Source: Candidatus Omnitrophota bacterium (lineage in GTDB: Bacteria > Omnitrophota > Gorgyraeia > Gygaellales > Profunditerraquicolaceae). From it: 64,000 nucleotides of DNA. Below, in pieces: positions 1-64,000 of this stretch. The notes below the pieces were generated by a model, which saw nothing but the letters and a program-made list of their open reading frames with translations, searched no databases and had not been told where the DNA came from. Made by a program: the position numbers and the translations under genes. Positions within the stretch are counted from its first letter, which is position 1; every line of letters starts with the position of its first letter. The stretch spans positions 758-64,757 of the forward strand of contig JAUYDL010000041.1 in NCBI GenBank assembly GCA_030691865.1. Direction: 5' to 3'.

Positions 1-589
1 TAGCCCCAAATATATCCCTATCTATCAACCCGTTACAGTACACAAAGTATCCGGTTGAAGATACATTAAAACCATTCATCCTAAATAACCATTGATATAT
101 CTCCATCTGCCTCTTATAGGAAATCTGCCAATCGGCATTTATGTTAACCTCTTCTTCCTTTGATGTGCTCTTGTAATCTACTATAAATAGCTGGCCATCT
201 GGTGAAACCCAAACATCATCTATCCCACCTGAAAATAAGAGATTGGTCGGCGTGTCTAGATATGCAATACCTCCATGTAGCGCATCTCTCCAAATATTCA
301 GCTTCTCATGCTTAAAAGGAACCGCCCTAATACCATTCTTTTCCATTAAAGGATGAGCTACCTGCTTTTCTCTATAGATATCAAATTCTTTCTTCAATAA
401 CTTGTCTACAGCGGAATTTAAGGTAAACGGATACCCGGGCGGCTGTCCTACGCCTAATCTTCTGTCCAAGTAAAAACAACGAGGACAATTCATGAATAGT
501 TCGATTTTAGAGCGGCTTAGTTTGAATGGAGCCTTGCTTTGCGGATCGAATAAGTTCTTAGTTTTCCTGCCAGTGTAGTATTTAGACAT
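1..589 (-). CDS. PD-(D/E)XK nuclease superfamily protein (Cas4/RecB-like), partial; runs off the window start
   Basis: Own translation of the minus strand from ATG at 589: MSKYYTGRKTKNLFDPQSKAPFKLSRSKIELFMNCPRCFYLDRR...GGIDDVWVSPDGQLFIVDYKSTSKEE...QMEIYQWL, open to position 1 with no stop. It carries an N-terminal C-x2-C, then GGIDD / IVDYK (D...D-x-K) and a QxxxY motif, as in the PDDEXK_1 / Cas4-like family. It is absent from the ORF track only because it has no stop inside the window. Confidence 0.55.
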   Translation of the reverse strand, partial: MSKYYTGRKTKNLFDPQSKAPFKLSRSKIELFMNCPRCFYLDRRLGVGQPPGYPFTLNSAVDKLLKKEFDIYREKQVAHPLMEKNGIRAVPFKHEKLNIWRDALHGGIAYLDTPTNLLFSGGIDDVWVSPDGQLFIVDYKSTSKEEEVNINADWQISYKRQMEIYQWLFRMNGFNVSSTGYFVYCNGLIDRDIFGA

Positions 590-1042
590 ATCCTCTTAAT
601 TTTGTGGACATCATACTTAATTCGAATTACGTAATGTGTCACCGGAATTTCCGAAAAGGTACACTTTCCAGCACAGCCGACAGACACTTTCCCGATTGGA
701 ACGGAAAGCGTCTGCTTATTTGTGCTTATTTGTAAAAAAGGCAACTCTCAAAAATTGAGGGTTGCCTTAATTTTTATTATATGAATTTCATTTACTGCCT
801 CTTTATATTAAATTTATTCTACACCCCTTCCTTACCATTGTAAATCATTTTTTAGTCACCTTGTTATATATATAACAAGAGGTAATCCCTATGAGGCGGC
901 CCAGAAATATGGCGCGTCAGAAAGCCTCTCTGTATAGAGGTAGGATGTAAATTTAAAACAATTGTATTGAACTATACCCCATAAAATCTATTTTAAAAAT
1001 TAGAAAAAGTACGCTGTCTAAATTATTTCGGAAGGTATCTGC

Positions 1043-1567
1043 TTATTTTTGTGGCAAGCCTAAAAAATCTAACGGTAATTCATAAAAGAAATAATAACAT
1101 CCAACAAAGTTAACATATTTTAAAACATCTTTGTATACATCTTTTTTAAACCAATCACTCAGAATATATACATATTTAACTGATATTCCTAGCGGGGCGA
1201 GTAGTTTATTATATTGCTTATTCTTGAAGTCACAAGTCTGAAGCTTTTCATCTACAGAACCCGCTACTTCTTGAAATTTAATTTCGATAATATAAAGTGT
1301 CTTGCCAGCTAAAATTAAGATTGCTTCATCGGGTAATAATTTTTTAGAAATTATTACCGAATAATCGATGTTATTTGGCTCAAGTAAATTTTTATATAAT
1401 TTATTTTTTCCATAAAACTCTGCGACTTTCCCCTTGTTAAAATAAACAATATCTTCTTCAACGCTATAACCGGGTAAGGATGCTAATAGGCTCTTCATCG
1501 CTACTCTAGACTCAAATCTTAATCCAGAATGAGCGGTTTTTGCTCCACCTTTACCACCCTTAATCAT
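1043..1567 (-). CDS. putative PD-(D/E)xK restriction endonuclease-like protein, last gene of the methyltransferase operon
   Basis: 174 aa. Motif LLPDEAILILAGKTLYIIEIKFQ fits PD-x(n)-ExK. Its start overlaps the upstream ORF by 8 nt, so it is co-oriented and co-transcribed with the MTase. No recognisable family beyond the motif. Confidence 0.4.
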   Translation of the reverse strand: MIKGGKGGAKTAHSGLRFESRVAMKSLLASLPGYSVEEDIVYFNKGKVAEFYGKNKLYKNLLEPNNIDYSVIISKKLLPDEAILILAGKTLYIIEIKFQEVAGSVDEKLQTCDFKNKQYNKLLAPLGISVKYVYILSDWFKKDVYKDVLKYVNFVGCYYFFYELPLDFLGLPQK

Positions 1568-2171
1568 TTTTTTCCAAAAAAGACTTCTTCAATTTTTCTT
1601 TAAGATCTAAGATTCCGTCTCCGGTTTTTACCCAATCATCATCTAACTTTTTCCAGCCTTCCCAAGACATAGCCCTCCCCTTATATTTAGGAGGAGGATA
1701 ATTACAATCCTCTTGCCCCCATATCCATTTATAAACCTTGAGAAGAACCTCCGGGCTCTCTCCACAAGGATTTATTATCTTAATCTTGCTAAGAATATCA
1801 TCCGGCTCTTCTCCATTATAGACCTTCTCTAATGCCTCAATCATTATAAGTGTTTCCTTAGGATTACATATAGCTTTATCTCTTAAATCGTTAGAAATAT
1901 TAGCGTGAGATATTAGCCAAAGAGATTCTTCGTTTGGATTATAAACCCACACCATAAAATCATCTCTTTTTATTGTACCAAAGCTAAATTTACCACCCGG
2001 CTTAGTAACAACTATTTTCCTCCCATCCGAGACTTGCTCCACTTCATATCCTCTGTACTTTATTTTTTCTAAAGCCTCTTGGAACTTATCTTTTGGTTGA
2101 TTTTTTATCTTTAAATCAGATAAATCAATTGAATGTTTATAAATATTAATTCTTGCTTTTTTCTTTGCCAT
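1560..2171 (-). CDS. hypothetical protein (203 aa), third gene of the MTase operon
   Basis: Long ORF, co-oriented, overlapping the downstream gene by 8 nt. No motif I recognise. Confidence 0.4.
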   Translation of the reverse strand: MAKKKARINIYKHSIDLSDLKIKNQPKDKFQEALEKIKYRGYEVEQVSDGRKIVVTKPGGKFSFGTIKRDDFMVWVYNPNEESLWLISHANISNDLRDKAICNPKETLIMIEALEKVYNGEEPDDILSKIKIINPCGESPEVLLKVYKWIWGQEDCNYPPPKYKGRAMSWEGWKKLDDDWVKTGDGILDLKEKLKKSFLEKND

Positions 2172-2258
2172 ATTTAATGGTGTCGAATTCGTCTTTAAGA
2201 CTTTACTCTTTCATCAAAAATCTTCTTCCAAGATTTACTGTTTGCCATATTTTATAAA

Positions 2259-2657
2259 TTAAATTATTACTAAAGCTTCTTTATCGTCTATTTTGTAATC
2301 GTACCCTAAAAAAATCTTTTCATCCTTATTTAGTAGAGTAGTGTCTAATAAAATATTTTCTGCTTTAAACGTTTTTTCTATTACTTTACCGCCAATTTCT
2401 TTGGCATATCGGGATGCAACTTCCTTCTTATAAGTCCAGCTTTCTAAGCCTATATAATTTTCTCCATTATATTTATTAATTCCTCGATACAGCTTAACTG
2501 ATTCTTTTTTCTTAAATTGAGATAAAAAATCAATTATCTTTTTGTCTGGATATTTGATGGGAGCTTCAAAAGCAGATTTATGAAAATACTCATCTGTCCA
2601 AGAAGAAACATAGGCTGGAATTTCCATTTTAGAGGACATGTTTTTAATGTTTCCCAT
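2259..2657 (-). CDS. hypothetical protein (132 aa), second gene of the MTase operon
   Basis: Its start overlaps the MTase stop by 14 nt. The residues YRG...ESWTY...AEN are faintly ART-like (R-S-E) but unconvincing. Confidence 0.4.
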   Translation of the reverse strand: MGNIKNMSSKMEIPAYVSSWTDEYFHKSAFEAPIKYPDKKIIDFLSQFKKKESVKLYRGINKYNGENYIGLESWTYKKEVASRYAKEIGGKVIEKTFKAENILLDTTLLNKDEKIFLGYDYKIDDKEALVII

Positions 2658-3522
2658 CTAATTCCTTAAGCCTCTTTATTGAAGTCTTCAGGTATTCCTC
2701 TTCCAACTCAACTCCTATAAACTGCCTCTTCTCTTTAACTGCCACAACGCCGGTGGTAGAGCTTCCAGCAAAAGGATCTAAAACTATATCCCCCTGTCTT
2801 GTTGAAGCCAACACAATTCTATCCAATAATTCTATTGGTTTTTGTGTAGGATGCTTACCATATATTTTCTCTGCAAAACCTGGGGCTTTAATCGACCAAA
2901 GACTAAGCATTTGTTTATTATTATTCATTTTTCTCATTAAGTCATAATCAAAATAATGCTTGCTGTATTTATTTTTCGCAGCCCAGAGAATAGTTTCGGT
3001 GGAATGCGTAAAATAGCGGCAGCTTAAATTTGGCGGAGGATTTACTTTAAACCAAGCAATGTCATTTAATATTTTATAACCTAAAGTTTGCATTGCCGAG
3101 CCTACGGTATAGATGATGTGTGACGTACCAGAGACCCAAATAGTTCCATTAGGTGTCAAAACCCTCTGACATTCCCTTAGCCATCTTTGCGTAAAAATGT
3201 AGTTTCCTTCTACTCCTTTAGACTCATCCCACTTACCTTTATTTACAGAAACCATTTTACCAGCATGACAGGTGAAACCACCATTAGATAAAAAATATGG
3301 CGGATCCGCAAAGATCATATCAATGGAGTTTTCAGGAAGATTGGGAAGAATGTCAAAACAATTCGCCTTAAATAAAGCAATATTGCGCTTCGTATCTTCA
3401 AAATACGGCTTTTGGGGGATATTTTTAAACAGATGAAGAATATTCTTCTTACGGATTACTTTTTCTTGAGTAATGGTAGGCATATAAGTGAGAAGCTGAA
3501 CTTTTACTGCTTGATTTTCCAT
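2644..3522 (-). CDS. DNA methyltransferase, beta-class N6-adenine / N4-cytosine (DPPY before FxGxG)
   Basis: IFADPPYFLSNGG (motif IV) precedes LDPFAGSSTTGVVA (motif I). A strong GGAGGTGG Shine-Dalgarno sits upstream of the ATG at 3522. Confidence 0.85.
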   Translation of the reverse strand: MENQAVKVQLLTYMPTITQEKVIRKKNILHLFKNIPQKPYFEDTKRNIALFKANCFDILPNLPENSIDMIFADPPYFLSNGGFTCHAGKMVSVNKGKWDESKGVEGNYIFTQRWLRECQRVLTPNGTIWVSGTSHIIYTVGSAMQTLGYKILNDIAWFKVNPPPNLSCRYFTHSTETILWAAKNKYSKHYFDYDLMRKMNNNKQMLSLWSIKAPGFAEKIYGKHPTQKPIELLDRIVLASTRQGDIVLDPFAGSSTTGVVAVKEKRQFIGVELEEEYLKTSIKRLKELDGKH

Positions 3523-3637
3523 ATTTTACCACCTCCTACTATAATTGACGTAGAGAGTTGGTAAAATCTAACATAAATTTTTTAATCTACCTCAGTCCCC
3601 TCCCACCTTTTATTCTGGGCAAACTTAAAATGTATAT

Positions 3638-3695
3638 CTAGCGGGTGGCGCGAGGATGCTTCGAGGCAAATTTGCCGAGAAGCGCCCCGCGACAG
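3638..3695. repeat. GC-rich imperfect palindromic intergenic element (family A, copy 1) between nrdR and the MTase operon
   Basis: ctagcgggt...acccgctag arms flank a core cgaggatgcttcgaggcaaatttgccgagaagcgcc. This core is shared, with palindrome-preserving substitutions, with 47821..47938. Confidence 0.45.
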
Positions 3696-3709
3696 GACCC
3701 GCTAGTTGT

Positions 3710-4177
3710 TTACTTCTTTTTCTTATCTTTACCCAGAATATCCTTTAACTCCACCAAGAATTGCCCCACATCTTTAAACTGTCGATATACTGAAGCAAAG
3801 CGCACATAGGCCACATCGTCAATTAATTTTAACCTCTCCATTACCAATTCGCCTATCCGGCTGGCCAAAACCTCCCGATCGCTTTTTTTCTGGATGGAGT
3901 GCTCAACCTGGGTGACCACATCCTCCATCTTCTCCACGCTCACCGGCCTCTTCTCACAAGCCCGGATAATCCCGGCTAGAACTTTTTTACGATCCCAAGT
4001 CTCCCGGCGCCCATCCTTCTTAATCACCAGCAAAGAAACCTCTTCCACGTATTCATAGGTAGTAAACCGCTTGCCGCACTTTAAACATTCTCTTCTGCGC
4101 CTGACGGCTGACTCTTCGGCTGTAGCGCGGGAATCCACCACTTTATCTTCTTTATACCCGCAAGACGGACATCTCAT
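3710..4177 (-). CDS. nrdR: transcriptional repressor NrdR
   Basis: MRCPSCGYKEDKVVDSRATAEE...ECLKCGKRFTTYE zinc ribbon followed by an ATP-cone. Confidence 0.9.
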   Translation of the reverse strand: MRCPSCGYKEDKVVDSRATAEESAVRRRRECLKCGKRFTTYEYVEEVSLLVIKKDGRRETWDRKKVLAGIIRACEKRPVSVEKMEDVVTQVEHSIQKKSDREVLASRIGELVMERLKLIDDVAYVRFASVYRQFKDVGQFLVELKDILGKDKKKK

Positions 4178-4248
4178 CCCGCACCTTCTTTCTTATTTAA
4201 TTTATTAAACCACATGACTTTAATAGTTGAATATATAGAAGGTGCGGG
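4178..4248 (-). promoter_or_regulatory. long inverted repeat spanning the whole comEB-nrdR spacer; one arm contains the nrdR ribosome binding site
   Basis: cccgcaccttct (4178..4189) pairs with agaaggtgcggg (4237..4248) around an AT-rich 47-nt loop. On the mRNA strand GAAGGTGCGGG-ATG lies inside the stem. Confidence 0.35.
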
Positions 4249-4250
4249 GC

Positions 4251-4712
4251 TCATATTTTCCTTATTTTAATTTTTGCCTGCTTTAAAAATTCCATGGCCA
4301 ACTTATCCGGATAACCTCGCGCAATGACAATCTCTTTTATCCCGGCATTAATCAGCATTTTAGCGCAAATCACACATGGCTGATTAGTAGCGTATAATGT
4401 GGCACCCTTAACGCTAATGCCGTGCAAAGATGACTGAATAAGCGCGTTCTGCTCGGCATGCAGGGCGCGGCATAATTCATGGCGCTCTCCCGAAGGGATT
4501 TTTAATTTTAGGCGAAGACAACCAATTTCCACGCAGTGTTTTAAACCGCTGGGAGCACCGTTGTAACCGGTAGCCAAAATTCTTTTCTCCCTGACTAAAA
4601 CTGCCCCCACGCTGCGGCGCAGACAGGTAGATCTCTTGGCAACTAACCCTGCCATCTCTAAAAAATATTCATCCCAGCTTGGACGCTTATCTGCAGGTAT
4701 TTTCTTTTTCAA
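4251..4712 (-). CDS. dCMP deaminase / ComEB-type cytidine-deoxycytidylate deaminase
   Basis: HAEQNAL ... PCVICAKML zinc-binding CDA signature. 153 aa. Confidence 0.75.
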
Positions 4713-4714
4713 TT

Positions 4715-5962
4715 TTATTTTAATAGCTCCGTATATAATGGAAATTTCTTGGTTAGGACAATTACCTCTTTTTTAATCTGCGTTAATTTTTCCGGGCTAC
4801 CCGGATTTTCCAGCGCATCGTTAATTAGCCCGGCAATCTGGCGCATCTGGGGCTCTTTCATGTTACGGGTACTTACCGCCGCAGTTCCCAGGCGGATACC
4901 GCTGGTAACTGTCGGGCTCTTTAAATCAAAAGGAATAAGATTCTTATTCACCGTAATATTAACTTCACCCAGAATTTTTGAGGCATCGCTGCCTGTAACA
5001 TTCTTGGCATTTAAATCTACCAGTATTAAATGCGTATCCGTGCCTCCGGAAACAATGCGAAAACCTTTTTTCTCTAAGGCCCCGGCTAACTCTACGGCAT
5101 TTTTCATCAACTGCATCTGATACTGTTTAAACTCCTCAGTCATCGCCTCGCCAAAGGCTACGGCCTTAGCGGCAATCACATGCATCAATGCCCCGCCCTG
5201 AATTCCGGGAAAAATCTGGCTATCAATCTTTTTAGCAAACTCTTTTTTACACAAGATAAACCCGCCGCGCGGGCCGCGTAAAGTCTTATGGGTGGTGGAG
5301 CTGACAAACTCCGCATAAGGCACCGGCGATGGATGCAAACCGGCTGCCACTAGCCCCGCGATATGCGCCATATCCACAAATAGATATGCTCCCACAGTAT
5401 CAGCAATCTGGCGGAATTTTTTAAAATCAATCGTCCGGGGATATGCCGAAGCCCCGGCCAAAATCATCTTGGGCTTATGGATTTTGGCTAATTCCAGGAT
5501 AACCTCATAATCCAGGCTTTCAGTTTTTCTATCTACGCCATAACCAACCATTTTAAAAAATCTTCCGGAAAAATTATGCGGATGGCCGTGAGTGAGGTGG
5601 CCTCCTGCGGCTAGATCCATGGCCAAAACAGTATCTCCCGGATTAACCGCCGCAAAATATACCGCCATATTGGCCTGTGAACCGGAATGCGGCTGGACAT
5701 TGACATGCTCTGCGCCAAAGATGCTCTTGGCCCGCTGGATTGCCAGGCTCTCCACAATATCCACATATTCGCATCCGCCATACCAACGTTTACCAGGATA
5801 CCCTTCGGCATATTTATTCGTTAGCACTGAACCCTGCGCCTCTAAAACTGCCAAAGAAGCGAAATTCTCCGAGGCGATAAGCTCTAGATTATCATTCTGA
5901 CGCCTTAATTCTTTTTGAATCGCGGCAAAAATCTCCGGGTCTGTTTGTTTTAAATGTTTCAC
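4715..5962 (-). CDS. glyA: serine hydroxymethyltransferase
   Basis: Full-length SHMT homology ([19 protein letters not shown]). The ORF track starts at TTG 5971, but AGGAG at 5972..5976 is 9 nt from GTG 5962, giving the typical N-terminus [12 protein letters not shown]. Start placed at 5962. Confidence 0.9.
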
Positions 5963-5975
5963 TTTGCACAACTCC

Positions 5976-6021
5976 TTGTCTACCTAGACAACACCGACGC
6001 AATACCGCTTAGCGTCGGGTG
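5976..6021. repeat. REP-like element copy 1: 16-bp perfect palindrome TTGTCTACCTAGACAA plus GC hairpin, between rpiB and glyA
   Basis: Seen directly. The hairpin arm gcgtcgggtgcc encodes the last codons (GTRR-stop) of rpiB. Confidence 0.5.
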
Positions 6022-6467
6022 CCTATTTTTCTATCGATCTGATTAATTAATTTTATTCTCCTTAAATACCTGCCCCCTAAAAACTTGGTATTTAGCCAGG
6101 CCCAAACCATTCTTTTGGCTAAATCCGCTTTTACAAATCCTGAACCCAGAACCAAAACATTGCTGTCATTATGCTGACGGCTAAGTTTAGCTATTTTAAG
6201 ATTATCGCAAAGTGCGGCGCGCACTCCCGGCAATCTGTTGGCCACAATCGAATTCCCAACTCCGCTTTTACAGATAAGTATACCGCGCTTGGATTTGCCG
6301 CTTGAGATATTTTTAGCTAAATCATAAGCATGCACCGGATAATCGCAGCGCTCTAAAGAATAGGTGCCTAAATCTTTTACGCTGATTGCCTTCTTTTGAA
6401 GATAGGCCTTTAATTTTTCTTTTAAAGTAAATCCGGCATGATCTGAGGCAATCAATAACTTGGTCAT
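6009..6467 (-). CDS. rpiB: ribose-5-phosphate isomerase B
   Basis: MTKLLIASDHAGFTLKEKL..., RpiB/LacAB family. Confidence 0.85.
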   Translation of the reverse strand: MTKLLIASDHAGFTLKEKLKAYLQKKAISVKDLGTYSLERCDYPVHAYDLAKNISSGKSKRGILICKSGVGNSIVANRLPGVRAALCDNLKIAKLSRQHNDSNVLVLGSGFVKADLAKRMVWAWLNTKFLGGRYLRRIKLINQIDRKIGTRR

Positions 6468-7582
6468 AATATTTTACTTATCCTTTCTACGGCATCCTTA
6501 ATCGTTAAAAAAGTATCCCGGTAAAACTCCGGAGAGCCCCCGATAGGATCAGAGATATTCAAATTACTATCGTTTATTCTTGCCCCGTTAGAAACTTTTT
6601 CACTATTATTTATTATACCATTGTTTCTAATAAGGTTGACAAATTCCTTTAATAAAAAAAGCCTATTTTTTGCCTCCGGAGCAAGCTGCAGGATTTTATC
6701 CTCATGCACATCCTCCATCATCAAAATAATATCTGACTGATCCACTAATTCCCGGGTTACTCTTTGCGCGCGGTGCGCTGCCACATCAATACCCTCTTTG
6801 GCCAAGACCGCCAGCGTTCCCTCACTGGCACCCATGCCTGCCAGGGCCATTACTCCGGCGGAGGAGACCTGAATATCCGTTCTTTGTGTTTTAAGCAAAA
6901 GTTTCTTTAAATACGCCTCCGCCATGACCGAGCGGCAGGAGTTTCCCGCGCAAACAAAAAGCACGGTCTTGGATTTTATTACCGCCATGATCTCTTCATC
7001 CTTAATTGCCCCGCTCCTGGTTATCTGCGGCGGTTCAACGCTCAGGTCAACCACGGTAGATTCCAAGCCAACTTTAGTCAAGCCGGCATCAATGGCTAAA
7101 TCCACCAGGCCATCCATATCTTTAATCGCTTGCTCAAAATTAGCCGGCGCCGGCTTATCTGAAATATTCGCAGAAGGACAAGCCAGGGGAACTCCTGACT
7201 GAGTGGTAATCGCTAAAGCAATTAGATTATCCGGCATACGTAAACCCACTTTGCCCTGGCTGGCGGATTTTAATATCACGGTCAACGGGCCCGGCCAGAA
7301 TTTATGCATCAATTTATAAGCGGCTACAGGAACCTCAACCGCCAACTCCTGCACTTTATGTTCCTGCGCTATCAGAATAGCAAAAGGCTTATCCTTAGGC
7401 CGATTTTTTATCTTATAAAGTCTCTGTAGCGCCTTTTCATTCAGGGCATTAGCCGCAATCCCGTAAACCGTCTCGGTAGGAATAATTACCAATCCGCCGT
7501 CAATTAAGACTTTGGCTGCCTGCCGGATAGATTCCTCCCGGGGAGACGAAGGATTGACTTTAATAATCTTTGTTAAACTCAT
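6464..7582 (-). CDS. L-threonylcarbamoyladenylate synthase (Sua5/YrdC/YwlC domain) fused to a low-molecular-weight protein-tyrosine-phosphatase (YwlE-like) domain
   Basis: N-terminal LVIIPTETVYGIAANA (YrdC). C-terminal VLFVCAGNSCRSVMAEAY carries the CX5R P-loop. Confidence 0.8.
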   Translation of the reverse strand: MSLTKIIKVNPSSPREESIRQAAKVLIDGGLVIIPTETVYGIAANALNEKALQRLYKIKNRPKDKPFAILIAQEHKVQELAVEVPVAAYKLMHKFWPGPLTVILKSASQGKVGLRMPDNLIALAITTQSGVPLACPSANISDKPAPANFEQAIKDMDGLVDLAIDAGLTKVGLESTVVDLSVEPPQITRSGAIKDEEIMAVIKSKTVLFVCAGNSCRSVMAEAYLKKLLLKTQRTDIQVSSAGVMALAGMGASEGTLAVLAKEGIDVAAHRAQRVTRELVDQSDIILMMEDVHEDKILQLAPEAKNRLFLLKEFVNLIRNNGIINNSEKVSNGARINDSNLNISDPIGGSPEFYRDTFLTIKDAVERISKIL

Positions 7583-8061
7583 AACTTAATTTTAGTCTGT
7601 TTAATTTTAAGGCGCATCTTTTTTTTATAATTAATCAGCTTGGCGCTGATTTTAGTATCATTAATACCAAGTATAGCCAAAGCAAAAAGCGCGGCATTCT
7701 TTGCCCCCGCCTTACCAATAGACATGCAAGCCACGGGAATCCCCGGAGGCATCTGCACTGTCGATAAAAGAGAATCCAGGCCTTTTAAGTTTTTAGTTTC
7801 AATCGGTATCCCGATCACCGGTAAAGTGGTATGCGCAGCCACTACACCAGCCAAAGCCGCGGACATTCCGGCGGCGGCAATAAAAACCTTTGTCCCTCTC
7901 TTCGGTGCTGTTTCCACATATTGGGCTACTTCATGCGGAGTCCGGTGCGCGGATAAAATCTTCAAATCAAAATCCACTTTAAATTCTTTTAAGATATTGA
8001 TCGCTTCGGCTACTGTTTCTAAATCTGACTGGCTTCCCATAAGAATGCTTATTTCTTTCAT
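7579..8061 (-). CDS. purE: N5-carboxyaminoimidazole ribonucleotide mutase
   Basis: ILMGSQSD...KVFIAAAGMSAALAGVVAAHTTLPVIGIP. Confidence 0.85.
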   Translation of the reverse strand: MKEISILMGSQSDLETVAEAINILKEFKVDFDLKILSAHRTPHEVAQYVETAPKRGTKVFIAAAGMSAALAGVVAAHTTLPVIGIPIETKNLKGLDSLLSTVQMPPGIPVACMSIGKAGAKNAALFALAILGINDTKISAKLINYKKKMRLKIKQTKIKL

Positions 8062-8078
8062 AAAAACCTCCTTAAAAT

Positions 8079-9230
8079 TTAATTTTCTCTCCCGGATGCT
8101 TTCTTTAATTTCTCCAGAAAGTCAAGCTCTACCTTCCCCCCTAATGATTCTACTTTATGCACATCATCCCAAGCTTTAGCATATTCTTTCTTGGAATAAT
8201 ACGCTGATGCTCGATAATAGTAGGTCCTAGGAACTTTGGGTTCTAATTCTATGGCTACATTTAAATCTGAGATGGCACGATCGAAATCACCTTTCCCCTG
8301 ATAAGTCAATCCTCGACAAAAGTAGGCGTAATTATTATTAGGATTTAATTCTATGGCTTTAGCGAAATCAGATATGGCTTGCTCAAAACTACCCTTACCC
8401 TGATAGGCCACCCCTCGGTAGCTATAGGCTTGAGCATCATTTGGGTTTAATTCTATGGCTTTGGTGTGATCTAAAATTGCTTGATCAAAATTGCTTTTAA
8501 CATCATAAGCTAATCCTCGGTCGCTGTAAGATCTAGCATCATTAGGACTTAATTCTATAGCTTTAGTAAAGTCTAAAATAGCTCTATCGAAATCACCCGC
8601 AGTTCTATAACTAATCCCCCGCTCGCGGTAGGATTCTGAAAAATTAGGTTTTAATTCTATGGCTTTGGTGTAATCTAAGATAGCTTCTAAAAAGTTTCCT
8701 GTAGCGTTATGGGTAAGCCCCAGATTATAGTAAGACATATAATCTTTGGGGTTTAATTCTATGGCTACACTTAAATCTGAGATGGCTTTTAAAAAGTTAC
8801 CTTTAGTCTTATAGGTAACCCCGCGGTAAAAGTAGGCGTCGGATTGATGAGGGTTTAATTCTATGGATTTGTTGAAGTCTGATATGGCTTGGTCAAAATT
8901 GCCTTTAGTATTATAGACAATTCCACGGCAATAGTAGGATCCAGCAAAATTAGGACTTATTTCTATGGCTTTGGTGTACTCTAAGATGGCCTGATCAAAA
9001 TTGCCTTTAACATAATAAACCAACCCCCGGTTGTTGTAGGCTTTAGCAGCATTAGGTCTTAATTCTATGGCTTTAGTATAGTCAATTATTGCCTCATCAT
9101 ATTTTCCTGACGTAAAATTTTCCCCTCCTCTATCAAAAGCTTCTTGGGCAGTTTCCTGGGCATAAATATTAGCGAAAGCTAAAAATGTTGCCGCTAAAAA
9201 TAAAACTCCGATTTTACTTTTATTCATCAT
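8079..9230 (-). CDS. secreted tetratricopeptide-repeat protein
   Basis: Signal peptide followed by about ten 34-aa TPR units (AxxYxxRGxxYxxxGxFDQAIxDxxKAIEL). Confidence 0.8.
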   Translation of the reverse strand: MMNKSKIGVLFLAATFLAFANIYAQETAQEAFDRGGENFTSGKYDEAIIDYTKAIELRPNAAKAYNNRGLVYYVKGNFDQAILEYTKAIEISPNFAGSYYCRGIVYNTKGNFDQAISDFNKSIELNPHQSDAYFYRGVTYKTKGNFLKAISDLSVAIELNPKDYMSYYNLGLTHNATGNFLEAILDYTKAIELKPNFSESYRERGISYRTAGDFDRAILDFTKAIELSPNDARSYSDRGLAYDVKSNFDQAILDHTKAIELNPNDAQAYSYRGVAYQGKGSFEQAISDFAKAIELNPNNNYAYFCRGLTYQGKGDFDRAISDLNVAIELEPKVPRTYYYRASAYYSKKEYAKAWDDVHKVESLGGKVELDFLEKLKKASGREN

Positions 9231-9239
9231 AACTTTTTC

Positions 9240-10538
9240 CTATCCTAAGGCCCTTCTACCGATATCCCGACGAAATTGCATTTCTTCAAATTTAATTTTC
9301 TCCACTGCCTGGTAGGTCTTATTTATCGCCTCTTTAATGGTTGTGCCTAATCCGGTTACCCCTAACACTCTTCCACCACTAGTTAAATATTCTTGCTCTT
9401 GCCTCTGGCCCACATCATTAATTATCCGTAGCTCTGTGCCGGCATGAAAAACTACTACATCTTTTAATTTCTGTACGTCTTCTAAGCCGCTAATTACTTT
9501 TCCCTTTTTATAATCTCCCGGATAACCGCCAGCAGCGCAAACCACACAAACGCAAGCGCGCCTGTCCCATTCTAAAGTACGAATCTTAGAAAGCTTTCCT
9601 ACGCTAGCTGCCAGCATCACCTCTACTAAATCGGATTTTAACCTGGGTAAAATGGCCTGCGTCTCCGGATCGCCAAAACGCACATTGAATTCTAAAGCTT
9701 GCGGCCCCTCTTTAGTCAGCATTATACCGGCATATAATACTCCCCGGTAATCAATTCCTTCTTTAGCTAAGCCATCAATGGTACGGTGAATTATTTTATC
9801 CATCACTTCTTTTAAAATATCAACAGTAACGATTGGCGCAGGCGAATACGCGCCCATTCCCCCGGTATTTTCACCCTGGTCATGGTCAAATATTCTTTTA
9901 TGATCCTGAGCTGAGGCCAAAGCCACCATTATTTTAGAATCTGTAATCACCAGAATTGAGGCCTCCTGGCCAATCAGGCACTCTTCAATAATTATCTTTT
10001 TGCCGGCATCGCCAAAAACTTTATCCTGCATCATCGAAGTCACGGCATCCTTGGCTTCATCAACTGTTTTGGCCACCACCACCCCTTTACCCGCGGCTAA
10101 ACCATCAGCTTTAACTACGCAAGGAGCGCCATTTACTTGGATATATTTTTTTGCCGCATCCGGGCTATCAAAAACCTTAAAATCGGCAGTAGGTACTTTG
10201 TATTTAGCCATCAGCTCTTTGGAAAAAACTTTACTCGCCTCTAAATTTGCGGCTAATTTATTTGGCCCAAAAATTTTCAATCCGGCTTTGGTAAATTCAT
10301 CAACCATACCTAAAGCTAAAGCCTTCTCCGGCCCCACCACGGTAAGATCAATTTTTTCTTTTCTGGCAAATTCCAGCAACCCGGCAATATCATCAGCTTT
10401 AATATCAATACATTCGGCAATCTGGCTAATTCCGCCGTTACCCGGAGCACAGAATAGCTTAGCGCACAATTTAGATTGCGCAATCTTCCAGACTAGCGCA
10501 TGTTCTCTTCCACCAGAACCAACAACTAAAACTCGCAT
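9240..10538 (-). CDS. purD: phosphoribosylamine--glycine ligase
   Basis: MRVLVVGSGGREHAL... ATP-grasp. Confidence 0.9.
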   Translation of the reverse strand: MRVLVVGSGGREHALVWKIAQSKLCAKLFCAPGNGGISQIAECIDIKADDIAGLLEFARKEKIDLTVVGPEKALALGMVDEFTKAGLKIFGPNKLAANLEASKVFSKELMAKYKVPTADFKVFDSPDAAKKYIQVNGAPCVVKADGLAAGKGVVVAKTVDEAKDAVTSMMQDKVFGDAGKKIIIEECLIGQEASILVITDSKIMVALASAQDHKRIFDHDQGENTGGMGAYSPAPIVTVDILKEVMDKIIHRTIDGLAKEGIDYRGVLYAGIMLTKEGPQALEFNVRFGDPETQAILPRLKSDLVEVMLAASVGKLSKIRTLEWDRRACVCVVCAAGGYPGDYKKGKVISGLEDVQKLKDVVVFHAGTELRIINDVGQRQEQEYLTSGGRVLGVTGLGTTIKEAINKTYQAVEKIKFEEMQFRRDIGRRALG

Positions 10539-10548
10539 TTATTTACCC

Positions 10549-10860
10549 TTATTTAAATCTTATCCACATACTAAGATCAAAAAGTGATTTTATCAAAAAT
10601 GATTTTAAGAACATAACCGCAAGAATTACAATTATCGGTGAAATATCAATCCCAAATGCGAAATTCAAAGGCAGACGCCTTCTTATCGGCTCTAAAATCG
10701 GATCAGTTGTTTTATAAAGAAACTGCACAATAGCGTTACCAGGATCAGGATTTACCCAACTGATCAATGCGCGAATAATTACCAACCAATAGATTATGTT
10801 TAACAAAACATCCAGGATATTAGCTACTGCGGATATAAAATTAGAGGGAATAAACATCAT
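10549..10860 (-). CDS. yggT: YggT family membrane protein
   Basis: LLNIIYWLVIIRALISWV pattern, 2 TM, about 100 aa. Confidence 0.65.
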   Translation of the reverse strand: MMFIPSNFISAVANILDVLLNIIYWLVIIRALISWVNPDPGNAIVQFLYKTTDPILEPIRRRLPLNFAFGIDISPIIVILAVMFLKSFLIKSLFDLSMWIRFK

Positions 10861-11156
10861 TAAGTAAGCCCCGGTATATTAAATCCGGTAACATCCTTCA
10901 TTTTTTGCGCTGCCACTTCCTGCGAGCGCTTAATTGCCCGGTTAAAGGTATCTTTTAATGAACTCGCCAGACGCCCCTTTTCTGATTCTCCAAGGTTATC
11001 TTTAATAACCACCTCTTTTATCTCCTGAGCACCGTTCATCGTAATTTTCACCAAACCATCAGAGCTTTGGATATCAAAATTTGTATCCTCTAATGCGCGC
11101 TTGACCTCCTGCATCTTCTTCTGCATCTGGAATAACCCCTTCATCTTATCAAACAT
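10860..11156 (-). CDS. ybaB: nucleoid-associated protein YbaB/EbfC
   Basis: MFDKMKGLFQMQKKMQEVKRALED... typical YbaB. Confidence 0.85.
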   Translation of the reverse strand: MFDKMKGLFQMQKKMQEVKRALEDTNFDIQSSDGLVKITMNGAQEIKEVVIKDNLGESEKGRLASSLKDTFNRAIKRSQEVAAQKMKDVTGFNIPGLT

Positions 11157-11166
11157 GGAAATCCTT

Positions 11167-11649
11167 TCATTTTATTGCAGGGTAAATTATCCTGGCGTTC
11201 TTGATCCCGCCTTTTTCCAGTGCTTCTATCATGGCACTAGCCCAAAGTATCGTTTCCTTTACCGGAAGGTCTACCGGCAAACCGGGAGTAGAAGAATTTG
11301 AACCTGCCAATACCTTCGTATTAATTCTGGTTTCATAACCATTAGGGTCTTTATAAGAAATATAGATCGAGGAAGTAGGCTTATTGGCAAAAAGCCCCCC
11401 AAGAGAATCTTCCCATTCCTGACCCGTGAGGCATTCCATCCTGATCGGGTACATATCTTTTAGCTTCCTTACCGGGCTTAAAACATTTTCGCATGTTTCT
11501 TTATCAGAAACTTTGGTTATCGTGTTCATCAGGAATGCTGCACCGCTGTCATTTTTAATCTGAACTTGCACAAAAGCATAGTAATTTTGCGCCCAACACC
11601 ATGAAGTAAAAAAGAAAACTCCTAAAACAGCTAACAATATTTTTTTCAT
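11167..11649 (-). CDS. secreted hypothetical protein
   Basis: Signal peptide MKKILLAVLGVFFFTSWCWA, no known domain. Confidence 0.5.
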   Translation of the reverse strand: MKKILLAVLGVFFFTSWCWAQNYYAFVQVQIKNDSGAAFLMNTITKVSDKETCENVLSPVRKLKDMYPIRMECLTGQEWEDSLGGLFANKPTSSIYISYKDPNGYETRINTKVLAGSNSSTPGLPVDLPVKETILWASAMIEALEKGGIKNARIIYPAIK

Positions 11650-11678
11650 CTTATCTCATTAAGGAAACGGTCCCTTTT

Positions 11679-12065
11679 CTATTGTCCCTTTTTTAAGAAA
11701 ACGGCCCCTTTTCTATTCTTAAACTTAATAACGATGTAGAAACAAGTGATACCAATGCTATCAATCAAAACATCTTTAGTTGAGCAGTCCCTGCCCAGAA
11801 CAAAATATTGATGGATCTCATCAGATATAGCATAAAAAACTGAAAAAGCAGCCGGGTACATAAAAAGACGAGAAACGTTCATATTGAATGAACCACTAAA
11901 TGCCCTATATAAAAGAAAAGTGAAATAAAAATATTCAGCAATATGGGCTATTTTTCTTAATAAAAAATCATATTCAAGATCTGTTCTTAAATCAGGAATA
12001 CTTGAAAAGTAAAAAATAACCCCTGCCCAAACAACCACCGGAACCCACAATCTAACAAGCTTCAC
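11679..12065 (-). CDS. VanZ-like family membrane protein
   Basis: WVPVVVWAGVIFYFSSIPD... VanZ-like N-terminus, 4 TM. Confidence 0.5.
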   Translation of the reverse strand: MKLVRLWVPVVVWAGVIFYFSSIPDLRTDLEYDFLLRKIAHIAEYFYFTFLLYRAFSGSFNMNVSRLFMYPAAFSVFYAISDEIHQYFVLGRDCSTKDVLIDSIGITCFYIVIKFKNRKGAVFLKKGQ

Positions 12066-12151
12066 CAGATTACTCCTTTATTCTACGCAGGTTCTGTCAA
12101 GTTTTGCCTCACCACCCGCTAACATAGAACCATGTCCTACCTTATTCACAC

Positions 12152-12598
12152 TTAAAAATTTTCTTTAAATATACGCGGAAAATGTAACCTGAAAAAATCT
12201 ATAACTATCTCAATCTTCTCCTCAAAAGGTGAACGCTTACTAATCTTTGTAAATTCCCCACTATCAAGCCAAATTCCACCGCAATTTTCGCAAAAATCAA
12301 CAGAAACGCTCTTATTGCGGTCGCTAATCTTTCTAACCATTTTCTTGTTACTTTCACAACGAGGACAAATAACTTCTTTCTTATTTAAGTCTATTTCTTT
12401 TCTTAAATCATCATCTTTGAGTGGCTCAGTTTCTAAATCAAACTCCACAGTATCAATTATTTCCTTGTTTACGAGCAATTCCAATTCATCTTTATCAAAC
12501 CAAATACCCCCGCAAGCAAAACAAGTATCAACTACTATCGGTTCTTTACTGCCTATCTTTTTTTCTTTTAATATTCCCACACATTTTGGGCAATTCAT
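12152..12598 (-). CDS. protein with two zf-TFIIB-type zinc ribbons
   Basis: Two copies of CPxC...C.xCGGIW(F/L)D. The start was moved to the internal ATG at 12598, which has a GGAGG 7 nt upstream; the track ORF began at 12679. Confidence 0.6.
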   Translation of the reverse strand: MNCPKCVGILKEKKIGSKEPIVVDTCFACGGIWFDKDELELLVNKEIIDTVEFDLETEPLKDDDLRKEIDLNKKEVICPRCESNKKMVRKISDRNKSVSVDFCENCGGIWLDSGEFTKISKRSPFEEKIEIVIDFFRLHFPRIFKENF

Positions 12599-12689
12599 TT
12601 TATACCTCCTGACAACACAACCATCTTGATAATCTACCAAACTATTCAGACTCCCCGCTTCTCCAATAATATTCATCAAAAGAAACCCT

Positions 12690-13160
12690 TTATTTATTGA
12701 AATTAAATTCTTTTTGCGGCAGCTTCTTTCTAATTAATTCTGCAATCTTATCAACAAACTCCTCAGCAGTCTTTAGGGCGTCTTTAGCTTCCTTTATTGA
12801 ACAGGGAATTTCGGGTTCGTAAATAAACCTGTTTCTTTTCCTCCTCATAAAATCATAATCATTAATAAGTCTCTTAAAATCATCCCCTAAAACTAAACTT
12901 ACAAACCTCACCACAGTTAAATGCTTGTCCTTTATATCCGGCCTAAACCCTTCAGCGAACATAAGCGCAAGCCCAGAACGCAGCATCGCATTATAAGCAT
13001 AATTGAAAGCGCATTCTTCGTCTTGGCCTAAGTTTCTTTTAGTAGTCTTAAGATCAATGTAAGCGCGCTTTAGCAAATTCAAAATAGCTTTATAATCAAG
13101 AGGGCACCTCTTAATTAATCCGTCCTTAAGAAGAATTTCTTTTGATTCTTTATAACTCAT
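12690..13160 (-). CDS. HEPN-like domain protein (putative toxin partner of the upstream nucleotidyltransferase)
   Basis: Small alpha-helical protein overlapping the NTase gene by 11 nt. Degenerate R-x4-(H/Y) motif (RNRFIYE). Called mainly by gene context. Confidence 0.4.
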   Translation of the reverse strand: MSYKESKEILLKDGLIKRCPLDYKAILNLLKRAYIDLKTTKRNLGQDEECAFNYAYNAMLRSGLALMFAEGFRPDIKDKHLTVVRFVSLVLGDDFKRLINDYDFMRRKRNRFIYEPEIPCSIKEAKDALKTAEEFVDKIAELIRKKLPQKEFNFNK

Positions 13161-13725
13161 TTTCTTTGCCTATCAGCATTATCTTGGGCTTCTTTAATAA
13201 ATCCGTAATAAAGCCGCCCTTGGCTCTCTTTTTCGCTTTATACTCCTGCCAAGAGTAAGTAGTGGGATTAATTTCCCTTTTTAACCTCTTTTCTAAGCTG
13301 GAAATCTTCTCATTTAAAGAAGAGTTATCCTGGTCTCCGACAATCATAAGGTCAATATCGCTGGCAGAATTTTCTTTTTTGGCAGCGAATGAACCATAGA
13401 TAAAGGCTACTTTTATCCCTTTAATTAATAATAGTGAGCTTTTTAGAATTGCTTCTACGCCAACGGTTTTGGAAACAATGCTTTTTAATTCATTAAATAA
13501 AGGATGGTTTTGATTAAGAAAGTAATAAAGAAGATTGCCTACTTTTCTGGTATCAAATAAGTTATTCTCCTGGAATCTTATAAGTTCCCGGCGAATACTG
13601 CCGGCAGAATATCCTAATACACGCTGAAGTTCCCTCAGGTAATACTCCTGGGAAGGATTAGTAAAGAAAAGGGAAAGCAGCCCTTGCCTAATTTTAGATT
13701 TCGCGATATAAAAGCTATTTAGCAT
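13150..13725 (-). CDS. winged-HTH + minimal nucleotidyltransferase (MNT) domain protein
   Basis: YGSFAAKKENSASDIDLMIVGD is the GS...DxD nucleotidyltransferase motif. The N-terminal region is HTH-like. The start was reassigned to ATG 13725, which has GGAG 6 nt upstream. Confidence 0.65.
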   Translation of the reverse strand: MLNSFYIAKSKIRQGLLSLFFTNPSQEYYLRELQRVLGYSAGSIRRELIRFQENNLFDTRKVGNLLYYFLNQNHPLFNELKSIVSKTVGVEAILKSSLLLIKGIKVAFIYGSFAAKKENSASDIDLMIVGDQDNSSLNEKISSLEKRLKREINPTTYSWQEYKAKKRAKGGFITDLLKKPKIMLIGKENEL

Positions 13726-13737
13726 ATGAACTCCATT

Positions 13738-13757
13738 TTGAGTACAATTGTACTCAA
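13738..13757. promoter_or_regulatory. perfect 20-bp palindrome TTGAGTACAATTGTACTCAA immediately upstream of the NTase gene RBS (candidate autoregulatory operator)
   Basis: Seen directly. A second GC palindrome gcctgccggcaggc lies at 13795..13808. Confidence 0.5.
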
Positions 13758-13939
13758 AACAGGCTACATTGTCAATAATAAACCGACGGGCCTTGCCTGC
13801 CGGCAGGCAGACTGTCGAGCCTTGTTTCCGCCGCACACCGCGGCTTTAAATCAACTCTCGCCCCCCCCGCTAAAACTATTTCTTACATAACTAACTGATG
13901 AATATAGGGTTACGTATACTGTCTATAAAACTATAAAAC

Positions 13940-14809
13940 TTACTTTTTTTCTTCTTTATTCTTGATCGGCAAAAAGCCTGCCATCTCTCCGATTACATTA
14001 ACTAACTCGGTATTAGCGGGAACCACGATCTTGGCATTATTCTGCAATGACTTCTCCACTGCTTCTAATTTGCGCAGTACTTGCGCATTGCCGGTAAAAT
14101 ACTTCTCGGCTGCCTCAGTAACTAATTTTATCGCTTCTGCCTCGCCTTCCGCCTCAAGGATTCTGGCCTGCTTGATACCTTCGGCTTTTTTAATCTCGGC
14201 GCGCTTTTGACCATCGGCGACAGTTTCGGTAGCAGTCGCGTAATCCACTGCGGCAATTTTTTCATTTTCCGCTTTAACTACTTTGTTCATGGTTTCCTGA
14301 ACATCCTTGGGCGGATCAATTTCTTTTAGCTCTGTCCTGACAATCTCTAAACCCCAGCTGCCGGTTTCCTCACAAAGCGTCTTATGCAGCTCCGCGTTAA
14401 TCTTACCTCTTTCGCTATTAGCGGATTTTAAGGTAAGCGTACCAATGATATTTCTCAAGGTGGTGCGGGCTAAATTCACAATCTGCCATTGATAATTATT
14501 CACGCTATACTGACAGTTCTTGACATCGGCTTCATCAGCTTTTACTTTAAAATAAACCTGAGCATCTACTTTGGCATTCAAATTATCATTAGTAATAATT
14601 TCCTGCGGCTCAGCATCAACCATTTGCTCGGTAATATTAATCTGATAAAGATTTTCAACGATAGGAAACACCCAATTAAATCCCGGAGTGGCAAAACGAT
14701 GATATTTACCAAGCCTCTCAACTAATCCGCGATGCGTAGGGCGCACAATCCGGATCCCCATAAAAAAAATCACTACGGCTCCCGCAATAATTAATCCCAG
14801 TATGCTCAT
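13940..14809 (-). CDS. SPFH / band-7 (stomatin-prohibitin-like) membrane protein
   Basis: MSILGLIIAGAVVIFFMGIRIVRPTHRGLVERLGKYHRFATPGFNWVFPIVE. The start was placed at the internal Met rather than the track start. Confidence 0.8.
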   Translation of the reverse strand: MSILGLIIAGAVVIFFMGIRIVRPTHRGLVERLGKYHRFATPGFNWVFPIVENLYQINITEQMVDAEPQEIITNDNLNAKVDAQVYFKVKADEADVKNCQYSVNNYQWQIVNLARTTLRNIIGTLTLKSANSERGKINAELHKTLCEETGSWGLEIVRTELKEIDPPKDVQETMNKVVKAENEKIAAVDYATATETVADGQKRAEIKKAEGIKQARILEAEGEAEAIKLVTEAAEKYFTGNAQVLRKLEAVEKSLQNNAKIVVPANTELVNVIGEMAGFLPIKNKEEKK

Positions 14810-14858
14810 CTCTACCTCCTTTGCCCACAAGGGCATACCCGCGCTCCCCGCTAGGGGA

Positions 14859-14906
14859 CACCGGCGCAATTCAAATAAGCGCCGGGTGACTTCTTAGCGT
14901 CGGGTG
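14859..14906. repeat. REP-like element copy 4: GC hairpin only plus an extra right arm, between purM and the SPFH gene
   Basis: caccggcgc-aattcaaataa-gcgccgggtg, then acttcttagcgtcgggtg. Confidence 0.4.
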
Positions 14907-14908
14907 TT

Positions 14909-15913
14909 CTAAATTATATTTACCTGTTTATTCCCCTTTACCGCCGCTCCGATAATCCAGGATTTTAATTTAAGCTCAGATAATTTCTTCATTATCCGGG
15001 CGGCAGCCTCCTTTTGAACAATTAAAACCAGGCCAATCCCCATATTCAAGGTGTGATACATTTCCAGATCATCAATATTGCCTTTATATTGGATAAGCCT
15101 GAATATTTCAGGTACTCTCCAGGAACTTTTTTCAATACACACATCAATATTTTTCGGCAATATCCGGCTAATCTTATCGTAAAATGCTCCACCGGTAATA
15201 TGGCTGATCCCGTGCACTGCCGCTCTATACCGACGCAAAAGCTCAAGAACTGGCAAAACGTAAATGCGCGTAGGCTCCAGTAATCCAGCAGCCATTCTTT
15301 TCTGCTCTGCGGGCCTCAAGACTTTTCTGACTAAAGAATAACCATTAGAATGCAGGCCGCTAGAGGCAATTCCGATGACCAGATCAGAGGCCTTAATCTT
15401 TGAGCCATTAATAATTTTATCTTTCTCTACTACCCCCACGCAGAAACCGGCAATATCGTATTCACCCTCCCGGTACATTCCCGGCATCTGAGCGGTCTCT
15501 CCGCCGATTAAAGAACAACCTGCCTGGCGGCACCCCTCATTTATGCCCTTGACTATATCCACCAGCACACCTTCTTTGACCTTAGTAAAAGCAATATAAT
15601 CTAAGAAGAACAGGGATTCGGCTCCGGTACAAAGAATATCATTCACATTCATCGCCACCGCATCAATACCCACGGTATCATGTATGTTGGCTAATTTGGC
15701 AATCATCAGTTTCGTACCTACTCCGTCACTTGAGGAAACCAAAACCGGATCCTTATATTTACTTTTATCTAACTTAAAAAAACTTCCAAAGCCGCCGATA
15801 TCCGTTAAGACCTCACGCCGAAAAGAACTGCGCACCAAAGGCTTGATTTTAGATTTAAAAATACTGGCGCTTTTAATATCTACACCGCAAGTTTTATAAG
15901 TGATCTTTTTCAT
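14909..15913 (-). CDS. purM: phosphoribosylformylglycinamidine cyclo-ligase
   Basis: AIR synthase family, GIDAVAMNVNDIL. Confidence 0.9.
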   Translation of the reverse strand: MKKITYKTCGVDIKSASIFKSKIKPLVRSSFRREVLTDIGGFGSFFKLDKSKYKDPVLVSSSDGVGTKLMIAKLANIHDTVGIDAVAMNVNDILCTGAESLFFLDYIAFTKVKEGVLVDIVKGINEGCRQAGCSLIGGETAQMPGMYREGEYDIAGFCVGVVEKDKIINGSKIKASDLVIGIASSGLHSNGYSLVRKVLRPAEQKRMAAGLLEPTRIYVLPVLELLRRYRAAVHGISHITGGAFYDKISRILPKNIDVCIEKSSWRVPEIFRLIQYKGNIDDLEMYHTLNMGIGLVLIVQKEAAARIMKKLSELKLKSWIIGAAVKGNKQVNII

Positions 15914-15934
15914 TATTTCTCCTTATAGAATCCA

Positions 15935-15990
15935 GGGGACGGTTCTATTTTTTTAAAAACTAAAAGGGGCTAAAAAATAGAACCGTCCCC
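15935..15990. other. perfect 18-19 bp hairpin abutting the purF stop codon, upstream of purM
   Basis: ggggacggttctattttt ... aaaaaatagaaccgtcccc. No U-run on the mRNA strand. Confidence 0.45.
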
Positions 15991-15991
15991 T

Positions 15992-17392
15992 TTATTTAGC
16001 CGGTGATTTCCCGGTCCAGCAATATAAACAAAGTTTTTCTTTAGGCAAGCCGATCGCGGCAATCATATCACTAAGCTTCTGGTATTTCAGAGTAGTTGAG
16101 CCGATATCCCGGTTTATCCAGGCCACCATTTTTTTATATTCTTTGGAATTCTCATCCAAGTATTTACATACGCTTTTTGGCTCTTTACCCTCAATGGCCT
16201 TGATTGCCCGGCGCGCAGCTAATTCATTAATGCTGCGGGTTGAATAATTAAATTTACAGGGAAACATTAGCGGCGGACAGGAAATGCGCAAATGAATTTC
16301 CTTGGCCCCGTGACTTTTAAGTTTCTGGATGGTGTAATTCTTAAGCTGTGTACCGCGCACAATCGAATCATCGCAAAACACAATCCGCTGGCCTTTGATA
16401 ATCTCAGGGATAGGAATAAGTTTCATCTTGGCCACTAAATCCCGGCGCTCCTGAGATACCGGGGTATAGCTGCGGTCATAACCCGGAGTATATTTTACCA
16501 GAGGCCGGCGCAGAGGCACCCCTGATTTCATGCTATAGCCAATGGCATGGGCAGTACCGGAATCCGGTATTCCGGCAACCATATCTGCCTGGATGTTATC
16601 GTCTTTGGCCAGCTGTGCCCCGCATCTTTCCCGCGAGGTCTCCACATTAATCGCTTCATAATTGGAAGCCGGAAAACCCGTATAAACCCAGAGAAATGAA
16701 CAAATTTGATTGGTCTTAACACCTTTACGTTTTATTTTCAATCCTCTACGGGTGATTAAAACTATCTCTTTCGGCTCAAGGTGCTTTACCAATTTATATC
16801 CTAAATTAAAAAAAGCCGAAGATTCTGTGGAAACCGCCCAACTACTCCCTTTTTTTCCGATTACTAAAGGGGTTAACCCTAACCTATCGCGGCAGGCGTA
16901 AATACCGTCTTTATTTAATAAGAGCAACGTGCAAGACCCCTGAATCTTGGAAAAAACTTTTTCAATACCTTCCACTATAGTTTTACCCGAAATAATAATC
17001 TTGGCCGCCATCTCGACAAAGTTTATTTTTCCTTCAGCCAACTCGGAAAAAGAACTTCCTTTTTTATATAATTCTTTAGCCAGTTTTCCCGCGTTATCAA
17101 TAAAGCCATCGGTCACAATCGCAAATGGCCCAAATTTAGAGTTCATTACAATCGGCTGCTCATCGCGGGCGCTGATTACCCCAATCCCTTTATCCCCCTG
17201 CATTTTAAGGTAATCTTCATAAAACTCAGCCTTAAACTGGCTGCCTTTAATATCGTGGATCTTGCGAGTAAGCTCAACCCCATAAACCGCCAATCCGGCA
17301 AATTGCGTACCTAAATGCGAATGATAATCTGTGCCATAATATAAATCTTCATTGCAAGCCTTATTTGCCACCACTCCGAATATTCCGCTCAT
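15992..17392 (-). CDS. purF: amidophosphoribosyltransferase
   Basis: The N-terminus MSGIFGVV is placed at ATG 17392, with GGGAG 8 nt upstream. DDSIVRGTQ is the PRTase motif. Confidence 0.9.
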   Translation of the reverse strand: MSGIFGVVANKACNEDLYYGTDYHSHLGTQFAGLAVYGVELTRKIHDIKGSQFKAEFYEDYLKMQGDKGIGVISARDEQPIVMNSKFGPFAIVTDGFIDNAGKLAKELYKKGSSFSELAEGKINFVEMAAKIIISGKTIVEGIEKVFSKIQGSCTLLLLNKDGIYACRDRLGLTPLVIGKKGSSWAVSTESSAFFNLGYKLVKHLEPKEIVLITRRGLKIKRKGVKTNQICSFLWVYTGFPASNYEAINVETSRERCGAQLAKDDNIQADMVAGIPDSGTAHAIGYSMKSGVPLRRPLVKYTPGYDRSYTPVSQERRDLVAKMKLIPIPEIIKGQRIVFCDDSIVRGTQLKNYTIQKLKSHGAKEIHLRISCPPLMFPCKFNYSTRSINELAARRAIKAIEGKEPKSVCKYLDENSKEYKKMVAWINRDIGSTTLKYQKLSDMIAAIGLPKEKLCLYCWTGKSPAK

Positions 17393-17404
17393 TTTTAATC
17401 TCCC

Positions 17405-17450
17405 TTGTCTACCTAGACAACACCCGCTCAATACCAATTAGCGCGGGGTG
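17405..17450. repeat. REP-like element copy 2 (palindrome + GC hairpin) directly upstream of the purF RBS
   Basis: ttgtctacctagacaa then cacccgctc...gcgcggggtg. Confidence 0.5.
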
Positions 17451-17613
17451 TTTTAAAAATTTTTCTTAATAAAATTAACTCCGTTTTTAAAAATCTGCAA
17501 ACCATCTTCTCCTTTTTTTAGCTCATCTTTACGTTGATGCTGCGCCGGCCAGCGAAAACGCCGCTGCAGTTTCCTGATCGCAGTTTGTCCCTGCGCTTCT
17601 TAAGACGCAAACC

Positions 17614-18282
17614 TTAGGCTTTAGCGTAAAATTTCTTGATTGCTCGCGCTACCTCTTTAGGCTCATCAACTAAAATAAACAAATCCATGTCCTCTTGATC
17701 AATATTGCCATGGTTATAAACTGTTTTCTTCAACCACTCTAATAGCGGCTTCCAGTATTGGCTGTTAAAAAGAATCACCGGAAATTTAGCAATTCTTTCG
17801 GTCTGAATAAGAGTAATCGCCTCAAAAAATTCATCCAGAGTGCCGTATCCTCCGGGTAAAATTACAAAAGCCTTGGCGTACTTTACAAACATAACCTTAC
17901 GCACAAAGAAATAACGAAAACCTAAAACAGTATCCACATATTTATTGGGCTTCTGTTCGCAAGGAATCTGAATATTAAGGCCGATGGAATGTCCATGCGC
18001 ACGCCGGGCGCCTTTATTGGCTGCCTCCATAAGCCCGGGGCCGCTTCCGGTAATAATCGCATATCCGGCTTTGGCGATATGATATGCCACTTCTTCAGCC
18101 AACTTATAAAATTGAGTATCCGGCTTGCTCCGGGCTGACCCAAAGATAGAAACCGCCTTGCCTACTTTAGAAAGGACCTCAAAGCCATCCACAAACTCCG
18201 ACATGATGCGGAATATCCGCCAGGTATCCTCGCTGGTAAAATCATCCTTGAAGTTGATTTTTTTCATCTTTTCACGCCTCAT
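17614..18282 (-). CDS. LOG family protein (nucleotide 5'-monophosphate phosphoribohydrolase)
   Basis: VSIFGSARSK...GSGPGLMEAANKGA...PGGYGTLDEFFE. Confidence 0.8.
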   Translation of the reverse strand: MRREKMKKINFKDDFTSEDTWRIFRIMSEFVDGFEVLSKVGKAVSIFGSARSKPDTQFYKLAEEVAYHIAKAGYAIITGSGPGLMEAANKGARRAHGHSIGLNIQIPCEQKPNKYVDTVLGFRYFFVRKVMFVKYAKAFVILPGGYGTLDEFFEAITLIQTERIAKFPVILFNSQYWKPLLEWLKKTVYNHGNIDQEDMDLFILVDEPKEVARAIKKFYAKA

Positions 18283-18292
18283 TGGTCTTGCG

Positions 18293-20509
18293 TTAATTAT
18301 TAAGGCAATTCTCTAGCGCATTACTCCAGGCCTTATATAATCCATTAACGGGAATATCAATCAAATTGTTAATAATGAGCCGATTGCCGCCCACCCTGCC
18401 GATTGCCGCAAGAGGGGTTTTATTCTTTTTGGCAATCTGCATTATTTTCTTAACATCCTTCTCTTTAGCACTTAAGATAATGCGCGATTGCGACTCGCCG
18501 AACAAAAGGGCGTCTTTTCTTATTTTGTCAGAAACCAGGTTGATTAGGGCGCCTGTTTTTTTCTTGGGACTGCTGATGCAGCATTCCGCTAAGGCAACTG
18601 CCAGGCCGCCCTCAGAGCAGTCATGCGCCGAGCGCACCAACCCCTTTTCAATCGCCTCTAATGCGGTTTTTTGCACGCTCTTTTCCAATTTTAAGTCAAT
18701 TACCGGGCACTTCCCTTTTTTAAGGCCATAGACAGTCTTAAGGTATTCGCTTCCGCCTAATTCTTCTTTATTTTTACCGAGTAATAAAATTACATCCCCG
18801 GAATTTTTAAAATATTGACTGGTAATTTTGGAACGGTCCTTAATCAACCCTACCATTCCGACAATAAGAGTAGGATCAACTGAACCCTTAGGGTTCTCGT
18901 TATTGAAACTCACGTTTCCGCTTACTACCGGCGTATTCAAGGCCCGGCAAGCAGCAGAGATTCCCAAAACGGTCTGCCTAAATTGCCAGAAGACTTCCGG
19001 ATTTTTAGGATTGCCATAGTTTACACCGTCGGTAATCGCCAAAGGTTTAGCTCCGGAACAGACTAAATTTCGCGCTGCCTCAGCCACAGAAATTTCACCG
19101 CCGCGAAAAGGATCCAGATAGCAATAAGTAGAATTGCAATCCGTAGTCGCCGCCACCGCCTTCTTTGAGCCTGATACCGCTACCACTCCGGCATCAGAGC
19201 CTGGAGCCAATAAAACATTTTTCGCCACCTTGGGGTCAGCGTGCTTAAAAACCCAACCCTTGCTGGCGATAGAAGGATTACCTAGTAGCTTCAAGAGTAT
19301 CCCGTTACAATTTTTGGGCTTCTTGATACTTGCCAGATTTAACTTATTTACTTTAGCCAAATATTTTGGCCGGGCAGCCTTGCGATGATAAACCGGGGCT
19401 TCTACTAATGCCGCAGCCGGAACTTCAGCAACCACTATACCATTCTCTCTCACCCGTACCATCCCGTCGTCGGTTACGTGCCCGATGAGGTCTACCGGCA
19501 CATTCCATTTGGCAAAAATTTTCTCTACCGCTTCGAGTTTATCCTTTTCTACAATCACTAACATCCTTTCCTGGGATTCAGAGAGCATTACTTCATAAGC
19601 ATTCATCCCTTCTTCTTTACGCGGCACTAAGGCAATGTCGATTTCTATTCCGGTCTTGGCCTTATAAGAAGTCTCGGAGGTAGAGCAAATAAGCCCGGCA
19701 GCGCCCATATCCTGCATACCAAGGGCTAATTTTTTCTGCATTAGTTCTAAACAAGCTTCCCTTAAAATTTTTCCCATCTTAGGGTCGCCGATAGCAACCG
19801 CGGAACTATTTTTAGCCGCTTCTTCGTCTATTGCAACAGAAGCAAAAGCTGCGCCTGCCACACCATCCCTACCCGTGGGGCCACCGACAATTAAAACCAA
19901 ATTACCGACGCCGGTAGCGCGAGCCTTTACGATCTCCTTGTTCTTCAATATACCTAAGGTCATAGCATTTACCAAGGGATTACCTTCGTAAGATTCGTCG
20001 AAATAATTCTCACCTCCCAAAACCGGAATTCCCACAACATTGGCATAATCGGTAAAACCGCGTATAATATTCTTGAACAGAAATTTTACTTTTGGTTTAT
20101 CCAACTTGCCTAATCGCAAAGAATCCAGTAGCCCAATCGGACGCGCGCCCATAGTAAAGATATCCCGGATACATCCGCCGCCGCCGGTGGCTGAAGCCGC
20201 ATACGGCTCAACTGCAGAAGGATGATTGTGCGATTCAATTTTAAAAGCAACTCCAAGACCATCGCCGATATCTACTACTCCGGCATTTTCTCCCGGCCCC
20301 TGAATAACCTGTTTTCCTTTTGTCGGAAAAAGCTTAAGCACGGGTTTTGAATTTTTATAAGAACAGTGCTCGCTCCACATCGCGGAAAATAAACCCAGTT
20401 CTGTATAATTAGGTTCCCGGCCAAGGCGCTTTTTGATTATTTCGTATTCTTCCATGGTCAGGCCTTCTTTTTCAATTACCTCTTTGGTGATTACGGTTTC
20501 ATCTAACAT
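18293..20509 (-). CDS. purL: phosphoribosylformylglycinamidine synthase subunit PurL
   Basis: 738 aa, PurM-like repeats. Confidence 0.9.
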   Translation of the reverse strand: MLDETVITKEVIEKEGLTMEEYEIIKKRLGREPNYTELGLFSAMWSEHCSYKNSKPVLKLFPTKGKQVIQGPGENAGVVDIGDGLGVAFKIESHNHPSAVEPYAASATGGGGCIRDIFTMGARPIGLLDSLRLGKLDKPKVKFLFKNIIRGFTDYANVVGIPVLGGENYFDESYEGNPLVNAMTLGILKNKEIVKARATGVGNLVLIVGGPTGRDGVAGAAFASVAIDEEAAKNSSAVAIGDPKMGKILREACLELMQKKLALGMQDMGAAGLICSTSETSYKAKTGIEIDIALVPRKEEGMNAYEVMLSESQERMLVIVEKDKLEAVEKIFAKWNVPVDLIGHVTDDGMVRVRENGIVVAEVPAAALVEAPVYHRKAARPKYLAKVNKLNLASIKKPKNCNGILLKLLGNPSIASKGWVFKHADPKVAKNVLLAPGSDAGVVAVSGSKKAVAATTDCNSTYCYLDPFRGGEISVAEAARNLVCSGAKPLAITDGVNYGNPKNPEVFWQFRQTVLGISAACRALNTPVVSGNVSFNNENPKGSVDPTLIVGMVGLIKDRSKITSQYFKNSGDVILLLGKNKEELGGSEYLKTVYGLKKGKCPVIDLKLEKSVQKTALEAIEKGLVRSAHDCSEGGLAVALAECCISSPKKKTGALINLVSDKIRKDALLFGESQSRIILSAKEKDVKKIMQIAKKNKTPLAAIGRVGGNRLIINNLIDIPVNGLYKAWSNALENCLNN

Positions 20510-20690
20510 TGCTATTCCTTTCTTTTTTTATCAATAAAACTCCCGAAAAAATGAAAACTCTACCTCTCTTTTACTGCTTCTTTGCAGTAAATGCATTTAT
20601 CTCTACGCCATTGTAGAAATATTTTTACTACCCAGATTCTTGTACCATATCAATATGATTTAGAAAATTTTGGTAGGGATGACAAAAATT

Positions 20691-21983
20691 CTATAACCCG
20701 ACCCTTAAGAAAATCGTATTTACATTGCGCAAGTAATAGTTTAAATCAAATATTTTATCCAGCTCTTTTTCAGTCAAGTATTTAGAGGCATCTTTATCCA
20801 AGAGCAGGATATCCTTAAAATCTATGCCGTCTTTCCACGTCTTCATGGCACAACGCTGCACAATATCATAAGCTTTGGGGCGAGGCATGCCGCGATCCAT
20901 AAGGCTTAAAAGCACCCTTTGCGAGAATATCAAACCCTTAGTCTTAATTAAGTTTGCCATCATATGCTCAGTATAAACATTTAAACCTTCAATCACCTGA
21001 ATAAATTTATTAAGCATATAATCTAAGGCCAAGGTTGAATCAGGCATAATCACCCGCTCAACAGATGAATGCGATATATCGCGTTCATGCCATAAAGCGA
21101 CATTCTCCATTGCAGCAAGAGCATTGCCTCGTAAGAGGCGTGATAGTCCGCAGATACGCTCGCAGATAACCGGATTGCGTTTATGCGGCATAGCCGAAGA
21201 ACCCTTTTGGCCTTTGCCAAACGGTTCTTCTACCTCCAAAACCTCGGTGCGCTGCAAATGCCTTATCTCAGTGGCGAATTTCTCCAGGCTTGACCCGATA
21301 ATCGCAATTTTCGCCATATATACGGCATAAATATCTCTCTGGATTATTTGGGTAGAAATTTTCGCCGGCCTAAGGCCCAATTTTTGACAGATATAACTTT
21401 CTACCTTGGGATCAATATTAGCGAATGTCCCAACAGCGCCCGAGACCTTACCAACTGAAACCTCATCCTTCGCCAGCTTAAAACGCTCTAAATTACGCTG
21501 CATCTCATCATACCAAAGCGCGAGTTTTAAACCAAACGTAGTCGGCTCAGCATGTACACCATGGGTGCGGCCAATACAAGCTGTATCCTTATAAATCTTG
21601 GCTTTTTTAGCCAGCGCCTTAAGCAACCTATTTATATCGTCAACCAAAATCTCCGCGGCTGCTTTTAATTGCACGCCAAGTGTAGTATCCAGGATATCAG
21701 AAGAAGTTAACCCAAGATGCAGGTATTTGGCATCGCTACCTATATATTGGGCTACATTAGTGACAAATGCCACTACATCATGTTGTGTTTTTTCTTCAAT
21801 CTTCTTGATTTGGGCTAAATTAAACTTGGCTTTTTTGCGGATTCTCTTTATTGCCTGCGGCGGGACTTTTTTAAGTTTAACTAATGCCTCTAAAGCGAGT
21901 ATCTCAATGGCAAGCATAGTCTTAAACTTAAACTCCTCCTGCCAGATACTCTTCATTTGCGGCAGGCTGTAACGTTCAATCAT
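20691..21983 (-). CDS. purB: adenylosuccinate lyase
   Basis: Fumarate lyase family. AGGAGG RBS upstream. Confidence 0.9.
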   Translation of the reverse strand: MIERYSLPQMKSIWQEEFKFKTMLAIEILALEALVKLKKVPPQAIKRIRKKAKFNLAQIKKIEEKTQHDVVAFVTNVAQYIGSDAKYLHLGLTSSDILDTTLGVQLKAAAEILVDDINRLLKALAKKAKIYKDTACIGRTHGVHAEPTTFGLKLALWYDEMQRNLERFKLAKDEVSVGKVSGAVGTFANIDPKVESYICQKLGLRPAKISTQIIQRDIYAVYMAKIAIIGSSLEKFATEIRHLQRTEVLEVEEPFGKGQKGSSAMPHKRNPVICERICGLSRLLRGNALAAMENVALWHERDISHSSVERVIMPDSTLALDYMLNKFIQVIEGLNVYTEHMMANLIKTKGLIFSQRVLLSLMDRGMPRPKAYDIVQRCAMKTWKDGIDFKDILLLDKDASKYLTEKELDKIFDLNYYLRNVNTIFLRVGL

Positions 21984-22016
21984 TGCGAGGCTTCCTCCTA
22001 TCTTTTGAAGAATTAA

Positions 22017-22045
22017 TTATAGCAAAAAAAACGCCATTTAGCAAA
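22017..22045 (-). promoter_or_regulatory. sigma70-like promoter for purB (-35 TTGCTA, 17-nt spacer, -10 TATAAT)
   Basis: Minus strand reads TTGCTAaatggcgttttttttgcTATAAT, about 30 nt before the AGGAGG RBS. Confidence 0.5.
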
Positions 22046-22050
22046 CAAAA

Positions 22051-22119
22051 AATGGGTAAAAAAATGGGTAAAAAAAGAGGGGGGACGTTTCCCTTCCGCC
22101 TTGAAGGGAAACGTCCCCT
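22051..22119. repeat. duplicated module: GC hairpin + T-run + two phased (T)nACCC repeats. The second copy is at 38175..38270
   Basis: gggtaaaaaaatgggtaaaaaaagag + ggggacgtttcccttccgccttgaagggaaacgtcccc. It is near-identical to the module upstream of the giant gene. Confidence 0.5.
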
Positions 22120-22227
22120 ATTTTAAGAAAAATCTAACAAAACTATTTAATTAGTAATTAGGGAAAACATTGTTGCAATCTGGCTATTTTGTTTTATAAT
22201 TAATGAATATAACGAAAGGATCAAAAA

Positions 22228-23349
22228 ATGTTAAAAATTTTACGCAATAAAAAAATAGCAAAAAAAATCTGGATTGGGCTGGCCGTAATTATTATTCCGG
22301 CATTTGCTCTCTGGGGTTTTGGAGGAGCAAGCCGCGACCGGCAAGAGGCCACTATAGCCGGAAAGATTTTTGGCAAGAATATCACAAATTTAGAGTTTAG
22401 AAGCTCCCTAGTCGCCGTAAGGACCATGGCGATTATGCAATTCGGCGACAAGCTCCCGGAGATCGAAAAATATTTAAATTTCCAAGGCCAGGCCTGGGAA
22501 AGATTAATCCTTTTACATGAAGCAAAAATGCGCCGAATCAACGTAAAGGATAAAGAAGTTATTGAAGAAATTCAGAATGCGCCATATTTTCAGGTTAAAA
22601 ACGGTTTTAGCAATAAAATTTATCAGGAAGCCCTGCGCTACGTCCTGCGCTTACAGGCGCGTATCTTTGAAGAACAGACACGCCAGAATTTAATCCTGGC
22701 TAAACTATACAATCAAATTACCCAAAACCTAAATTTGAGCGATGACCAGATTCATCAGGAATACCTAAAAGCTAATGAAGAATTAAATATTTATTACATT
22801 GCCAGCCTCTTTTTGGAATTTGCCAAAACTATCAAACCCAGTGAGAAAGAAATCAGCAGTTACTTTGAGCAGAATAAAGCCAGGTTTAAGGAACCGCCAA
22901 CTAAGGATAAGCCCACGCGTATCCCGGAGTTAGCAGAAATAAAGGATAAGGTTAGAGATACCTTAATCAATGAAACCGCCAAAGAAATTGCTCAGAAAAA
23001 AATAAATGAATGCGCAGAGAAATTAAAACAGATGGAATTTAATCAGGCCGCCGCCTTTTGCGGCCTAAAAAGCGCAGAAACTGATTTCTTCAAATCTAAC
23101 GGCACAATTGAAAATTTGGGGACAGCCCGGATTTTCTGGGATAGCGCTAAAAAATTAAAGGATAAAGAGCTGAGCAGTATAATCTCTAACGACCAAGGCT
23201 GCTACATCATAAAACTTAAATCCCTTAAACCTATCGATGAAAACAAATTCCTTAAAGAAAAGGAAAGTTTCTCCCAAAGATTATTATCCGCCAGGAAAAA
23301 CGAACTCTTCGCTGAATTCATTGACCAACTAAAGAAAAAGGCGCAATAA
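22228..23349 (+). CDS. periplasmic peptidyl-prolyl isomerase / chaperone, PpiD-SurA-like (N-terminal TM, C-terminal parvulin)
   Basis: N-terminal membrane anchor, SurA_N-like region and a C-terminal parvulin-like segment. It is the only plus-strand gene. Confidence 0.6.
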   Translation: MLKILRNKKIAKKIWIGLAVIIIPAFALWGFGGASRDRQEATIAGKIFGKNITNLEFRSSLVAVRTMAIMQFGDKLPEIEKYLNFQGQAWERLILLHEAKMRRINVKDKEVIEEIQNAPYFQVKNGFSNKIYQEALRYVLRLQARIFEEQTRQNLILAKLYNQITQNLNLSDDQIHQEYLKANEELNIYYIASLFLEFAKTIKPSEKEISSYFEQNKARFKEPPTKDKPTRIPELAEIKDKVRDTLINETAKEIAQKKINECAEKLKQMEFNQAAAFCGLKSAETDFFKSNGTIENLGTARIFWDSAKKLKDKELSSIISNDQGCYIIKLKSLKPIDENKFLKEKESFSQRLLSARKNELFAEFIDQLKKKAQ

Positions 23350-23423
23350 AATTTATTGCGCCCTTAGAACTGCTTAATAATTGGGGTCAAATAATTGGGG
23401 TCAGATTTATTTTTTCAATTATT

Positions 23424-23606
23424 TTAGCCTACTTTTATGGAATTAACCGGACAGGAGTCCGCTACTTCCTGCAAATTACAAGATGTAGAAACCTGCGACT
23501 TGACATGGGCAACCCCATCACCCTGCACCTCAAAAATATCCGGGCATGACTGTTCGCATAAACCGCAACCCACACATGTAGAAGCATCAACGGTAACCTT
23601 GGCCAT
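23424..23606 (-). CDS. ferredoxin (4Fe-4S)
   Basis: CVGCGLCEQSCP ... C..CP, 60 aa. Confidence 0.75.
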   Translation of the reverse strand: MAKVTVDASTCVGCGLCEQSCPDIFEVQGDGVAHVKSQVSTSCNLQEVADSCPVNSIKVG

Positions 23607-23618
23607 ATTATCTCCCTA

Positions 23619-24098
23619 TTATCTTTCTAAAAGGTTTTCAAACATCTCTTCATGATCTACTTCTTCACTCAATATATGGGTAACTAACTGGTAAGTCACA
23701 TTGTCTTTACCAAATGTCTTCTTAGCCAGTTTATTATAAACTTCGATTGCCCCTGCCTCTGCTTCTGCTACGATACGGATAATCCGATTAATATCGGCGG
23801 TATTTTTCGGGGGCACTAAATATGCGGCGTTAGCTCCCTTTTCTAAATCCATAGGGTTAGCAACCGGGAGATCCCCTAGCTTGGTAATTAAATCCGCTAA
23901 TTCCGCGGCATGCTCTAATTCATCTTTAGCTAACTTTTCCAGCATCTCCTTGGTATCTTCATAAGCCCGTCCGGAAACAGTTTGAGCCATATACCAGTAA
24001 AGATAAAATGCCAACCATTCATCACAATATGCCTTGTTTAAATCCTTAACCAGATCCTTTAAACTTAAATCCGCTATTGCCCTTGCTTGTTTTCCCAT
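23619..24098 (-). CDS. bacterioferritin-like / ferritin-like diiron protein
   Basis: Two E..H diiron motifs (ELEHAAELAD, EEVDHEEMFENLL) and overall Bfr-like helix pattern. Confidence 0.6.
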   Translation of the reverse strand: MGKQARAIADLSLKDLVKDLNKAYCDEWLAFYLYWYMAQTVSGRAYEDTKEMLEKLAKDELEHAAELADLITKLGDLPVANPMDLEKGANAAYLVPPKNTADINRIIRIVAEAEAGAIEVYNKLAKKTFGKDNVTYQLVTHILSEEVDHEEMFENLLER

Positions 24099-24140
24099 AT
24101 TTTATCCTCCCCTCCCTGCCTGCCGTCAGGCAGGCTTACC

Positions 24141-25019
24141 TTAAGCCTCCAGCTTCAAATTGTACTTCTTTATATTATTATCCGCAATCTCCTGAATTTT
24201 TTTGATCTCTTCAGGATTATCGAGGAGATGTTTAAATCTACCCTGGCTCTTTAAATATTCTTGGACCGGCTTGGGAACAATCTGCTTACGATTAGCTAAA
24301 ACGCCATTTTCATATTCAAACAAAGGATAAAGGCCGGTCTCGACTGCTAATTTTGCTACCGTTAACATCTGGTTTGTTTCATGGCGCCAGCCTAAAGGAC
24401 AAGGCACATGCACCTGAATATATTTGGGCCCTTTGATCGAGATAGCCTTCTTTACTTTGCGCGTTAAATCCTGCGGAAAACCCGCGGAAGCCGTTGCCAC
24501 ATAAGGAATGCCATGTGCAAGAGCAATCTCAGGCATAGGTTTTTTAGGTCGGAAGTTGCCGATAGATTGCTTCCCCGGCGGCGATGTGGTGGTGTTTGTG
24601 CCGTAAGGCGTGAGGCCGCTTCTTTGAATTCCCGTATTTTCATATGCCTCATTATCAAAGCAAATATATAAAATATCATGCCCGCGCTCAAGCATGCCGG
24701 ATAATGCCTGCAACCCTATATCTGCGGTGCCCCCGTCTCCGCCCTGGGCAATCACATTAATCGTATCTTTTTTACCTAAATATATCAGCGCTGCCTCGAT
24801 ACCCGAAGCAACCGCCGCGGAATTTTCAAACAAAGAATGAATCCATGGTACCCCCCAGGCAGTTTCCGGATATTTGGCAGAAAAAACCTCCAGACAACCG
24901 GTATTATTGGCAATAATCGTATTTGCCCCGGCCGCTTCAACCACTAAACGCGCAGCAATCGCCTGGCCGCAGCCAGCGCAAGCAGTATGTCCGGATTTAA
25001 ATAAAGGGCTATTTTCCAT
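24141..25019 (-). CDS. 2-oxoacid:ferredoxin oxidoreductase beta subunit (TPP-binding, PorB/VorB-like)
   Basis: [10 protein letters not shown] ... [10 protein letters not shown]. Confidence 0.85.
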
Positions 25020-25023
25020 ATTC

Positions 25024-25069
25024 TTGTCTACCTAGACAACACCGGCGCAATTCCAATTAGCTCCGGGTG
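25024..25069. repeat. REP-like element copy 3, overlapping the last codons of the oxidoreductase alpha gene and abutting the beta-gene start
   Basis: ttgtctacctagacaa then caccggcgc...gctccgggtg. The arm encodes EDTRS-stop of the alpha subunit. Confidence 0.5.
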
Positions 25070-26244
25070 TCTTCCTTAAGTAACTCTGGCTTTAAATCTA
25101 TGAAATCAGAATTAACTTCCTTAGCCGTTAATCTTCTAAATACTTCATGTATCGATTCTAAAGTTATATCTCTTCCTCCTAAACCACCCACAAAACTGCT
25201 GATTACTTTCGGGCCTTTCTTTTTGCCATAAAATGCCGCCTTCATCTCCACAGCAATCGGCGCATAAGCTCCTAAAGAAACTGCTTTATCTAAAACCGCG
25301 ACCCTGGGCACATCTTTTAATGCTTCATAAACCCTGGCGTAGGGAAATGGACGATAGGTAATGATACGCAGGAGCCCGACCTTTTTTCCTTTGGCGCGCT
25401 GTTCATCCACCGCTTCCTTGATCGTGCCGCAAACTGAACCCATCGCGACAATCACTTTATCGGCATCCTTAGTTTGATATTCTTCGACCAGTAAATCTTT
25501 ATAATCCCGGCCAAAAACCGCATTAAACTCCCGGCTGATTTCGGATAAATAGCCTAACGACGCTTTCATGGTTTCCTGAATGGCAAATCGTGTTTCCATA
25601 TAATAATCCGGATCAGCTAAAAGCCCCATGGAGATAGGCTCCGCCGGGTCTAATTTATACAAAGGATTATAATTGGGCAAAAATTTATTTACTTTATCCT
25701 GCTCCGGAATATCCACTGTTTCCATGCCGTGGGTTAGTATAAAACCATCCATACAGACCATTACCGGCAACATCACCCGTTTATCTTCGGCTAAGCGATA
25801 ACCAATCAGGTGAAAATCCACTGCCTCCTGGTTATCCTCGGCGTAAATTTGGAACCATCCGGCATCACGCAAAGATATAGAATCCTGCTGGTCATTCCAG
25901 ATATTTATCGGGGCGCTTATTGCGCGGTTGGCGCAGGTCATCACCACCGGCAGGCGCATTCCGGCGATATTAAAAATTACCTCCTGCATATAGAATAACC
26001 CCTGGGAACTGGTGGCGGTATAAACCCGCACACCGGTAGCCGAAGCACCTAAAACTACCGAAGCAGCAGAATGCTCACTTTCGACATTAACAAACTGCGC
26101 CTTAAGCTCGCCATTGGCTACAATCTGAGCCAGATCTTCAACAATATGTGTCTGAGGTGTTATGGGATAGGCAGAAATTACCCCCGGCTGGCAGGCCTTT
26201 ATAATTTGCGCTACCGCGTGTGAACCCTCTACAAATTCTTTCAT
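25057..26244 (-). CDS. 2-oxoacid:ferredoxin oxidoreductase alpha subunit
   Basis: PorA/VorA homology throughout. Confidence 0.85.
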   Translation of the reverse strand: MKEFVEGSHAVAQIIKACQPGVISAYPITPQTHIVEDLAQIVANGELKAQFVNVESEHSAASVVLGASATGVRVYTATSSQGLFYMQEVIFNIAGMRLPVVMTCANRAISAPINIWNDQQDSISLRDAGWFQIYAEDNQEAVDFHLIGYRLAEDKRVMLPVMVCMDGFILTHGMETVDIPEQDKVNKFLPNYNPLYKLDPAEPISMGLLADPDYYMETRFAIQETMKASLGYLSEISREFNAVFGRDYKDLLVEEYQTKDADKVIVAMGSVCGTIKEAVDEQRAKGKKVGLLRIITYRPFPYARVYEALKDVPRVAVLDKAVSLGAYAPIAVEMKAAFYGKKKGPKVISSFVGGLGGRDITLESIHEVFRRLTAKEVNSDFIDLKPELLKEDTRS

Positions 26245-26513
26245 TTATCTTCACCCTTGGATTCTTCGACAACCATGGCAATATCTTTTTTAGGACAAAT
26301 ATCCGCGCATACTCCACACCCCTTGCAGAAATTGTAATCCGTCCAAAAAGCGTTCTTCTCTTTTCCGTGCACGCAGCCTTCCGGACAAATTATCAAACAC
26401 ATCCGGCAGGCAATACAGTCCTTATGTAAATAATGCGGCCGAAGCTGGGTTCTCCAGCTGCCGGTTTTGTCACCCTTACTCTCTGATGGTTTTACGGTTA
26501 ACGGCCCGAACAT
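26241..26513 (-). CDS. 2-oxoacid:ferredoxin oxidoreductase delta subunit (2x[4Fe-4S])
   Basis: CIACRMCLIICPEG ... CKGCGVCADICP. ATGA overlap with the alpha gene. Confidence 0.8.
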   Translation of the reverse strand: MFGPLTVKPSESKGDKTGSWRTQLRPHYLHKDCIACRMCLIICPEGCVHGKEKNAFWTDYNFCKGCGVCADICPKKDIAMVVEESKGEDK

Positions 26514-26622
26514 TAATTTGCCCTCTAATTTTTGTTAGCAAATTACCCCGCAGCCTGCAGTGAAAATATCGAAAAGATTTTCACTGCGTTTAGGCAAGGG
26601 GTAACGTTCTTATTTTCAAGCT

Positions 26623-27168
26623 CTATTTTAAATTCTTTATAAATTCAAAACCTTCTTTAACTGCCTGGATATTACCTTCCTGAGCCTTACCGCTAAAATG
26701 ATTCTTAACTACCGCGATAAGATTATCTAATTTCAATTCTCCGGTAGCCGCGGCAAAAGCACCGATGAGAGCAGTGTTTCCTAATGGGCGGCCGATATTT
26801 CTCAAAGCAATTTCATTGGCCGGGACCAAAAAAGCCCTCTGCTTGGCCTTTAACTTCGGCAGCTCCATATCCTCCTTACCATTAATAATCGCTACTCCAT
26901 CCTCTTTTAACCCGGAAAAACAGTTAAACCCGCGCATAAGCGTAGAATCAACGATAATTACGTAATTCGGCTCATAAATCTGGCTGCGTAAACGCACCGG
27001 ATCGCTGTCTACCCGCACGAAAGCATTCATCGGCGCACCCATCCTGGCTGCCCCAAAGTTGGGAAAGGCATAAGGGAATTTACCCTCATTAAAATAGCTA
27101 AACCCTAATAATGTCGCGGTAGTGATTGCGCCCTGGCCTGCGCGGGCATGGATTCTAATTTCTTTCAT
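26623..27168 (-). CDS. 2-oxoacid:ferredoxin oxidoreductase gamma subunit
   Basis: MKEIRIHARAGQGAITTATLLG. Confidence 0.8.
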   Translation of the reverse strand: MKEIRIHARAGQGAITTATLLGFSYFNEGKFPYAFPNFGAARMGAPMNAFVRVDSDPVRLRSQIYEPNYVIIVDSTLMRGFNCFSGLKEDGVAIINGKEDMELPKLKAKQRAFLVPANEIALRNIGRPLGNTALIGAFAAATGELKLDNLIAVVKNHFSGKAQEGNIQAVKEGFEFIKNLK

Positions 27169-27267
27169 AATGCTCCTAGATAAACACTTTCTTGTAACAC
27201 TGCGAAAATCGCGAAAAGCGATTTCTTGATTTTATAGCTTAAGCTGGTTTTGTCAAATGATTTATTT

Positions 27268-28302
27268 TTAGAGGTTTTTGCGGATAAACAGGCTGGTCTG
27301 ATTAAGCAGGCTCAAAATTCCTTCTGCCTTTTGAGCATCCAAGGTGCCTAAACCACAGGCCGGACTAATCAGGAGCCTTTCCAATAGAAGCTGGCGGTCA
27401 ATCCCCTTCTTTACCAGTAATCCTAAGCCAAATTTTATCTTTTGCACTAGCAACTCAGGACTCTGATCCGTATTAAATTCTTGGGTAGGGACTATCCCCC
27501 AGCAGATAATCCCTCCTTTTTTAAGGAAACGATTAAGATTATCCGCGTAAAGCACAAATCTCTCCTGAAAATTAAAAGCATCAAAGTTAATGATATCTAT
27601 ACCGACAGTATCAGTGAGCATTGACCAGTCCGTATTGCCGCAACAGTGTATGCCGATTAGGCTGCCCTGGCTTTTTAGAGTATCCGTAAGCTCAGAGTAA
27701 ACATCAATTACCTCATTACGATTAACCGGCGTATAAGCAGAACCTACACCAGTCAAATACGGTTCATCAAAAAACATAATCATCTTTTTGCCAAATTTCT
27801 TAAAATACTCCAGCTGCCAGAGCGCCTTCATACCTAAACCTTTAACCATAGCCTGCATCAGCACTTCATCATGCAAAATAATTTTGCCTTCGACATCCGT
27901 TATCCCGGAACAAAAAGTAAAAGGGCCGGTAACCTGGCACTTGATAAACTCTACGCCGGATAAATCCATACTATTAAGACGCTCGTAAAAAGCATGCAAA
28001 CCCCGGGCAAAATCCGGGCTTATTTTAAAATATTCCAGATCCTGGGCAATAAATCTATCATAAAATAATTCCAGTTCTTTTTCTTTATCGCCAGCGATAA
28101 AATGTAAATCACCGGCGTCAAACTTAAGCCCGGGCAGGTTTTCACTGAACTGCGCCAGCATTCCCTCGCGCACATTACATTTAGGCAGCTGCGGCCAAAA
28201 GGGTGCTGCGGGAACATAACGCAAGATTAAATCTACCGCGATTTGGGCGTCGGTTAAAGGAAGGCTGCCAATACCGGTTGCCAGGCCTTTTAAATAGCTC
28301 AT
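27268..28302 (-). CDS. cobalamin-independent methionine synthase (MetE) catalytic-domain-like protein, short archaeal-type form
   Basis: IGIHCCGNTDW and LISPACGLGTL match MetE C-terminal Zn-ligand motifs. The start is set at MSYLKG (ATG 28302), which overlaps the upstream TGA as ATGA. Confidence 0.6.
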   Translation of the reverse strand: MSYLKGLATGIGSLPLTDAQIAVDLILRYVPAAPFWPQLPKCNVREGMLAQFSENLPGLKFDAGDLHFIAGDKEKELELFYDRFIAQDLEYFKISPDFARGLHAFYERLNSMDLSGVEFIKCQVTGPFTFCSGITDVEGKIILHDEVLMQAMVKGLGMKALWQLEYFKKFGKKMIMFFDEPYLTGVGSAYTPVNRNEVIDVYSELTDTLKSQGSLIGIHCCGNTDWSMLTDTVGIDIINFDAFNFQERFVLYADNLNRFLKKGGIICWGIVPTQEFNTDQSPELLVQKIKFGLGLLVKKGIDRQLLLERLLISPACGLGTLDAQKAEGILSLLNQTSLFIRKNL

Positions 28303-28691
28303 CTCTTCTTTCCCTTTATTTCCTGTTCTAAGCAATCGGCTAAAACATTGGAAAAAGCCGTCTTAAAATCATAAACCGCATCAAAATCAAACAGAGAATC
28401 TTCTTTGGTCTTGGATAAGAGCTTTTTTTCGATCATCTTAAAAACAATATTGCCGAAATCCTGCGTCTGGTTTATTCCCCAATAAGTTAAAACCCTGCTG
28501 GCCAAAGCCCCGTACTGATTAATGGCATAATCCCGCAGGCCACGGGCCAGCTCAGCACCGCTAACATGCGCGGTTTTTTTTAGTTTTTTCTGTGTAAAAC
28601 CTAAACCTTCTAACACAAATTCATAGGCATCCGGTTTATACCGTTTATCCTGGCGGCAAATCTCTTCAACTAAATCGTAAAATTCACTCAT
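28299..28691 (-). CDS. hypothetical protein (130 aa), translationally coupled to the MetE-like gene
   Basis: ORF with ATGA overlap to the downstream gene. No recognised domain. Confidence 0.45.
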   Translation of the reverse strand: MSEFYDLVEEICRQDKRYKPDAYEFVLEGLGFTQKKLKKTAHVSGAELARGLRDYAINQYGALASRVLTYWGINQTQDFGNIVFKMIEKKLLSKTKEDSLFDFDAVYDFKTAFSNVLADCLEQEIKGKKR

Positions 28692-28702
28692 TATTTTAGC
28701 GT

Positions 28703-29173
28703 CTACTTAAATAACAAACTCTTATAATTATCTGGTAAGCTATTAGCCTGCGAAATCACCTCTCCGGTTTTATCCAGAAAGATATACGTAGGCACGCCCA
28801 TCAAATCATATTTATCAGCCAGCAATCCGGCTTCATCTAACAGTATTTTAAAGTTAAGCGGGTAGCCCTTAAAGAATCTTTGCACTTTATTCTCTGACTC
28901 ACTTACATTAACGCCAAGAATATCAATCCCCTCTTTGGCCATCACAGAATACTGCTGGTTCAACGTTCTTAGCTCCTGGCGGCAATAAGAACACCAACTC
29001 GTCCAAAAGAAAAGAATCACCGGCTTGCCTTTATAGCTGGAAATATTTACTGCCTGGCCGCCTAAATCATTTAATATAATATCTCCGGCCAGGGCTCCTT
29101 TACCAAAACCTAAAACTAACCAGATTAATACCATTAATAACAGTATCCTAAATTTTCTAAAAATCCGCAGCAT
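28703..29173 (-). CDS. TlpA/ResA-like periplasmic thioredoxin (thiol-disulfide oxidoreductase)
   Basis: WTSWCSYCRQEL CxxC motif. The start was moved to MLRIFRK (29173), giving a TAATG junction with ccdA. Confidence 0.75.
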   Translation of the reverse strand: MLRIFRKFRILLLMVLIWLVLGFGKGALAGDIILNDLGGQAVNISSYKGKPVILFFWTSWCSYCRQELRTLNQQYSVMAKEGIDILGVNVSESENKVQRFFKGYPLNFKILLDEAGLLADKYDLMGVPTYIFLDKTGEVISQANSLPDNYKSLLFK

Positions 29174-29847
29174 TAAAATCTCCTGATGGCTGTAATAATA
29201 AAATATAGGCCTGCTAAAACAATAACTGCCGCGCAAACTTTTTTGATTACGACCATCCACTTACCGCTCTTAGGCAACCCGGCCATTCCGGCTCCAAAAG
29301 TACCGATCAGAATAAAAATCAACCCCATTCCATAAGAAAAACTAAGCAATAAAAATCCGCCGTAGAATATATTTTTTGTGGTAGATAAATACGCCAATAT
29401 TGCGCCCAGAATTGGCGTAAGGCAGGGTGTAATCATTAAGCCGGAAACCAGGCCTAATAATAACGCCGTGGCAGGATTGGACTTCTTGTAAACCGGAAGT
29501 TTTAAATTCTTAAAGCCAAAATTAAAATGGAATAAATCAAACATAAAAAGCCCAAAGATAAATATAAGCATCCCGGAAATAAGATTAACTAACGGGCTAG
29601 AACTGAATTTCCCAAACATGCTGCCGGTTAATACGGCCAGGATTCCCAGGAAAGAATAGGTAATAGCCATGCCGGTAACATAAAATAAACTTAAAAACAA
29701 CCCCCTGCTTCTTGAATTCTGCGCGTTACCGACAATGTAACCGGCGCTAATGGGAATAAGCGGATAAACACAAGGAGTAAGACTGGCTAAGAAACCTCCA
29801 AAAAAAGCGATAAGAAAATCGAACGGGCTACCGGAGAGCTGCATCAA
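29173..29847 (-). CDS. ccdA: cytochrome c-type biogenesis protein CcdA (DsbD transmembrane domain)
   Basis: LASLTPCVYPLIPI and MITPCLTPILGA, the two conserved Cys. Confidence 0.8.
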   Translation of the reverse strand: MMQLSGSPFDFLIAFFGGFLASLTPCVYPLIPISAGYIVGNAQNSRSRGLFLSLFYVTGMAITYSFLGILAVLTGSMFGKFSSSPLVNLISGMLIFIFGLFMFDLFHFNFGFKNLKLPVYKKSNPATALLLGLVSGLMITPCLTPILGAILAYLSTTKNIFYGGFLLLSFSYGMGLIFILIGTFGAGMAGLPKSGKWMVVIKKVCAAVIVLAGLYFIITAIRRF

Positions 29848-30139
29848 TCCACCTTAAGTATGGCCTATCTCCAGCAATTATTGGGATGGCGATAATTTCC
29901 GGGACTTCATAGCTATGCAAAGACCTGACCAACTTAATAATTTGGGGTAATTTTTCTTTTTTGGATTTAATCACCAGCAGGGATTCTTTAGCCTGATCCA
30001 ATTTAGCTGCCCAAAAAAATATGGAATCAACTTTATCTACAATATTAACACAGGCAGCTAATTTATGCTTAATCAGGCTGGTGGAAATTTTGCGTGCTTC
30101 TTTTTTATCTTTTGTAGTAACCAGAACAACCACATACAT
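29828..30139 (-). CDS. cutA: divalent-cation tolerance protein CutA
   Basis: CutA1 fold pattern, KLAACVNI. Confidence 0.75.
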   Translation of the reverse strand: MYVVVLVTTKDKKEARKISTSLIKHKLAACVNIVDKVDSIFFWAAKLDQAKESLLVIKSKKEKLPQIIKLVRSLHSYEVPEIIAIPIIAGDRPYLRWIDAALR

Positions 30140-30346
30140 AGTTTAAGTTAACCTCCAACTTAGAGTAATCATATCTATCGCTAAATTTACAAACTCATTA
30201 TATAGGGATTAGCCCGAATTTCAAGGAGATTATTGCTGCGGAAATAAAAAGGGGCACTTTTTTTGGATGGGCCTTTATGCCGGTAGGCTAAAAGGTAGCG
30301 CCCCTTTTGTTCTAACTTTCCCCTGTCATCCTGAGGACCGAAGGAT

Positions 30347-33300
30347 CTATCCACTAAAAGCTACCTTTAGTTCCTCCCCGCTCCTCCCTGACCCCAGCAC
30401 TACCAGAATATCTTTAAGTGTCGGATCAGTTGCACAACAAGTTCCTTCCTGTATCCTTAGGATATCTGAGATACAAGAAACTATTCTTTCCATATCACTA
30501 TCAAGGGTACCTCTAAAACAGCTTGCGGCAAGATACTCTTTTAAGCGTTCTGCAGATGGGGTAATCCCCGAATTAACCAGGCGCTCTATATCCGACCACT
30601 CCTGGGTTAAGTCTACACGCCGCAAAGTACTCTGAGGCATAGTCCTGATACTTGCCTTAAGATTATCCATAGACTGAATGACGATAGGCAGGAAACGGAA
30701 ATCGATACCGCCTTTTTCACGGTCATCGCCTTGAGGCGCGACAGATATTTCCTCCTCAGGATAGAATTTTTGCTTGATCGCCTCAACCATTTTTCCATAG
30801 GGATGCGATTCTATCGAGAAACGAGATAACTCTGGACTCAAGCGGATCGCCCCGGCAGCTATTGCCTCTTCTTTTAAAGAAGCCATCCGCGACAAAAGAC
30901 TAACGGCGTCTTGAGCTTTTCCTAATCCTGCCTTGATAATTAACTCCACCGCCTCAAGTTCATCACGGATTTCACTCGCAGCCTCTACATCAACTTCATC
31001 AGTAATAACTGCCCCATTTTTAATATGCGCTATCTCGTGAGCAATAATCGTCGCCATTTCCCCCCGGCTTATTTCTCCGGCAATAAATTTTTTTACAAAC
31101 CAAATTAAGAGTTGGACGTCGGAACCATGAGTGGTTGCCACGCTTCCTAGCGAAAACTCAAAATTAAAATAAGGAGGAGAATTACTATCCAGGCCCGCTT
31201 CATGCAAAAGAGGCAGAAACATTGTCTCATATAAATTAATCCACGCCTTCTGCTGATCAAGCGGCATAAAACGACCAAGCCCGTATTGGCTTACTTTTTC
31301 AACAGACCAAACCCCCGCCTCAACCTGTTTAATAATACTTACGTCTACATCCGCCTTATGTCCTTGCGATTCTGCGTATTGATGCGCTTCATAGATTAAA
31401 CCTCTTGCCTGTTTTTGGTTATTCGGATTCTTGAGAAAATTACTGAACAATTCATAGGCAGTGGCTTCATCAAGGCCAGGAAACATCTCTTTAGCTTTTT
31501 GGCGCAGATAACTTACTTCATCCTGTTCATGTTTGATTTTTTGCTCTAATATACCTTGTTGCTGCCATTCTGAGAATTTAGCTCTAGTAATATAAACAAC
31601 ACCTCTTCTTAAACCAGCTGAAGCGTATTGCTCGCCATTTTCAGTAACAGATAAATAGGATGCAGCGATAACAATCACTTTTTGGCCGTTTATCATATAT
31701 ACATTCTGATTATCCACTGATAAATCCAAATCTTCTGCTAGGTCTGATTTAGGATTAACATTAAACGCGTCAAGACGTCTTTGTCGTTCTGCTTCCGTAA
31801 TTTTACCCTGTTTAAGCAAAATACCAAGAATACCTTCAAGAATATTGCGATTTGCCTGGGTTTCATCCCCTTTCCCAGTAGAAGAAATGGACGGAGAGTA
31901 GCTAAGCTCGTATACCTTGTTTGCTTGGTAAGCCGCCGGAGGTACAGAAGTTTGAGGAACAGCGGGAATTTGCGAAGCAGGTGTTTGAATTTGGAACGCC
32001 GGCTTCTTCGATGATGTCCGTAGCGTTGTACGAACCGACGGATCCAGCTTCTGCGCATGTTTCGGTTCATACCCGTAGTTAGGTTGGAGTTTTTCCTCTG
32101 GAGTAATGGAAATCTGGGTTGATTGCTCCAGATGCATCGTTTCTGCAATATAGTCTTGAACCCCGTTTCGGTTAGACAATCCCCCAACCTCGCCTGATGT
32201 AGCAATCATGAACTCCCATTTGTTTGCATCTGCAATCTGAACAAATGCTTCCATGGACCGGTCAATGAACTCATGCATCTTTTCGCTTGCCATGATCGAG
32301 GCAAAAGATACTGATGGATCAAAGCCGATGAGGATAAACTTACCGGGTTGAATAAGGAAAAGGGCGTTTCCAAACACTTCCCCATCTTTTACCATTTTGA
32401 CAGGAATGATGTTCTTCCGTTTAGATAAATGTGCAGGATGATCCCCAAAACACGTTCCGGAGATAACACCCTGCCAAACATCTAAAAGTGTCCGGGGAGT
32501 AAATACCAGAGAAATCATTTTCGTATTTTTCTCTTGTTGTTGAACGGTTTCAATGCTCTTAGCATTCACCTGTTTAATAAGTTTTAACTCGTCTGTTGCT
32601 TCGAGCGTCTTTTGCAGATATGCAAGATTCGGATGGGCTGAAAAATAATCCGGAAGGTGTTGGCTCACCAATTCTTCTAGCTGTTTGATAAACAAACTCA
32701 TATCAGTAACAGAAAGCGTACCACTAACAAACTGCGGAATGAGCGCATCAAGGTTGGAAAGCTTGAACACATCGCGCCATACCCCATTAAAAAGTGACGC
32801 ATCAATGGAAAGTGCGCCAGCAAGAACCTTCGTAAGGTTGTCCAGCTTTTGCTCCTCACTTAAGGTACTGGCAATAATGCCGTTTATCTTTTTCAAAAGC
32901 GCCTCTTGCCCATCAGTCCGAAGATATGGAAGTAATAATTTTATGGCGTCTGCTTTTGTTTGCGGATCAAGCAGTTGATTAATCGTATCAGCTGAAAAGA
33001 TTTTTCCAATATCTTCCAACATTGCTACATGATCAACCTGAGGCGTATCGGATTGAAGCAAAAAGTCCCCAAGAAAAGCCTGGACTTGTTGACGCAGCGT
33101 ATCAGGAATGGTAAAAAAGCTCTCCTGGATAGCAAATGGAAATGTTGCCGTACCCGATATTAAGGGAATCGTGGTCAGCTGGCGAGAAACCGTTTCCAGA
33201 ACTTGCCACCGCGGCAATGTCTGCCAGTTAGGAACACTGAATTGTTCCGCTAATTCAGTAAATGATGCGATATAATGACTATCAATAGAAGCAAGGAAAA

Positions 33301-36300
33301 TATCAAACATCTTAAAATCCTCTTCTGTCTGGGGTTGATATCCATTCACAAGTTTAGCTTGAAATTCGTTAAAACGCTTGTTTTTACTCTCAATCTCAGC
33401 CCGAATTTGTCCGATAAGTTCTTTAAGGCGATCGTCGGATACAGAGGAAGAGATACTTTCGGAAAGAAATGTCTGTACTGCAGGAACCAATAACGTTCTT
33501 CGTCGAACAGCAGTAAGCCATTGTTCTCTCGGAAGATATGAAAGCAGGGTATAGATACCAGGAGTAGGTTCCACTGTTCTGATATTGAAACCGTGAGCAT
33601 TCAAATATTCCCTCAGAATAATAATTGTTTCCGGTTTTACTTTTTCTGTAATAAAGTTAAAAAATGAAACATCCGCATCGGTAGCAATCAGTTCAAGGCC
33701 GCCTTCTGTTAGTATCCTACGGATATCAGGTACAGTTAAGTATAGTCTCCAAAATCGTTGTAAGGAAACAGGAAGACGTGAAAGAATATCCTCTGACATC
33801 GCAGTGCCAACATTTTGCCATACATTTTCAATAGCACCTAATTTGGTCTGCTTAGAAATATACGAAGTTATCAATTCATTAAATGAAATAGTTCCTTGTG
33901 AAGAAACAATGGCCGGCCGCAATACTCTTTCAATATCGGTAGTTAATAAAATTTTTGTTTGATTTTCAGGAAGCGCTAAAACATATAACCAATATATTTG
34001 CTCCTGTTGGGATCCAAATTCATTGTCTACCGCATGAATTAAATTATTTGATCCTAAAAGTTTGAATAACTCAAATAAAGGGTAGTGTAGCTTAACATAT
34101 TCGATAAATAACGCGTTGATTCTCACCTGACCATCTTTAATATAAAAATACCGCTGTAAATCTCCAACAGAAATAGCTGGTACTTGATTAAGATAATTTT
34201 TGCCCAGCGCAGTTTCAGCTAAAAGTATTTGATGCAGCGGTTGTGCTGAATCTAATAGTTCATCAATCCGTTCTGGATGGAGATTAAAAAATTCCAATAA
34301 TCGATTTTGCAGTGATCTATAAACTAACTGGTTTCCAAAATCAATAATTCTCTTTTGTGTTTGCGGATTAACTCCATGGAGTTTACTTATTTCTGTGACA
34401 CCCCTTTCAAAGGAAAGTAATGATGACTGAACGCCCCGTTGAATAGCAAGTACTATGGGATTAGTAATTTCTTCAACTTGCTCCGCATCTTGAACAACAT
34501 TTATTAGCCCCCGCCTTATAACATTGTTGATTCGTTCATTCAAAGCCAGAGCGATTATAATGGCGTAGGGATGACGAAGGAGTAATTCCCCTCTCTCTAT
34601 TAAATTTGTACGATTATCAATCCGATGATTGAAACCAGATTCAAAATTAGAAATTGTGTCTTTATCCATTCCATAACCTTCACGAATAAGTTGCGCTAAG
34701 ATATGTGCGGATCCGCTAGAAAGTACTGTTTTAATAAATTCTTGATAATTAACAAAAGCACGCCTCTCGTTATCTATATTTGCGAATTGCTTCTGCTGTC
34801 CTATTGCATCCAATATCACAAGTAAATCTTGTAATAGAGGCACTTGCGTTGAAAGCGCATCATAGGATATAAGTAGATCCCCTAGCGTATCCCTCCCTAC
34901 ACCATAGTCATATAATCGTTGTAGCAAAGATAACGCTTCCTCTTGTCCTTTTTGGAATCCTCCATGTTGGATCGTTGCGGTTAAAAAACGAAGTGCTGGA
35001 GATGGGCCCTCTTGAGTGGAACTAAAAGCAGATTCATACCGAGTAGCACGATAGCTACTATAGTAGTTTCCGAAAACATCAAAAAGAAATGGGTACTCAT
35101 GAGTAGCAGCTACGGCTTTTTGATATGTTTTTTCATCGACAGCAACGATTTCTTGAAAAAAAGGAAGGGATTGAGGTGGAAAATCATATTCTCCTACTCT
35201 GCTATTGCTCATTCCACTCATTCGTTGATCGATAATGTCCAGATCAGTTACCCGCCTTGCTGGGTTTATTGAGTAATCATGATATATTCGCTCATAATGA
35301 TTGGATGTAATATTCCCATCATAATATTTAAAAAGAATTGGTGATCCGCTTTTTTCCAAACTTCGTAATACTTGCTCAGGTTGTTTTATGCCATTTTTCC
35401 GCATAGCCCTTAGTGATCGAATTCTTGGGATAAATAATTGCACTGCATGAGATCGCAGATATGCTCGAGCAGACGCGCTCATTTTTTGCATTTGTTCTTC
35501 AGCCGCCTCTGTTGGGTGTCTATTAAGCACCCCTTGTGTGCTTAACCATTGAGTAGCATCCGTACTCATTTGTCTTAACCGATTTTCTCTACTATATTGA
35601 CTATCTCCCAACCCATAAATCGTTCTGATAGATTTTACAACGCTTGAATCAACTGAAGGTAAAGTATCCGCTATATCTGTTAACCGCTGTGTTTGTGAAG
35701 TATAACCGATAAATGGCGTTGATTCCCAAAATATCTTTAAAACGTATGACTCAATGGTGGCTTGAAGCTCCCCTGAAACAACTAATTGCGTTTCACTGAT
35801 CGCAGCATTTGCTAGTAAATGAATGCGTGTTTTTAATTGCTCAAAAAGCATTCCTTTTGGATCAGCTATGCTAAATGTACGGATCATAATATCAGTAAAT
35901 AGCGCTCGAATAGTAGGTTGCTGTTCAACCCTAAATTGTTTTTCCAATGCAATATAGTCGATAGCTAATTCAGCTATAACCTTACCTATATCACTCTTAT
36001 AAAGCCCGGCGTGTTGTATAGCGCGAATAACAGAAGAAATATCAGGAATTTGTAATAATGTATCAACAAATTTACGTAAGCCACCTTCTGTAATTGTTGG
36101 TTTTTCTGTTAGATACGAGACAAAACCATATATGAGATCATCTAAATCAATTACTGCCTGCATCTGTCGCAATGTCTCAAAAAGACGAGTGTATTCATGC
36201 AAAACCAGATCAGAGTTTTCACTTGCAAGTATTTGCATAAGCAACCGTGAAAAAGTGTAATAATTCATTAGGGATTGACTAGATTTTTTTGGATCACGAA

Positions 36301-38119
36301 GAGATGCACTAAATGAAACAAACGCCTGCCCTCCTATAAGTAAGCGTAGTTGAGCGTATTTCTCCAGGGAATTTTTTGTTTCAGACATTGCATCAATCAT
36401 ATTCATCACCAAGTCCATAGGAATATTTATTCGTAATCTACGGGCCAATTCTAAAGACTGGTCGATATATCCAATTGGATCAGGTGATGAAGTAAGGGAG
36501 TTAAAAAAATTAGGAATATGGGTAAATTTTGATTCTCCAAACAATTCTAATAACTCTGATAATTTTGCAATATAAACATATTTTTGGTCGATAGTAAGAA
36601 TCGACTCAATCGCCTTTTCCGGCCTAGAAGAACTGTAAGTACGAATGATCCTTCGTAATTTTGTAATAACTGTAAACGGATCCTCTGCGTGATCAATAAT
36701 TTCAAACATTTGTTCTTGTTTAGCAGGGGTAATTTCTAATCGTTTCATATCACGAATAAATGCATTTCGCTCAGCTGTAAAAAACAGTTTTTTGAACCAA
36801 TTTGTGGAGGGAGTTTGTGAAGAATTGGTTGGTGTTGTTGAAGTAGTTCGATTTTCTTCAATAGCTTGTTGTATTAAAGGATCTATAGCTGCTTGTTTAT
36901 CTTCCTCTACGCCTTGTGCCTCAACATGCACTATGTCGCCATTATTAACTTCTACGCTTACACCATACCCACTCCTTACCCCTGCTGGCGTACCCGGAAT
37001 AACTGACCTATTTCCTACTGCTCCCATTGGCCTAGTTAATTCCTGCGCCAATGATGTATTGTCTGGAGCTAAAACCATACCCCCTGAGAAATAACTCCTG
37101 ATCACCTGGCCATATGGTGTATAGGTGGGCTCTTGGATGTTGTATTCCCCCTTCTCAAAATTCTCCTTATAGGCATTAAAGTAGGTGTTCACTGAATAAG
37201 GGGTCTTGGTTTGAAGATTAGTCAGGTCTTTTCTGTTTATACGTCCAGAGTATTGAGTGTTTTTGTTTTGATTTCTGGCTTTAAACCACTGGGCAAGAAT
37301 TAAGGAGTAATAGACCTGTCTTAAGGGGCCGTAGCGCTTGGCGTTGTTGATTTCTTTGGTAAGTTTAGGAATGATATTTTCCCTGATAATCTGAGAAGAA
37401 TATTCGTTGAGTTGTTTTTCTCTTTCATCTTTAAAAGAGTAGGTGGCATTGCCTTTTAAATAGTCTTGTTCCAGCATTACCTTTAGCGTTGCCTTATAGA
37501 CATAAGCTGAATCTGTTGATTCACGGATGATGATTTCATCCGGAACGATCCAGGGGCGGGTTAGAGTAGGGATGGTTACGTTTTGATTTCCATAGAGCTC
37601 GCCTGCTTTTTGGTAGAGCTTATCCCAATACTCTTTACCTTCAAGGGTTTGAGGATTAGTCACATTGGCAGTATCTTTTTTTAGCTGCAGGTCTGCTTCC
37701 AGAAGAATCTTGCCTACTTCCGTCTGAGCTAAGAGCGGATCAATAATATCATTGGGTGAGTCAGGACGCAAGTTTACCCAGAAGGTGTCATTGGGCAAAG
37801 CAATACCCACAAAGAAATAATTTAGTAAATCTTTGGTGATAGATTCAACTTCAGGGACAGTCCCCTTCGGGGACAGTCCCTTAAACTGGTCGCCTTTATC
37901 TAAGAGAAGCTTAAAATTATTATTTAATCCATCGTAGGATATGTATCTTAAATGCAGGGGACGAAACTTATCCGGGGTAAAAGCATTATGTAAAGATGCG
38001 AAGTGGCCGGCGATATTTAGCTCAACAGCAGCAACCTGGGCAAAGCCCGTCTGCTGGACAACTAACAGGATACACAAAAATATAGCAATAATTTTTAAGG
38101 TCTTCGATTTTTTCATCAA
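30347..38119 (-). CDS. giant secreted protein (2590 aa) with an N-terminal signal peptide, an S/T-rich linker, a very long alpha-helical region of about 1700 aa and a C-terminal region carrying an HExxH zincin-like motif
   Basis: Uninterrupted 7.8-kb ORF. Signal peptide MMKKSKTLKIIAIFLCILLVVQQTGFAQ. Linker TTSTTPTNSSQTPSTN. IIAHEIAHIKNG sits at about 31027..31041. C-terminal Cys pair EGTCCATDP. Confidence 0.7.
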   Translation of the reverse strand: MMKKSKTLKIIAIFLCILLVVQQTGFAQVAAVELNIAGHFASLHNAFTPDKFRPLHLRYISYDGLNNNFKLLLDKGDQFKGLSPKGTVPEVESITKDLLNYFFVGIALPNDTFWVNLRPDSPNDIIDPLLAQTEVGKILLEADLQLKKDTANVTNPQTLEGKEYWDKLYQKAGELYGNQNVTIPTLTRPWIVPDEIIIRESTDSAYVYKATLKVMLEQDYLKGNATYSFKDEREKQLNEYSSQIIRENIIPKLTKEINNAKRYGPLRQVYYSLILAQWFKARNQNKNTQYSGRINRKDLTNLQTKTPYSVNTYFNAYKENFEKGEYNIQEPTYTPYGQVIRSYFSGGMVLAPDNTSLAQELTRPMGAVGNRSVIPGTPAGVRSGYGVSVEVNNGDIVHVEAQGVEEDKQAAIDPLIQQAIEENRTTSTTPTNSSQTPSTNWFKKLFFTAERNAFIRDMKRLEITPAKQEQMFEIIDHAEDPFTVITKLRRIIRTYSSSRPEKAIESILTIDQKYVYIAKLSELLELFGESKFTHIPNFFNSLTSSPDPIGYIDQSLELARRLRINIPMDLVMNMIDAMSETKNSLEKYAQLRLLIGGQAFVSFSASLRDPKKSSQSLMNYYTFSRLLMQILASENSDLVLHEYTRLFETLRQMQAVIDLDDLIYGFVSYLTEKPTITEGGLRKFVDTLLQIPDISSVIRAIQHAGLYKSDIGKVIAELAIDYIALEKQFRVEQQPTIRALFTDIMIRTFSIADPKGMLFEQLKTRIHLLANAAISETQLVVSGELQATIESYVLKIFWESTPFIGYTSQTQRLTDIADTLPSVDSSVVKSIRTIYGLGDSQYSRENRLRQMSTDATQWLSTQGVLNRHPTEAAEEQMQKMSASARAYLRSHAVQLFIPRIRSLRAMRKNGIKQPEQVLRSLEKSGSPILFKYYDGNITSNHYERIYHDYSINPARRVTDLDIIDQRMSGMSNSRVGEYDFPPQSLPFFQEIVAVDEKTYQKAVAATHEYPFLFDVFGNYYSSYRATRYESAFSSTQEGPSPALRFLTATIQHGGFQKGQEEALSLLQRLYDYGVGRDTLGDLLISYDALSTQVPLLQDLLVILDAIGQQKQFANIDNERRAFVNYQEFIKTVLSSGSAHILAQLIREGYGMDKDTISNFESGFNHRIDNRTNLIERGELLLRHPYAIIIALALNERINNVIRRGLINVVQDAEQVEEITNPIVLAIQRGVQSSLLSFERGVTEISKLHGVNPQTQKRIIDFGNQLVYRSLQNRLLEFFNLHPERIDELLDSAQPLHQILLAETALGKNYLNQVPAISVGDLQRYFYIKDGQVRINALFIEYVKLHYPLFELFKLLGSNNLIHAVDNEFGSQQEQIYWLYVLALPENQTKILLTTDIERVLRPAIVSSQGTISFNELITSYISKQTKLGAIENVWQNVGTAMSEDILSRLPVSLQRFWRLYLTVPDIRRILTEGGLELIATDADVSFFNFITEKVKPETIIILREYLNAHGFNIRTVEPTPGIYTLLSYLPREQWLTAVRRRTLLVPAVQTFLSESISSSVSDDRLKELIGQIRAEIESKNKRFNEFQAKLVNGYQPQTEEDFKMFDIFLASIDSHYIASFTELAEQFSVPNWQTLPRWQVLETVSRQLTTIPLISGTATFPFAIQESFFTIPDTLRQQVQAFLGDFLLQSDTPQVDHVAMLEDIGKIFSADTINQLLDPQTKADAIKLLLPYLRTDGQEALLKKINGIIASTLSEEQKLDNLTKVLAGALSIDASLFNGVWRDVFKLSNLDALIPQFVSGTLSVTDMSLFIKQLEELVSQHLPDYFSAHPNLAYLQKTLEATDELKLIKQVNAKSIETVQQQEKNTKMISLVFTPRTLLDVWQGVISGTCFGDHPAHLSKRKNIIPVKMVKDGEVFGNALFLIQPGKFILIGFDPSVSFASIMASEKMHEFIDRSMEAFVQIADANKWEFMIATSGEVGGLSNRNGVQDYIAETMHLEQSTQISITPEEKLQPNYGYEPKHAQKLDPSVRTTLRTSSKKPAFQIQTPASQIPAVPQTSVPPAAYQANKVYELSYSPSISSTGKGDETQANRNILEGILGILLKQGKITEAERQRRLDAFNVNPKSDLAEDLDLSVDNQNVYMINGQKVIVIAASYLSVTENGEQYASAGLRRGVVYITRAKFSEWQQQGILEQKIKHEQDEVSYLRQKAKEMFPGLDEATAYELFSNFLKNPNNQKQARGLIYEAHQYAESQGHKADVDVSIIKQVEAGVWSVEKVSQYGLGRFMPLDQQKAWINLYETMFLPLLHEAGLDSNSPPYFNFEFSLGSVATTHGSDVQLLIWFVKKFIAGEISRGEMATIIAHEIAHIKNGAVITDEVDVEAASEIRDELEAVELIIKAGLGKAQDAVSLLSRMASLKEEAIAAGAIRLSPELSRFSIESHPYGKMVEAIKQKFYPEEEISVAPQGDDREKGGIDFRFLPIVIQSMDNLKASIRTMPQSTLRRVDLTQEWSDIERLVNSGITPSAERLKEYLAASCFRGTLDSDMERIVSCISDILRIQEGTCCATDPTLKDILVVLGSGRSGEELKVAFSG

Positions 38120-38232
38120 TTGCCTACCGGCTCTTTAACTACTATAAGTATGATATAATAGGTAAGAAAAAACAAGGGTAAAACAGGGTAAAAAGAAAGG
38201 GTTTTCAGTAACAAAAGGGGATGCAACAAAAA

Positions 38233-38270
38233 GGGGACGTTGCCCTTCCGTCTTGAAGGGAAACGTCCCC
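38233..38270 (-). terminator. rho-independent terminator for the 38526..38765 gene, also the 5' part of the duplicated module before the giant-gene promoter
   Basis: ggggacgttgccc...gggaaacgtcccc stem followed by a U5 run on the minus-strand RNA. The TTTTACCC x2 repeats at 38175..38194 follow it. Confidence 0.6.
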
Positions 38271-38525
38271 TTTTCTACATCCTCTTTAAAGTATATGGAT
38301 TTCTTAATTCAGATTGGACAAATAATCAATCAGAATGGACAATTATAAAGGGAAAAAACACGAAGCTTTCCCGAATTTGTAGCAAGTATTCTCTGCAACT
38401 AACTAAAGAACAAGTAGGTTTCCCAAGAAATCTGATCTTAAGACCGTATGCAAAGGGAAAGCTTCAGTTCTTTCCTTTTAGCTACAGACTTGGGAAAGAA
38501 CTAAAAACACTTGTTGGCTGGTAAT

Positions 38526-38765
38526 CTATAACTTATGGTTTTCATGTACCCTGACCGACCTGATTCTACCTAATTGCGAGCAAAGGTCAAAAACCAAAGT
38601 AGGATCTTCAGTAAGCATATTTACTTGATAATTACAGCTTTCTGCCTGCTTCTGGCAGTCTGTAACAGTCAGATCACTGCCAAATTCTGCCAAGGCGTTC
38701 TTGATGATTTTCGGCGAGCTGTCTTTAGCATGTAAAACAAACTCCAGTACGTATTTTGTAATCAT
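38526..38765 (-). CDS. YbeD/UPF0250 (DUF493)-like small protein
   Basis: 79 aa. Y.LEFVLHAKD...NYQVNML...LGRIRSVRV resembles the YbeD pattern. Confidence 0.45.
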   Translation of the reverse strand: MITKYVLEFVLHAKDSSPKIIKNALAEFGSDLTVTDCQKQAESCNYQVNMLTEDPTLVFDLCSQLGRIRSVRVHENHKL

Positions 38766-39490
38766 TTAAGCATAACCACAGAAATTAATCTCCCCGCAAC
38801 TTGGGCCTCCTTGCGAAATGAAAAAAAGTTATCATCAGAAAAAGTGCAAAGCGCGGGATCGAAAATATTTTCTTTTTTTACTCCACAGTCAACCAGCTGT
38901 CTTTGATTGATCAGCGCGATATCCATAAAAACCCGGCCGTCTTTCTTCAGCAACCCAAAGCCAAAATTACTTTTAAAATCCTTCTCTACTTCAAAACAAC
39001 AGGAACGGATAGACGGGCCAAAACCAACAAATACATCTTTGGGTTGGCTACCAAATTTATTTTGCATGCCCTTAAGCCCCTCCTGCGAGATATTCTGTTC
39101 GGTACTGCGCCAACCAGCATGTAAAATGGCAATCGCCGGCCGCTTGGGATCATAAATAAAAACTGACAGGCAATCGGCAGTTAATATCGCAACGGGCACA
39201 GCTCTCTTATCAGTGATAAAACCATCTATATCGGCAAAAGAACTATCATAATCTAACGCCCCTCTACCCTTATTTTCTTCAGTTACATATTCAATATTTT
39301 TCCCATGTACCTGCTTAGCACAAATCAGACTGCGATAATCAATTCCTATGCTGCCAAGGAATTTTTTACGGTTCTCCAAAGAATTTTTGGTATCTCCGTA
39401 ACATAAAGACATGTTACCATCCTGCCTTCTGCTAAAACAGGCAACTGCCGAATTTATTGCAAATGTTTGTAATGGATTATAAGGCTGCAT
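38762..39490 (-). CDS. pgeF: peptidoglycan editing factor PgeF / YfiH (LACC1-type) family
   Basis: VPVAILTADCLSVFIYDP ... AILHAGWRS. Confidence 0.85.
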   Translation of the reverse strand: MQPYNPLQTFAINSAVACFSRRQDGNMSLCYGDTKNSLENRKKFLGSIGIDYRSLICAKQVHGKNIEYVTEENKGRGALDYDSSFADIDGFITDKRAVPVAILTADCLSVFIYDPKRPAIAILHAGWRSTEQNISQEGLKGMQNKFGSQPKDVFVGFGPSIRSCCFEVEKDFKSNFGFGLLKKDGRVFMDIALINQRQLVDCGVKKENIFDPALCTFSDDNFFSFRKEAQVAGRLISVVMLK

Positions 39491-39701
39491 CTATCTTTAC
39501 CAGTTTGTCACGCGATTTCTCCCCGGCCTTAATTCTTATTTGATATTTTTTTATTTTTAAATACGCGCTTAACAAATCGATAAGCTGTTTATTGGCCGCA
39601 CCAAAGCAGGCCGGCTTAGTAAGATATACCTTTAGTTTATTGCCTTGCCGCTCAACATGATTACGGCTGGCGCGAGGATTAACGCGGACATCAAAAATCA
39701 T
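39477..39701 (-). CDS. DUF167 (YggU) family protein
   Basis: 74 aa, VRVNPRASRNHV...LKVYLTKPA..GAANKQLIDLLS..L. Confidence 0.7.
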   Translation of the reverse strand: MIFDVRVNPRASRNHVERQGNKLKVYLTKPACFGAANKQLIDLLSAYLKIKKYQIRIKAGEKSRDKLVKIDAAL

Positions 39702-39708
39702 CTATTAA

Positions 39709-40641
39709 TTATTTGGATGTTATCTGCTTAGTATCACGGATATCCATCAGCCGCTGATTAACTTTATCTAAACGTTTTTCGGCATCGGTATATTTGGTAT
39801 TAGCATTAAGCAGGTGGTTGCCCAGGATATCAAAATCTTCCTTAAACTTATCCGTCTCAATAGAAAGAGCACCTAAACTTTTTAAAATCATCTTAGCATT
39901 CTCTTCTACTTTTAACCCACGCAAACCCATACAGATTACCTGCAGATAGGCGTAAAAAGTATTCGGCGAGACAGGGATCACCTTTTTTAACATACTATAA
40001 GAAAAGATATCCTCTTTGATAATTACTTCATAATAAACATTCTCCGCAGGAATATACATTAGGGCAAAATCATAGGTATTCTCCGCAGGCAGGATGTATT
40101 TTGCGGCGATCTCATTGATGCGGTTTTTTACATCCTGGATAAATTTTTTGCGCAAGACTTCTTTTGTTTGTTCATCGGGCGCCTCCTGCATCTTCTGAAA
40201 GTTCTCTAAACTAAACTTCGCGTCAACCGGAACCAGCCGCTCCCCCAGGCAGATTACCGCATCCACTGCATCTGTACTTTTAAAACGGTATTGCGTATGG
40301 TAGTGCTCCTTAGGTAAAACCTGGGAAAGTAAATTTTCCAGTAAAGTTTCTCCCATTGCCCCGCGGAACTTCGGGGCACGCAGAAGCTCCTGAAGGCTTG
40401 AGATATCCTTACTTATGGCGATAATCTGTTTATTGGTCTCCTCTAATTTTCCCAACTGCTCCCTTACGCTCCCAAAAGCAGAAGTGGCGCTGCCTAAATT
40501 CTGCCCGATGATCTTATTGGCATCCTGAATAGACTGGTTCATCTGATTCAGGCGCTCATTAACCTGAGAGGAAATTTTTAACACCACAGAAATAATAAAT
40601 ACACATAAAGCTAAAAATAAAACTACTATTAACCAGATCAT
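39709..40641 (-). CDS. rmuC: DNA recombination protein RmuC
   Basis: N-terminal TM followed by RmuC coiled-coil / nuclease-like domain. Confidence 0.8.
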   Translation of the reverse strand: MIWLIVVLFLALCVFIISVVLKISSQVNERLNQMNQSIQDANKIIGQNLGSATSAFGSVREQLGKLEETNKQIIAISKDISSLQELLRAPKFRGAMGETLLENLLSQVLPKEHYHTQYRFKSTDAVDAVICLGERLVPVDAKFSLENFQKMQEAPDEQTKEVLRKKFIQDVKNRINEIAAKYILPAENTYDFALMYIPAENVYYEVIIKEDIFSYSMLKKVIPVSPNTFYAYLQVICMGLRGLKVEENAKMILKSLGALSIETDKFKEDFDILGNHLLNANTKYTDAEKRLDKVNQRLMDIRDTKQITSK

Positions 40642-40708
40642 ACAACCCCCTCCTAAATACTGCCTACTAACTACTATCTACACTAATTATAACATCAATA
40701 GTCTTTTC

Positions 40709-41425
40709 TTAAATCAAATAATCTTTTTTTACTCTTTTTAAGGAACGAAATATGTTCTTTTTTATATCCGGACAAACCTTTTCCAGCTCTTGAATAATGC
40801 GGCCCATCCGGCTGCGGTTAGAAGTAATGGAATGCGGACAAACACAGGTCTGGTGAGCTAACTTTATCTCTTTAGCAAAACGTTTAATCAGGCGCTCTTG
40901 GACATAAGCCAGCGGCCGGATCAGCGTAATCTTACCTTTAAATAACTCCTGCTTGGGCACCATGGTTGATATTTCTCCCCGGAAAAACAAATTTAGCAGC
41001 AGGGTCTCGGCAATATCATCCATATGATGACCCAGGGCGATCTTGGTGCAACCCAGTTTATTAGCGGCCAGGAATAATTCCTTCCTTCTATTCCAAGAGC
41101 ACCAAAAACAGTTAATTTCACCCTTCTTGGTTTTCTTTAGAATATCAGTTTTAATTATTTTATACTCTACATTGAGTTTCTTGAAATATTTTTCTAACTT
41201 TACAGAGATGGATTTAGGATAACCCGTGTCAATGTGTATAGCAATAAGGTTATACTTGATCGGCACAAACGCCTGGCGGTCAATTAACAGCCGCAATAAA
41301 GTTAGGCTGTCTTTACCGCCTGAAACGGCGACTGCGATCTTATCATCGGGGGCAAGCATTTTATAATCCACAATCGCCTTGCCCATGCCCTTAGAGATAT
41401 AATATTCGCTACCCTGTAATGTCAT
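40709..41425 (-). CDS. PP-loop ATPase, tRNA 2-thiocytidine synthetase TtcA-like
   Basis: AVAVSGGKDSLTLL PP-loop, plus CFWC and C.CP cysteine pairs. Confidence 0.55.
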   Translation of the reverse strand: MTLQGSEYYISKGMGKAIVDYKMLAPDDKIAVAVSGGKDSLTLLRLLIDRQAFVPIKYNLIAIHIDTGYPKSISVKLEKYFKKLNVEYKIIKTDILKKTKKGEINCFWCSWNRRKELFLAANKLGCTKIALGHHMDDIAETLLLNLFFRGEISTMVPKQELFKGKITLIRPLAYVQERLIKRFAKEIKLAHQTCVCPHSITSNRSRMGRIIQELEKVCPDIKKNIFRSLKRVKKDYLI

Positions 41426-41426
41426 G

Positions 41427-41963
41427 TTATAAATAATCAGTGGGAGCTTTTAAAATAATCTTCAAATTTAGAGCATCAGCTATTTTTTTAAGCGTCCTTA
41501 AGGATATGTTTACATACCCTTGCTCAACGAAAGAAATTGACTGTTGAGATAATCCTGCTTTCTTGGCTAGTTCTACTTGTGTTAAACCGCTCTTTTGCCT
41601 GACCTCCTTGATTTGATCGCATATTATCTTTATTTCAGAGTCAACGCGAAGCGGCCTTTCTTTTATCTCCGTAAACCCCTTAATATTTAAATTTTTTTTA
41701 ACAGCCCTATAAATTTCGTCCCAAAAGATGATGCGGGTATCATTCCATTTATTTTCTCTCATCCTCAGCTTTATCTTTGACCAATTCCTAGCAAAAACTT
41801 CCCGGTTTAGGTAATTATTAAAAACCTCCTTAGGCTTATTAGTCCTTGCCAGCAACAAAGATGAAAACTCAATGAACCTGGGATTAAGCTCATCTCTTAG
41901 TATCCCCCTGGCTTCCTCTATTCTAATTTTTTTATCCCAAAAAATAACAGTATTATCTTCCAT
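41427..41963 (-). CDS. XRE-family HTH domain protein (C-terminal HTH, N-terminal unknown domain)
   Basis: SGLTQVELAKKAGLSQQSISFVEQG. Confidence 0.6.
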   Translation of the reverse strand: MEDNTVIFWDKKIRIEEARGILRDELNPRFIEFSSLLLARTNKPKEVFNNYLNREVFARNWSKIKLRMRENKWNDTRIIFWDEIYRAVKKNLNIKGFTEIKERPLRVDSEIKIICDQIKEVRQKSGLTQVELAKKAGLSQQSISFVEQGYVNISLRTLKKIADALNLKIILKAPTDYL

Positions 41964-41970
41964 ATATATC

Positions 41971-42690
41971 CTATATCTCTCCTGCTACTATTTTTTCTAC
42001 CTCATTTTTAAAATGACGCTCCATCTCTGAAAATTCTACTTTTTTGTCCGTAATAATTTCCAACAATCCGGTTTTCATCGCAAACCTGTCATAAGTCCTA
42101 AACCATACAATTATACTTTCTTTTTGAGGCTGTTGACAAAACTCGTTAACAAAATTTGACAACGGCATAAAGGTTTTTGACAAGAAGTACAAATCAAAAA
42201 AATCTTTTGCTTCCTGCCTGCCACCGGCAAACGAACTTCTTCCGACAGAATCTACGGTGGCGATACTGCCGCAAGCAGTTAGTATTTTGCGAAAATAAAT
42301 ATCCTCAATCGCGAGAATTGGCGCTCCATCAATATTCTTCAATGGCTTCAATAGCTTATAAACATCTTCCACAAAATCAATTTTTAACGAACTATCATCG
42401 CCTACTTTAAGAGAATAGACCATCATTCTTGCAAAACCCTGCCTATTTTGCTCAGCCAATAGTTCTACTTCTAATCCCATGTCCTTAGAGAGCGCAGAGA
42501 TTATTTCTTCTATATTAGCTCTGGAGAAATCTTTTGTAAAAAAATCCAGATCATAAGATTCCCTGTGCTTAAAATAAAATAAGGATAGGGCAGTTCCCCC
42601 TGCTAAATAAAAATTCCCTAATTTATTTGCCAGTTTTTTTAGAGTTTTATCGCGTACTTCTATTATTTTGTCCACAAATGAAGTATACAT
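41971..42690 (-). CDS. AbiEii/AbiGii-type nucleotidyltransferase (DUF1814) toxin-family protein
   Basis: FYLAGGTALSLFYFKHRESYDLDFF matches the AbiEii N-terminal NTase motif. Confidence 0.6.
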   Translation of the reverse strand: MYTSFVDKIIEVRDKTLKKLANKLGNFYLAGGTALSLFYFKHRESYDLDFFTKDFSRANIEEIISALSKDMGLEVELLAEQNRQGFARMMVYSLKVGDDSSLKIDFVEDVYKLLKPLKNIDGAPILAIEDIYFRKILTACGSIATVDSVGRSSFAGGRQEAKDFFDLYFLSKTFMPLSNFVNEFCQQPQKESIIVWFRTYDRFAMKTGLLEIITDKKVEFSEMERHFKNEVEKIVAGEI

Positions 42691-42835
42691 AAAAAAGTTG
42701 ATATTGTCAAGATAATACTAATGCTGCTTGTATTATGCTTCTTTAATCAACTTTTTGATGTATTAACAACTTTATCCAATTTTTTCGGGGGAAGATCAAA
42801 TCTCGAGTTTACCTACCGGAAGCAAAAGATGGAGA

Positions 42836-44641
42836 TCAATCCCTTCCTGAATCCACAACCATCTTTCGGATTTGTTGATTTACCGGATGTGCAAGTAATT
42901 CCTCAAGGCTAAGCGGAAGCCGCAGGGACCAGTTTTTCGGGCTAATCGTACCCGGGACATTGATCCGATATTGATAGGGATCCCCCTTAAATAAGTCCGC
43001 CAAGCCTAAATAATCCCTTATGGAATTAATACAAAATATTGCCCGAGAATCTAAAATAAATTGAATTACCTTGGCTAATAGTTCCTCACTAGCGGCCTCC
43101 GTCATCGCACCAGAACAACCTAAAATTTTCCAAAGTTTTTCTTTCTCGGCAAAACTATTCTGATAAAACTCAATAAAATCCCCTACCTCTTCTCTTCTTT
43201 TGCCCAGCTCCAAAAGCAACTTATCTATACAATCAATCTCCTTTTTCCAACGCAGGCGTCCATGGAAAGAAAGGGTCATATCGAAGAGCTTTAAACTCAC
43301 CCTGGCAAAATCAATTTTTCGTTCATTGCACTTTCTCATAAATAAACCCTGATCAACTGTACCAGCCTCATACTGCCACCAGGACTTCCAATTAGTCGTA
43401 TCATGAGTTGAAAGCATGGCCACTGCAAGCTGCCGATATTCCTGGGGCCCAAGAAAATCATGACGGATATTCCAATCTTTTACCCAACGCTGCACATCAT
43501 TTCCGCAAATACCAAATTCCAGTAAGGCATCAGTACAGCATTTCGGAATTACACCTAAGTCTTCTGCGCAAAGCAACATTCTGGTATTCTGTACCAAAAC
43601 GCTTAAGATCTTATGGCCATGCTCATCCCAAAGCTGCTCATCAAGCGGATCAAAAACTCCGTTTAACCCCTGATTCTCCTGTGGGTCATTATAAGGTATG
43701 CTCCAAATACGAAAAATCCCAACCACATGGTCAATTCGCAAAATATTATAAAACTCCTGCGCGTATTTTAATTTCTCTTTTATGTAGCGATAATTATCCC
43801 TGGCGATCGCCTCCCAATTATAAGTAGGCATTCCCCAACGCTGCCCTAGAGCCGCATACATATCCGGAGGGGCTCCGGCGGCAAAATCCAGCTTGAAAAA
43901 TTCTAAATGGCTCCAGACATCCGCGCTATCCCGGGAAACCAGAACCGGTAAATCGCCTTTAATTAAAATATTATTGGCGGCGGCATGAGCGCTGGCTTCT
44001 TTAAACTGCTTGAAAAGAATCCACTGCAGCCACATCTGAAAAGCTATTTTCTCGATATTATCCTGCTGGAACTGCCGTAACGCCTCCGGCTGACGGTTTT
44101 TAAAACTCTGCTCCCATTCATACCAAGGCTTACCCTGATGGTGATCCTTTAACACTTTAAAAAGAGCAAAATCAGGCAGCCAATAAGCATTCTTTTGTTG
44201 GAATTCTTCAAAATCAAAAGCCTCGGTTAAATCCGCCTCCAGATAAACCTCCCAAAGTAATTGCAGTTTTTCTGTTTTTAACGCATAGTCAACATAATTA
44301 GCATCCGGGAAAGAAGATTTAAATTTTTTGTCGGAAATTTCAGGAAAATCTTTTAAGCAGATATAAACCGGCTCCAGAGCAAAAGAGCTCAAAGCATCAT
44401 AAGGACAAAAAAGCTCTCCGACTTCATTCATCGGTAGAAGCTGAATAATAGAATTGGCGGTTAATTTTGCCCAATCAATAATCAACTTTAAATCACCCAG
44501 ATCTCCCACACCATAACTATTATTTGAATGGACAGTAAACAGCGGAATTAATACACCGGCGCGCTTTTTAAAACCAATATTCTTCCAATTAGTGTTGGAT
44601 ATACTTTTAGAGAGGAGATCTTGAAGGTTAGACTCAGGCAT
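42836..44641 (-). CDS. malQ: 4-alpha-glucanotransferase (amylomaltase, GH77)
   Basis: LIKGDLPVLVSRDSADVW and GH77 catalytic region. Confidence 0.75.
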   Translation of the reverse strand: MPESNLQDLLSKSISNTNWKNIGFKKRAGVLIPLFTVHSNNSYGVGDLGDLKLIIDWAKLTANSIIQLLPMNEVGELFCPYDALSSFALEPVYICLKDFPEISDKKFKSSFPDANYVDYALKTEKLQLLWEVYLEADLTEAFDFEEFQQKNAYWLPDFALFKVLKDHHQGKPWYEWEQSFKNRQPEALRQFQQDNIEKIAFQMWLQWILFKQFKEASAHAAANNILIKGDLPVLVSRDSADVWSHLEFFKLDFAAGAPPDMYAALGQRWGMPTYNWEAIARDNYRYIKEKLKYAQEFYNILRIDHVVGIFRIWSIPYNDPQENQGLNGVFDPLDEQLWDEHGHKILSVLVQNTRMLLCAEDLGVIPKCCTDALLEFGICGNDVQRWVKDWNIRHDFLGPQEYRQLAVAMLSTHDTTNWKSWWQYEAGTVDQGLFMRKCNERKIDFARVSLKLFDMTLSFHGRLRWKKEIDCIDKLLLELGKRREEVGDFIEFYQNSFAEKEKLWKILGCSGAMTEAASEELLAKVIQFILDSRAIFCINSIRDYLGLADLFKGDPYQYRINVPGTISPKNWSLRLPLSLEELLAHPVNQQIRKMVVDSGRD

Positions 44642-44649
44642 ATCTTAAA

Positions 44650-45462
44650 TTATCTTAAGGGTAGGATTAACTGAATTATTCTATTTCCCCAAAATAAAGA
44701 CACTAGAGCTGCTATGGAGAGAAATGGGCCATAGGGTATAGTATGATCTTTTTTAGTAATTAAGTTTATAATCCCAGGCACCATACCTAGAAACGGTGCC
44801 AGGAAGAAGGTTAAAATAACCATCTGCCAACCCATAAACGCACCAATCATCGCCAGCAGCTCTACATCACCGAACCCCATAGATTCCTTCTCTCCGTTAA
44901 TCGCCGGTTTCTTAAGTAGTTTAAAATAAACCCAGTTAAAAAGCACTCCGGTGGCATAAATAATCCCCCCGCCGACAATTATTCCTAATGCGGATTTGGC
45001 CATCGGAGAAAAAGTAAATTTTAAGGGACTAAAACTAAAACCGGTCACAGAAACCATGATAAAACCAACAATCATGCCTCCTACGCATACCTCTTCGGGA
45101 ATAACCCGAAGCGGAATATCCACAAAAGTAGCGATCATTAAACACCAAAGCATAACCATATATAAAAAGAATTCATAATTTAAGCCAAAACGGTTAAAAA
45201 GCGCCACCATCAAGAGGGCGGTTAATAGTTCAACCAAAGGATAGCGCAAAGAAATCTTTCCCTGGCAAAAACGGCACCTGCCTTTAAGTAACAGGAAACT
45301 TATAAAAGGAATGTTGTCATAACCCGGTATTCTCTTCTGGCATTTCGGGCAATGCGAGCGCGGCCAAACTACGGATTCGCCTTTAGGCATGCGATGGATA
45401 CAGACGTTTAAAAAACTGCCCACAATAGAACCAAAAATAAAAACAATTATCTTGGCAATCAT
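44650..45462 (-). CDS. prepilin peptidase (A24 family)
   Basis: N-terminal CPKC...CRFC zinc motif plus a polytopic membrane domain. Confidence 0.8.
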   Translation of the reverse strand: MIAKIIVFIFGSIVGSFLNVCIHRMPKGESVVWPRSHCPKCQKRIPGYDNIPFISFLLLKGRCRFCQGKISLRYPLVELLTALLMVALFNRFGLNYEFFLYMVMLWCLMIATFVDIPLRVIPEEVCVGGMIVGFIMVSVTGFSFSPLKFTFSPMAKSALGIIVGGGIIYATGVLFNWVYFKLLKKPAINGEKESMGFGDVELLAMIGAFMGWQMVILTFFLAPFLGMVPGIINLITKKDHTIPYGPFLSIAALVSLFWGNRIIQLILPLR

Positions 45463-46301
45463 TTCCTCATCACTCCTTTCAAAAGCGCCCTTTTCATAAT
45501 ATTAACCGGAGCAGTCCTGCCGCTAAAATGTTTAAAAGCAAAAACCCCCTGGTATAAAAGCATCCCCAGGCCATTGGAAAAATTTAAATTGCGTTCTTTA
45601 GCTAAAGAGATTAACTTTGTCTGAAGCGGACTGTAAATAAGATCATAGACAAACAACCCGGCATGCAGATCTCCAGGAGCAACCAGGCAGGGATCTGTCT
45701 GACGCATCCCAACCGGTGAGGCATTAATCAATAGATCCTTATCCGGTATCTCTAAATCTTCAAAGCGGCTAGCCACGTCAAATTTAGTTTTTGGAAAACT
45801 GGAATTTAATTTCTTAAAGAGGCTCAGGCTTTTAAATTTATCAATATCATAAATGCAAAGCTGAGAAATTTTCATCTTAGCCAAAGCAAAACAGACTGCC
45901 TTAGCCGCTCCCCCTGCTCCGATTAAGGCTACTTTCTTAGGCTTAAGTTTTAAGTCTTTAAGATGCGCCATAAACCCCAGGTAATCCGTATTAAAACCTT
46001 TTAATTTTCCGCCCTTATCCACGACCACAGTATTAGCTGCGCCAATTTCCTTTACACCCGAAGATTTGCTGGCAAGAAACCTGATAATTTCTTCTTTGTA
46101 AGGATGGGTAACATTGAAACCGCAGATATTTTTCTTCTTTAAATCATGCAAGAAACCCCGCAGCTGATCGGGTTTTAACTGGAATAATTCATATTTAGCT
46201 TTTATTTTTAGCGCAGAGAATGCAGCATTGTGCATACAAGGAGAAAGGCTATGCTTGATAGGAAAACCTACTAAACCGTAAAGTTTCGGCTTTAAGGTCA
46301 T
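45459..46301 (-). CDS. aroE: shikimate dehydrogenase
   Basis: LYGLVGFPIKHSLSP..., GAGGAAKA. Confidence 0.85.
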   Translation of the reverse strand: MTLKPKLYGLVGFPIKHSLSPCMHNAAFSALKIKAKYELFQLKPDQLRGFLHDLKKKNICGFNVTHPYKEEIIRFLASKSSGVKEIGAANTVVVDKGGKLKGFNTDYLGFMAHLKDLKLKPKKVALIGAGGAAKAVCFALAKMKISQLCIYDIDKFKSLSLFKKLNSSFPKTKFDVASRFEDLEIPDKDLLINASPVGMRQTDPCLVAPGDLHAGLFVYDLIYSPLQTKLISLAKERNLNFSNGLGMLLYQGVFAFKHFSGRTAPVNIMKRALLKGVMRK

Positions 46302-47803
46302 TTAGTTTCGAGTTTGTTAACGGCATCAATGTATGCCTTGACCGCCGCTTCCACAATATCCGTGCTTGAGCCACGGCCGCTTACGATTAAGCCAGAAGCC
46401 TTTAACTTAAGGCTCACTTGGCCCAAGGCATCCTTGCCAGAGGTAACTGCTTCCAGACGAAAATCTTCCAGCTGTGCCTTAAAATTAGTAATTTTATCCA
46501 GGGCTTTAAAACAGGCGTCTACCGGGCCATCGCCAGAAGAAACTTCAGATATATTTTTACCGCCTTTAATCAATACAACCTGGGCTTTTGGCTTAATCTT
46601 GGTGCCGGAATTAATTTCAAAACTATTCAGCTTCCAGATAGGCTTGGCGACGCGGATTTCATCATCGACAATTGCTCTTAGATCATCATCAAAAATATCC
46701 TTTTTCTTGTCGGATAAATCTTTAAAACGGTCAAAGGCTTTATCAACCTGATCCTTGTTTAAATGGAAACCTATTTTTTTTAATCTTTCATTAAAAGCAT
46801 GCCTGCCGGAATGTTTGCCCAAAACCATTCCCTCTACGAGGAAACCTACATCTTCTCCGCGGATAATTTCATAAGTAGAACGCTCTTTAAGTACACCATC
46901 CTGATGAATGCCAGACTCATGCCTGAAGGCATTACCTCCGACGATAGCTTTATTAGGAGCAACTACAAAACCGGTGAGCTTGCTTACCAGGCGGCTAGCT
47001 TTATAAATATTCTTTTTATTTATACCAGTTTTTAAGCCGGAATATATATCTTTGCGCGTATCTATACTCATTACGATTTCTTCAAGAGAAGCATTTCCGG
47101 CGCGCTCTCCTATGCCATTAATAGTGCATTCTACCTGCCGGGCGCCGTTCTTGATCGCCGACAAAGAATTAGCTACCGCCAGGCCTAAATCATTATGACA
47201 ATGCACAGAGATAACTGCCTTATCAATATTAGGCACGTTTTCCTTAATTGCTCTAACTAGCCGGCCATATTCTTCGGGCTCAGTGTAACCTACCGTATCC
47301 GGAATATTAACGGTCGTTGCTCCGGCTTTAATTACCGCTTCAATCACCTGAAAAAGAAAATCTTTCTGGGTGCGCGTTGCATCCTCCGGAGAGAATTCAA
47401 TATCAGAACAAAATTTTTTGGCATAGCTTACTGACTCTACAGCCAGCCGAATAATTTCACCTTCAGCTTTCTTTAACTTATATTGCATATGTATTTTTGA
47501 TGTCGCCAAAAATACATGGATACGCGGCCTCCTGGCAAGCTTGGTTGCCTCTACCGCAGCATCAATATCTTTTTTGATTGCCCGGGCAAGGCCACAGATA
47601 ACCGGAAGTTTGATGGTTCTAGCTATTGCCTGCACTGCCGCAAAATCACCTTTAGAAGAGATGGGGAAACCTGCCTCAATCACATCCACGCCCAGTTTTT
47701 CAAGGGAAAAAGCAATCTCCAGCTTCTGCTGCGGATTTAAAGACGCACCCGGGGCCTGCTCCCCATCCCTTAATGTTGTGTCAAAAATTATTATCTTTTC
47801 CAT
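46298..47803 (-). CDS. leuA: 2-isopropylmalate synthase / (R)-citramalate synthase (LeuA-CimA family)
   Basis: [13 protein letters not shown] ... HCHNDLGLA with a C-terminal LeuA dimerisation domain. The start is placed at MEKIII (47803). Confidence 0.85.
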
Positions 47804-47820
47804 TTTTTTAACCCTACCTA

Positions 47821-47938
47821 AAATAGTAAATTGCGGTTTCAAGCTTACGCGGGTAACGCGGGAGATGCCTCGAAGCCAAATTTGGCAAGAGGCGCTCCCG
47901 CGGCAGGCCCCGCGAAATCTGATCTCAATTTACTATTT
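47821..47938. repeat. GC-rich structured element (family A, copy 2) with 13-14 bp terminal inverted repeats, filling the ilvC-leuA spacer
   Basis: aaatagtaaattg ... caatttactattt flank the core cgggagatgcctcgaagccaaatttggcaagaggcgctcccg. Confidence 0.45.
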
Positions 47939-48931
47939 TTACTTCTTCATCCAGGGCATCATCTCGCGAAGACTTTTACCCACTTTTTCAATGAGATGAT
48001 CATCCCCGGCTTTGATTAAACTATCAAAATTCTTGCGTCCGGTTTCATTCTCTTTAATCCACTCTCTGGCGAATTTTCCGGATTTAATTTCCTTAAGAAT
48101 CTTTTGCATTTCCTTGCGTGTTTTTTGCGTGATAATTCTGGGCCCGCGGGTTAGGTCACCGTAACAGGCAGTATTAGAAACCCCCCGGCGCATTCCCGAG
48201 ATACCGCGCTCCTGAATAAGATCAGTAATCAATTTTAACTCATGCAAAACCTCAAAATAAGCAATCTCCGGCTGATAACCGGCGTCAATCAAAGTATCAA
48301 AACCAGCCTTAATCAATTCACTTACTCCGCCGCAAAGCACTGCCTGTTCGCCAAAGAGATCAGTTTCCGTTTCCTCATCAAAGGTAGTTTCGATTACCCC
48401 GGCGGTGGTAGCTTTAAGCCCCTTGGCATAAGCTAAGGCTAAATCTTTAGCCTGGCCGCTGGCATCCTGGTAAATAGCAATTAATGCGGGCACGCCCTTG
48501 CCTTCTTCATACATCTTTCTCACTAATGCGCCCGGGCCCTTTGGAGCAACCATAAACACATCTACATTTTTCGGAGGCTTAATCTGTTTAAAACGAATAT
48601 TAAACCCATGCGAAAAACAAAGCGCTTTACCTTTCTTTAAATTCGGCTTAATCGACTCCTGATAAACCTTAGACTGCACATGATCCTGAGTAAGAATCTG
48701 AATGATGTCCGCCGACTTGGCTGCCTGGTCTGCGCTTACGGGAACAAAACCGTCCTTTTTGGCCTGTTCGAAATTAGCCGTCCCCTCCATCTCTGAAACC
48801 ACTACCCTTATTCCTGAATCACGCAGGCATAATGACTGGCCACGGCCTTGGATACCATAACCAATAATTGCCACCGTCTTATCCTTTAATAAATTTAAAT
48901 CCGCATCGCAATCATAATAAATCTTAGCCAT
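47939..48931 (-). CDS. ilvC: ketol-acid reductoisomerase
   Basis: Class [16 protein letters not shown]. Confidence 0.92.
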
Positions 48932-48945
48932 TGCTAAACCTCCCT

Positions 48946-49422
48946 TTAATTACTGATTGCCAGTTTTCCTGTTCTCACTAACTCTTTAATCCCGAATTTA
49001 TTCAATTCTTCCAAAAGCTCATTGATCTGATGCTGATCACCCACCGCCTCAATAATTGCAGTATCCGCCTTGTGATGAATAATCTTGCCCACAAATTTAT
49101 TAAAAATTGCCTCAAGGCGAGGCTTATCTTTTGCCAGGAAATTTATTTTTGCCAAAACCAGTTCGCGGTCAAGATGATCTTTCTTGGTAAAATCCGTAAC
49201 CGTAATCACATCGATTAATTTATTCAACTGCTTGTTAATTTGCTCCATGACCTTTTCGTCTTTGGCTTCCACCACAATGGTCATATAGGATATCGCCGGG
49301 TCAAAGGTTTCAGAAACTGCCAAGGAGGCAATATTATAACCCCGCGCGCTAAATAGCCCGGCCACCCGCGCTAAAACTCCGAATTTATTCTCCACTAATA
49401 CTGCTATCGTATGCCGCATCAT
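48946..49422 (-). CDS. ilvN: acetolactate synthase small (regulatory) subunit
   Basis: ACT domain, [17 protein letters not shown]. Confidence 0.85.
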
Positions 49423-51086
49423 GCCAACCCTTCAATCATCTTGTTAATCGCCTGGCCCGCCGGAACCATCGGATAAACATTTTCTTCCGGTTCAATACGA
49501 AAATCTATAAAAACTGTATTCTGGGTCTGGATTGCTTTTTGCAGCGCAGCGCGCACTTCGGATTTCTTAGTTACCAGCATCCCAACCGCCCCATAACTTT
49601 GAGCCAGTAAAACATAATCCGGGCTGGTAATCGGCGTATAAGAATAGCGTTTCTTATAAAATAACTCCTGCCACTGCCTAACCATACCTAAGAAACCATT
49701 GTTAAATATCAACACCTTCACGTTGATTTTATTGGCCACACAAGTAGCCAGCTCCTGAATATTCATCTGAATCGAACCATCTCCGGCAATATTAAAAACT
49801 TCTTTTTCAGGACACCCCAGTTTTGCTCCCATGGCCGCCGGGAATCCAAACCCCATGGTGCCCAACCCGCCGCTAGATATAAATGTGCGCGGGGTTAAAT
49901 ACTGATACCATTGGCATGCCCACATCTGGTTCTGGCCTACCTCAGTACAAATTATGGCGTCACCTTTAGTTAGCTCCCAGAGTTGCTGGAGTATATACTG
50001 GGGCTTAAGCATCGCGCTATCATCTTTATAAGTTAACGGATGCTTTTTCTTCCAATCCTCTACCGTCACAAGCCACTGCGCAGTATCCGGAAGCTTCTTA
50101 ATTTCAGTAATGAGTTGTTTGAGAATATTTTTGGCATCTCCCACTATCGGGACATCTGCCCGGATATTCTTACTAATCGATGAAGGATCAATATCAATAT
50201 GAATAACTTTTGCCCCGGGGGCAAAATCGTCCAGCCTTCCGGTTACCCGGTCATCAAAACGCGCTCCCACGGCAATAATTAAATCTGATTGCATGACCGC
50301 GTGATTGGCGTAAGCCGTGCCATGCATTCCCAACATACCTAAAAATAACTTATGCCTGCCAGAAAAACCACCCAACCCCATAAAAGTAGTGGTTACCGGA
50401 GCTTGAATCTTTTCCGCTAATTCTTTTAATTCCAGATGCGCGCCGGAAGTAATCACTCCGCCGCCAGCATAGATAATCGGTTTCTTGGCGCCAGAGATTA
50501 ATTTTGCCGCTTTCTTAATCTGCCCGGGATGACCGAAATAAGTCGGCTGATAACTGCGTATAGTTATCTTTTCCGGCCAGATAAATTCTGTATCTGCCCG
50601 CTGCACATCCAAAGGAATGTCAACTAGCACTGGGCCGGGACGTCCGCTGGAAGCGATATAGAAGGCCTCCGCGATAGTGCGCGCCAGATCTTTTACATCT
50701 TTAACTAAGAAATTATGTTTGGTTACCGGACGGGTAATCCCTGTAACATCAGCTTCCTGGAAAGCATCATTACCGATAAGCTGCGTGCCGACCTGGCCGG
50801 TAATCGCCACCATCGGAATGGAATCCATATAAGCAGTAGCAATTCCGGTGACCAGATTCGTTGCTCCCGGACCGCTGGTTGCCAGGCAAACCCCCACCTT
50901 ACCGGTGGCGCGGGAGAATCCATCAGCAGCATGAGCTGCACCCTGCTCATGACGCGTTAAAATAAATTTAATATCAAAATCATAAAGCTGATCAAAAATA
51001 GGCAGGACCTGGCCTCCGGGATAACCAAAGATTACCTCGATACCTTCGCGTTTTAAAGACTCTAATAATATCCTGGCACCGATCAT
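49419..51086 (-). CDS. ilvB: acetolactate synthase large subunit
   Basis: TPP enzyme, GYPGG...GDGS. Confidence 0.92.
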   Translation of the reverse strand: MIGARILLESLKREGIEVIFGYPGGQVLPIFDQLYDFDIKFILTRHEQGAAHAADGFSRATGKVGVCLATSGPGATNLVTGIATAYMDSIPMVAITGQVGTQLIGNDAFQEADVTGITRPVTKHNFLVKDVKDLARTIAEAFYIASSGRPGPVLVDIPLDVQRADTEFIWPEKITIRSYQPTYFGHPGQIKKAAKLISGAKKPIIYAGGGVITSGAHLELKELAEKIQAPVTTTFMGLGGFSGRHKLFLGMLGMHGTAYANHAVMQSDLIIAVGARFDDRVTGRLDDFAPGAKVIHIDIDPSSISKNIRADVPIVGDAKNILKQLITEIKKLPDTAQWLVTVEDWKKKHPLTYKDDSAMLKPQYILQQLWELTKGDAIICTEVGQNQMWACQWYQYLTPRTFISSGGLGTMGFGFPAAMGAKLGCPEKEVFNIAGDGSIQMNIQELATCVANKINVKVLIFNNGFLGMVRQWQELFYKKRYSYTPITSPDYVLLAQSYGAVGMLVTKKSEVRAALQKAIQTQNTVFIDFRIEPEENVYPMVPAGQAINKMIEGLA

Positions 51087-51087
51087 T

Positions 51088-52740
51088 TTAGCTTAATATT
51101 GCTCCCTTATCTGCTGAACTCACTAATCTAGAATAACGGGATAAATACCCGGTTTTAATTTTGGGCTCCACACTTTTCCAATGCTTAAATCTTTTTTCTA
51201 TTTCAACCTTACTTAATTTAACTTCCAGCTTACGATTTGGGATATCAATATTTATTGTATCACCATCTTTAATAATTGCAATTGTCCCGCCTGCTGAAGC
51301 TTCCGGAGAAATATGACCGATACAGGGGCCTTTAGTCCCCCCTGAAAAACGACCATCGGTAATTAAAGCCACTGAATCCTCCAGGCCCAAACCCACAATG
51401 GCCGCGGTTGGCGCCAGCATCTCACGCATTCCCGGCCCGCCTGAGGGGCCCTCATAACGGATAACAATACAATCACCTTTTTTTATTTTATTGCTCATAA
51501 TCGCCTGCATGGCTTGCTCTTCACGATTAAATACCCGGGCACGGCCAACAAACTGCATCATCTTGGCGCTGACCCCAGACTGCTTGACCACTGCTCCATT
51601 GGGCGCAAGGTTGCCGTATAGAACCGCGATCCCACCCTGCTTATGATACGCTCGGTTTAACGGACGGATCACCTCGGAATCAAAAATAGTGGCACTATCC
51701 GCAATCTGGAACGTTTTCTGGCCGCTGGCATTTAAAGTATTATTTAATTTAGATTTTAATCTCTTTAATACTGCCGGAATACCTCCGGCATATTCAAGAT
51801 CTTCCATAAAATACTCGCCGGCCGGCTCAATAGCCGTAATATGCGGCACAGTCTTACTTATTCTGTCAAAAGTCTTTAAATCCAAATCTATACCTGCCTC
51901 ATGAGCAATACTCATCAAATGCAGAACCGTATTGCTTGAGCCGCCTAATGCCATATCTACTACGATGGCATTCTCTAGAGATTTCGCCGTGATAATATCG
52001 CGCGGTTTAATATTCTGCTTGACCAACTTCACAATCTGCTCTCCACTGGCTTGGGCGATCCGGCGTTTTTTGGCAGAACCCGCTAGCGCCGTGCCACAAC
52101 CAGGAATAGACATGCCCATGGTTTCGGTAAGACAAGCCATAGTATTAGCAGTATATAACCCCTGGCATGATCCTTGCCCCGGACAAGCCTCCATCTCTAA
52201 GCAGGATAATTCCTGCAGGGAAATATCACCTTTTTTTGCCCGAGCCATACCTTCGAATGTATCATGCACAAAAGCTAGTTTTCTTTTATTAAAACGCCCC
52301 GAGAGCATTGGCCCGGCCGTAACCATGATCGCCGGGATATTTAAACGCGCTACCCCCATCAGCATGCCCGGAGTAATTTTATCACAATTAGTCAGGCAGA
52401 TAATTCCGTCTAATTGATGCGCGTTAGCTACTGTTTCAATAATATCAGCCACAATCTCACGCAGAGCCAAAGGATAACACATTCCCAAATGACCCATGGC
52501 TATTCCGTCACAAATACCCGGCACGCCGAATAAAAACGGCACCGCTCCTGCGTAACAGATCCCCCGCTCAATAAATCTCTCCAAGTCACGCATCCCGATA
52601 TGTCCGGGAATAAGATCAGTAAATGATGTGGCCACGCCGATAAACGGCCGTCCTAAATCTTTTTTAGACAGGCCAGCGGCATATAAAAGCGCCCGATGCG
52701 GCACCCTATCCAAACCCTTTTTTATGGTATCTGAACGCAT
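51088..52740 (-). CDS. ilvD: dihydroxy-acid dehydratase
   Basis: ILVD/EDD family, CDKITPG. Confidence 0.92.
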
Positions 52741-52754
52741 ATTCTCTCCTCGCT

Positions 52755-52829
52755 AGGGACGGTTCTGGAAACAAAGGAAAAGTGTCCCTTTTTAGGGGAC
52801 AGTTCTGCTTTAAGTTGAGAACCGTCCCT
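52755..52829. other. nested hairpin between the aldolase gene and ilvD
   Basis: Outer stem agggacggttct / agaaccgtccct encloses gtccc-ttttta-gggac. Confidence 0.4.
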
Positions 52830-52839
52830 GATTCTAATT

Positions 52840-54165
52840 TTAATCGGCGCCTTCCCCATCATGCGGTACCGCCGCGGCATGCTGACGTTTACGCACAATC
52901 ACTCTTTTTAAGGTAACATATTTATCAACTAAAGCCGCATTATTTACGGCATTAAGCTGTTTGAAAAGAAAATCGAATTTATTTTCGATCTGGCCGGCAA
53001 TAGCATCGCGAACCAACTGCGGCAGGCTCATGATCTCTTTCTTGAACGGCCCCAATGCTTTCTTTCTGGTCTTATAAAAAAACTGCTCCTGGGTTTCCTC
53101 AGGCTTCGCCTCATTGGCAGCATTAACTTTGAGCCAATCATAAATTCTATTCTTTAAATCCGCAGGAAAATGTTTGGAATCAAAAATCATATTCTGAAAC
53201 TGCGTCGCCAGATGTACCTCGCAAGCTTCGCATTCCGCAAACTTATGAAATGCCTCCTCCGGCAAAGTTGAGGCGCCATGCTGTACTGCGCCAGCCAAAC
53301 CAAACTCTTTGCGGGCCAGCGCAGAAATATTTTTTAAAGTCTCAAAATCTAACTTTACCTGGGCAATTGAACCATCCGGCAAGACCACTCCGCCATGAGA
53401 AGTACCTGTCTGAATAGAAATCTTGCTGATTCCCACTAAACCTTTACGCAGGCGCTGCTTAAAACCAACCATGAATGCCCGCAAATCCTCAGGCGTAGAA
53501 TTTTGATGCCCTACCTCGCCGATCTCTCCGCCTACCGAAACCGTTATACCTTTGGGCTCAATGCGGCGGATAAATTGCGTCAACTTGGCGCATACTTGGT
53601 AATTTAAATACTGCTGATCGCTTACTTTAGGCTTACTTAAATCTACCAGGGTTGAGGAATCAATGTCAATATTATAAAAACCCGCACAGATGGCTTCGGT
53701 AATTATTCCCTGTAGCGCCTCTATCTCCTTATCCGGATTCTCCTGGTATTTCTTCAGGTTAGCCTGAAAGTGATCGCCCTGAATAAATACCGGACCAGTA
53801 TAATTTTCTTTGATTGCAGCAGCCAGGATTACCGCAGAATACTCAACCGGAGGCTGCGCAGTATAACCCATTTCAGATTTAGCAATTTCAAAGATAAAAG
53901 TCTTGGAGTTATTCTTTTTGCCCACTCTGAATATTGCCCGGGCCAAATCATAAGTTAAACTGCGGATATTGATTGCCGGCACAGTTGAGCCGCTGAACTC
54001 TTCTTTGCCCCGCGCCATATAGTAATCCTGAATACTGGAAGGATAAATCCCTTTCTTATAAGCAATATCGCAGATCTTCTTGGCCAATTTCTTTTTTAAA
54101 AGCACATCATCAGCCATAACTAAATTCGTCACAATTTTATCGATCTCCAGCGGCTTTCTTCCCAT
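52840..54165 (-). CDS. class II fructose-bisphosphate aldolase family protein (long form)
   Basis: IQTGTSHGG and HLATQF resemble class II aldolase Zn-site motifs. The subfamily is uncertain. Confidence 0.55.
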   Translation of the reverse strand: MGRKPLEIDKIVTNLVMADDVLLKKKLAKKICDIAYKKGIYPSSIQDYYMARGKEEFSGSTVPAINIRSLTYDLARAIFRVGKKNNSKTFIFEIAKSEMGYTAQPPVEYSAVILAAAIKENYTGPVFIQGDHFQANLKKYQENPDKEIEALQGIITEAICAGFYNIDIDSSTLVDLSKPKVSDQQYLNYQVCAKLTQFIRRIEPKGITVSVGGEIGEVGHQNSTPEDLRAFMVGFKQRLRKGLVGISKISIQTGTSHGGVVLPDGSIAQVKLDFETLKNISALARKEFGLAGAVQHGASTLPEEAFHKFAECEACEVHLATQFQNMIFDSKHFPADLKNRIYDWLKVNAANEAKPEETQEQFFYKTRKKALGPFKKEIMSLPQLVRDAIAGQIENKFDFLFKQLNAVNNAALVDKYVTLKRVIVRKRQHAAAVPHDGEGAD

Positions 54166-54334
54166 TTGTACTTATCTCCTTATTTATATATTGAAACTGT
54201 TATTATTTTTCTCGCTCACCTTACTCACTTAACACATTTAATACTTGTTCGTTACACTCACAAGTATTTCGCACAGTAAGTGCGCACTTGCCAATCCTAT
54301 ATGGCAAGGTGCGCTAAACTAAAACTAAAGGTGC

Positions 54335-55300
54335 TCAAGTTAAGATTTTAATTAATTTATAGAGATTCTCAATCTTCAATTCTTTTTTCTGTATGGCCGT
54401 CTCAAAATCAACTTCGACAATCAAACCCGCGGCTAATCCTAAAGCAATATCTTCTTTACCTGCAATTAAACAATCCACTGCCGCTTTACCAAGATTTAAA
54501 GCTAACTCCCGGCTAACCGCTGTCGGCCGGCCGCCTCTTTGCACATGGCCTAAAACCACTGTGCGCGTCTCCAGGCCGGTCATATCCGTTATTTGCCTGG
54601 CAATATCATTCGCCTTGCCTGCGCCTTCCGCAACCACAATAATCCAGCTCATTTTCCCAACCAGATTGCCATGGACTATATCATGACAAATTGCATCCAG
54701 ATTAATTTCTCTTTCAGGAATAATTATATCTTCACACCCTCCGGCGAGGGCAACAGTTAAAGCAATAAATCCGGATTCCCTGCCCATCACTTCCACCACA
54801 AAAATCCGCTCCATGCTGGTAGCCGTATCGCGGATTTTATCAATAGCATCCAAAGCAGTATTGACTGCCGTATCCGTACCAATCGTATAATCTATACCGT
54901 TCACATCATTATCAATGGAAGCGGCGATTCCCACACAGGGGATATTAAATTTTTTATAAAATTCATGGGCGGCGGCAAAAGAACCATTACCACCGATAAC
55001 CACTAAACCATCGATATTATTTTTTTTAATTGTCTCATAAGCCCGCTTCTGGCCTTCCTCAGTTCTAAACTCTGCACAACGCGCAGTCTTTAAAATTGTT
55101 CCGCCCTGGCCAATGATTCCCGATACAGAACGATGACTTAAAGGTTTTAGTTCTTCATTAATCAAGCCCCACCAGCCGCGAAAAACACCCATTACTTCTA
55201 GTTTCTGGCTAATCCCGTAACGCACAACAGAACGAATTGCCGAATTCATTCCCGGAGCATCTCCTCCAGCGGTTAACACCGCAATTCTCTTAATCGCCAT
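54335..55300 (-). CDS. pfkA: 6-phosphofructokinase
   Basis: IAVLTAGGDAPGMNSAIR. Confidence 0.9.
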   Translation of the reverse strand: MAIKRIAVLTAGGDAPGMNSAIRSVVRYGISQKLEVMGVFRGWWGLINEELKPLSHRSVSGIIGQGGTILKTARCAEFRTEEGQKRAYETIKKNNIDGLVVIGGNGSFAAAHEFYKKFNIPCVGIAASIDNDVNGIDYTIGTDTAVNTALDAIDKIRDTATSMERIFVVEVMGRESGFIALTVALAGGCEDIIIPEREINLDAICHDIVHGNLVGKMSWIIVVAEGAGKANDIARQITDMTGLETRTVVLGHVQRGGRPTAVSRELALNLGKAAVDCLIAGKEDIALGLAAGLIVEVDFETAIQKKELKIENLYKLIKILT

Positions 55301-55385
55301 ACCAAACCTCCCTACATTCTATCTACTAACTACCTGCCTGCCGCCTGCCTGTCGGCAGTCAGGGCAGGCAGGCTATCTACTGCTT

Positions 55386-56642
55386 TTATGTACCCATCTC
55401 CCAGCTAGCTAAATATTTCTTCTGTTCCGCGGTTAGCACATCTATCTTTATCCCCATTGACTTAAGTTTAAGCCTGGAGATATTTTTATCGATATCTTCC
55501 GGAACCGTATAAACCTGTTTTTTCAATTTACGGTAATTCTTGGCCAAGTATCGCGCAGAAAAAGCCTGGTTAGCAAAAGACATATCCATCACGCTAGCCG
55601 GATGGCCTTCAGCGGCTGCCAAATTAATCAAACGGCCCTGGCTTAAAAGATAAATCTTGCGATTATTTTTTAAGGTATATTCATCAACAAAATCGCGAGT
55701 TGCCCGTTTAGATTTTGCAATTGCCTCTAAACCCGGGATATCAATTTCGACATTAAAATGTCCGGAGTTAGCTACGATTGCGCCATCCTTCATTAGACTA
55801 AAGTGCTCTTTTCGAATTACATTAATATCGCCGGTAACCGTAACAAAGATATCTCCGATCTTAGCGGCTTCGCGAAGAGGCATAACCTCAAAACCATCCA
55901 TGGTCGCCTCTAAGGCCCGCAAAGGGTCAACCTCAATAACCACGACTTTAGCACCCATACCTTTTGCGCGCATGGCCGTGCCTTTACCGCACCAACCATA
56001 ACCACAAACTACAAAAGTAGACCCGGCAATTAATTTATTCGTCGAGCGGATAATCCCGTCAAGCGTAGACTGGCCTGTGCCGTAACGATTATCAAAAAGA
56101 TGCTTGGTTAAAGCATCATTAACCGCAATTATCGGGTAACGTAATTTTCCTTCTTGCGCCAAAGCCCGCAGTCGAATCACCCCGGTAGTAGTCTCCTCTG
56201 TACCGCCAATGATATTAGTATGCATTCGGGCGGGGCGCTGATGGATTGTACTTACCAGGTCTGCGCCGTCATCCATGGTAATATCCGGCTTAATGGCTAA
56301 TGCCGATTTCATATGTACATAATAAGTTTTAGTATCCTCACCTTTAATCGCAAAAACCGCCACCTTTAAATCTTTTACTAAAGAAGCAGCCGCATCATCT
56401 TGAGTAGAAAGCGGATTAGATGCACACAGATAAACATCTGCACCGCCGGATTTTAAAACATCCACCAACACTGCGGTTTCAGTAGTAACATGTAAACAGC
56501 AAGCGACCTTAAGGCCGGCTAAAGGCTTCTCTTTAGAAAATCTCTGCTTAATTAAATCCAAAACAGGCATATTTTTGGCTGCCCATTCAATTCTTAAAGC
56601 ACCTTTTTTTGCTAACTTTATATCCTTAATGTCATATCGCAT
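55386..56642 (-). CDS. ahcY: adenosylhomocysteinase
   Basis: 418 aa SAHH with NAD-binding domain. Confidence 0.9.
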
Positions 56643-56681
56643 ATATTCCCCTTATTTTAAAATTCTGTCATTGACGACCTT

Positions 56682-57851
56682 CTATATTCTTGCCGCTTGT
56701 CTTTTTAAGCTCTCTACTTTATCCAGCTTCTCCCAGTAGAATTCCGGCTCTGGTCTTCCAAAATGACCATAGCTGGCAGTTTTTCTGTAGATAGGCCGGC
56801 GTAATTTCAATGATTCGATAATTCCTTTAGGGGTAAGCTCGAAATTCTGCCGGATCAGCTTCACTAAAGCCTCCTCTGGAAGAACAGAAGCCCCCTCGGT
56901 TTTGACCATCACCGATAAAGGCTCCGCCCGGCCGATAACATAAGCCAGCTGAATAAGGCATTCTTCCGCCAGGCCTGCCCCCACAATATTCTTGGCAATA
57001 TAACGGCACATATACGCTGCGGAGCGATCAACCTTAGTCGGATCCTTACCCGAGAATGCCCCGCCCCCATGAGCCACTGCTCCACCATAAGTATCCACAA
57101 TTATTTTTCTCCCCGTCATGCCGGTATCAGATTGGGGACCACCCACAACAAATTTTCCCGTCTGATTAACAAAATACTTGGTATTCTTGTCTGCCCAACC
57201 TTTAAGGATGGGACCGGCAACCTGGCGAATAATCTCCTGACGAGATTTTTCAGTAATGCGCTTGCCGCTTTTATCCAAAATATCAACAGTATGCTGAGAA
57301 GCTAAAACCACGGAATCCACACGCACGGGCTTTCCATTGTCGTACTCAACAGTTACCTGGGTCTTTCCGTCCGGGCCGAGGTATTTTAAAATCTTTTCTT
57401 TACGCACGGCGGTTAAACGCATAGCTAATTTTTGCGCCAACATTAAAGCCAGCGGCATCAATTCCTTGGTCTCCTTACAAGCATAACCAAACATCATACC
57501 CTGATCCCCCGCTCCGCCGGTATCCACGCCTTGTGATATATCCGGAGACTGGGCATGAATAGCATTAAGAATGGCGCAGGTATGAAAATCAAAACCGTAT
57601 TTAGGATTGTCATAACCGATCTCTTCGATTATTTTCCTGCTTATTTCATGCACATCGATAAAACCACGGGTAGTAATCTCGCCGCCGACAATTAAAAGCC
57701 CCATGGTGACATAAGTTTCGCAGGCTACGCGCGAATAAATATCGTTCTTTAGACAAGCATCCAAGACCCCGTCTGAAATCTGATCGCACAACTTATCCGG
57801 ATGCCCTTCGGTTACCGACTCTGAAGTAAAATAATGCTTCTGCACGACCAT
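56682..57851 (-). CDS. metK: S-adenosylmethionine synthetase
   Basis: [20 protein letters not shown]. Confidence 0.92.
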
Positions 57852-57923
57852 GACTCCTCCTCATTTTTCCCCGCCTCCGGCGCTTGGGGAAAAATGACCC
57901 TAAAGCTCCTGCGAGGGGGAAGA

Positions 57924-58664
57924 TTATTTGACAAATATTTCTTTTGCCGCGTTTAAATATTTATAATCGCCGATGTCAAACCAAGAACCGCTAAATACGT
58001 ATCCATAAACATCCACCTTGTCTTTTAACCAAGCGATATAACTTCCGGTGGAATCGGCTTTTCTTTTTTCATCCTGCATATAGGCGTTAATCAAATTTAA
58101 ATAATTTTTTGATATATAATACAAACACATCGCTACCAGGTTTGACTCCGGATGTTTCGGCTTCTCCTTAAAACTAATTACTCTGTTTAACTTATCCAAC
58201 TTAACCACGCCGTAACGGCTGGCATCTTTTTTCCGCTTTAATCTATACAAGCCCAGGCTGGTGGAGGCAACATTTTTCTTAGAAACATCCAAAAATCCTT
58301 GCAGAGAACCGCTGAATAAGTTATCACCACCGACCACTAAGAGATCCTCTTGAACCTTCTTCTTTTTAATCACAAAATTTATATCTCCGATCGCCCCTAA
58401 CCTGTCCTGATTATTCTTAGTCAGATCATCGACCAAAGTAATCTTCTTAGGCGACTTTACTGTTTTGGCCCACTTTCTAAAATCTGATATAAATTTACTA
58501 TTGGTTACGATATAGATCTCATTAATACCGCCAACTAACCCCAATTTATCAACGATATAATTTATAATCGGCCTGCCTTTTACCTCTAAAAGCGGCTTAG
58601 GATATTTTTTAGTTAAGGGATAAAGCCTGGTAGCATATCCGGCAGCTAAAATTAACGCCTTCAC
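57924..58664 (-). CDS. sugar-phosphate nucleotidyltransferase (NTP_transferase domain)
   Basis: MKALILAAGYATRLYPLTKKYPKPLL. Confidence 0.7.
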   Translation of the reverse strand: MKALILAAGYATRLYPLTKKYPKPLLEVKGRPIINYIVDKLGLVGGINEIYIVTNSKFISDFRKWAKTVKSPKKITLVDDLTKNNQDRLGAIGDINFVIKKKKVQEDLLVVGGDNLFSGSLQGFLDVSKKNVASTSLGLYRLKRKKDASRYGVVKLDKLNRVISFKEKPKHPESNLVAMCLYYISKNYLNLINAYMQDEKRKADSTGSYIAWLKDKVDVYGYVFSGSWFDIGDYKYLNAAKEIFVK

Positions 58665-58742
58665 CCAGCACCTTCTTTCTTATTTAATTCATCAAACCAT
58701 ATGGCTTCAATAGTTAAATATTTAGAAGTTGCGGGATTCACT

Positions 58743-60473
58743 TTATTTTAGAATCTGGGCTAATCTATTTTGCGCAAATTCTTCGACTTCTTTACCCGTT
58801 GAAAGTTTCATCGCCTGCACGGCCAATTCCTGCGTAGCCTTAAAACCTACGGCGCGAATTACGTACTTTAATTCCGGAATCACCTGCGGAGGTAAACTAA
58901 ACTCATCTAAACCTAAACCCAAAAGAATAAGCGCCAAAGACGGTTCCCCTGCCATCTCTCCGCACATGGCTACCTTGATTTTAGCCTGATGCGCTGCATC
59001 AATAATATTCTTAATCAATCTTAAAACTGCCGGATGCGCCGGATCATAAAGATAGGCAACTTTCTCATTACTGCGGTCAACTGCCAGGGAGTATTGAATT
59101 AAATCATTGGTCCCGATACTAAAGAAATCGGCTTCTTTAGCCAATATATCCGCAGTCATTGCCGCTGAAGGAACCTCCACCATTACCCCCACCTTAATTT
59201 TATCATTAAACTTCAAACCGCTCTGTCTAAGCTCCGCTTTAGCTTCACCAAGAAGCTGATTTGCCTGCCGTAACTCCTCAACCCCGGAGATCATCGGATA
59301 CATTAGCTTAAGATTCCCATGCACTGAAGCCCTAAGGATAGCGCGTAGCTGTAACTTAAATATATCCGGACGCGCTAAACAAAATCTAATCGCCCTCCAC
59401 CCTAAAAACGGCTGCATTTCATACGGAATTTTAAATTGCGATAGGAATTTATCTCCACCTATATCCAGGGTGCGAATGACCACCGAATACGGATTCATCT
59501 CTTCAGCCACATACTTATAAGCCTGATAATGCTCCTCTTCACTGGGAGAATCCTTGCGATTCATATAAAAAAACTCTGTGCGGTAAAGCCCGATTCCCTG
59601 GCCTCCGTGCAACTTGGCGCTTGGCACCTCATCCGGAAATTCAATATTCGCATTAATCAAAATTGTCCTGCCATCGGTAGTAACTGCCGATAAATCTTTA
59701 ACCGTCAGAAACTTATCCGCAATACCTTTTAACTTTTCAAGTTTCGCCTGATAGCTCCTAAGCGTTTCCTCATCGGGATCAATAATCACGATCCCCATGC
59801 TGCCATCAACGATCAGTATATCTCCCGGGTTAACTTTGGAGGTGACTCCTTCCAACCCTACGACTGCGGGTATCTCCAGGGATTTAGCCATAATCGCGGT
59901 ATGCGAAGTCTTACCGCCAATATCCGTAACAAAAGCAGCGATATTCTTGGTATGCATTGCCACGGTGTCCGAAGGAGAGATATCATGCGCCACAATAATT
60001 GCCCTGCCTCCGACATCATCTAAACCCTTCTTCTTTGTCCCCAGAAGATTCCTTAATATCCTTTTACCGACATCGTTAATATCCGCAGCGCGTTCCTTAA
60101 GGTATTCATCCTCGATTTTCAAAAACACACCGATATATTTCTTTAAAACCTCGGAAAAAATATACGCAACATTAAGCTGTTCTTTTTTAAGGCGACTGAT
60201 CACCTCTTCGATGAGCATCCGGTCTTCGAGAACCAACAGGTGCGCATCAAAAATCTGCGCCTCCGCCTGGCCCATATCCGAACTAATCCTTTTTTGCAGT
60301 TCAATAATCTCACGGCGAGTTTGAATCAGCGCTTCTTCAAAGAGTTGAATCTGCACGGGAATGTCTGTCCAGTTGATCGCTTCGCGTAAGACGACAAACT
60401 CCTCTTTCCCCAGCATATAAGCCGATCCGATACTGATACCACTTGCAGCGGCAATTCCTTTTAGTTGAATCAT
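58743..60473 (-). CDS. ptsI: phosphoenolpyruvate-protein phosphotransferase (PTS enzyme I)
   Basis: 576 aa EI homology. Confidence 0.9.
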   Translation of the reverse strand: MIQLKGIAAASGISIGSAYMLGKEEFVVLREAINWTDIPVQIQLFEEALIQTRREIIELQKRISSDMGQAEAQIFDAHLLVLEDRMLIEEVISRLKKEQLNVAYIFSEVLKKYIGVFLKIEDEYLKERAADINDVGKRILRNLLGTKKKGLDDVGGRAIIVAHDISPSDTVAMHTKNIAAFVTDIGGKTSHTAIMAKSLEIPAVVGLEGVTSKVNPGDILIVDGSMGIVIIDPDEETLRSYQAKLEKLKGIADKFLTVKDLSAVTTDGRTILINANIEFPDEVPSAKLHGGQGIGLYRTEFFYMNRKDSPSEEEHYQAYKYVAEEMNPYSVVIRTLDIGGDKFLSQFKIPYEMQPFLGWRAIRFCLARPDIFKLQLRAILRASVHGNLKLMYPMISGVEELRQANQLLGEAKAELRQSGLKFNDKIKVGVMVEVPSAAMTADILAKEADFFSIGTNDLIQYSLAVDRSNEKVAYLYDPAHPAVLRLIKNIIDAAHQAKIKVAMCGEMAGEPSLALILLGLGLDEFSLPPQVIPELKYVIRAVGFKATQELAVQAMKLSTGKEVEEFAQNRLAQILK

Positions 60474-60754
60474 AGCTCTTCCTCGCTACTAATTAGCTTT
60501 TCCAACTCTACCAACGCCTGCTCGGCGTCCGAACCGTCTACCTCAACAACAATCAAACTATCCTTCTCTGCTCCAAGCATAAGAATACCCATGATCGATT
60601 TACCATTAACCTCTTCGTCATCATGACGCACGGTAATCCGCGCATCGAATTTATTAGCTATCTGCACAAATACAGCAGCCGGCCGCGCATGTAAACCCTG
60701 TTTATTTTTTACAATTAATTCTTTTTTAATTAAAGGCATGTTATATCTCTTCAA
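60470..60754 (-). CDS. ptsH: phosphocarrier protein HPr
   Basis: GLHARPAA around the active His. Confidence 0.85.
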   Translation of the reverse strand: MKRYNMPLIKKELIVKNKQGLHARPAAVFVQIANKFDARITVRHDDEEVNGKSIMGILMLGAEKDSLIVVEVDGSDAEQALVELEKLISSEEEL

Positions 60755-61982
60755 TAAAACTTAAAATAATTTTGGCTAACTTTTCCGCGTCATGGCGGAT
60801 TACTCCGTCGGCAATCATGCTGAAATCTTCCTCGACTACCCGTACCCCAAGATTCTCAATCTTCTTGCGGTCATTAACCACCAAAAGCGAATTATCCTGG
60901 GAGTAACGCTTTAAGATCTCGCTAGGCACCTCACCATTATTCACCACGCAGTAATCCAGAATCTGTTCATGGCTGTGCTTCAGAAGAGCTTTAATATGAT
61001 CAGAAACGCTATAGCCATCGGTTTCCCCCGGTTGAGTCATCACATTGCAAACATAAACTTTTATGGCTTCCGATTTTGCGATCTCTTCAGTAATCTCTTT
61101 AACTAATAAGTTCGGAATTATACTAGTGTACAAGGAACCCGGGCCCAAAACAATGATCTGCGCTTCTTTAATTGCCTTTAAGGCATCCGGCGTAGCCAAT
61201 GGCTGTTCGGGAGTAAGGCTAACCCTGTTAATCGACTTTCTGGCCCTGGGAATTTGATCTTCTCCTACAACCATTGAGCCATCTGAATAATGTGCCACCA
61301 ACGTTACGTCTCCCAATGTCGAAGGGATAACCTGGCCCCGTAAAGCTAAAACCTTACTGGTCTCCTTAATCGCCTTTTCAAAATCACCGGTCAAACGCGT
61401 CATTACCGTAATAAAAAGATTACCGAAGGAGTGCCCGGAAAACTCTGAATTCGCATCAAATCGAAATTGAAAAAGATCACGCATCAATGTTGGAGCATCA
61501 GCCAGGGCCACCAAACAGTTACGTATATCACCGGGAGGTAAAACATCAAACTGTTGTCTAAGCCTGCCGCTGGAGCCCCCGCTATCCGCCACCGTAACTA
61601 CTGCAGAAATATTGGACGTATAATTTTTTAAACCGCTTAAAAGAACAGATAGCCCTGTGCCACCGCCTACGGTAACGATACGCGGCCCACGGCTTAACTG
61701 CTTTTTTTGATACAAAATATCAATTAACTCTGTACCCCTGGATGATGGAATAAATATAGCAATAAAAGAACGCATCATCCGCTTGACGCCCAGAATTAAA
61801 ATTATAATTCCGGAGATTACAATCAGAGCATCCAAAATTTGAATCAACCAGAATTCTTCACTACGTAAATTAGCCGTACCTAAAATTAAAAGTATGACAC
61901 CAAAAGCACTCAAAGCCACCCAGCGCTTAATCCCTATGCCCGGATAAAACCATTTTAGAATATCGGCAGAATCAGCTTTCAT
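60741..61982 (-). CDS. YvcK / gluconeogenesis factor (UPF0052, CofD-like) with N-terminal TM segments
   Basis: RIVTVGGGTGLSVLLSGLK. Confidence 0.8.
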   Translation of the reverse strand: MKADSADILKWFYPGIGIKRWVALSAFGVILLILGTANLRSEEFWLIQILDALIVISGIIILILGVKRMMRSFIAIFIPSSRGTELIDILYQKKQLSRGPRIVTVGGGTGLSVLLSGLKNYTSNISAVVTVADSGGSSGRLRQQFDVLPPGDIRNCLVALADAPTLMRDLFQFRFDANSEFSGHSFGNLFITVMTRLTGDFEKAIKETSKVLALRGQVIPSTLGDVTLVAHYSDGSMVVGEDQIPRARKSINRVSLTPEQPLATPDALKAIKEAQIIVLGPGSLYTSIIPNLLVKEITEEIAKSEAIKVYVCNVMTQPGETDGYSVSDHIKALLKHSHEQILDYCVVNNGEVPSEILKRYSQDNSLLVVNDRKKIENLGVRVVEEDFSMIADGVIRHDAEKLAKIILSFIEEI

Positions 61983-62022
61983 TTTATAAAACTATCTTCT
62001 AAAATTATATGGCAAAAAATGA

Positions 62023-62493
62023 TTAAATCTTCTTCTCATCTTCCTGCGTGATAACCTTAATTACGGATTTTTCATCCATACAGGTTCGTAAGATATCACG
62101 GAAGTATTTATCCTTTAAGAGACGTGATATTCTGGCTAAGGCCTTAAGATGCGGGCCGGCGGAATCCTGCGGGGCAACCAGTAAAAAGAAAATATAAGCT
62201 AATTCGCCATCCAGGGAATCAAAATCCACGCCCTTTTTGGAAAGGCCAAAAGCGACCACTAGCTTATCCACACAATCGCACTTTGCATGCGGTATGGCTA
62301 TGCCTTGACCGATGGCCGTTGATCCCAAGGCTTCTCTGGACATCAGCGCGTCAATGAGCTTATTACGATTACGTTTTTCTACATCAGAAGCTTCAATTAA
62401 TAAATCCACCATTTCTTTAATCACGTCTTCCTTGCTGGTGGATTTTATATCAGTGAGAATAGCCTTCTTCGAGAGAAAATCCATTATCTGCAT
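62023..62493 (-). CDS. ptsN: PTS EIIA(Ntr)-type regulatory protein PtsN
   Basis: GQGIAIPHAKC active-site His region. Confidence 0.8.
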   Translation of the reverse strand: MQIMDFLSKKAILTDIKSTSKEDVIKEMVDLLIEASDVEKRNRNKLIDALMSREALGSTAIGQGIAIPHAKCDCVDKLVVAFGLSKKGVDFDSLDGELAYIFFLLVAPQDSAGPHLKALARISRLLKDKYFRDILRTCMDEKSVIKVITQEDEKKI

Positions 62494-62563
62494 TTGCTGC
62501 TCCTTTTTAAATGATTTAATCCGCCAATCTTTATGGCGGAGGAATACATGTGTTATATTTCAA

Positions 62564-62638
62564 TGGAGCGGCGGACGGGATTTGAACCCGTGACATCCTG
62601 CTTGGCAAGCAGGCATTCTACCGCTGAATTACCGCCGC
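62564..62638 (-). tRNA. tRNA-Gly(GCC): tRNA-Gly (anticodon GCC), CCA encoded
   Basis: Cloverleaf folded by eye: acceptor gcggcgg/ccgccgc, anticodon loop ttGCCaa, T-arm acggg-ttcaaat-cccgt. Confidence 0.85.
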
Positions 62639-62693
62639 ATAAAATTTTATTTCCGAGTATTGTAAAAATTTTTTAAAAAACAAAAAATTTTTA

Positions 62694-62777
62694 TGGGCGG
62701 AAGAGGATTTGAACCTCCAAGGCATTGCTGCCACGAGGTTCTAAGCCTCGCGTGTCTGCCAGTTGCACCATCCGCCC
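62694..62777 (-). tRNA. tRNA-Leu(TAG): tRNA-Leu (anticodon TAG), class II with long variable arm, discriminator A, no CCA
   Basis: Acceptor gggcgga/tccgccc, anticodon stem-loop cgagg-ctTAGaa-cctcg, T-loop ttcaaat. Confidence 0.8.
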
Positions 62778-63388
62778 GTCTCGCTACCTAATAAAATCCT
62801 GGTTTTCTCAAATTTTCTATTCAAGAAAACAGTTGATTTATTATAAATCCTTTTTAGTAATTTAATCGAGCTGTGCTTATAGTAAATTAATTCAAAAACT
62901 CTTGGAATAGTTCCAATCTTTCCGCTTAAAGAAAGCAAGTTATAAATCTTACTTTTTAACCAAATTAGAAAATCCTTGCTTGCTGAACAAAATTTTACTC
63001 TTATTTGTGGATGCTTGCTTTCTAGATGCTTAAATGAGGTTACGCAGCCATCTCCATCCAGTAAACCTCTTAAGAAATCGAAAAAGTACTTATTTGGAAT
63101 TTTAAGAGTCCCAATAGTTTTGCTTTTATTTGCAGTTATACCGATATTATTAAGCCAACGATACAACTTTACATTGCCAAATTGAATATAATAATACTTC
63201 CCGTTTTTATTATAACCGCTATTCTTAATTGCGATCTTATTTTTTAACCCAAGGCAAATTTTAAAGGTTTTTATTAAATCGATATCTTTAGAAACGAATA
63301 CAATATGCCTTCCATCTTTTGACAAATTGCCATCCGAAGCCAAAAGTCCTACGCAATATGATAGCTTATTGTCCCATTTTATATTCAT
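62741..63388 (-). CDS. LAGLIDADG family homing endonuclease (two-motif, single-chain type)
   Basis: GLLASDGNL and GLLDGDGCV motifs about 100 aa apart. The ORF 3' end runs 37 nt into the tRNA-Leu gene. Confidence 0.7.
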   Translation of the reverse strand: MNIKWDNKLSYCVGLLASDGNLSKDGRHIVFVSKDIDLIKTFKICLGLKNKIAIKNSGYNKNGKYYYIQFGNVKLYRWLNNIGITANKSKTIGTLKIPNKYFFDFLRGLLDGDGCVTSFKHLESKHPQIRVKFCSASKDFLIWLKSKIYNLLSLSGKIGTIPRVFELIYYKHSSIKLLKRIYNKSTVFLNRKFEKTRILLGSETGGWCNWQTREA

Positions 63389-63526
63389 TTTTCATTCAAC
63401 AATTTCGCCATTCGCCCTAAAGTGAGCTTATTTAAATTCTGTGTAATGTTAGATGCGTAACGTGTAATGCCAATGTAATAACTGACATTCCGCCCACATT
63501 ACACTTTACACATTACGCAATTTTAT

Positions 63527-63599
63527 TGAGCCTCCCGCGACTCGAACGCGGCACAACCACATTAAAAGTGTGGTGCTCTACCTGATGAGCTAGAGGCCC
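63527..63599 (-). tRNA. tRNA-Lys(TTT): tRNA-Lys (anticodon TTT)
   Basis: Acceptor gggcctc/gaggccc, anticodon loop ctTTTaa, T-arm ccgcg-ttcgagt-cgcgg. No CCA. Confidence 0.85.
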
Positions 63600-63607
63600 A
63601 AATCTAA

Positions 63608-64000
63608 TTAAAACTCTAACACTTCCTTCTCTTTAATCTTCAAAAGCTCATCAATCTTAGCGATATACTTATCCACTACCTTCTGCAACTCATCAATACC
63701 GCGAAATTTCTCGTCTTCAGAAATAATTTTATCCTTTTCCAGCTTCTCGACAGATTCTTTGGCCTCTCTTCTAATCGTACGCAGAGATACCCGGCCGTCT
63801 TCAGACATTTTATGCAGTAACTTAGCCATCTCCTGGCGCCTCTCCTTGGATAGCTGCGGAACAGTAATTCTAATTATCTTGCCGTCATTAGAAGGGCTAA
63901 CCCCCAGATTAGATTTCAGAATCGCCTTCTCAATCTCAGCAATCGCAGTAAGATCCCAGGGTTGGATAACAATCAAATGCGCGTCCGGTGCGGATATTGC
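63608..64000 (-). CDS. frr: ribosome recycling factor, partial (N-terminus beyond window end)
   Basis: C-terminal RRF region ...ITVPQLSKERRQEMAKLLHKMSEDGRVSLRTIRREA... The reading frame is open to the window edge. Confidence 0.85.
   Translation of the reverse strand, partial: AISAPDAHLIVIQPWDLTAIAEIEKAILKSNLGVSPSNDGKIIRITVPQLSKERRQEMAKLLHKMSEDGRVSLRTIRREAKESVEKLEKDKIISEDEKFRGIDELQKVVDKYIAKIDELLKIKEKEVLEF

Follow-up and report, generated by a model that had tools for sequence, protein, structure and literature searches.

A mobile Type II restriction–modification cassette with a probable GATC target and two facultative embedded genes in Candidatus Omnitrophota

A 64-kb stretch of DNA from Candidatus Omnitrophota, hereafter the window, carries four minus-strand ORFs coding for a DNA methyltransferase (MTase) and for proteins of 132, 203 and 174 aa. 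The best explanation, to which we assign a probability of about 75%, is that these represent the core of a GATC-directed Type II restriction–modification (R-M) system with two facultative embedded genes, whose order arose through recombination. Judged by their sequences, the MTase and the 174-aa nuclease alone would be sufficient for R-M. Two-gene operons composed of just this pair are present in many genomes (L007, L015, L017 and others), consistent with the original prediction that the first and last genes make up a canonical pair. The ORFs, motifs and palindrome noted in that prediction were all found again, the four ORFs at the coordinates given there (Table 1).

Table 1. Features of the R-M cassette and its surroundings, in window coordinates
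Feature	Position	Strand	Details
Cas4/RecB-like PD-(D/E)XK_1 nuclease whose C-terminal part runs off the window	1..589	-	PF12705, E 1e-11
Hairpin resembling a terminator, separating the Cas4-like gene from the R-M operon	738..768	.	14-bp stem, T-rich tail
Perfect 20-bp palindrome CTTGTTATATATATAACAAG	860..879	.	immediately precedes a promoter-like site on the minus strand (844->816)
174-aa PD-(D/E)XK protein, putative Type IIP restriction endonuclease (R174 family)	1043..1567	-	contains LLPDEAILILAGKTLYIIEIKFQ
203-aa accessory protein	1560..2171	-	weak NucS-N-like beta domain (~residues 36-89) and conserved helical domain
Putative remnant of a lost DUF6996/DUF6997-type nuclease gene	2195..2248	-	17-codon ORF, MANSKSWKKIFDERVKS followed by a stop
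132-aa MTase accessory protein, ADP-ribosyltransferase (ART)-like predicted fold	2259..2657	-	candidate R58 / S73-x-T75 / D125-x-E127 triad
Beta-class N6-adenine DNA methyltransferase, 292 aa	2644..3522	-	PF01555, E 4e-56
5' leader of the MTase gene	3523..3567	-	inverted repeat able to sequester the GGAGGUGG ribosome-binding site
nrdR	3710-4177		right-hand neighbor of the R-M locus

The operon had been described as tightly overlapping. This is true of the MTase and 132-aa ORFs, which share 14 nt, and of the 203-aa and 174-aa ORFs, which share 8 nt, but not of the two middle genes, which are separated by 87 bp (2172-2258). Similarly, the GC-rich structured repeat reported next to nrdR (3638-3705) is indeed GC-rich and folds into one strong hairpin (-41.7 kcal/mol, z -6.5), but is not a repeat, as it occurs in a single copy in the window. 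The right flank of the operon consists of nrdR, a dCMP deaminase gene and glyA. Since this visible flank is housekeeping, the notion of a defense island finds no support. The GC content of the cassette (30-37%) is lower than that of the flank (at least 45%), and the insertion sites of such cassettes vary from genome to genome; on these grounds, the cassette is a mobile, horizontally acquired Type II R-M system inserted beside nrdR. The inverted repeat in the MTase leader (-17.5 kcal/mol, z -4.2) overlaps a promoter-like site, and this hairpin is not conserved across homologous loci.

The 174-aa protein belongs to an unnamed family, R174, that is almost always found beside an adenine methylase. 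The family comprises 6358 homologs (985 clusters at 50% identity) and is present in the genomes of at least 569 species of bacteria and archaea. Across 83 diverse members, E19, P79-D80 and E95-x-K97 are invariant or nearly so, and thus the PD...ExK motif first noticed in the window extends to an E...PD...ExK signature that holds family-wide. The PF20472 (PDDEXK_11) model scores 20.2 bits against the window protein, below its cut-off of 23.7, whereas some other family members pass. We found no sequence relative in PDB, and the protein falls outside both the DpnII (PF04556) and the MutH/Sau3AI (PF02976) families. Among 80 species-level loci, 62 have a beta-class MTase within 1.6 kb of the nuclease gene, and a D12 MTase adjoins it in those of the remaining loci that were examined. 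One protein (P0319) is a direct fusion of a D12 MTase with R174.

The assignment of the leading gene as a beta-class MTase proved correct: apart from the Pfam match, its DPPY motif is located towards the N terminus and FAGSSTTG towards the C terminus, the motif order of the beta class. PADLOC labels it 'MTase_II' (E 3e-96) and reports no known multi-gene defense system at the locus. By sequence, the enzyme is placed in the DpnA/M2.DpnII-like clade. It shares 84% identity with an MTase (in L099) that is partnered by a MutH/Sau3AI-like nuclease, and 56% with another that has a DpnII-family partner. Elsewhere, this MTase module, with or without the 132-aa gene, accompanies nucleases of the DpnII (PF04556, E 1e-91) and MutH/Sau3AI families. 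To our knowledge, all characterized members of both families act at GATC. Moreover, none of the 256 tetramers is more strongly under-represented in the window than GATC (observed/expected 0.67, z -5.6); pooled over the 80 host loci, all of them carriers of the family, its ratio is 0.56 (z -26), and in 34 of 72 host loci no palindrome is more depleted than GATC. R174 is also found between a D12 MTase and a second small MTase, a layout which we take to resemble that of MboI. Because of the partner nuclease families and the strong depletion of GATC in host DNA, the methylase most likely produces G(m6A)TC, its target being GATC rather than GANTC, and R174 most likely cuts unmethylated GATC.

In a 64-locus metagenome scan, the 132-aa gene immediately follows an MTase of this clade in all 59 loci that include upstream sequence, and in about 15 of them the domain is fused to the MTase C-terminus within one ORF. 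Since the module precedes nucleases from at least five families unrelated to one another, the 132-aa protein is unlikely to be the nuclease. It is most likely a methylase accessory module with an ADP-ribosyltransferase fold and an intact R / S-x-T / D-x-E site, as suggested by its AlphaFold model (pLDDT 83). Across 58 family members R58, S73 and E127 never vary, and in the model they occupy the strands on which ARTs carry such residues. Nearly all top Foldseek matches in PDB are R-S-E ADP-ribosyltransferases, although the matches are weak (best E 0.045, TM 0.43-0.50). A distant plasmid homolog has YRG/SWT/ESE, corresponding to the canonical YRG/SWT/ExE motif. DRAT matches were obtained below threshold in 7 of the 58 members; no Pfam ART family scored above threshold, and NCBIfam models, including that of CcrM, did not match this ART-like partner. 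We saw no gene for an antitoxin, ADP-ribose hydrolase or other antidote, and an active ART encoded without one would be unusual.

The 203-aa protein has 1187 homologs and is probably a DNA-binding helper. NucS_N (PF21003) matches its N-terminal region below threshold in 67 of 95 members (best E 6e-4), and its helical domain carries the motifs WIWGQEDCNYP and KGRAMSWEGW. Its structural model (pLDDT 84) resembled no known fold in searches of PDB and BFVD. The gene stands between the MTase and R174 genes in four loci (L002, L004, L016, L020) and ahead of both in two (L076, L078), and a distant form is present in L068. In the window, L002 and L004 its ORF overlaps that of R174 by 4-8 nt, suggesting that the two genes are translationally coupled in this lineage.

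The gap between the middle genes holds a clue to the origin of this arrangement. Its 17-codon ORF matches the start of the DUF6996/6997 gene of L095 and L101 at 33 of 38 nt and 11 of 13 codons. In these two loci a 254-aa DUF6996/6997 gene (stop-to-stop frame of 258 codons) comes after the 132-aa gene and is in turn followed by the 203-aa gene. Because 13 initial codons of a lost nuclease gene survive in the gap, the operon appears to be a recombinant mosaic. The ancestral cassette would have consisted of the MTase, the 132-aa gene, a DUF6996/6997 nuclease and the 203-aa gene; it would have lost that nuclease except for the 13 codons, R174 being the nuclease now in use, and the present gene order would have arisen recently through recombination. 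As facultative modules, the 132-aa and 203-aa genes are independent of each other, since either one occurs in other loci where its companion is missing. Of the idea that this is an atypical R-M or novel defense locus, the R-M identity and the non-housekeeping nature of the middle ORFs, which were found only inside or beside R-M cassettes, have held up. The four genes as one conserved unit have not: outside the window, the complete block turned up solely in short same-sample contigs (L001, L010).

Beyond a spacer of 453 bp (~30-36% GC), which as originally described contains the perfect palindrome, lies the partial, co-oriented Cas4-like ORF. It is present as predicted, with ATG at 587-589 and the motifs CPRC, IVDYK and QMEIY. 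The palindrome is absent from all other fetched loci except the same-sample contig L001. We rejected a CRISPR-associated role for the Cas4-like gene. The cas4 model TIGR00372 scores only 21.7 bits (cut-off 65). Full-length relatives are ~250 aa long and have a CxxC...CxxC arrangement. The hairpin at 738-768 was called terminator-like on the plus strand only, but, as read by eye, its reverse complement also runs into TTTTTT; therefore, the Cas4-like gene is probably a separate transcription unit. The suspected association with the R-M operon is nonetheless partly upheld, because relatives recur near related cassettes in five other places (L099/L100, L103, L134, L024, L039), in L134 overlapping the stop codon of the nuclease gene. 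The Cas4-like product may process or degrade cleaved DNA.

We considered whether individual components might be better explained differently. CcrM recognizes GANTC, and since it is the closest solved relative of the MTase (6PBD, E 1e-56), target specificity has to rest on context. CcrM is also the best NCBIfam relative, and GANTC is mildly depleted (observed/expected 0.75 in the window, 0.84 pooled). Even so, recognition of GANTC in the manner of CcrM/HinfI, or of some other site, is very unlikely: with its cut-off at 830 bits, the CcrM model reaches just 244 (over model positions 6-250 of 350), GATC is depleted far more strongly, close MTase relatives occur alongside nucleases of the DpnII and MutH/Sau3AI families, and R174 also partners Dam-like D12 methylases. 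The 132-aa protein could conceivably be a non-catalytic MTase domain that binds DNA or ssDNA, sets specificity or regulates, and only resembles an ART. Its strict coupling and frequent fusion to the MTase, the sub-significant Foldseek and Pfam signals and the missing antidote would fit this, as would a small MTase-overlapping ORF in Prevotella intermedia that proved necessary for methylation (PMC5608340). The invariant residues at ART strand positions, the canonical motif in the distant homolog and the many close MTase relatives in operons lacking the 132-aa gene make it possible but rather unlikely. Somewhat doubtful, too, is a two-subunit, split NucS-like enzyme in which the 203-aa protein supplies a DNA-reading beta domain to the PD-(D/E)XK domain of R174, shifting substrate choice to, for example, hemimethylated, single-stranded or damaged DNA. 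The ORF overlaps, the NucS_N-like matches and a distant 203-aa homolog upstream of R174 in Parabacteroides speak for such an enzyme. However, the 203-aa gene is present in only 6 of the 80 R174 species loci (1187 versus 6358 homologs for the families), is at times located ahead of the MTase and also accompanies the unrelated DUF6996/6997 nuclease.

That the four genes, possibly together with the Cas4-like nuclease, constitute a single obligate and novel multi-component defense system is highly improbable. Compactness, common strand, ORF overlaps and the recurring Cas4-like relatives, including the overlap in L134, are compatible with it, but every sub-combination (MTase with R174, this pair plus either the 203-aa or the 132-aa gene, and MTase plus the 132-aa gene with other nucleases) exists elsewhere. 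In addition, the exact block is confined to same-sample contigs, the relic of another nuclease gene separates the middle genes, a terminator-like hairpin precedes the Cas4-like gene and PADLOC matched no system. Conversely, the middle ORFs might be selfish or neutral hitchhikers, or independent defense genes sheltering in an R-M operon without any functional tie. They are facultative and shuffled, and unrelated defense genes such as PrrC in EcoprrI and BrxU in BREX are embedded in R-M, BREX and Hma operons according to a survey covering Hma, BREX, DISARM and Type I R-M (Payne et al. 2024, bioRxiv 10.1101/2024.01.29.577857). The window likewise nests same-strand genes between core R-M genes, in a two-gene Type II operon of a kind outside the scope of that survey. 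Yet we saw the 203-aa family only with GATC-type cassettes, and the 132-aa domain never away from this MTase clade. Since the latter is fused to the methylase in several lineages, a functional tie is favored over mere sheltering, which we regard as unlikely.

Among known systems, the GATC Type II R-M systems DpnII, MboI and LlaDCHI are the closest, sharing the putative target and the methylase clade (DpnA = M2.DpnII), which elsewhere is paired with genuine DpnII-family nucleases. The window differs in its R174 nuclease, the lack of a D12 methylase and the two embedded genes. With CcrM and M.HinfI it shares the beta-class motif order, but the CcrM match is limited to the catalytic core, the C-terminal partner is ART-like and the likely target is GATC. 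Polyvalent proteins of phages and conjugative elements also combine DNA adenine methylase and ART domains (Iyer et al. 2017, PMC5512222), similarly placing both in one polypeptide or operon in a setting of genetic conflict. Their ARTs, however, are of the H-Y-D (Tox-ART-HYD2) clade and part of giant injected multidomain counter-defense proteins, unlike the 125-140-aa R-S-E-like domain of chromosomal R-M operons, for which we found no relatives in IMG/VR viral contigs. NucS/EndoMS resembles the 203-aa protein in its N-terminal beta domain, and a small PD-(D/E)XK protein is encoded next door, but the 203-aa protein lacks NucS_C, its C-terminal half being helical with motifs of its own.

A GATC target is further supported by the NgoAXI/drg locus of Neisseria gonorrhoeae, itself a GATC locus. 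There, a decayed copy of this methylase clade is followed by a truncated R174 homolog (48% identity), the pair adjoining the G(m6A)TC-dependent, DpnI-like Drg (dam-replacing gene product). Unlike in the window, both copies are inactivated and the 132-aa and 203-aa genes are absent. The methylase copy is termed 'DPNIIB-like' in a passage of PMC4269198, while the R174 remnant has no annotated feature in the PLSDB record searched and is not mentioned in the retrieved passages of two papers on the gonococcal locus. Taken at the level of sequence, the cassette is a known kind of system; what is new are its uncharacterized accessory modules, a probable methylase partner with an ART-like fold and a probable DNA-binding helper.

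Re-checking the open reading frames at the left end of the window gave exactly the coordinates of the original prediction for all four minus-strand genes of the cassette (see the table). These encode a methylase (M), a 132-aa protein, a 203-aa protein and a predicted 174-aa nuclease (R174). The PD…ExK motif proposed for R174 is present as PDE…EIK, and both the co-oriented partial PD-(D/E)XK_1 gene running off the left edge and the 20-bp palindrome are real. The operon had been described as tightly overlapping. This holds for M and the 132-aa gene, which share 14 nt, and for the 203- and 174-aa genes, which share 8 nt, but a gap of 87 bp lies between the 132- and 203-aa genes. The cassette has a GC content of 30–37% compared with at least 45% in the nrdR/glyA flank. 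The source MAG is Candidatus Omnitrophota, and the 132-aa protein matches NCBI Q8N80_03260 at 100% identity.

The predicted setting fared less well. The supposed GC-rich repeat beside nrdR is one strong hairpin, present once in the window and unmatched in Rfam; its possible roles are that of nrdR terminator and that of marker of the insertion boundary. Rfam returned no match anywhere in window positions 1–4300. Defence-type genes, expected of a defence island, are absent from the visible flank (nrdR/glyA), and outside the window the exact four-gene block was seen in just two contigs, 1.1–1.3 kb long and belonging to the same sample. PADLOC-DB v2 yields no defence-system match for the three proteins of uncertain identity. 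The 203- and 174-aa proteins match nothing there, and the HEC-02B match of the 132-aa protein (E 0.008, 14 bits) was judged to be due to chance and dismissed because HEC-02 is a pair of an ABC ATPase and a NERD-domain protein. NCBIfam and PHROGs gave nothing useful for these three proteins. Some related cassettes among the fetched loci (L numbers) do sit amid defence-type genes: AIPR, KilA-N and LexA in L013 (7119-8807), and a DUF4062 protein and a nucleotidyltransferase/HEPN pair in L007 (10428-12925).

Features at the left end of the window
Feature	Position	Strand	Remarks
Partial Cas4-like gene	1-589	minus	PD-(D/E)XK_1; PF12705 E 1e-11
Terminator-like U-run hairpin	738-768	minus	read 768->738
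Promoter-like site	816-844	minus	read 844->816
Palindrome	860-879		20 bp
R174 gene	1043-1567	minus	174 aa
203-aa gene	1560-2171	minus	
132-aa gene	2259-2657	minus	
M gene	2644-3522	minus	292 aa
M 5' leader	3523-3567		inverted repeat can sequester ribosome-binding site, z -4.2
GC-rich hairpin	3638-3705		68 nt, -41.7 kcal/mol, z -6.5; directly after nrdR stop, at low-GC cassette boundary

The element AGGAGGTGGTAAAATATG is found just 5' of the methylase ATG and recurs in the window, L002, L004, L013 and L099. A TTGACG/CGTCAA element close to the methylase start is likewise recurrent in related loci. The hairpin that could sequester the ribosome-binding site lacks conservation in related loci, and it was therefore dropped as a regulatory element.

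The methylase is an N6_N4 family member (PF01555, E 4e-56) with both the SAM-binding FAGSSTTG and the catalytic DPPY, and it is assigned to the beta class because DPPY comes before the SAM-binding motif. Its putative partner R174 has 6358 homologues (90% clustering), which form 985 clusters at 50% identity. At least 569 GTDB species genomes encode relatives, spread over Omnitrophota, Planctomycetota, Patescibacteria, Bacteroidota, Elusimicrobiota, Proteobacteria and DPANN archaea. We built HMMs and scanned the best 80 R174 loci (species level) for neighbours. Of these 80, 62 have the same beta-class methylase no more than 1.6 kb away from R174; the two genes may be in tandem, convergent or divergent. 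In the remaining loci examined R174 adjoins a D12 (Dam-like) methylase, and some carry a second small methylase. Pure two-gene operons of methylase and R174 also occur (for example, L007), and one R174-family protein (P0319, 489 aa) is a fusion with a D12 methylase.

In an alignment of 83 R174 members, none of which exceeds 58% identity to the window protein, every sequence has G15, D80 and E95, and nearly all have E19, P79, K97 and a GS.DEK motif. This pattern contains the classic E…PD…ExK catalytic signature of the PD-(D/E)XK superfamily. The window protein scores 20.2 bits against PF20472 (PDDEXK_11), below the 23.7 cut-off, and its relatives P0436 (26.6) and P0310 (24.0) score above it. 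PDB searches with the single sequence and with the profile detected no solved relative and nothing meaningful, a phage search gave no R174 match, and hhalign found no relationship to MutH-like, DUF6996/6997 or Cas4-like families. DpnIII was rejected as the identity of R174 because it is Sau3AI-like. P0310 is itself a 290-aa fusion of R174 with DUF7004, and stand-alone DUF7004 genes lie directly 5' of R174 in Xylanibacter ruminicola and Parabacteroides (L059:7474-7968, L068:7483-7968). DUF7004 seems to be a further add-on.

The most likely target of the cassette, judging from its gene partners and from host DNA composition, is GATC. The competing site is GANTC, the sequence recognised by CcrM, which is the best solved relative of the methylase by sequence. 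However, a metagenome scan with the 132-aa family recovered 64 loci in which this methylase clade is followed by varied nucleases: a DpnII-family enzyme (PF04556, E 1e-91), MutH/Sau3AI-family (14 loci), DUF6996/6997 (14 loci), R174 (11 loci) and others. Moreover, a methylase with 84% identity to that of the window is partnered with a MutH-like nuclease. GATC is also the most under-represented of the 256 tetranucleotides in the window (observed/expected 0.67, z -5.6). The ratio is 0.56 (z -26) when the 80 host loci, all R174-bearing, are pooled, and 0.44 in the D12 group (18/18 loci), whereas GANTC depletion in the 80 pooled loci is milder (0.84). In Neisseria gonorrhoeae, a decayed copy of the methylase and a truncated R174 adjoin Drg, a G(m6A)TC-dependent nuclease. 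The gonococcal locus L159 (NZ_CP119142.1, 3303-4456) comprises two methylase-clade fragments and a 151-aa truncated R174 with 48% identity, and the PLSDB record NZ_CP119142.1 lists no feature at the R174 remnant. In the parts of the two reports covered here, the gonococcal methylase is called 'DPNIIB-like' (PMC4269198), the locus is named NgoAXI (PMC6789123), and only a truncated or 'DpnIIB-like' methylase is mentioned there (PMC4269198, PMC6789123).

The core of the locus is probably an ordinary two-gene Type II R-M system for GATC. GATC depletion in host DNA is consistent with a nuclease that cuts the site protected by the methylase. Among known systems, those of the DpnII/MboI GATC type come closest; they have the methylase clade and the presumed site in common with the cassette but differ in the nuclease.

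The operon itself is a mosaic. The 87-bp gap between the 132- and 203-aa genes holds ATGGCAAACAGTAAATCTTGGAAGAAGATTTTTGATGA on the minus strand, which matches the start of a DUF6996/6997 nuclease gene at 33/38 nt (MANSKSWKKIFDE against MANSRSWKKIFDD). That gene lies 3' of the 132-aa gene in L095 and L101, where the cassettes consist of M, the 132-aa gene, the DUF6996/6997 nuclease and the 203-aa gene, with nothing after. From this relic it follows that the window lineage lost this nuclease and that R174 has taken its place, a clear-cut case of one nuclease replacing another while the methylase stays the same. Elsewhere (L121:5450-6739), a 430-aa DUF6996/6997 nuclease carries a C-terminal DUF7226 extension, another sign of modular add-ons.

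The 203-aa family (1187 clusters) corresponds to no curated family in Pfam, PADLOC, NCBIfam or PHROGs. Foldseek searches of its model against PDB and BFVD returned only noise (TM below 0.35), PDB sequence and profile searches nothing meaningful, and viral contigs no relatives; the family is also unrelated to DUF7226 and DUF7004. NucS_N gives sub-threshold matches in 67 of 95 members over residues ~36–89 (12.1 bits for the window protein, family best E 6e-4). The window protein lacks a NucS_C PD-(D/E)XK domain, the second of the two domains that define NucS/EndoMS. Its C-terminal half is helical, and the motifs WGQEDxNYP and GRAMSWEG are invariant. In addition to its place after DUF6996/6997 nucleases, the gene occurs between M and R174 (L002, L004, L016, L020), ahead of M and R174 in Bacteroidales loci (L076, L078) and beside a D12-type cassette (L052), and a distant homologue lies 5' of DUF7004 and R174 in Parabacteroides. 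These arrangements mark the gene as an optional companion to GATC-type cassettes, and in the Omnitrophota arrangement it is predicted to be translationally coupled to R174.

Between the operon and the Cas4-like gene lie 453 bp with a terminator-like hairpin and a promoter-like site. The Cas4-like protein is a PDDEXK_1 member (PF12705 45.6, cut-off 22) and falls short of the Cas4 equivalog TIGR00372, with 21.7 bits where 65 are required; window positions 1–6000 show no cas genes. Full-length relatives are ~250 aa with CxxC…CxxC, and five other independent loci have one close to a related cassette, namely 5' of M (L099/L100), downstream of the cassette (L103, L024, L039) or overlapping the nuclease stop codon (L134). 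The association is loose but probably non-random, and one may speculate that the Cas4-like nuclease degrades restricted DNA. Upstream of its start, the minus strand reads palindrome, promoter-like site, then U-run hairpin. With a promoter ahead of a terminator-like hairpin, this ~220-nt leader could work as an attenuator. Rfam has nothing for the leader (738–879), and among the fetched loci the palindrome is unique to the window's lineage.

We now turn to the 132-aa protein, whose family is small (61 clusters) and mostly confined to Patescibacteria and Omnitrophota. In the metagenome scan, its gene is directly 3' of this methylase clade wherever a locus extends upstream. The methylase and the 132-aa domain share one reading frame in about 15 loci (the sequences of six were checked); L112, for example, encodes a 398-aa fusion. 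Since the module constantly follows or is fused to the methylase clade, it is tied to the methylase and to no single nuclease. In two loci (L119:2500-4365, L135:3531-5390), an ORF for a LexA-like repressor/S24 peptidase runs in frame, without a stop, into such a fusion. L119 has no ATG, GTG or TTG between the LexA-like ORF, the methylase and the 132-aa domain, which implies a predicted triple fusion of ~610 aa (LexA, methylase and ART-like domain). The LexA fusion hints at SOS-linked or self-regulated control.

The AlphaFold model of the 132-aa protein (pLDDT 83) has PDB matches in Foldseek that are nearly all R-S-E ADP-ribosyltransferases (ARTs), including ExoS, Vis, C3, VIP2, Certhrax, iota/CDTa, the 130-aa TreX toxin and KptA. 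The matches are weak (best E 0.045, probability 0.85; TM 0.43–0.50). ARTs carry Arg on strand 1, S-x-S/T on strand 2 and [Q/E]-x-E at the start of strand 5. Across 58 family members, R58 (in YRG), S73 and E127 never vary and T75 and D125 hardly do; the motif residues sit on predicted strands 54–60, 71–75 and 127–131, the strands that hold them in ARTs. The third motif is D-x-E rather than the [Q/E]-x-E of ARTs. Pfam DRAT (PF07357) gives sub-threshold matches in 7 of the 58 members (best E 0.0015), no curated ART model scores above threshold for the family, PDB sequence and profile searches yielded nothing meaningful, and viral contigs hold no relatives. The only relative found outside R-M systems is a distant homologue (hhalign probability 94%) encoded by an unannotated 245-aa ORF on a Subdoligranulum plasmid (L160, OY725851.1, 3530-4267). 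It reads VYRG…SWT…ESEAIV, the canonical YRG/SWT/ESE triad, and is a possible link between the family and ARTs of plasmids or phages. The same region of this ORF is weakly matched by phrog_4776. A CcrM-like C-terminal domain was considered for the 132-aa protein and found unsupported, with no NCBIfam match and with 6PBD not among the 50 Foldseek matches listed. On balance, we lean towards an ART fold whose active site is intact. The further step, that uncultivated Omnitrophota and Patescibacteria pair or fuse their GATC m6A methylases with a dedicated, catalytically active small ART of the R-S-E type, is a tentative proposal to which we assign a probability of roughly 0.2.

Type II R-M systems are usually regarded as closed two-gene units. 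In the window locus and its relatives, interchangeable add-on genes travel inside GATC R-M operons, an embedded-gene pattern that resembles PrrC in EcoprrI and the cases in the 'guilt by embedding' survey (bioRxiv 10.1101/2024.01.29.577857). Methylase–ART pairing is itself known from phage and plasmid polyvalent proteins, with a role in counter-defence (PMC5512222). However, those ARTs belong to the H-Y-D clade, whereas the 132-aa protein is R-S-E-like. All enzymatic activities of the cassette are predictions. With a core that is otherwise ordinary, the locus carries two uncharacterised accessory modules, and its nuclease belongs to a very widespread family in bacteria and DPANN archaea that has no Pfam or NCBIfam name. 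Should the add-ons turn out to be inert, what remains is an ordinary GATC R-M cassette. An active ART would add a second, NAD+-dependent activity to a Type II R-M system. Pierisin/Scabin and DarT ADP-ribosylate DNA; the 132-aa protein could likewise modify DNA, or its target could be a phage factor by which GATC restriction is overcome, for instance a Dam or anti-restriction protein of the phage. With the putative DNA-binding 203-aa protein and the recurrent Cas4-like nuclease as further choices, GATC cassettes would be modular platforms that take up different add-on effectors, in some cases as fusions to a LexA-type repressor. Should the 132-aa module prove to be a genuine ART tied to the methylase, it would provide a new link between NAD+-dependent modification and classical restriction.

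Follow-up and report, generated by a model that had tools for sequence, protein, structure and literature searches.

REP sequences are defined by a GTAG/CGTC tag, a location mostly downstream of genes, frequent pairing of units in opposite orientation and a RAYT gene flanked by the same repeats (PMC3733652). IS200/IS605 elements and the PATEs derived from them carry a hairpin at each end, one end beside a short fixed sequence, and have neither terminal inverted repeats nor an evident target duplication. The pneumococcal BOX and Neisseria Correia elements can change expression or mRNA processing. Rickettsia palindromic elements (RPE) can insert in frame into genes, adding peptide segments.

The 64,000-nucleotide stretch analyzed here (the window) contains four copies of a repeat that we file as a small palindromic mobile repeat, closest to REP/BIME or IS200/IS605-derived PATEs and a member of no named family. 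The original prediction of a repeated composite palindromic element at gene junctions was borne out. Literature searches by sequence and by topic returned no description of it. Rfam at gathering thresholds reported only three tRNAs in the window, and more permissive comparisons gave nothing for copy 1 at E values up to 10 and only chance-level matches for copy 4. The element is apparently an undescribed, Omnitrophota-wide two-hairpin repeat.

Unit anatomy and copies in the window

Read in gene sense, the unit is ∼46 nt long and consists of AGR, an L:R hairpin and a P hairpin, followed by the SD and the start codon. The L:R hairpin occupies 30 nt, with a 9-bp GC stem (4 bp, a bulged C, and 5 bp) and an 11-nt loop; its left arm is CACC-C-NNCGC, its right arm is GCGNN-GGUG, and the loop consensus is U(A/U)AUnGG(A/U)AUU. 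The P hairpin is usually 16 nt, and its window form in gene sense is UUGUCUAGGUAGACAA. On the plus strand, the 16-mer TTGTCTACCTAGACAA has exactly three matches in the 64 kb, at 5976, 17405, and 25024, compared with a mean of 0.43 matches expected by chance at up to 3 mismatches in shuffled sequence, and each lies 5′ of a GC hairpin of the form CACC-N5-(11 nt)-N5-GGGTG. This 16-mer had been called a perfect palindrome, but its reverse complement differs at the two central bases, leaving 7-bp arms around CC (7+2+7).

A covariance model (R1), built from 54 units of relatives, detected four copies and no more in the 64 kb, each of them on the minus strand, which is the gene sense. The three full copies scored E values of ∼1e−19 and the fourth 4.6e−10, and the three full copies lie where they were originally reported. 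Genes around all of the copies are likewise on the minus strand. The features are as follows, with gene assignments from an NCBIfam scan.

5976..6021, minus: core of copy 1, with the P hairpin at 5976-5991 and the L:R hairpin at 5992-6021; R1 score, 76.7 bits
6022-6024, minus: AGG, the 5′ flank of copy 1
6009-6011, minus: TAA stop of rpiB, inside the L:R loop of copy 1
5960..5975, minus: downstream of copy 1, SD GGAG (5972-5975) abutting P, a 9-nt spacer, and the glyA GTG (5960-5962)
6009-6467 and 4715-5962, minus: rpiB and glyA
17405..17450, minus: core of copy 2 in the purF 5′ leader, with P at 17405-17420 and L:R at 17421-17450; 74.6 bits
17400-17404 and 17390-17392, minus: SD GGGAG and purF ATG, downstream of copy 2
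15992-17392, minus: purF
25024..25069, minus: core of copy 3 between porA and porB, with P at 25024-25039 and L:R at 25040-25069; 75.6 bits
25057-25059, minus: TAA stop of porA, inside the L:R loop of copy 3
25017-25019, minus: porB ATG, 4 nt past P of copy 3, without a canonical SD
26513-24141, minus: porD, porA, and porB
14822..14906, minus: copy 4, a nested composite between purM and an hflK-like gene; 43 bits
14897-14906, minus: outer left arm (L1) of copy 4
14859-14888, minus: inner hairpin (L2:R2) of copy 4
14845-14858, 14836-14844, and 14822-14835, minus: P2, the degenerate outer right arm (R1 of this copy), and P1
14815-14819 and 14807-14809, minus: SD GGAGG (within AAGGAGG) and ATG of the hflK-like gene, downstream of copy 4
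14909-15913 and 13940-14809, minus: purM and the hflK-like gene

Because the rpiB and porA stops lie in the hairpin loop, as a UAA at the loop start, the element encodes the C-terminal tails of both proteins (GTRR* and EDTRS*, respectively). Copy 2 is preceded by ∼160 nt more intergenic DNA. The mechanically called purF ORF (15992-17437) begins at a TTG inside this copy; the real start is the ATG at 17390-17392, after GGGAG. Copy 4 had been described as a hairpin-only copy at 14859-14906, but it is a full composite in which the short hairpins UCCCCUAGCGGGGA and UGCCCUUGUGGGCA replace TTGTCTA..TAGACAA. Its order in gene sense is outer left arm, inner hairpin, UCCCCUAGCGGGGA, degenerate outer right arm, and UGCCCUUGUGGGCA. 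The nested stems appear in the MFE fold, and the folding energies of the window copies are unexceptional (z of −0.6 to −1.6).

An absence of further copies would have counted against the original prediction, and many were found in other Omnitrophota genomes and metagenomes. Scanning species-representative genomes with TTGTCTANNTAGACAACACC returned at least 80 loci (here given by L numbers, as are other loci outside the window), overwhelmingly from Candidatus Omnitrophota MAGs of many species, with at least 18 from a single MAG. Among the matches listed (80 genome loci), the R1 model recognized 90 copies in 68 loci. An L:R-only pattern recovered at least 120 stretches from metagenomes and had 0 matches in viral contigs, leading us to reject phage carriage. 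In total, the collected set exceeds 200 distinct copies, of which nearly all derive from Candidatus Omnitrophota MAGs and metagenomes, and it includes 208 distinct L:R hairpins. An exact-protein look-up with the window PorB for sister contigs returned no record.

The paired structure is maintained across the family. Across the 54 aligned units, no variation is seen at the bulged C (54/54) or at loop positions A17, U25, and U26, and almost none at U15 and G22. Covariation is seen at pair 10-31 (CG in 37 units, GC in 7, AU in 6, and UA in 1) and at pair 11-30 (GC in 44, AU in 6, and GU in 3). Compensatory changes had originally been read from the window copies themselves; they hold across the wider family but not within the window, where the hairpins of copies 2 and 3 each contain one mismatch. 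Since the P sequence had been fixed by our first search pattern, we re-sampled it from the P-independent metagenome set, using 27 units picked solely by a GGAG 16 nt after the right arm and not by pairing. All six P pairs change on both sides in this sample, with 96.9% of cells paired. Unrelated sequences that keep the pairing, including UUGUGUCUGUACACAA, UGCCCUUGUGGGCA, and UCGUCUACGUAGACGA, take the same place in other copies. Both hairpins are thus maintained through compensatory changes, with no conservation of the P sequence as such.

Neither strand is favored by the mismatches in the 208 L:R and 167 P hairpins (19 G.U-type versus 18 A.C-type), as expected for a DNA palindrome, and they give no evidence of selection specifically in RNA. 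An apparent sense-strand tolerance of G.U, considered as proof of RNA structure on a first sample (8:1), was gone in this larger set. Three further candidates were dropped. Pairing of the flank AGACA with the P 5′ arm UGUCU is probably incidental, because the flank does not covary with other P types. No properly spaced sigma70 or sigma54 hexamers were seen by eye inside the element, and a scan around copy 2 found no promoter. ACAAGGA at the P/SD junction and the loop GGA resemble what we take to be a CsrA site, and such GGA sites were set aside as both the loop GG(A/U) and the P loop vary.

Position relative to genes and insertion polymorphism

An ORF starts shortly after P, mostly 6 to 16 nt away, in 74 of the 94 matches in Omnitrophota genome loci. 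By our reading, the other 20 are nearly all internal array units, copies cut off at locus ends, copies before very short ORFs, or reverse-strand artifacts (three cases). In most copies, GGAG starts at the first base after P in the sense orientation of the downstream gene, and the same abutment holds when no upstream ORF was detected or the closest one is 50 nt or more away (e.g., copy 2 of the window). SD adjacency is ∼95% in the TTGTCTA subtype compared with ∼55 to 70% in the P-unbiased sample, where an SD lies within 0 to 2 nt in 40 of 76 distinct terminal units. Several P-unbiased units have the SD inside the P 3′ arm (UCCUCC-N4-GGAGGA). On the antisense strand, CTCC(T) directly precedes the element in most copies, and others abut T-runs or other sequences.

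Roughly 10 to 15 copies are located away from an SD, some of them between genes and antisense to both neighbors, beside A-runs of opposite-strand terminators. Three of these copies lie just 5′ of tRNA genes. Stop codons of upstream genes are located either 3 to 14 nt ahead of the left arm or, at +10, within the loop. Some copies are directly downstream of sigma70-like promoters recognized by eye (L038, with TTGACT-17-TATAAT, L007, L021, and L061) and would therefore start the transcript. The downstream genes are glyA, purF, porB, and the hflK-like gene in the window and include dnaN, clpB, rplL, purE, rpsF, ndk, rpsK, rpsO, greA, and parB elsewhere. Given that these are functionally unrelated, the element is not a pathway regulon, and the pathway-specific distribution that had been named as a counterindication is not seen.

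The element encodes the C-terminal tail (-DTPR, -GTPR, -GTRR, or -DTRS) of approximately 18 upstream proteins, with the loop UAA or UGA as their stop codon; examples are lysS of L027, parA of L028, a case in L004, and rpiB and porA of the window. At two loci (L077, ∼7650, and L078, ∼300), no ATG, GTG, or TTG is found at the normal distance past the element and GGAG. The ORF there appears to open with ATA (GGAGTATAAAATAGACTCGAAACAATTAGC), possibly as a non-canonical start codon.

We found five orthologous junctions that occur in both filled and empty states:

rpiB-glyA: filled in the window, L041, and L052; empty in L062, L053, and L117
parA-parB: filled in L028 and L024; empty in L004 and L119
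upstream of ndk: filled in L004 and L119; empty in L028 and L024
porB-dps: filled in L032, L043, L060, and L152; empty in L050 and the window
upstream of rpsO: filled in L038; empty in L176

At the empty rpiB-glyA junctions of L062 and L053, rpiB reads through the SD and stops at a GTGA that overlaps the glyA start. When filled and empty sites are aligned, the insert (GR-CACC...GGUG-P) falls directly 5′ of the native GGAG(G), with the SD retained 3′ of the insert. The claim that the C-terminal codons and stops of rpiB and porA come from the element was upheld, as element-free orthologous junctions have different, overlapping gene ends. The element shows insertion polymorphism, rewrites upstream C termini, and separates formerly overlapping genes.

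No convincing target duplication or terminal inverted repeats were detected at these five junctions or in one intragenic case. The element ends (GRCACC... and ...AGACAA) are not inverted repeats of each other, and the flanks (AGR and GGAG) are not mutual duplicates; AAG/AGG was rejected as a target-site duplication because AGA predominates on the 5′ side whereas AGG is found on the 3′ side. The intragenic copy (L059, 1460-1515) is antisense and forms an in-frame 45-nt insertion that adds 15 residues (SATWRTPTQYQSAPG) near the N terminus of a conserved protein of 359 aa; the L124 ortholog has no such insertion. Units are also nested in the loops of other units, with inner and outer arms each matching their own partner (L023, L064, and L018), and occur as head-to-tail tandems and as hybrid hairpins with mismatched arms. 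At the porB-dps junction, arm and P subtypes differ by species (AACGC, CGCGC, GGCGC with another P, and a nested form), a pattern that argues for turnover or gene conversion and not for simple vertical descent.

The element is 93% identical in 14 orthologous filled pairs, compared with 73% for the 40-nt 5′ flank and 73% for four-fold-type third codon positions in the same pairs. In one pair, third positions are saturated at 23% and the element still matches at 42 of 46 positions. Because the element is far better conserved than neutral sites, it may have a host function. The conservation could reflect either purifying selection or concerted evolution, both of which would fit equally.

Other repeats were noted alongside the element. 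At the window porB-dps junction (∼24100-24140), an unrelated GCCTGCC..GGCAGGC palindrome (GCCTGCCTGACGGCAGGCAGG) takes the place of the element just 5′ of the SD. A similar palindrome is present in L022, L120, and L100, and palindromes of the GCCTGCC type also turn up elsewhere, in one case as an insertion in a P hairpin. Another repeat family, ∼80 nt long (window 4174-4253 and 58661-58740, 85% identical; also L074, ∼6160-6200) forms a long-range inverted repeat, CCCGCACCTTCT...AGAAGGTGCGGG, that fills the intercistronic spacer. Its 3′ arm in gene sense, AGAAGGUGCGGG, runs into the next ATG, and in L074 it directly follows an L:R-P unit. GC hairpins between T/A runs, GGGGACGTTTCCCTTC...GAAGGGAAACGTCCCC, are repeated at window positions 22056-22125, 38208-38277, and 11651-11715 and look like a family of bidirectional terminators. 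Finally, at least six tandem copies of a 102-nt (34-codon) unit at 8182-9092, inside ORF 8079-9230, suggest a TPR-like repeat protein.

Comparison with described families and search for a mobilizer

The element resembles REP/BIME sequences in being a short, GC-rich, imperfect palindrome with many dispersed copies and species-level subfamilies, in forming mosaic modular clusters, in its probable co-transcription with its neighbors, in its occasional intragenic copies, and in lacking terminal inverted repeats. Like REP, it presents a palindromic unit of 20 to 40 bp in many extragenic copies (here, an L:R hairpin of 30 nt and 4 copies in 64 kb). Unlike REP, it has no unpaired GTAG/CGTC tag: its 5′ flank reads AGR, P follows directly on the 3′ side, and the only GTAG is one within the most common P variant, with none in the other variants. 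It also lies 5′ of genes and abuts the SD, whereas REP lies downstream of genes, and its units are arrayed head-to-tail or nested rather than as inverted dimers. In ∼1.5 Mb of loci, we found no RAYT gene with the element on its flanks, and there is no sequence similarity to proteobacterial families. Because the element lacks the defining REP features that were tested, we file it outside the named families. The earlier term “REP-like” survives as an analogy but not as an assignment, given the missing tag, downstream location, and inverted dimers; nor was a flanked RAYT gene detected in the loci searched.

The resemblance to IS200/IS605 elements and PATEs includes a hairpin at each end, the absence of terminal inverted repeats and of an evident target duplication, and, in most copies, one end beside a short fixed sequence (for the element, antisense CTCC(T)), although selection could produce the same pattern. 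Like IS200/IS605 hairpins, the L:R hairpin has an extrahelical base, which we take to be of the kind that TnpA recognizes in IS608. The element differs in that no cognate tnpA/tnpB with the same ends was seen and in that its target is a functional motif (the SD complement) to which adjacency is frequent but not universal. Its strand logic with respect to replication also does not simply fit. Plus-strand GC skew is negative throughout the window, indicating that the sense strand has the leading-strand sequence, which is also that of the lagging-strand template. Because the CTCC(T) target is on the antisense strand and the lagging-strand template corresponds to sense, the simplest IS200/IS605-like mechanism fits poorly.

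Other families are more distant in architecture. In contrast to MITEs, the element has neither terminal inverted repeats nor a target-site duplication. Like BOX and Correia elements, it is a small modular or composite intergenic repeat near gene starts that would be transcribed with the gene, but those repeats are larger (∼100 to 300 bp), neither abuts the SD at a fixed base, and Correia elements carry a TA duplication as well as terminal inverted repeats. The element recalls RPE through the 15 codons inserted in L059 and through the -DTPR and -GTRR tails; RPE are 100 to 150 bp and mostly intragenic, whereas the element is mostly intercistronic and beside an SD.

We searched for Y1 transposases with tblastn and found no Y1 gene in the window or beside an element in ∼1.5 Mb of loci. 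IS200-like (PF01797) Y1_Tnp genes were detected in only L035 and L153 of these loci, flanked by other palindromes. The L035 gene (4173-4751; IS200-like or RAYT-like) has its own hairpin repeat, CTAACCAGGTTAAAAAGGGGGCTTTTTAACCTAGTTAG, present four times in the locus, including both flanks (4100-4145 and 4735-4775) and 5862-5878, and the second gene (L153, 3792-4466) has different flanking repeats. A search of the DNA examined for an autonomous copy, with arms or hairpins split by an ORF, returned only chance pairs.

Competing explanations and implications

We consider the element to be a short, non-autonomous palindromic DNA repeat, specific to Omnitrophota and REP/BIME- or PATE-like, that propagates as DNA with a preference for the 5′ edge of the SD, and we assign this reading a probability of roughly 0.55. 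The favored site of insertion is the exact 5′ edge of the SD GGAG(G), sense to the downstream gene. Units also enter the loops of resident copies, giving nested and tandem arrays, with A-runs by terminators, sites ahead of tRNA genes, and one in-frame coding position as rarer insertion sites. Insertion between a promoter or upstream cistron and the SD separates formerly overlapping genes, and translation of the left arm and loop leaves the upstream protein with a different C terminus and stop (such as -DTPR* or -GTRR*). We infer that the element spreads as DNA and is co-transcribed; within the mRNA, the unit would leave stable stem-loops directly 5′ of the SD, and these may be neutral or mildly useful as 5′ stabilizers or ribosome-binding-site insulators.

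The mobilizer would most likely be a hairpin-recognizing single-strand (HUH/Y1-type) transposase acting in trans, as suggested by the absence of inverted repeats and duplication, the fixed neighboring motif, and the extrahelical base. That Omnitrophota encode Y1 transposases counts toward the mobile reading. Against it, orientation and SD adjacency could come from selection and not from target choice, and no transposase gene flanked by the element was present among the loci searched.

A possible but less probable explanation is that the element is primarily a host cis-acting RNA module of 5′ leaders and intercistronic spacers, its spread being secondary. Such a module might protect the downstream mRNA, insulate its ribosome-binding site, define where processing occurs, or serve as the target of a global RNA-binding protein. 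The location of the SD within some P hairpins suits this explanation, and in the UCCUCC-N4-GGAGGA variants the sequestered SD would be re-opened by a ribosome terminating upstream (translational coupling). Strict sense orientation and SD abutment, copies right after the sigma70-like promoters read by eye, upstream stops just before the left arm or in the loop, and copies ahead of tRNA genes, as a processing signal might be, are all consistent with an RNA role, but some copies are antisense to both neighbors and beside terminators, one is antisense inside a coding sequence, and tandem or nested arrays and mismatched-arm hybrids are hard to explain functionally. Similarly, the invariant loop positions and bulged C would be expected of an RNA structure, yet sense-strand G.U is not preferred over A.C mismatches, and the window folding energies are unexceptional. 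Conservation well above that of synonymous sites at orthologous junctions also favors a host role, whereas close relatives lack the element at the same junctions with no obvious compensation.

More tentatively, and in our view rather unlikely, the element could be a phylum-wide mobile hairpin that homes to the SD, with the ribosome-binding site as its target, and that has since been domesticated as a 5′-leader and intercistronic module.

An operator for a dimeric DNA-binding regulator, an idea raised in the original prediction, would make the 7-2-7 TTGTCTA-NN-TAGACAA by the start codon the mark of a regulon. The 16-mer has the geometry of a helix-turn-helix operator and is identical in three window copies, but elsewhere the unrelated sequences given above stand in its place and preserve nothing beyond the pairing, no pathway is common to the downstream genes, and the element is always coupled to the L:R hairpin, and we reject this explanation as very improbable. 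Also rejected, and least probable of all, is an integron-type attC or other site-specific recombination site marking gene cassettes, since the imperfect hairpin with an extrahelical base, single orientation relative to genes, and intergenic position occur here without R″/R′ core sites (RYYYAAC ... GTTRRRY) by inspection (the R/P junction is GTTGTCT and the 5′ end AGACACC), between core housekeeping genes of conserved operons (rpsK, dnaN, glyA, and purE), in dispersed copies and not one array, and with no intI-like gene seen.

For a mobile DNA repeat, which remains our preferred reading, the 5′ edge of the SD would be an unusual target choice. The element also matters for annotation: it alters true C termini and gives rise to false N-terminal extensions, such as the TTG-initiated purF ORF, so that gene callers may misannotate starts. 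Omnitrophota remain uncultured, and little has been charted of the regulatory and mobile features of their genomes; the element provides a compact sequence marker for Omnitrophota contigs in metagenomes. It is also a natural experiment on how structure just upstream of the SD relates to translation and mRNA decay. If the SD-homing explanation is true, the element would uncouple overlapping genes, give upstream proteins a common C-terminal tail (-DTPR/-GTRR), and, for a large share of housekeeping genes, determine mRNA stability or translational coupling.

Follow-up and report, generated by a model that had tools for sequence, protein, structure and literature searches.

The window, i.e., the whole stretch of DNA analysed here (64,000 nucleotides from a Candidatus Omnitrophota bacterium), contains on its minus strand a 7.8-kb ORF that runs without interruption, as the preliminary description had claimed, for 2590 codons counted from TTG. 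The real start is likely the ATG at codon 2 (38116), giving 2589 aa, and is preferred over TTG because homologues start with MKKSK. The gene is intact, monocistronic and maintained by purifying selection, and it comes from an Omnitrophota bacterium. A promoter-like site lies between hairpins found on both sides of the gene, in agreement with the earlier proposal of an own, terminator-insulated promoter cassette, the upstream hairpin sitting between a small upstream ORF and the predicted promoter:

38220..38278, minus strand: terminator-like hairpin with U-run (-34.3 kcal/mol, z -7.2)
38155..38182, minus strand: sigma-70-like promoter match TTTACC-16-TATTAT, 36 nt before the ATG (pattern match only)
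30347..38119, minus strand: complete ORF, stop codon at 30347-30349, TTG or ATG start
30238..30312, minus strand: terminator-like hairpin with U-run, just past the stop codon (-25.9 kcal/mol, z -4.0)
30224..30197, minus strand: promoter-like site of cutA, after the downstream hairpin (11/12 pattern match)

The genes named earlier as following on the downstream side are indeed found there: cutA, a ccdA-type DsbD_TM gene and a gene for a TlpA-like thioredoxin-fold protein. Housekeeping genes are the neighbours at 26.6-30.1 kb and 38.8-42.0 kb, as are most ORFs of more than 400 aa elsewhere in the window, and no secretion system, receptor or immunity gene was detected within ~4 kb on either side of the giant gene or in the flanks of related loci (about four genes per side). 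Likewise, no conserved partner gene was found beside family members, next to which rsmI, glmS, gyrA and further housekeeping genes recur.

The protein can be divided into the following parts:

38039..38116, minus strand: Sec-type signal peptide, residues 2-27, predicted cleavage GFA/Q (A27/Q28)
37070..38038, minus strand: N-terminal conserved family domain (N-dom), residues about 28-350, ~320 aa, alpha/beta
37849..37880, no strand assigned: palindrome GGGACWGTCCC twice, 16 nt apart, inside the N-dom coding sequence
36785..37069, minus strand: poorly conserved linker, residues about 351-445, ending in Thr/Ser/Pro-rich TTSTTPTNSSQTPSTN (425-440)
32633..36784, minus strand: orphan middle region, residues about 446-1829, ~1,390 aa, no Pfam match
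31970..32632, minus strand: orphan module A, residues 1830-2050, in about 30 representatives, always within other large proteins
31289..31927, minus strand: orphan module B, residues about 2065-2277, in about 12 representatives
30749..31288, minus strand: module C, residues about 2278-2457, a compact M48-like gluzincin domain
31025..31039, minus strand: HEIAH zinc-binding and catalytic motif, residues 2361-2365, the single HExxH of the protein
30971..30973, minus strand: Glu2383, predicted third zinc ligand, aligned with the Glu of the M48 'ExxAD'
30350..30712, minus strand: C-terminal conserved family domain (C-dom), residues 2470-2590, ~120 aa, terminal

The Sec signal peptide of the preliminary description is borne out by an n-region (KKSKTLK), a 12-aa h-region and the GFA/Q site, and the QxGFAQ motif is invariant in the 21 aligned members (alignment A1). 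A hydrophobicity scan of the whole protein identified the N-terminal signal as its only strongly hydrophobic segment, no internal stretch attaining transmembrane strength, and signal peptides of a different sequence are also present in a divergent subfamily. The protein looks like one exported via a cleavable Sec signal.

Judged by conservation across homologues, the parts that define the family are the N-dom and C-dom, which had not been singled out before. The family comprises 620 protein matches and 419 loci in GTDB species representatives, the latter nearly all from Omnitrophota MAGs, with many genomes carrying at least two copies. Residues 1-350 are common to all 120 matches listed, at 60-80% identity, and the C-dom to 119 of these, while homologue coverage drops sharply past residue ~350 and stays low across 351-2450. 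Both domains keep a fixed position, the N-dom always at residues ~30-345 and the C-dom always terminal; members from the fetched loci measure between 800 and more than 3,700 aa, and the longest of the protein matches has 4,471 aa. The family is Omnitrophota-restricted and modular, with a predicted Sec signal, N-dom, variable cargo and C-dom. No account of such a bookended N-dom/cargo/C-dom arrangement turned up in the literature searched, and the family is apparently undescribed.

The N-dom carries the motifs FWVNLRPD, IPTLTRPWIVP, KATLKVMLEQDYL, LRQVYYSLILAQWFK and RSYFSGG. The previously described N-terminal domain ending in a Thr/Ser-rich linker holds as regards the linker, but the conserved domain itself stops near residue 347 and not 400, and AF2 pLDDT falls below 50 at residues 347-385. 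The paired palindromes in its coding sequence translate in frame as K-GLSP-K-GTVP, an insertion relative to some homologues. The C-dom, preceded by a short poorly conserved stretch that is Pro/Ser/Thr-rich in many homologues, opens with an invariant GGIDFRxLPIV (family-wide form GGID[FL]RxLPI) and is modelled as seven helices with a pLDDT of 86. The Cys pair once taken as the end of the protein (EGTCCATDP) occupies residues 2558-2566, is followed by 24 more residues and is partly conserved. Neither end domain matches Pfam, NCBIfam or solved structures, and scans of the whole protein and the end domains against Pfam, NCBIfam, PADLOC and PHROGs yielded nothing beyond a weak M48 match. No Pfam or NCBIfam match was obtained to C-terminal sorting or secretion domains (autotransporter barrel, type IX CTD), the C-dom being helical and not beta, and the protein contains no LPxTG motif. 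A forced MAFFT alignment hinted that the C-dom might be a degenerate copy of the M48-like module, which was rejected (hhalign probability 0.7%).

Selection was measured against the syntenic orthologue in L080, which derives from an independent metagenome. The dN/dS ratio is 0.10 in the N-dom, 0.14 in the C-dom and 0.28-0.31 in the middle, and reaches 0.36 in the linker, where the alignment is poor and dS saturated.

Between the ends, the cargo of this gene consists of the orphan ~1,390-aa region followed by modules A and B and the M48-type module C. The middle is covered by one of the 120 matches listed, and P0001 is the sole protein retrieved that matches residues 446-1829 (71-84% identity). 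It had been called low-complexity, but its entropy of 3.8-4.1 bits per 100 aa equals that of the globular ends; the reported absence of internal repeats stands after tandem-repeat and internal-repeat checks. A crude measure of hydrophobic periodicity is helix-like, and the middle is on that measure possibly mostly helical. A word-indexed homologue search returned three matches for residues 1830-2465 and none for 440-1829, negatives that are unreliable because known homologues such as P0001 were missed; it was replaced by an exhaustive HMMER search of species representatives for residues 1830-2465 only. Module A is marked by GTCFG (with an invariant Cys1890), GFDPS.S and GGLSNR (alignment A6), and module B by PSISSTG.GDE.QANRNIL, GLRRG.VYITR and IKHEQDEV (alignment A7). 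Profiles of either module against the PDB gave nothing significant, nor did a plain sequence search of the PDB with residues 1869-2590 produce a match. Modules A, B and C recur independently of one another in other large proteins.

The earlier view of the HExxH as a genuine zincin-type motif is upheld for module C, whose carriers are seven representatives plus P0034. In alignment A3, L2338, A2360, H2365 and E2383 are invariant and the HExxH is intact in 8 of 9 members, the same fraction that is matched by PF01435. A module C profile retrieves BepA (6ait, E 1.3e-5) and a Geobacter M48 peptidase (3c37, E 7.4e-5) from the PDB, and also matches HtpX and, weakly, proabylysin. With Glu2383 at an M48 'ExxAD'-type position, aligned with the Glu in NEQEAD of BepA, the predicted third ligand, whose placement had been put forward as a check, sits where a gluzincin would have it. 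The protein itself scores 14.9 bits against PF01435 over its whole length and 17.5 bits over the C-terminal 321 aa, below the gathering threshold of 20.3, which P0034 exceeds (25.8 bits). These profile matches support module C as a compact M48-type gluzincin (His2361, Glu2362, His2365, Glu2383) and a putative peptidase.

Elsewhere in the family the cargo, roughly 0.3-4 kaa in size and delimited by linkers, of which the one after the N-dom is Ser/Thr/Pro-rich, includes methyltransferase, HATPase, GNAT, HAD, radical SAM, NUDIX, GGDEF and HEAT domains. The same gene order, rmuC-pgeF-small ORF-[gene]-cutA-ccdA-tlpA, is found in eight related loci (L001, L003, L004, L010, L013, L017, L035 and L080), which encode at this position proteins of 1,170-2,998 aa whose middles are mosaic or unrelated between genomes (the L001 copy being frameshift-split). 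Paralogues within a genome share 58-72% identity and represent old lineages, and each of them has a closer orthologue in another genome. Concerted evolution was considered and rejected, as copies from one genome resemble each other no more than copies from different genomes do; the exception is one MAG with a group of closely related copies that includes a tandem pair. Phages or mobile elements as carriers were also rejected, only 2 loci being found among 2.9 million viral contigs.

We consider it on balance probable that the family represents a conserved export or anchoring chassis with swappable cargo for cell-cell interaction. Of this reading, the architecture is well supported and the mechanism is what we infer from it, the chassis role resting on architecture because neither end domain resembles a known secretion, anchoring or translocation module. 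The N-dom and C-dom would form a shared export, anchoring or delivery chassis read by common cell machinery; following Sec export and cleavage of the signal, this chassis would keep the cargo on the cell surface or hand it to a host or prey cell, and the cargo would be the variable working part. In the present protein, module C could be a zinc endopeptidase whose substrates are envelope proteins, host proteins or the carrier protein. Recombination inside the gene would swap cargo between genomes while the locus itself stays fixed.

In the preliminary description, the gene was read differently, as a single integrated machine whose long helical stalk would hold a metallopeptidase head out from the cell surface for adhesion to, or attack on, other cells. 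Such a design would accommodate a signal peptide without any transmembrane segment, the helix-like periodicity of the middle, the M48-like character of the HExxH module and the occurrence among Omnitrophota of predators and parasites with giant surface proteins. However, the protease module does not lie at the tip, the conserved C-dom coming after it, an HExxH occurs within 260 residues of the C-dom in only 11 of 166 family members, and the Pfam scan contained no adhesin-type domains. Moreover, the closest homologue among the matches listed, 75% identical over residues 1-2269, keeps the middle but has ~585 unrelated residues in place of module C. Because this homologue is without it, module C is an accessory, one of several exchangeable modules and not the defining head, and we regard the stalk-and-head design as unlikely; an adhesion or attack function as such would be plausible only from the lifestyle of the phylum.

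The topology could also be the reverse, the N-terminal helix serving as an uncleaved anchor for a membrane-tethered scaffold whose bulk and cofactor-dependent cargo remain on the cytoplasmic side. The cytoplasmic-type enzymes carried by other members, which require ATP, SAM, GTP or Fe-S clusters and keep their catalytic motifs, speak for it, as does the 2026 preprint (bioRxiv 10.64898/2026.06.07.730766) according to which 46% of Omnitrophota proteins of at least 10 kaa are TM-only with a predicted cytoplasmic bulk. Yet the n-region, with its four lysines, has a net charge of about +4 and is followed, past the helix, by a neutral or acidic flank, a charge distribution that, by the positive-inside rule, places the N-terminus inside and therefore the remainder of the protein outside. 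In addition, the canonical small-x-small cleavage site is invariant, and the divergent subfamily keeps its signal peptide despite the different sequence. A cytoplasmic scaffold thus appears quite improbable.

The chassis with swappable cargo also has to be weighed against a polymorphic-toxin-like effector for competition between related cells, with conserved trafficking ends and a toxic variable part. Highly variable, recombining cargo between conserved ends and several paralogues per genome are what such a system would display, but the variable part is internal and not a C-terminal tip, and downstream of the gene lie cutA or other housekeeping genes, with no conserved small immunity gene. With a Pfam scan that contained no Rhs, RHS-repeat, filamentous haemagglutinin, PAAR or similar domains and a negative PADLOC scan, we find this very improbable.

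A connection with the envelope-redox genes downstream would make the protein a BepA- or HtpX-like quality-control protease of the envelope working with cutA, ccdA and tlpA. These genes are indeed adjacent, and BepA and HtpX are the best structural-sequence matches of module C; nevertheless, a functional tie is unlikely because related genomes (L056, L059 and L063) have pgeF, the small ORF, cutA, ccdA and tlpA contiguous with no family gene in between. The same locus elsewhere holds different cargo, e.g., a methyltransferase in L003/P0011, and the giant gene has a promoter-like site and terminator-like hairpins of its own, leaving only a slight chance for a quality-control role. Finally, although frameshifts split a few members of the family in other MAGs (L001, L005, L037, L057 and L062), the odds of a pseudogene, an assembly chimera or a spurious ORF are negligible, given its uninterrupted frame, a dN/dS far below 1 in every segment against the L080 orthologue in the same synteny, and the presence of both end domains in the correct order. 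The earlier claim of a giant exported protein is supported; the protein is real and belongs to an Omnitrophota bacterium.

A more specific version of the chassis reading is possible, though we hold it only tentatively: the N-dom and C-dom may be a new phylum-specific chassis with which Omnitrophota nanobacteria bring cytoplasmic-type enzymes to the surface or into the interior of host or prey cells. Radical SAM enzymes, kinases, methyltransferases and phosphoesterases would be such enzymes, as would the minimal M48 protease of this gene, and fixed-locus recombination would swap cargo drawn from the same module pool as proteins of at least 10 kaa. The need of radical SAM, kinase and methyltransferase cargo for cytoplasmic cofactors fits delivery into another cell, and would fit a wrong topology prediction equally well.

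Omnitrophota are widespread ultra-small bacteria thought to be predators or parasites, and no trait of theirs is more conspicuous or less understood than their giant proteins. Published catalogues concern proteins larger than 10-30 kaa, which are hardly amenable to study, and the N-dom/C-dom family offers a smaller, well-delimited handle, with hundreds of members, two sharply conserved ends and a cargo domain pool in common with the giants. Should the ends prove to be a chassis for export or anchoring, they would be direct targets for antibodies, pull-downs and structure work, and would provide a sequence signature by which the exported 'effectorome' could be catalogued in any Omnitrophota genome. 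The replacement of cargo at one fixed locus provides a testable model of modular protein diversification, and with the compact M48-like module comes a minimal variant of the gluzincins.

With respect to known systems, module C shares with the M48 family (BepA, HtpX, Ste24; PF01435) and with proabylysin the HExxH and a downstream Glu in an 'ExxAD'-type helix. It differs in that the usual ~45-residue spacer between HExxH and Glu is deleted, EIRDE stands in place of ExxAD (the Asp is not kept, A-D being replaced by D-E), transmembrane helices and a TPR domain are lacking, and it is embedded as a single module of a 2.6-kaa protein.

MARTX toxins have conserved N- and C-terminal regions around variable effector modules that are exchanged by recombination. 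The likeness lies in this architectural logic of conserved ends bracketing exchangeable modules, and no similarity in sequence or fold to MARTX was detected. In contrast to MARTX, this protein has no glycine-rich RTX repeats, GGxGxD motif or tandem repeats, its Pfam scan contained no cysteine protease domain, and it carries a Sec signal where MARTX toxins have a C-terminal signal for type I secretion, with no type I secretion genes seen adjacent to it. Polymorphic toxin systems (Zhang et al. 2012, PMC3482391) are similar in combining conserved trafficking parts with recombining modules and in having multiple paralogues, and differ in that here the variable part is internal, immunity genes are absent and the trafficking domains are not known ones.

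The closest comparison within the phylum is with the giant multi-enzyme 'Archaeovorins' (West-Roberts et al. 2023, bioRxiv 10.1101/2023.11.21.568195) and the 'SP-only' and 'multi-enzyme' classes of Omnitrophota giants (Nielsen & Lui 2026, bioRxiv 10.64898/2026.06.07.730766). Archaeovorins are encoded by genes of more than 90 kb and have many transmembrane helices, as opposed to 2,590 aa and a single N-terminal hydrophobic segment here, and lie between type II/IV secretion-like genes upstream and pilZ or carbohydrate transport genes downstream, whereas the present family is scattered among housekeeping genes. The giants range from more than 10 to 147 kaa and the N-dom/C-dom family from 0.8 to 4.5 kaa; the latter is defined by two conserved end domains that are mentioned in neither of the two giant-protein papers. 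Nonetheless, both belong to the same phylum, bear an N-terminal signal peptide and share a cargo domain repertoire, and modules A and B are also found in 6-kaa proteins that have no N-dom.

The product of the giant-protein gene probably comprises 2,589 aa and starts at the ATG at 38116, because this codon directly follows the TTG at which the frame opens and homologues begin MKKSK.

Features in the window
30347..38119, minus strand: giant-protein ORF, uninterrupted, 2590 codons from TTG
38534-38773, minus strand: small conserved ORF of ~79 aa (MITKYVLEFVLHAKDSSPKII...RSVRVHENHKL) between pgeF and the giant-protein gene
37849-37880: two copies of the 11-nt palindrome GGGACWGTCCC, in frame within the family gene

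The N-terminus (KKSKTLK, a 12-residue hydrophobic core, then QQTGFA/QV, the slash marking cleavage) is built like a cleavable Sec signal, in agreement with the preliminary description, which had also reported one intact ORF, and a scan of the whole protein detected no transmembrane-strength hydrophobicity beyond this segment. A Thr/Ser/Pro linker lies at residues 425-440, and the sole HExxH is HEIAH at 2361-2365. The middle is not low-complexity as first described, its entropy (3.8-4.1 bits per 100 aa) being equal to that of the ends; repeat and complexity scans found no internal repeats, again as described, and the alpha-helical character proposed for this region has a crude hydrophobic-periodicity measure as its sole basis. 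The Cys pair (EGTCCATDP), thought to end the protein, lies at 2558-2566, and the true C-terminus is 24 residues further on. The initial observation was largely right, and its reading of an exported Omnitrophota protein with a zincin-type motif stands; what it missed is the main point, the family architecture.

A search of 5.8 billion proteins retrieved 620 homologues, the best 120 of which measure 1,400-4,500 aa and, where the source is named, are mostly labelled Omnitrophota. Among these 120, residues 1-350 of the giant protein are covered by all (50-80% identity), the last ~120 residues by 119, and the middle by P0001 only, an orthologue of 2,998 aa on an independent metagenome contig with the same gene order around it. 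The family occupies 419 loci (one genome per GTDB species), nearly all in Omnitrophota MAGs, the few with other labels being possibly mis-binned, and viral contigs are practically devoid of it (2 loci among 2.9 million). The 79 loci fetched contain family ORFs of about 800 to more than 3,700 aa, in all of which residues ~30-345 make up the N-terminal domain and the last ~120 residues the C-terminal one. That the family is built as a signal and two end domains around exchangeable cargo is, in our judgement, very probable. When parts of the giant protein served as queries, a word-indexed protein search missed P0001 and two further homologues, P0002 and P0003 (all 70-75% identical in these parts), and its negatives are unreliable. 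Two or more copies are present in many MAGs; same-genome paralogues have N-terminal domains 58-72% identical and are each closer to some orthologue elsewhere, which marks them as old lineages, not recent copies. The exception is a single MAG whose copies are closely related and include a tandem pair (L023, 644-9970 and 9992-15910; N-terminal domains 90% identical). Frameshift-split family genes, possible pseudogenes or products of sequencing error, occur in several MAGs (loci L001, L005, L037, L057 and L062).

About 100 positions of the N-terminal domain are invariant among 21 sequences, and its model is mixed alpha/beta, of moderate-to-good confidence (pLDDT 74, pTM 0.71, core 50-345 mostly above 80). 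The C-terminal domain, in which GGID.R is invariant and L.PI nearly so, is confidently modelled as seven helices (pLDDT 86, pTM 0.76). Neither domain has a match in Pfam or NCBIfam. A divergent N-terminal-domain subfamily (LPxPGxMVxLSP...LKGI...; proteins P0137, P0145 and P0159) likewise carries signal peptides, and motifs common to both subfamilies include WVNLxP, WIxP, LKVxLExDYL, LRQxY and RxYxxGG. Its alternative tail (GGID[FL]..NMN...G.GI.F.LDP......GF.PVI..I.P...L..FLG) recurs as a looser variant in P0171; both tail types begin GGID[FL], and Pfam and NCBIfam hold no match for either.

Comparison with the P0001 gene by the Nei-Gojobori method shows purifying selection on every segment of the giant-protein gene, which rules out a pseudogene or spurious ORF.

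dN/dS of the giant-protein gene against the P0001 gene
N-terminal domain: 0.10
Middle: 0.28-0.31
Modules A and B: 0.18
C-terminal domain: 0.14

The dS values (window 30347-38119 against 4903-13899 of L080, the locus of the P0001 gene) are 0.72-0.79 in the ends as against only 0.42-0.53 in the middle cargo, a difference compatible with, and no proof of, separate histories of cargo and ends, whether by recombination or by gene conversion with paralogues.

Downstream of the giant-protein gene lie genes for CutA1, a DsbD_TM/CcdA-type protein and a thioredoxin-fold TlpA-like protein, as previously annotated, and upstream those for a PgeF/YfiH-type laccase-domain protein, RmuC and a PP-loop protein. 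The proposed terminator-insulated promoter cassette is borne out by a strong hairpin with U-run upstream (-34.3 kcal/mol, z -7.2), a promoter-like pattern match 36 nt before the ATG (TTTACC-16-TATTAT) and a hairpin with U-run after the stop codon (-25.9 kcal/mol, z -4.0); a separate promoter-like site belongs to neighbouring cutA, and the giant-protein gene is predicted to be transcriptionally insulated. The order rmuC-pgeF-small ORF-[gene]-cutA-ccdA-tlpA accommodates family members in eight other genomes or contigs, where intact copies encode 1,170 to 2,998 aa and the middles are unrelated to that of the giant protein or mosaic among one another. Judged from gene order, the giant-protein gene is an insert among housekeeping backbone genes, with its content replaced and its ends and position constant, since in more distant genomes pgeF, the small ORF and cutA are adjacent and the family gene lies elsewhere. 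The ~79-aa ORF belongs to this backbone, because it is present in all syntenic loci, those free of a family gene included. Of the genes seen on the plus strand of the window, just one is sizeable (22228-23349, ~7 kb downstream of the giant-protein gene); it encodes a SurA_N/Rotamase_2 peptidyl-prolyl isomerase, with no secretion genes seen beside it; this domain type is listed among genes conserved near giant-gene secretion loci (West-Roberts et al. 2023, bioRxiv 10.1101/2023.11.21.568195).

Cargo across the family includes SAM methyltransferases, metallophosphoesterases, GNAT, HATPase, GGDEF, radical SAM, ABC1 kinase with M48, NUDIX, HD, HAD, HEAT repeats and many others, a repertoire that matches the one described for Omnitrophota proteins of at least 10 kaa, and several have intact catalytic motifs (three CxxxCxxC in one protein; GDxxDRG and GNHE in phosphoesterases). 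In the giant protein, residues ~446-1829 have P0001 as sole match among the proteins retrieved, with no Pfam match and no repeat. An exhaustive HMMER search of 1.84 billion representatives matched residues 1830-2465 to only 56 proteins, from which this region is seen to consist of three independent modules; each of these occurs within other large proteins, and among those are 6-kaa proteins that lack the family ends.

Modules of residues 1830-2465
Residues 1830-2050: module A, with an invariant Cys in GTCFG; GFDPS.S; GGLSNR
Residues 2065-2277: module B, with GLRRG.VYITR; IKHEQDEV
Residues 2278-2457: module C, carrying the HExxH first described

Profile searches against the PDB found no solved-structure match for modules A and B. 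The His of IKHEQDEV (residues 2195-2202, window 31514-31537), which follows GLRRG.VYITR, is invariant; the arrangement is reminiscent of a metal site formed by strand and helix, with HExxE in place of HExxH, and module B has no PDB or Pfam match.

For module C, the zincin-like assignment is supported by sequence: His2365 and Glu2383 are invariant in nine aligned sequences (HExxH in eight), PF01435 matches eight of the nine, with P0034 above the Pfam threshold, and the profile matches BepA (6ait, E 1.3e-5), a Geobacter M48 peptidase (3c37, E 7.4e-5) and HtpX, with a weak match to the minigluzincin proabylysin as well; the aligned part spans HExxH to the Glu of 'NEQEAD'. We call it an M48-like compact gluzincin and not a certified M48 member, because the giant protein scores 14.9-17.5 bits against PF01435 (threshold 20.3), lacks the ~45-residue spacer present in P0034 and P0171, and has EIRDE in place of ExxAD. 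On sequence grounds, it may work like an M48 or minigluzincin peptidase. Module C is accessory, since P0001 has ~585 other residues in its place and HExxH lies within 260 residues of the C-terminal domain in only 11 of 166 family members. The object of interest is the family architecture.

GGGACWGTCCC pairs also occur in L006, L014, L015, L018, L019, L020, L023, L034, L038, L042, L058, L060, L066, L071 and L072, reading KGLSPKGTVP or, in another frame, RDSPLRGQSL. They recur at the same N-terminal-domain loops (after DKGD, EQDYL and WFKAR) and are found in the C-terminal domain too. The density of the palindrome is 4.7-fold higher in family ORFs than in the remainder of the fetched loci, and the two perfect copies of the window, both at 37849-37880, compare with 0.26 expected. 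They resemble the in-frame palindromic insertion elements of Rickettsia.

As a tentative proposal, somewhat less probable than its alternatives together, the ends would form a chassis common to the family and recognised by shared cell machinery, which would export the protein, anchor it at the surface or pass it to another cell; the cargo would be the working part, and the M48-like module could act as a zinc endopeptidase on envelope proteins, host proteins or the carrier itself. Its basis is the export signal, two highly constrained end domains, poorly conserved linkers and recombining cargo, in a family that is restricted to one phylum, has several old paralogues in a genome, all of them monocistronic and surrounded by housekeeping genes, and shares its cargo pool with the Omnitrophota giant proteins. 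Many cargoes depend on ATP, SAM, GTP or Fe-S clusters, which one would expect only in the cytoplasm; this speaks either for a site of action within host or prey cells or against the topology as predicted, and export is favoured by the positive-inside rule together with the invariant cleavage site. The published literature describes Omnitrophota as ultra-small, host-dependent or predatory bacteria.

The nearest described proteins are the Omnitrophota giant proteins, which have phylum, signal peptide and module pool in common with the family, but differ in size, genomic context and the two defining end domains, which the published descriptions consulted do not mention; the family also lacks transmembrane helices. 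Its logic resembles that of MARTX and polymorphic toxins, although the defining features of either are absent from the giant protein, and no immunity-like gene was seen beside its gene or in the flanks of related loci. The bookended architecture appears undescribed, and the family provides a manageable starting point for work on the giant proteins of Omnitrophota.

Follow-up and report, generated by a model that had tools for sequence, protein, structure and literature searches.

A free-standing LAGLIDADG gene that reads into tRNA-Leu in an Omnitrophota bacterium, and its putative homing endonuclease family

The tRNA cluster analyzed here raises the question of what a LAGLIDADG gene does between two tRNA genes of a bacterium, and which of them, if either, is its target. 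The window, a stretch of 64,000 nt from a Candidatus Omnitrophota bacterium (contig JAUYDL010000041.1), had been the subject of a preliminary description that reported a two-motif LAGLIDADG ORF of 215 aa between tRNA-Leu and tRNA-Lys. The ORF, its Pfam match and the gap of 748 nt between the two tRNA genes were confirmed (Table 1). The extent given for the locus, from 62564, has to be read with care, as this start coordinate belongs to tRNA-Gly, a gene that had gone unmentioned. The tRNA-Lys gene is the upstream neighbour of the homing endonuclease gene (HEG) and shares its transcriptional orientation; it is context and lies outside the cassette. The gene order tRNA-Lys, tRNA-Leu, tRNA-Gly, ptsN is kept in relatives.

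Table 1. Features of the tRNA-Leu locus, in positions of the 64,000-nt window
Feature	Position	Strand	Basis
tRNA-Gly(GCC), downstream neighbour, context only	62564-62638	minus	ARAGORN and Infernal
tRNA-Leu(UAG), intact	62694-62777	minus	ARAGORN; Infernal, 50.9 bits
Overlap of the ORF 3' end with tRNA-Leu positions 1-37	62741-62777	minus	Sequence reading
Free-standing two-motif LAGLIDADG homing endonuclease gene (HEG), 215 aa	62741-63388	minus	ORF, Pfam, PDB match
Pseudo-tRNA-Leu 5' fragment, 18 nt, tRNA positions 1-18, GGGCGAATGGCGAAATTG	63400-63417	minus	Comparison with relatives
Imperfect hairpin of GTGTAATG-like units	63440-63519	minus	Inverted repeats I2, I8, I13
tRNA-Lys(UUU), intron-less	63526-63600	minus	ARAGORN; Infernal RF00005, 59.2 bits

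Both LAGLIDADG motifs, GLLASDGNL and GLLDGDGCV, are present in the HEG product, and LAGLIDADG_3 (PF14528) was the sole Pfam family above its curated cutoff (2.2e-9, 37.9 bits, cutoff 22.5). The protein also matched phrog_4645 'endonuclease' (2.6e-29), and its best sequence match in the PDB was 2dch (I-Tsp061I, 3e-8). In the AF2 model (mean pLDDT 91.3, pTM 0.86), helices and strands succeed one another as expected in each half, with the alpha-beta-beta-alpha-beta-beta-alpha fold twice in a pseudo-dimeric arrangement. A Foldseek search with this model ranked I-Tsp061I first (3.5e-12), followed by I-AniI, I-DmoI and I-SceI. The top matches were monomeric LAGLIDADG nucleases throughout, and the best 50 PDB matches all had the LAGLIDADG fold with probability 1.00, nearly all of them being endonucleases. 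No extra HTH domain was detected by the Pfam profiles or in the AF2 model.

The catalytic residues are D19 and D113; among 115 homologs the former was conserved in at least 90% and the latter was invariant. The ORF contains no internal stops, and its GC content is about 0.30 compared with about 0.43 in the flanks. Values of pN ranged from 0.10 to 0.23 and pS from 0.66 to 0.85 (dN/dS about 0.05-0.1). Judged by these comparisons, the HEG is intact and under purifying selection. The term remnant, which had been proposed for it, is therefore not supported, as both catalytic Asp residues are also kept.

The HEG is free-standing and lies within neither an intron nor an intein. It is a stand-alone ORF of 215 aa without Hint splicing domains, and the Infernal scan for a group I core that had been recommended gave no Rfam RF00028 match at E<=10 over 62000-64000. 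The tRNA-Leu and tRNA-Lys genes are both contiguous, with Infernal scores (Table 1) to be compared with a gathering score of 29. The preliminary description was thus right in calling the gene free-standing and intron-less and in folding both tRNAs as contiguous genes, and none of the intron, the pseudogene frameshifts or the missing fold that it named as counter-evidence was found: the ORF is intact, and the fold is present in the AF2 model.

The 3' end of the ORF overlaps tRNA-Leu by 37 nt, made up of the stop, the 11 sense codons before it (GGWCNWQTREA) and one further nucleotide, from codon T203. The overlap had been noticed before, although with 12 codons and the stop instead of 11 sense codons. 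The TAG stop of the HEG is the UAG anticodon of tRNA-Leu. In the AF2 model the tail translated from tRNA-Leu sequence (residues 204-215) is disordered, with pLDDT below 50. The same reading into tRNA-Leu was found in L001-L005, L086-L088, L166-L170 and other loci, and tails that are translated tRNA-Leu 5' ends occur in 56 of 120 family proteins.

For the comparison of tRNA loci that the preliminary description had suggested, relatives were collected via ptsN. None of these 80 Omnitrophota species-representative loci contained the HEG, not even L006, L021 and L022, which share 90-92% DNA identity with the window in their flanks. In the HEG-less relatives, tRNA-Lys is followed by a short spacer and then tRNA-Leu. 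The loci L001-L005, which carry the HEG, belong to more distant hosts. Between L004 and the window, the HEG proteins are 73% identical and the PtsN proteins 58%. The gene is therefore present or absent at one and the same site in discordance with host relatedness (L004), which is the distribution of a mobile gene.

A set of 80 metagenomic loci was chosen by HEG peptide patterns alone (HEG identity 42-82%). In 73 of them the homolog was located between 34 nt overlapping and 78 nt upstream of a tRNA-Leu gene (tag, cag or gag) on the same strand. The remaining loci comprised one with a degenerate tRNA-Leu, five at contig ends and one exception (L163). At 74 of the 75 assessable loci, the homolog directly adjoined or read into the tRNA-Leu gene, and the same context was seen in named Nealsonbacteria, Pacebacteria and Omnitrophica genomes. 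The contigs of L014, L023 and L085 end exactly at tRNA-Leu. The tie to tRNA-Leu is seen with three different anticodons and in two phyla or more. On the upstream side the neighbour varies, being tRNA-Lys(ttt), Lys(ctt), Arg(tcg), Leu(cag) or the L19 gene. The partner of the ORF is thus specifically the tRNA-Leu 5' end, and the ORF is not simply wedged between two tRNA genes as had been thought. An rRNA-intron origin or context of the homologs, which the many short contigs had suggested, was rejected, since every assessable locus had the tRNA-Leu context.

The family spans Omnitrophota and Patescibacteria and comprises 73, 964 and 6277 cluster representatives at E<=1e-30, 1e-10 and 1e-3, respectively, those at 1e-10 representing clusters of 50% identity. 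The earlier view of bacterial LAGLIDADG enzymes as a rarity is out of date: these enzymes occur commonly in CPR rRNA insertions (PMC8172020), and this family alone accounts for 964 representatives. A phage origin of the HEG was not adopted either, because phage relatives are at most 31% identical and provide no close link. The openly accessible literature that was searched contained nothing relevant on an association of bacterial LAGLIDADG genes with tRNA-Leu, and the family is apparently undescribed so far.

Upstream of the HEG, comparison with relatives revealed a feature that had escaped the preliminary description. A pseudo-tRNA-Leu fragment is located 11 nt before the HEG start codon and agrees at 17 of 18 positions with how tRNA-Leu begins in the closest HEG-less relatives (GGGCGGATGGCGAAATTG). 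L166, with a HEG 93% identical to that of the window, has the identical junction (…AATTG/ttgaatgaaaa), and longer fragments are found at the same place in L001, L004/L089, L088, L093, L095, L157, L107 and others. Across the loci, a distance of 1-47 nt separates such tRNA-Leu 5' pseudo-fragments from the HEG start downstream of them. A local-alignment score of at least 24 was reached in 8 of 58 loci, whereas none of the 335 control windows and one of the 345 shuffles attained it, and an nhmmer profile search confirmed the pseudo-fragments. Recognisable fragments are kept in a minority of loci only, and that of the window, with a local score of 20 over 18 nt, falls near the top of the controls. 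An ATG at pseudo-tRNA positions 7-9 (MAEL…) was considered as a general start codon and rejected, as it applied to only 2 of 120 proteins.

The pseudo-fragment is interpreted, from these alignments, as the resident tRNA-Leu gene's original 5' end, now displaced. It looks like the local HEG-less allele: together with its leader it matches the local HEG-less lineage (the L009 leader, of GGCGAAATTG type). The upstream pseudo-copy of the tRNA-Leu 5' end indicates that the insertion entered the tRNA-Leu gene and brought a replacement 5' part. Pseudo-fragments were also detected in the HEG-less loci L009, L021 and L058, and HEG-less L036 carries the D-arm of the HEG-linked type; these loci may be signs of a homing cycle.

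Typing by comparison with 65 empty-site genes indicated that positions ~10-47 of the window's tRNA-Leu are of a 'HEG-linked' type, with a U11-A24 D-stem, a CGAGG anticodon stem and a longer variable arm, while in the T-arm and the acceptor 3' strand it does not differ from HEG-less relatives. The 5' part of the intact copy (GGTGCAACTGGCAGACAC…) is common to HEG-carrying loci from divergent hosts; the HEG-less allele, as in L006/L022, reads GGGCGGATGGCGAAATTGGCAGACGCGATAGCCTTAGGAGCTATTGGGGCAACCC…. The standard GCG D-stem was found in 0 of 11 HEG-linked genes compared with 55 of 65 empty-site genes (Fisher 6e-8, uncorrected for phylogeny). This association could reflect no more than shared ancestry of the cassette and need not indicate resistance. 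U11-A24 was rejected as a universal resistance signature, because the standard C11-G24 pair is present in 22 of the 71 tRNA-Leu genes linked to a HEG, and tRNA-Leu genes of CPR that are unlinked to a HEG vary at this pair too; it is probably best taken as a marker within the window's clade only. U11-A24 is a normal variant in some E. coli tRNA-Leu isoacceptors. The position of the junction is ambiguous, between tRNA positions ~18 and 40. Loci L002 and L087 are recombinants with a HEG-type D-arm and a host-type anticodon arm; their recombination point at ~25-27 fits poorly with the longer pseudo-fragments.

Between tRNA-Lys and the pseudo-fragment there is a hairpin with arms at 63440-63464 and 63495-63519, and within the window GTGTAATG is confined to it. 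Its RNA has an MFE of -27.8 kcal/mol (z = -3.5), and none of 200 shuffles folded as well. The inverted repeat noted previously is therefore real, and it is independent of the HEG: analogous hairpins of other repeat units follow tRNA-Lys in the HEG-less loci L006, L039, L063, L069, L075 and L081. A role as cassette end or HEG regulator was consequently dismissed; no U-tract terminator and no above-chance promoter was found.

Taken together, the ORF is probably a functional free-standing LAGLIDADG homing endonuclease, belonging to a family specialised on bacterial tRNA-Leu genes. The comparative data favour the earlier suggestion that the endonuclease targets a tRNA gene, although both cleavage activity and target are inferred from sequence. 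The cassette seems to insert together with a replacement tRNA 5' part, and the family seems to spread by replacing the tRNA front. The enzyme would recognise an extended site within the 5' two-thirds of a consensus-type tRNA-Leu gene that is not yet occupied, at some place from the D-arm to the anticodon arm, and would make a double-strand break. With the occupied allele serving as template, break repair would copy the HEG and a new tRNA-Leu 5' part fused directly to the ORF end, and a complete tRNA-Leu would be rebuilt downstream. The old 5' part of the resident stays upstream as a decaying pseudo-fragment, the step that the loci themselves show. The imported 5' part has a different D-stem (U11-A24 instead of C11-G24), which would mark it as travelling with the HEG. 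This difference may make the occupied allele, with its complete rebuilt tRNA, resistant to cleavage and thus allow it to escape self-cleavage. The gene, which has neither a leader nor a stop of its own, is presumably co-transcribed with the tRNA cluster, and release of tRNA-Leu by RNase P would remove the stop codon of the ORF.

Other explanations have to account for the same data. The protein might be domesticated, no longer selfish and serving the host, for example by binding DNA or RNA to help express or mature the tRNA-Leu transcript, in the manner of maturases or WhiA. The ORFs are intact in all loci examined, the site beside tRNA-Leu is conserved across phyla, and the bI3 maturase and WhiA are among the structural neighbours (Foldseek ranks 8, 9 and 17); the strong purifying selection, together with occupancy of the same site across synonymous-saturated species, would also fit a host-beneficial role. 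Such a role is nevertheless unlikely. The distribution is patchy, with the ORF missing from all 80 ptsN-selected representatives including the closest relatives by flank DNA, and HEG and host identity disagree for L004. Both catalytic Asp residues are conserved, which to our knowledge is not the case in WhiA and pure maturases, and the extra HTH domain is lacking. The foreign composition of the ORF relative to its flanks argues in the same direction, and repeated insertion is indicated by the pseudo-fragments and by the exchange of the tRNA 5' part.

It is quite improbable that the real target lies elsewhere, at an intron site in tRNA-Lys ('collaborative homing') or in an intergenic region, with the tRNA-Leu 5' edge as a tolerated landing place. 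An ORF-less group I intron does occur in the anticodon loop of tRNA-Lys(UUU) upstream of the HEG in L001 and L005/L092, a pairing which resembles the F-CphI/psbA arrangement cited in PMC6279837 (its refs 64-65). However, tRNA-Lys is intron-less in the window and in L002, L003, L087 and L091, and the intron is also found in HEG-less L061, so that collaborative homing of the F-CphI type is unlikely. Moreover, the downstream tRNA-Leu is constant whereas the upstream neighbour varies, and the pseudo-fragments come from tRNA-Leu, not tRNA-Lys. LAGLIDADG genes usually reside in introns, and the HEG might once have been located inside a tRNA-Leu intron, of group I or another type, whose ribozyme decayed while the tRNA was regenerated by duplication. 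Pseudo-fragments of the CPR Leu(gag) clade reach position ~38-40, near the classical tRNA intron position. This origin is nonetheless very hard to credit: a group I signal was absent at E<=10 in 62000-64000, the related loci scanned had intron matches in tRNA-Lys only and none around the HEG, and with only ~10-50 nt between pseudo-fragment and ORF and no space between ORF and tRNA there is no room for a ribozyme.

The reading as a homing endonuclease of tRNA-Leu genes has a close counterpart in fungal mitochondria, where C-terminal duplications of atp6 and cob are flanked by LAGLIDADG or GIY-YIG ORFs (PMC6279837). As in these organellar systems, a free-standing HEG has a functional gene on one side and a displaced, incomplete duplicate of that gene on the other, and the functional copy appears to be rebuilt from sequence travelling with the HEG. 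The host gene here, however, is a bacterial chromosomal tRNA gene and not an organellar protein gene, the 5' end instead of the 3' end is duplicated, and the ORF, fused to an RNA gene, has no stop codon of its own. LAGLIDADG genes are also found in 16S and 23S rRNA insertions of CPR/Patescibacteria (PMC8172020; PMC10714607). Those belong to the same superfamily, occur in the same or neighbouring host groups and likewise concern a highly conserved structural-RNA gene, but they sit in intervening sequences removed from the rRNA, whereas here no intervening sequence exists and the HEG is located outside a contiguous tRNA. I-Tsp061I (PDB 2dch), the best structural match (TM 0.63-0.66), is likewise a two-motif monomer of ~200 aa; it is only ~20% identical, and it is encoded by an archaeal 16S rRNA intron and targets rRNA. 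SegB of phage T4 is reportedly a free-standing GIY-YIG HEG in a tRNA cluster that supports intron-less homing of the adjacent tRNA region. The location in a tRNA gene cluster is shared, while the nuclease family differs and SegB is a phage gene, the HEG here being cellular; we know of no tRNA-gene fusion or pseudo-fragment architecture for SegB. Group I introns, usually ORF-less, occur in anticodon loops of bacterial tRNAs such as the cyanobacterial tRNA-Leu(UAA). That intron is also a mobile element tied to a bacterial tRNA-Leu gene, but the present tRNA is uninterrupted and has no ribozyme.

A more far-reaching proposal, which we regard as possible but doubtful, is that the family is an intron-less bacterial gene-drive cassette that edits an essential tRNA gene. 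It would cut consensus tRNA-Leu and overwrite the 5' part with a cleavage-resistant, base-pair-compensated variant. The resulting arms race would explain why D-stem pairs 10-25, 11-24 and 12-23 are unusually diverse in tRNA-Leu of Omnitrophota and CPR, and expression would be throttled by RNase P, which would remove the stop and leave a non-stop mRNA.

The family proteins are at present mostly annotated as hypothetical, and their C-terminal tails are artefactual read-through into tRNA. The family would also supply LAGLIDADG scaffolds that are compact (~200 aa) and whose natural target is predictable and highly conserved. If our interpretation is correct, a HEG colonises an essential, uninterrupted bacterial tRNA gene with neither intron nor intein by bringing a substitute gene piece, a strategy documented so far mainly for organellar protein-coding genes, and this family may shape tRNA-Leu evolution and the rearrangement of tRNA clusters in poorly known phyla.

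The 748-nt gap between the tRNA-Lys and tRNA-Leu genes of the window contained one long ORF, encoding a LAGLIDADG homing endonuclease (HEG). The ORF had no stop ahead of tRNA-Leu, entered this gene by 37 nt and terminated at a TAG identical with the tRNA-Leu anticodon. Its GC content was ~0.30, against ~0.43 on either side. NCBI lists the identical protein, annotated as hypothetical, for a Candidatus Omnitrophota MAG. The observation of a HEG beside tRNA-Leu was confirmed overall, with small corrections. An E-value-mode Rfam scan of 62000-64000 matched only the three tRNAs and detected no group I intron, which agrees with the earlier view of a free-standing gene. The 55-nt tRNA-Leu/tRNA-Gly spacer also contained an AT-only perfect 12-nt inverted repeat.

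Coordinates of features in the window and in related loci (L numbers)
Feature	Locus	Position	Strand	Basis
tRNA-Gly(GCC)	window	62564-62638	minus	ARAGORN + Infernal
AT-only inverted repeat	window	62663-62693		TAAAAATTTTTT / AAAAAATTTTTA
tRNA-Leu(UAG)	window	62694-62777	minus	ARAGORN + Infernal
HEG ORF, 215 aa	window	62741..63388	minus	single long ORF in Lys-Leu gap
tRNA-Leu pseudo-fragment	window	63400-63417		GGGCGAATGGCGAAATTG
Hairpin	window	63440-63519		GTGTAATG-rich inverted repeat
tRNA-Lys(UUU)	window	63526-63600	minus	ARAGORN + Infernal
tRNA-Lys group I intron	L001	1075-1418		RF00028
tRNA-Lys group I intron	L005 (= L092)	2728-2991 (= 1943-2206)		RF00028
tRNA-Lys group I intron	L061	2523-2789		RF00028
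Insert after tRNA-Lys	L001	~1455-1596
Region with tRNA-Leu pseudo-5' fragment	L009	3113-3216
Region with tRNA-Leu pseudo-5' fragment	L021	3002-3166
Region with tRNA-Leu pseudo-5' fragment	L058	354-530
Region with HEG homolog (exception)	L163	262-1024
tRNA-Leu to tRNA-Gly	L166	740-2451

The protein matched Pfam LAGLIDADG_3 (2.2e-9, over the curated cutoff) and the archaeal intron endonuclease I-Tsp061I (PDB 2dch, 3e-8). Its AlphaFold2 model, based on an alignment of 115 homologs (mean pLDDT 91.3, pTM 0.86), displayed the expected alpha-beta-beta-alpha-beta-beta-alpha arrangement twice, and the best Foldseek matches in the PDB were I-Tsp061I (3.5e-12), I-AniI, E-DreI, I-DmoI and I-SceI. The pLDDT fell below 50 only in residues 204-215, the stretch translated from tRNA sequence. 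The acidic residue ending each LAGLIDADG motif was kept: D113 was invariant across the homologs, and 90% of them or more had D19. No internal stops were found in comparison with ten orthologs of the window's clade, and dN/dS is roughly 0.05-0.1, because pN (0.10-0.23) was far below pS (0.66-0.85, saturated). These comparisons show an intact gene under selection, whose product resembles an active enzyme. The preliminary description had offered a remnant as one reading and had named a frameshifted pseudogene as a refuting case; with its intact ORF, low pN and catalytic Asp residues, the gene is neither. The LAGLIDADG fold it assumed was recovered in both halves of the model.

A metagenome scan by two HEG peptide patterns alone yielded 80 loci with 42-82% identity. 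The homolog was located directly before a same-strand tRNA-Leu (anticodon tag, cag or gag) in 73 of these, from 34 nt overlap to 78 nt upstream. Five loci stopped at a contig edge, and L141 had a degenerate tRNA-Leu at the expected place. The one true exception was L163, without a downstream tRNA-Leu and with an intact tRNA-Leu(caa) upstream; here the full-length homolog began 34 nt past that tRNA and had its own stop codon. ORFs overlapping tRNA-Leu by 36-37 nt occurred in Candidatus Nealsonbacteria CP061210.1, a Pacebacteria MAG and another Omnitrophica MAG. The annotated C-terminal tail was translated tRNA-Leu 5' end in 56 of the 120 best database homologs, a pattern found a single time in 23,967 residues of protein body. 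Representatives in a 50%-identity library numbered 73 (E<=1e-30), 964 (E<=1e-10) and 6277 (E<=1e-3). Taken together, these loci show a large HEG family fixed to the tRNA-Leu 5' edge. The upstream neighbour was variable (tRNA-Lys(ttt), Lys(ctt), Arg(tcg), Leu(cag) or the L19 gene). The HEG is tied to tRNA-Leu and does not simply lie between two tRNAs, as first described. The earlier interpretation was partly right: the gene is free-standing, and its target is probably a tRNA gene.

Orthologous loci were compared in 80 species-representative genomes retrieved via the neighbouring ptsN (PtsN identity 79-97%), nearly all labeled Omnitrophota and some 'uncultured Planctomycetales' or other. The HEG ORF was absent from all 80 (tblastn, 1e-5), and the order tRNA-Lys(ttt), 12-624 nt, tRNA-Leu(tag), tRNA-Gly(gcc), ptsN was retained where the contig permitted. 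In the nearest empty-site relatives (L006, L021, L022), the DNA was 90-94% identical to that flanking the HEG in the window. Occupied syntenic sites, arranged as frr, tRNA-Lys, HEG, tRNA-Leu, tRNA-Gly, ptsN, were found in the more remote genomes L001-L005 (HEG identity 63-74%). The HEG of L004 was 73% identical to that of the window, while PtsN was just 58% identical and the upstream neighbours differed too. The HEG is sporadically distributed and in part disagrees with its host, a pattern that a mobile gene would be expected to give. About 19 of the 80 representative contigs broke inside the tRNA cluster, several of them at the tRNA-Leu 5' edge (L014, L085, L023, L071 and L045, with contig starts 3-90 nt upstream of tRNA-Leu). 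Such breaks agree with strain-level heterogeneity, though they may also be due to ordinary assembly failure at tRNA genes.

A displaced fragment, GGGCGAATGGCGAAATTG, was located 11 nt upstream of the HEG start codon and was identical at 17 of 18 nt to tRNA-Leu positions 1-18 of the nearest HEG-less relatives. The leader aatttaaataagctca… ahead of it also preceded the displaced pseudo-copy in HEG-less L009, and the same junction was found in L166 (HEG 93% identical). In L166, tRNA-Leu and tRNA-Gly were ~1.7 kb apart, compared with 55 nt in the window, with three ORFs between them (one RDD-family protein, two unknowns). Longer pseudo-fragments (positions 1 to ~23-40) occupied the same place in L001, L004/L089, L088, L093, L095, L157, L107, L132, L097, L147, L117 and L154. 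Local-alignment scores of at least 24 were obtained in 8 of 58 non-redundant loci, compared with 0/335 in-ORF windows and 1/345 shuffles. A 3' fragment directly past the intact tRNA-Leu was kept in a few loci (L098, L107, L112, L150). These alignments show a displaced copy of the tRNA 5' end on the upstream side of the HEG and indicate that the insertion entered the tRNA-Leu gene itself.

The tRNA-Leu of the window differed from those of its nearest relatives at positions 11, 13, 16 and 24, in the anticodon stem, at 37 and in the variable arm, and was identical from the T-arm on. Its 5' part, GGTGCAACTGGCAGACACGCGAGG…, was common to the occupied loci W (the window), L001, L086, L088 and L166, whose hosts are divergent. 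In L002 and L087 the D-arm was HEG-type and the anticodon arm host-type, and both look like recombinants. Within the window's clade, 55 of the 65 genes at empty sites had the standard G10-C11-G12 D-stem, as did 0 of 11 HEG-linked genes (Fisher 6e-8, kinship ignored). The upstream pseudo-fragments belonged to the standard type. HEG-linked D-stems were unusually diverse family-wide (GTG, ATG, CTG, GAG, GGG, GCC, ACG); each 5' strand listed was still complementary to its 3' strand. Sequence comparison therefore links a distinctive tRNA-Leu 5' part to the HEG and indicates that this part of the intact gene moves along with it.

Three HEG-less loci (L009, L021, L058) had a pseudo-5' fragment beside an intact tRNA-Leu, and L036 had a HEG-type D-arm with the HEG absent. 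The tRNA-Leu of the former appears to have been replaced with no resident HEG, and all four look like footprints of past events. In these three loci the fragment covered positions 1 to ~45-53, followed by 16-75 nt and the complete tRNA-Leu; the complete gene and the pseudo-copy had different acceptor stems (GCGGACG against GGGCGGA). The window's tRNA-Leu(UAG) had A37 (window 62740; loop CUUAGAA), while all examined relatives had G37 (CUUAGGA). G37 is the usual m1G37 position in CUN-reading tRNA-Leu.

The inverted repeat noted earlier upstream of the HEG start is real (-27.8 kcal/mol, z = -3.5). HEG-less relatives hold analogous hairpins after tRNA-Lys, and the hairpin is therefore a separate feature of the tRNA-Lys/tRNA-Leu spacer. 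Imperfect hairpins of tandem 6-8-nt units were found in the window and in many related genomes, among them L006, L036, L039, L063, L069, L075 and L081; the units differed by species (GTGTAATG, TAGCGTA, GTCTATA, GTAACTA and others), with alike architecture and fast-evolving sequence, and the spacer hairpin had no U-tract. Some Omnitrophota relatives had an ORF-less group I intron in the tRNA-Lys(UUU) anticodon loop (77-81 bits; 5' exon …CCCT / intron / TTTAAGG…), with the HEG in L001 and L005 and without it in L061; the window's orthologous tRNA-Lys was intron-less. The ~100-nt insert of L001 lies between direct 24-nt copies of the tRNA-Lys 3' end and is possibly a small mobile element or a repeat element. 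It contained a GGCGGGATCCCGCC-like palindrome, seen again in several spacers (L007, L021, L064) and absent from the window.

We propose that the enzyme would cleave unoccupied tRNA-Leu genes, and that repair off the occupied allele would bring in the HEG and a replacement tRNA 5' part. The changed D-stem, possibly also the anticodon stem, would shield the occupied allele. The HEG is presumably transcribed together with the tRNAs; a search for terminators gave none, and promoter-like matches were not above chance. RNase P processing of tRNA-Leu would then take off the HEG stop codon. Among documented architectures, the nearest is that of those free-standing organellar HEGs located between a gene and a partial duplicate of it (PMC6279837). 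In CPR bacteria, LAGLIDADG genes have been reported inside rRNA insertions (PMC8172020; PMC10714607). Full-text literature searches turned up no account of a bacterial HEG family associated with tRNA-Leu. The locus is of moderate to high interest, since it reveals a large and apparently undescribed family of tRNA-Leu-specific HEGs with a gene-part-replacement architecture.
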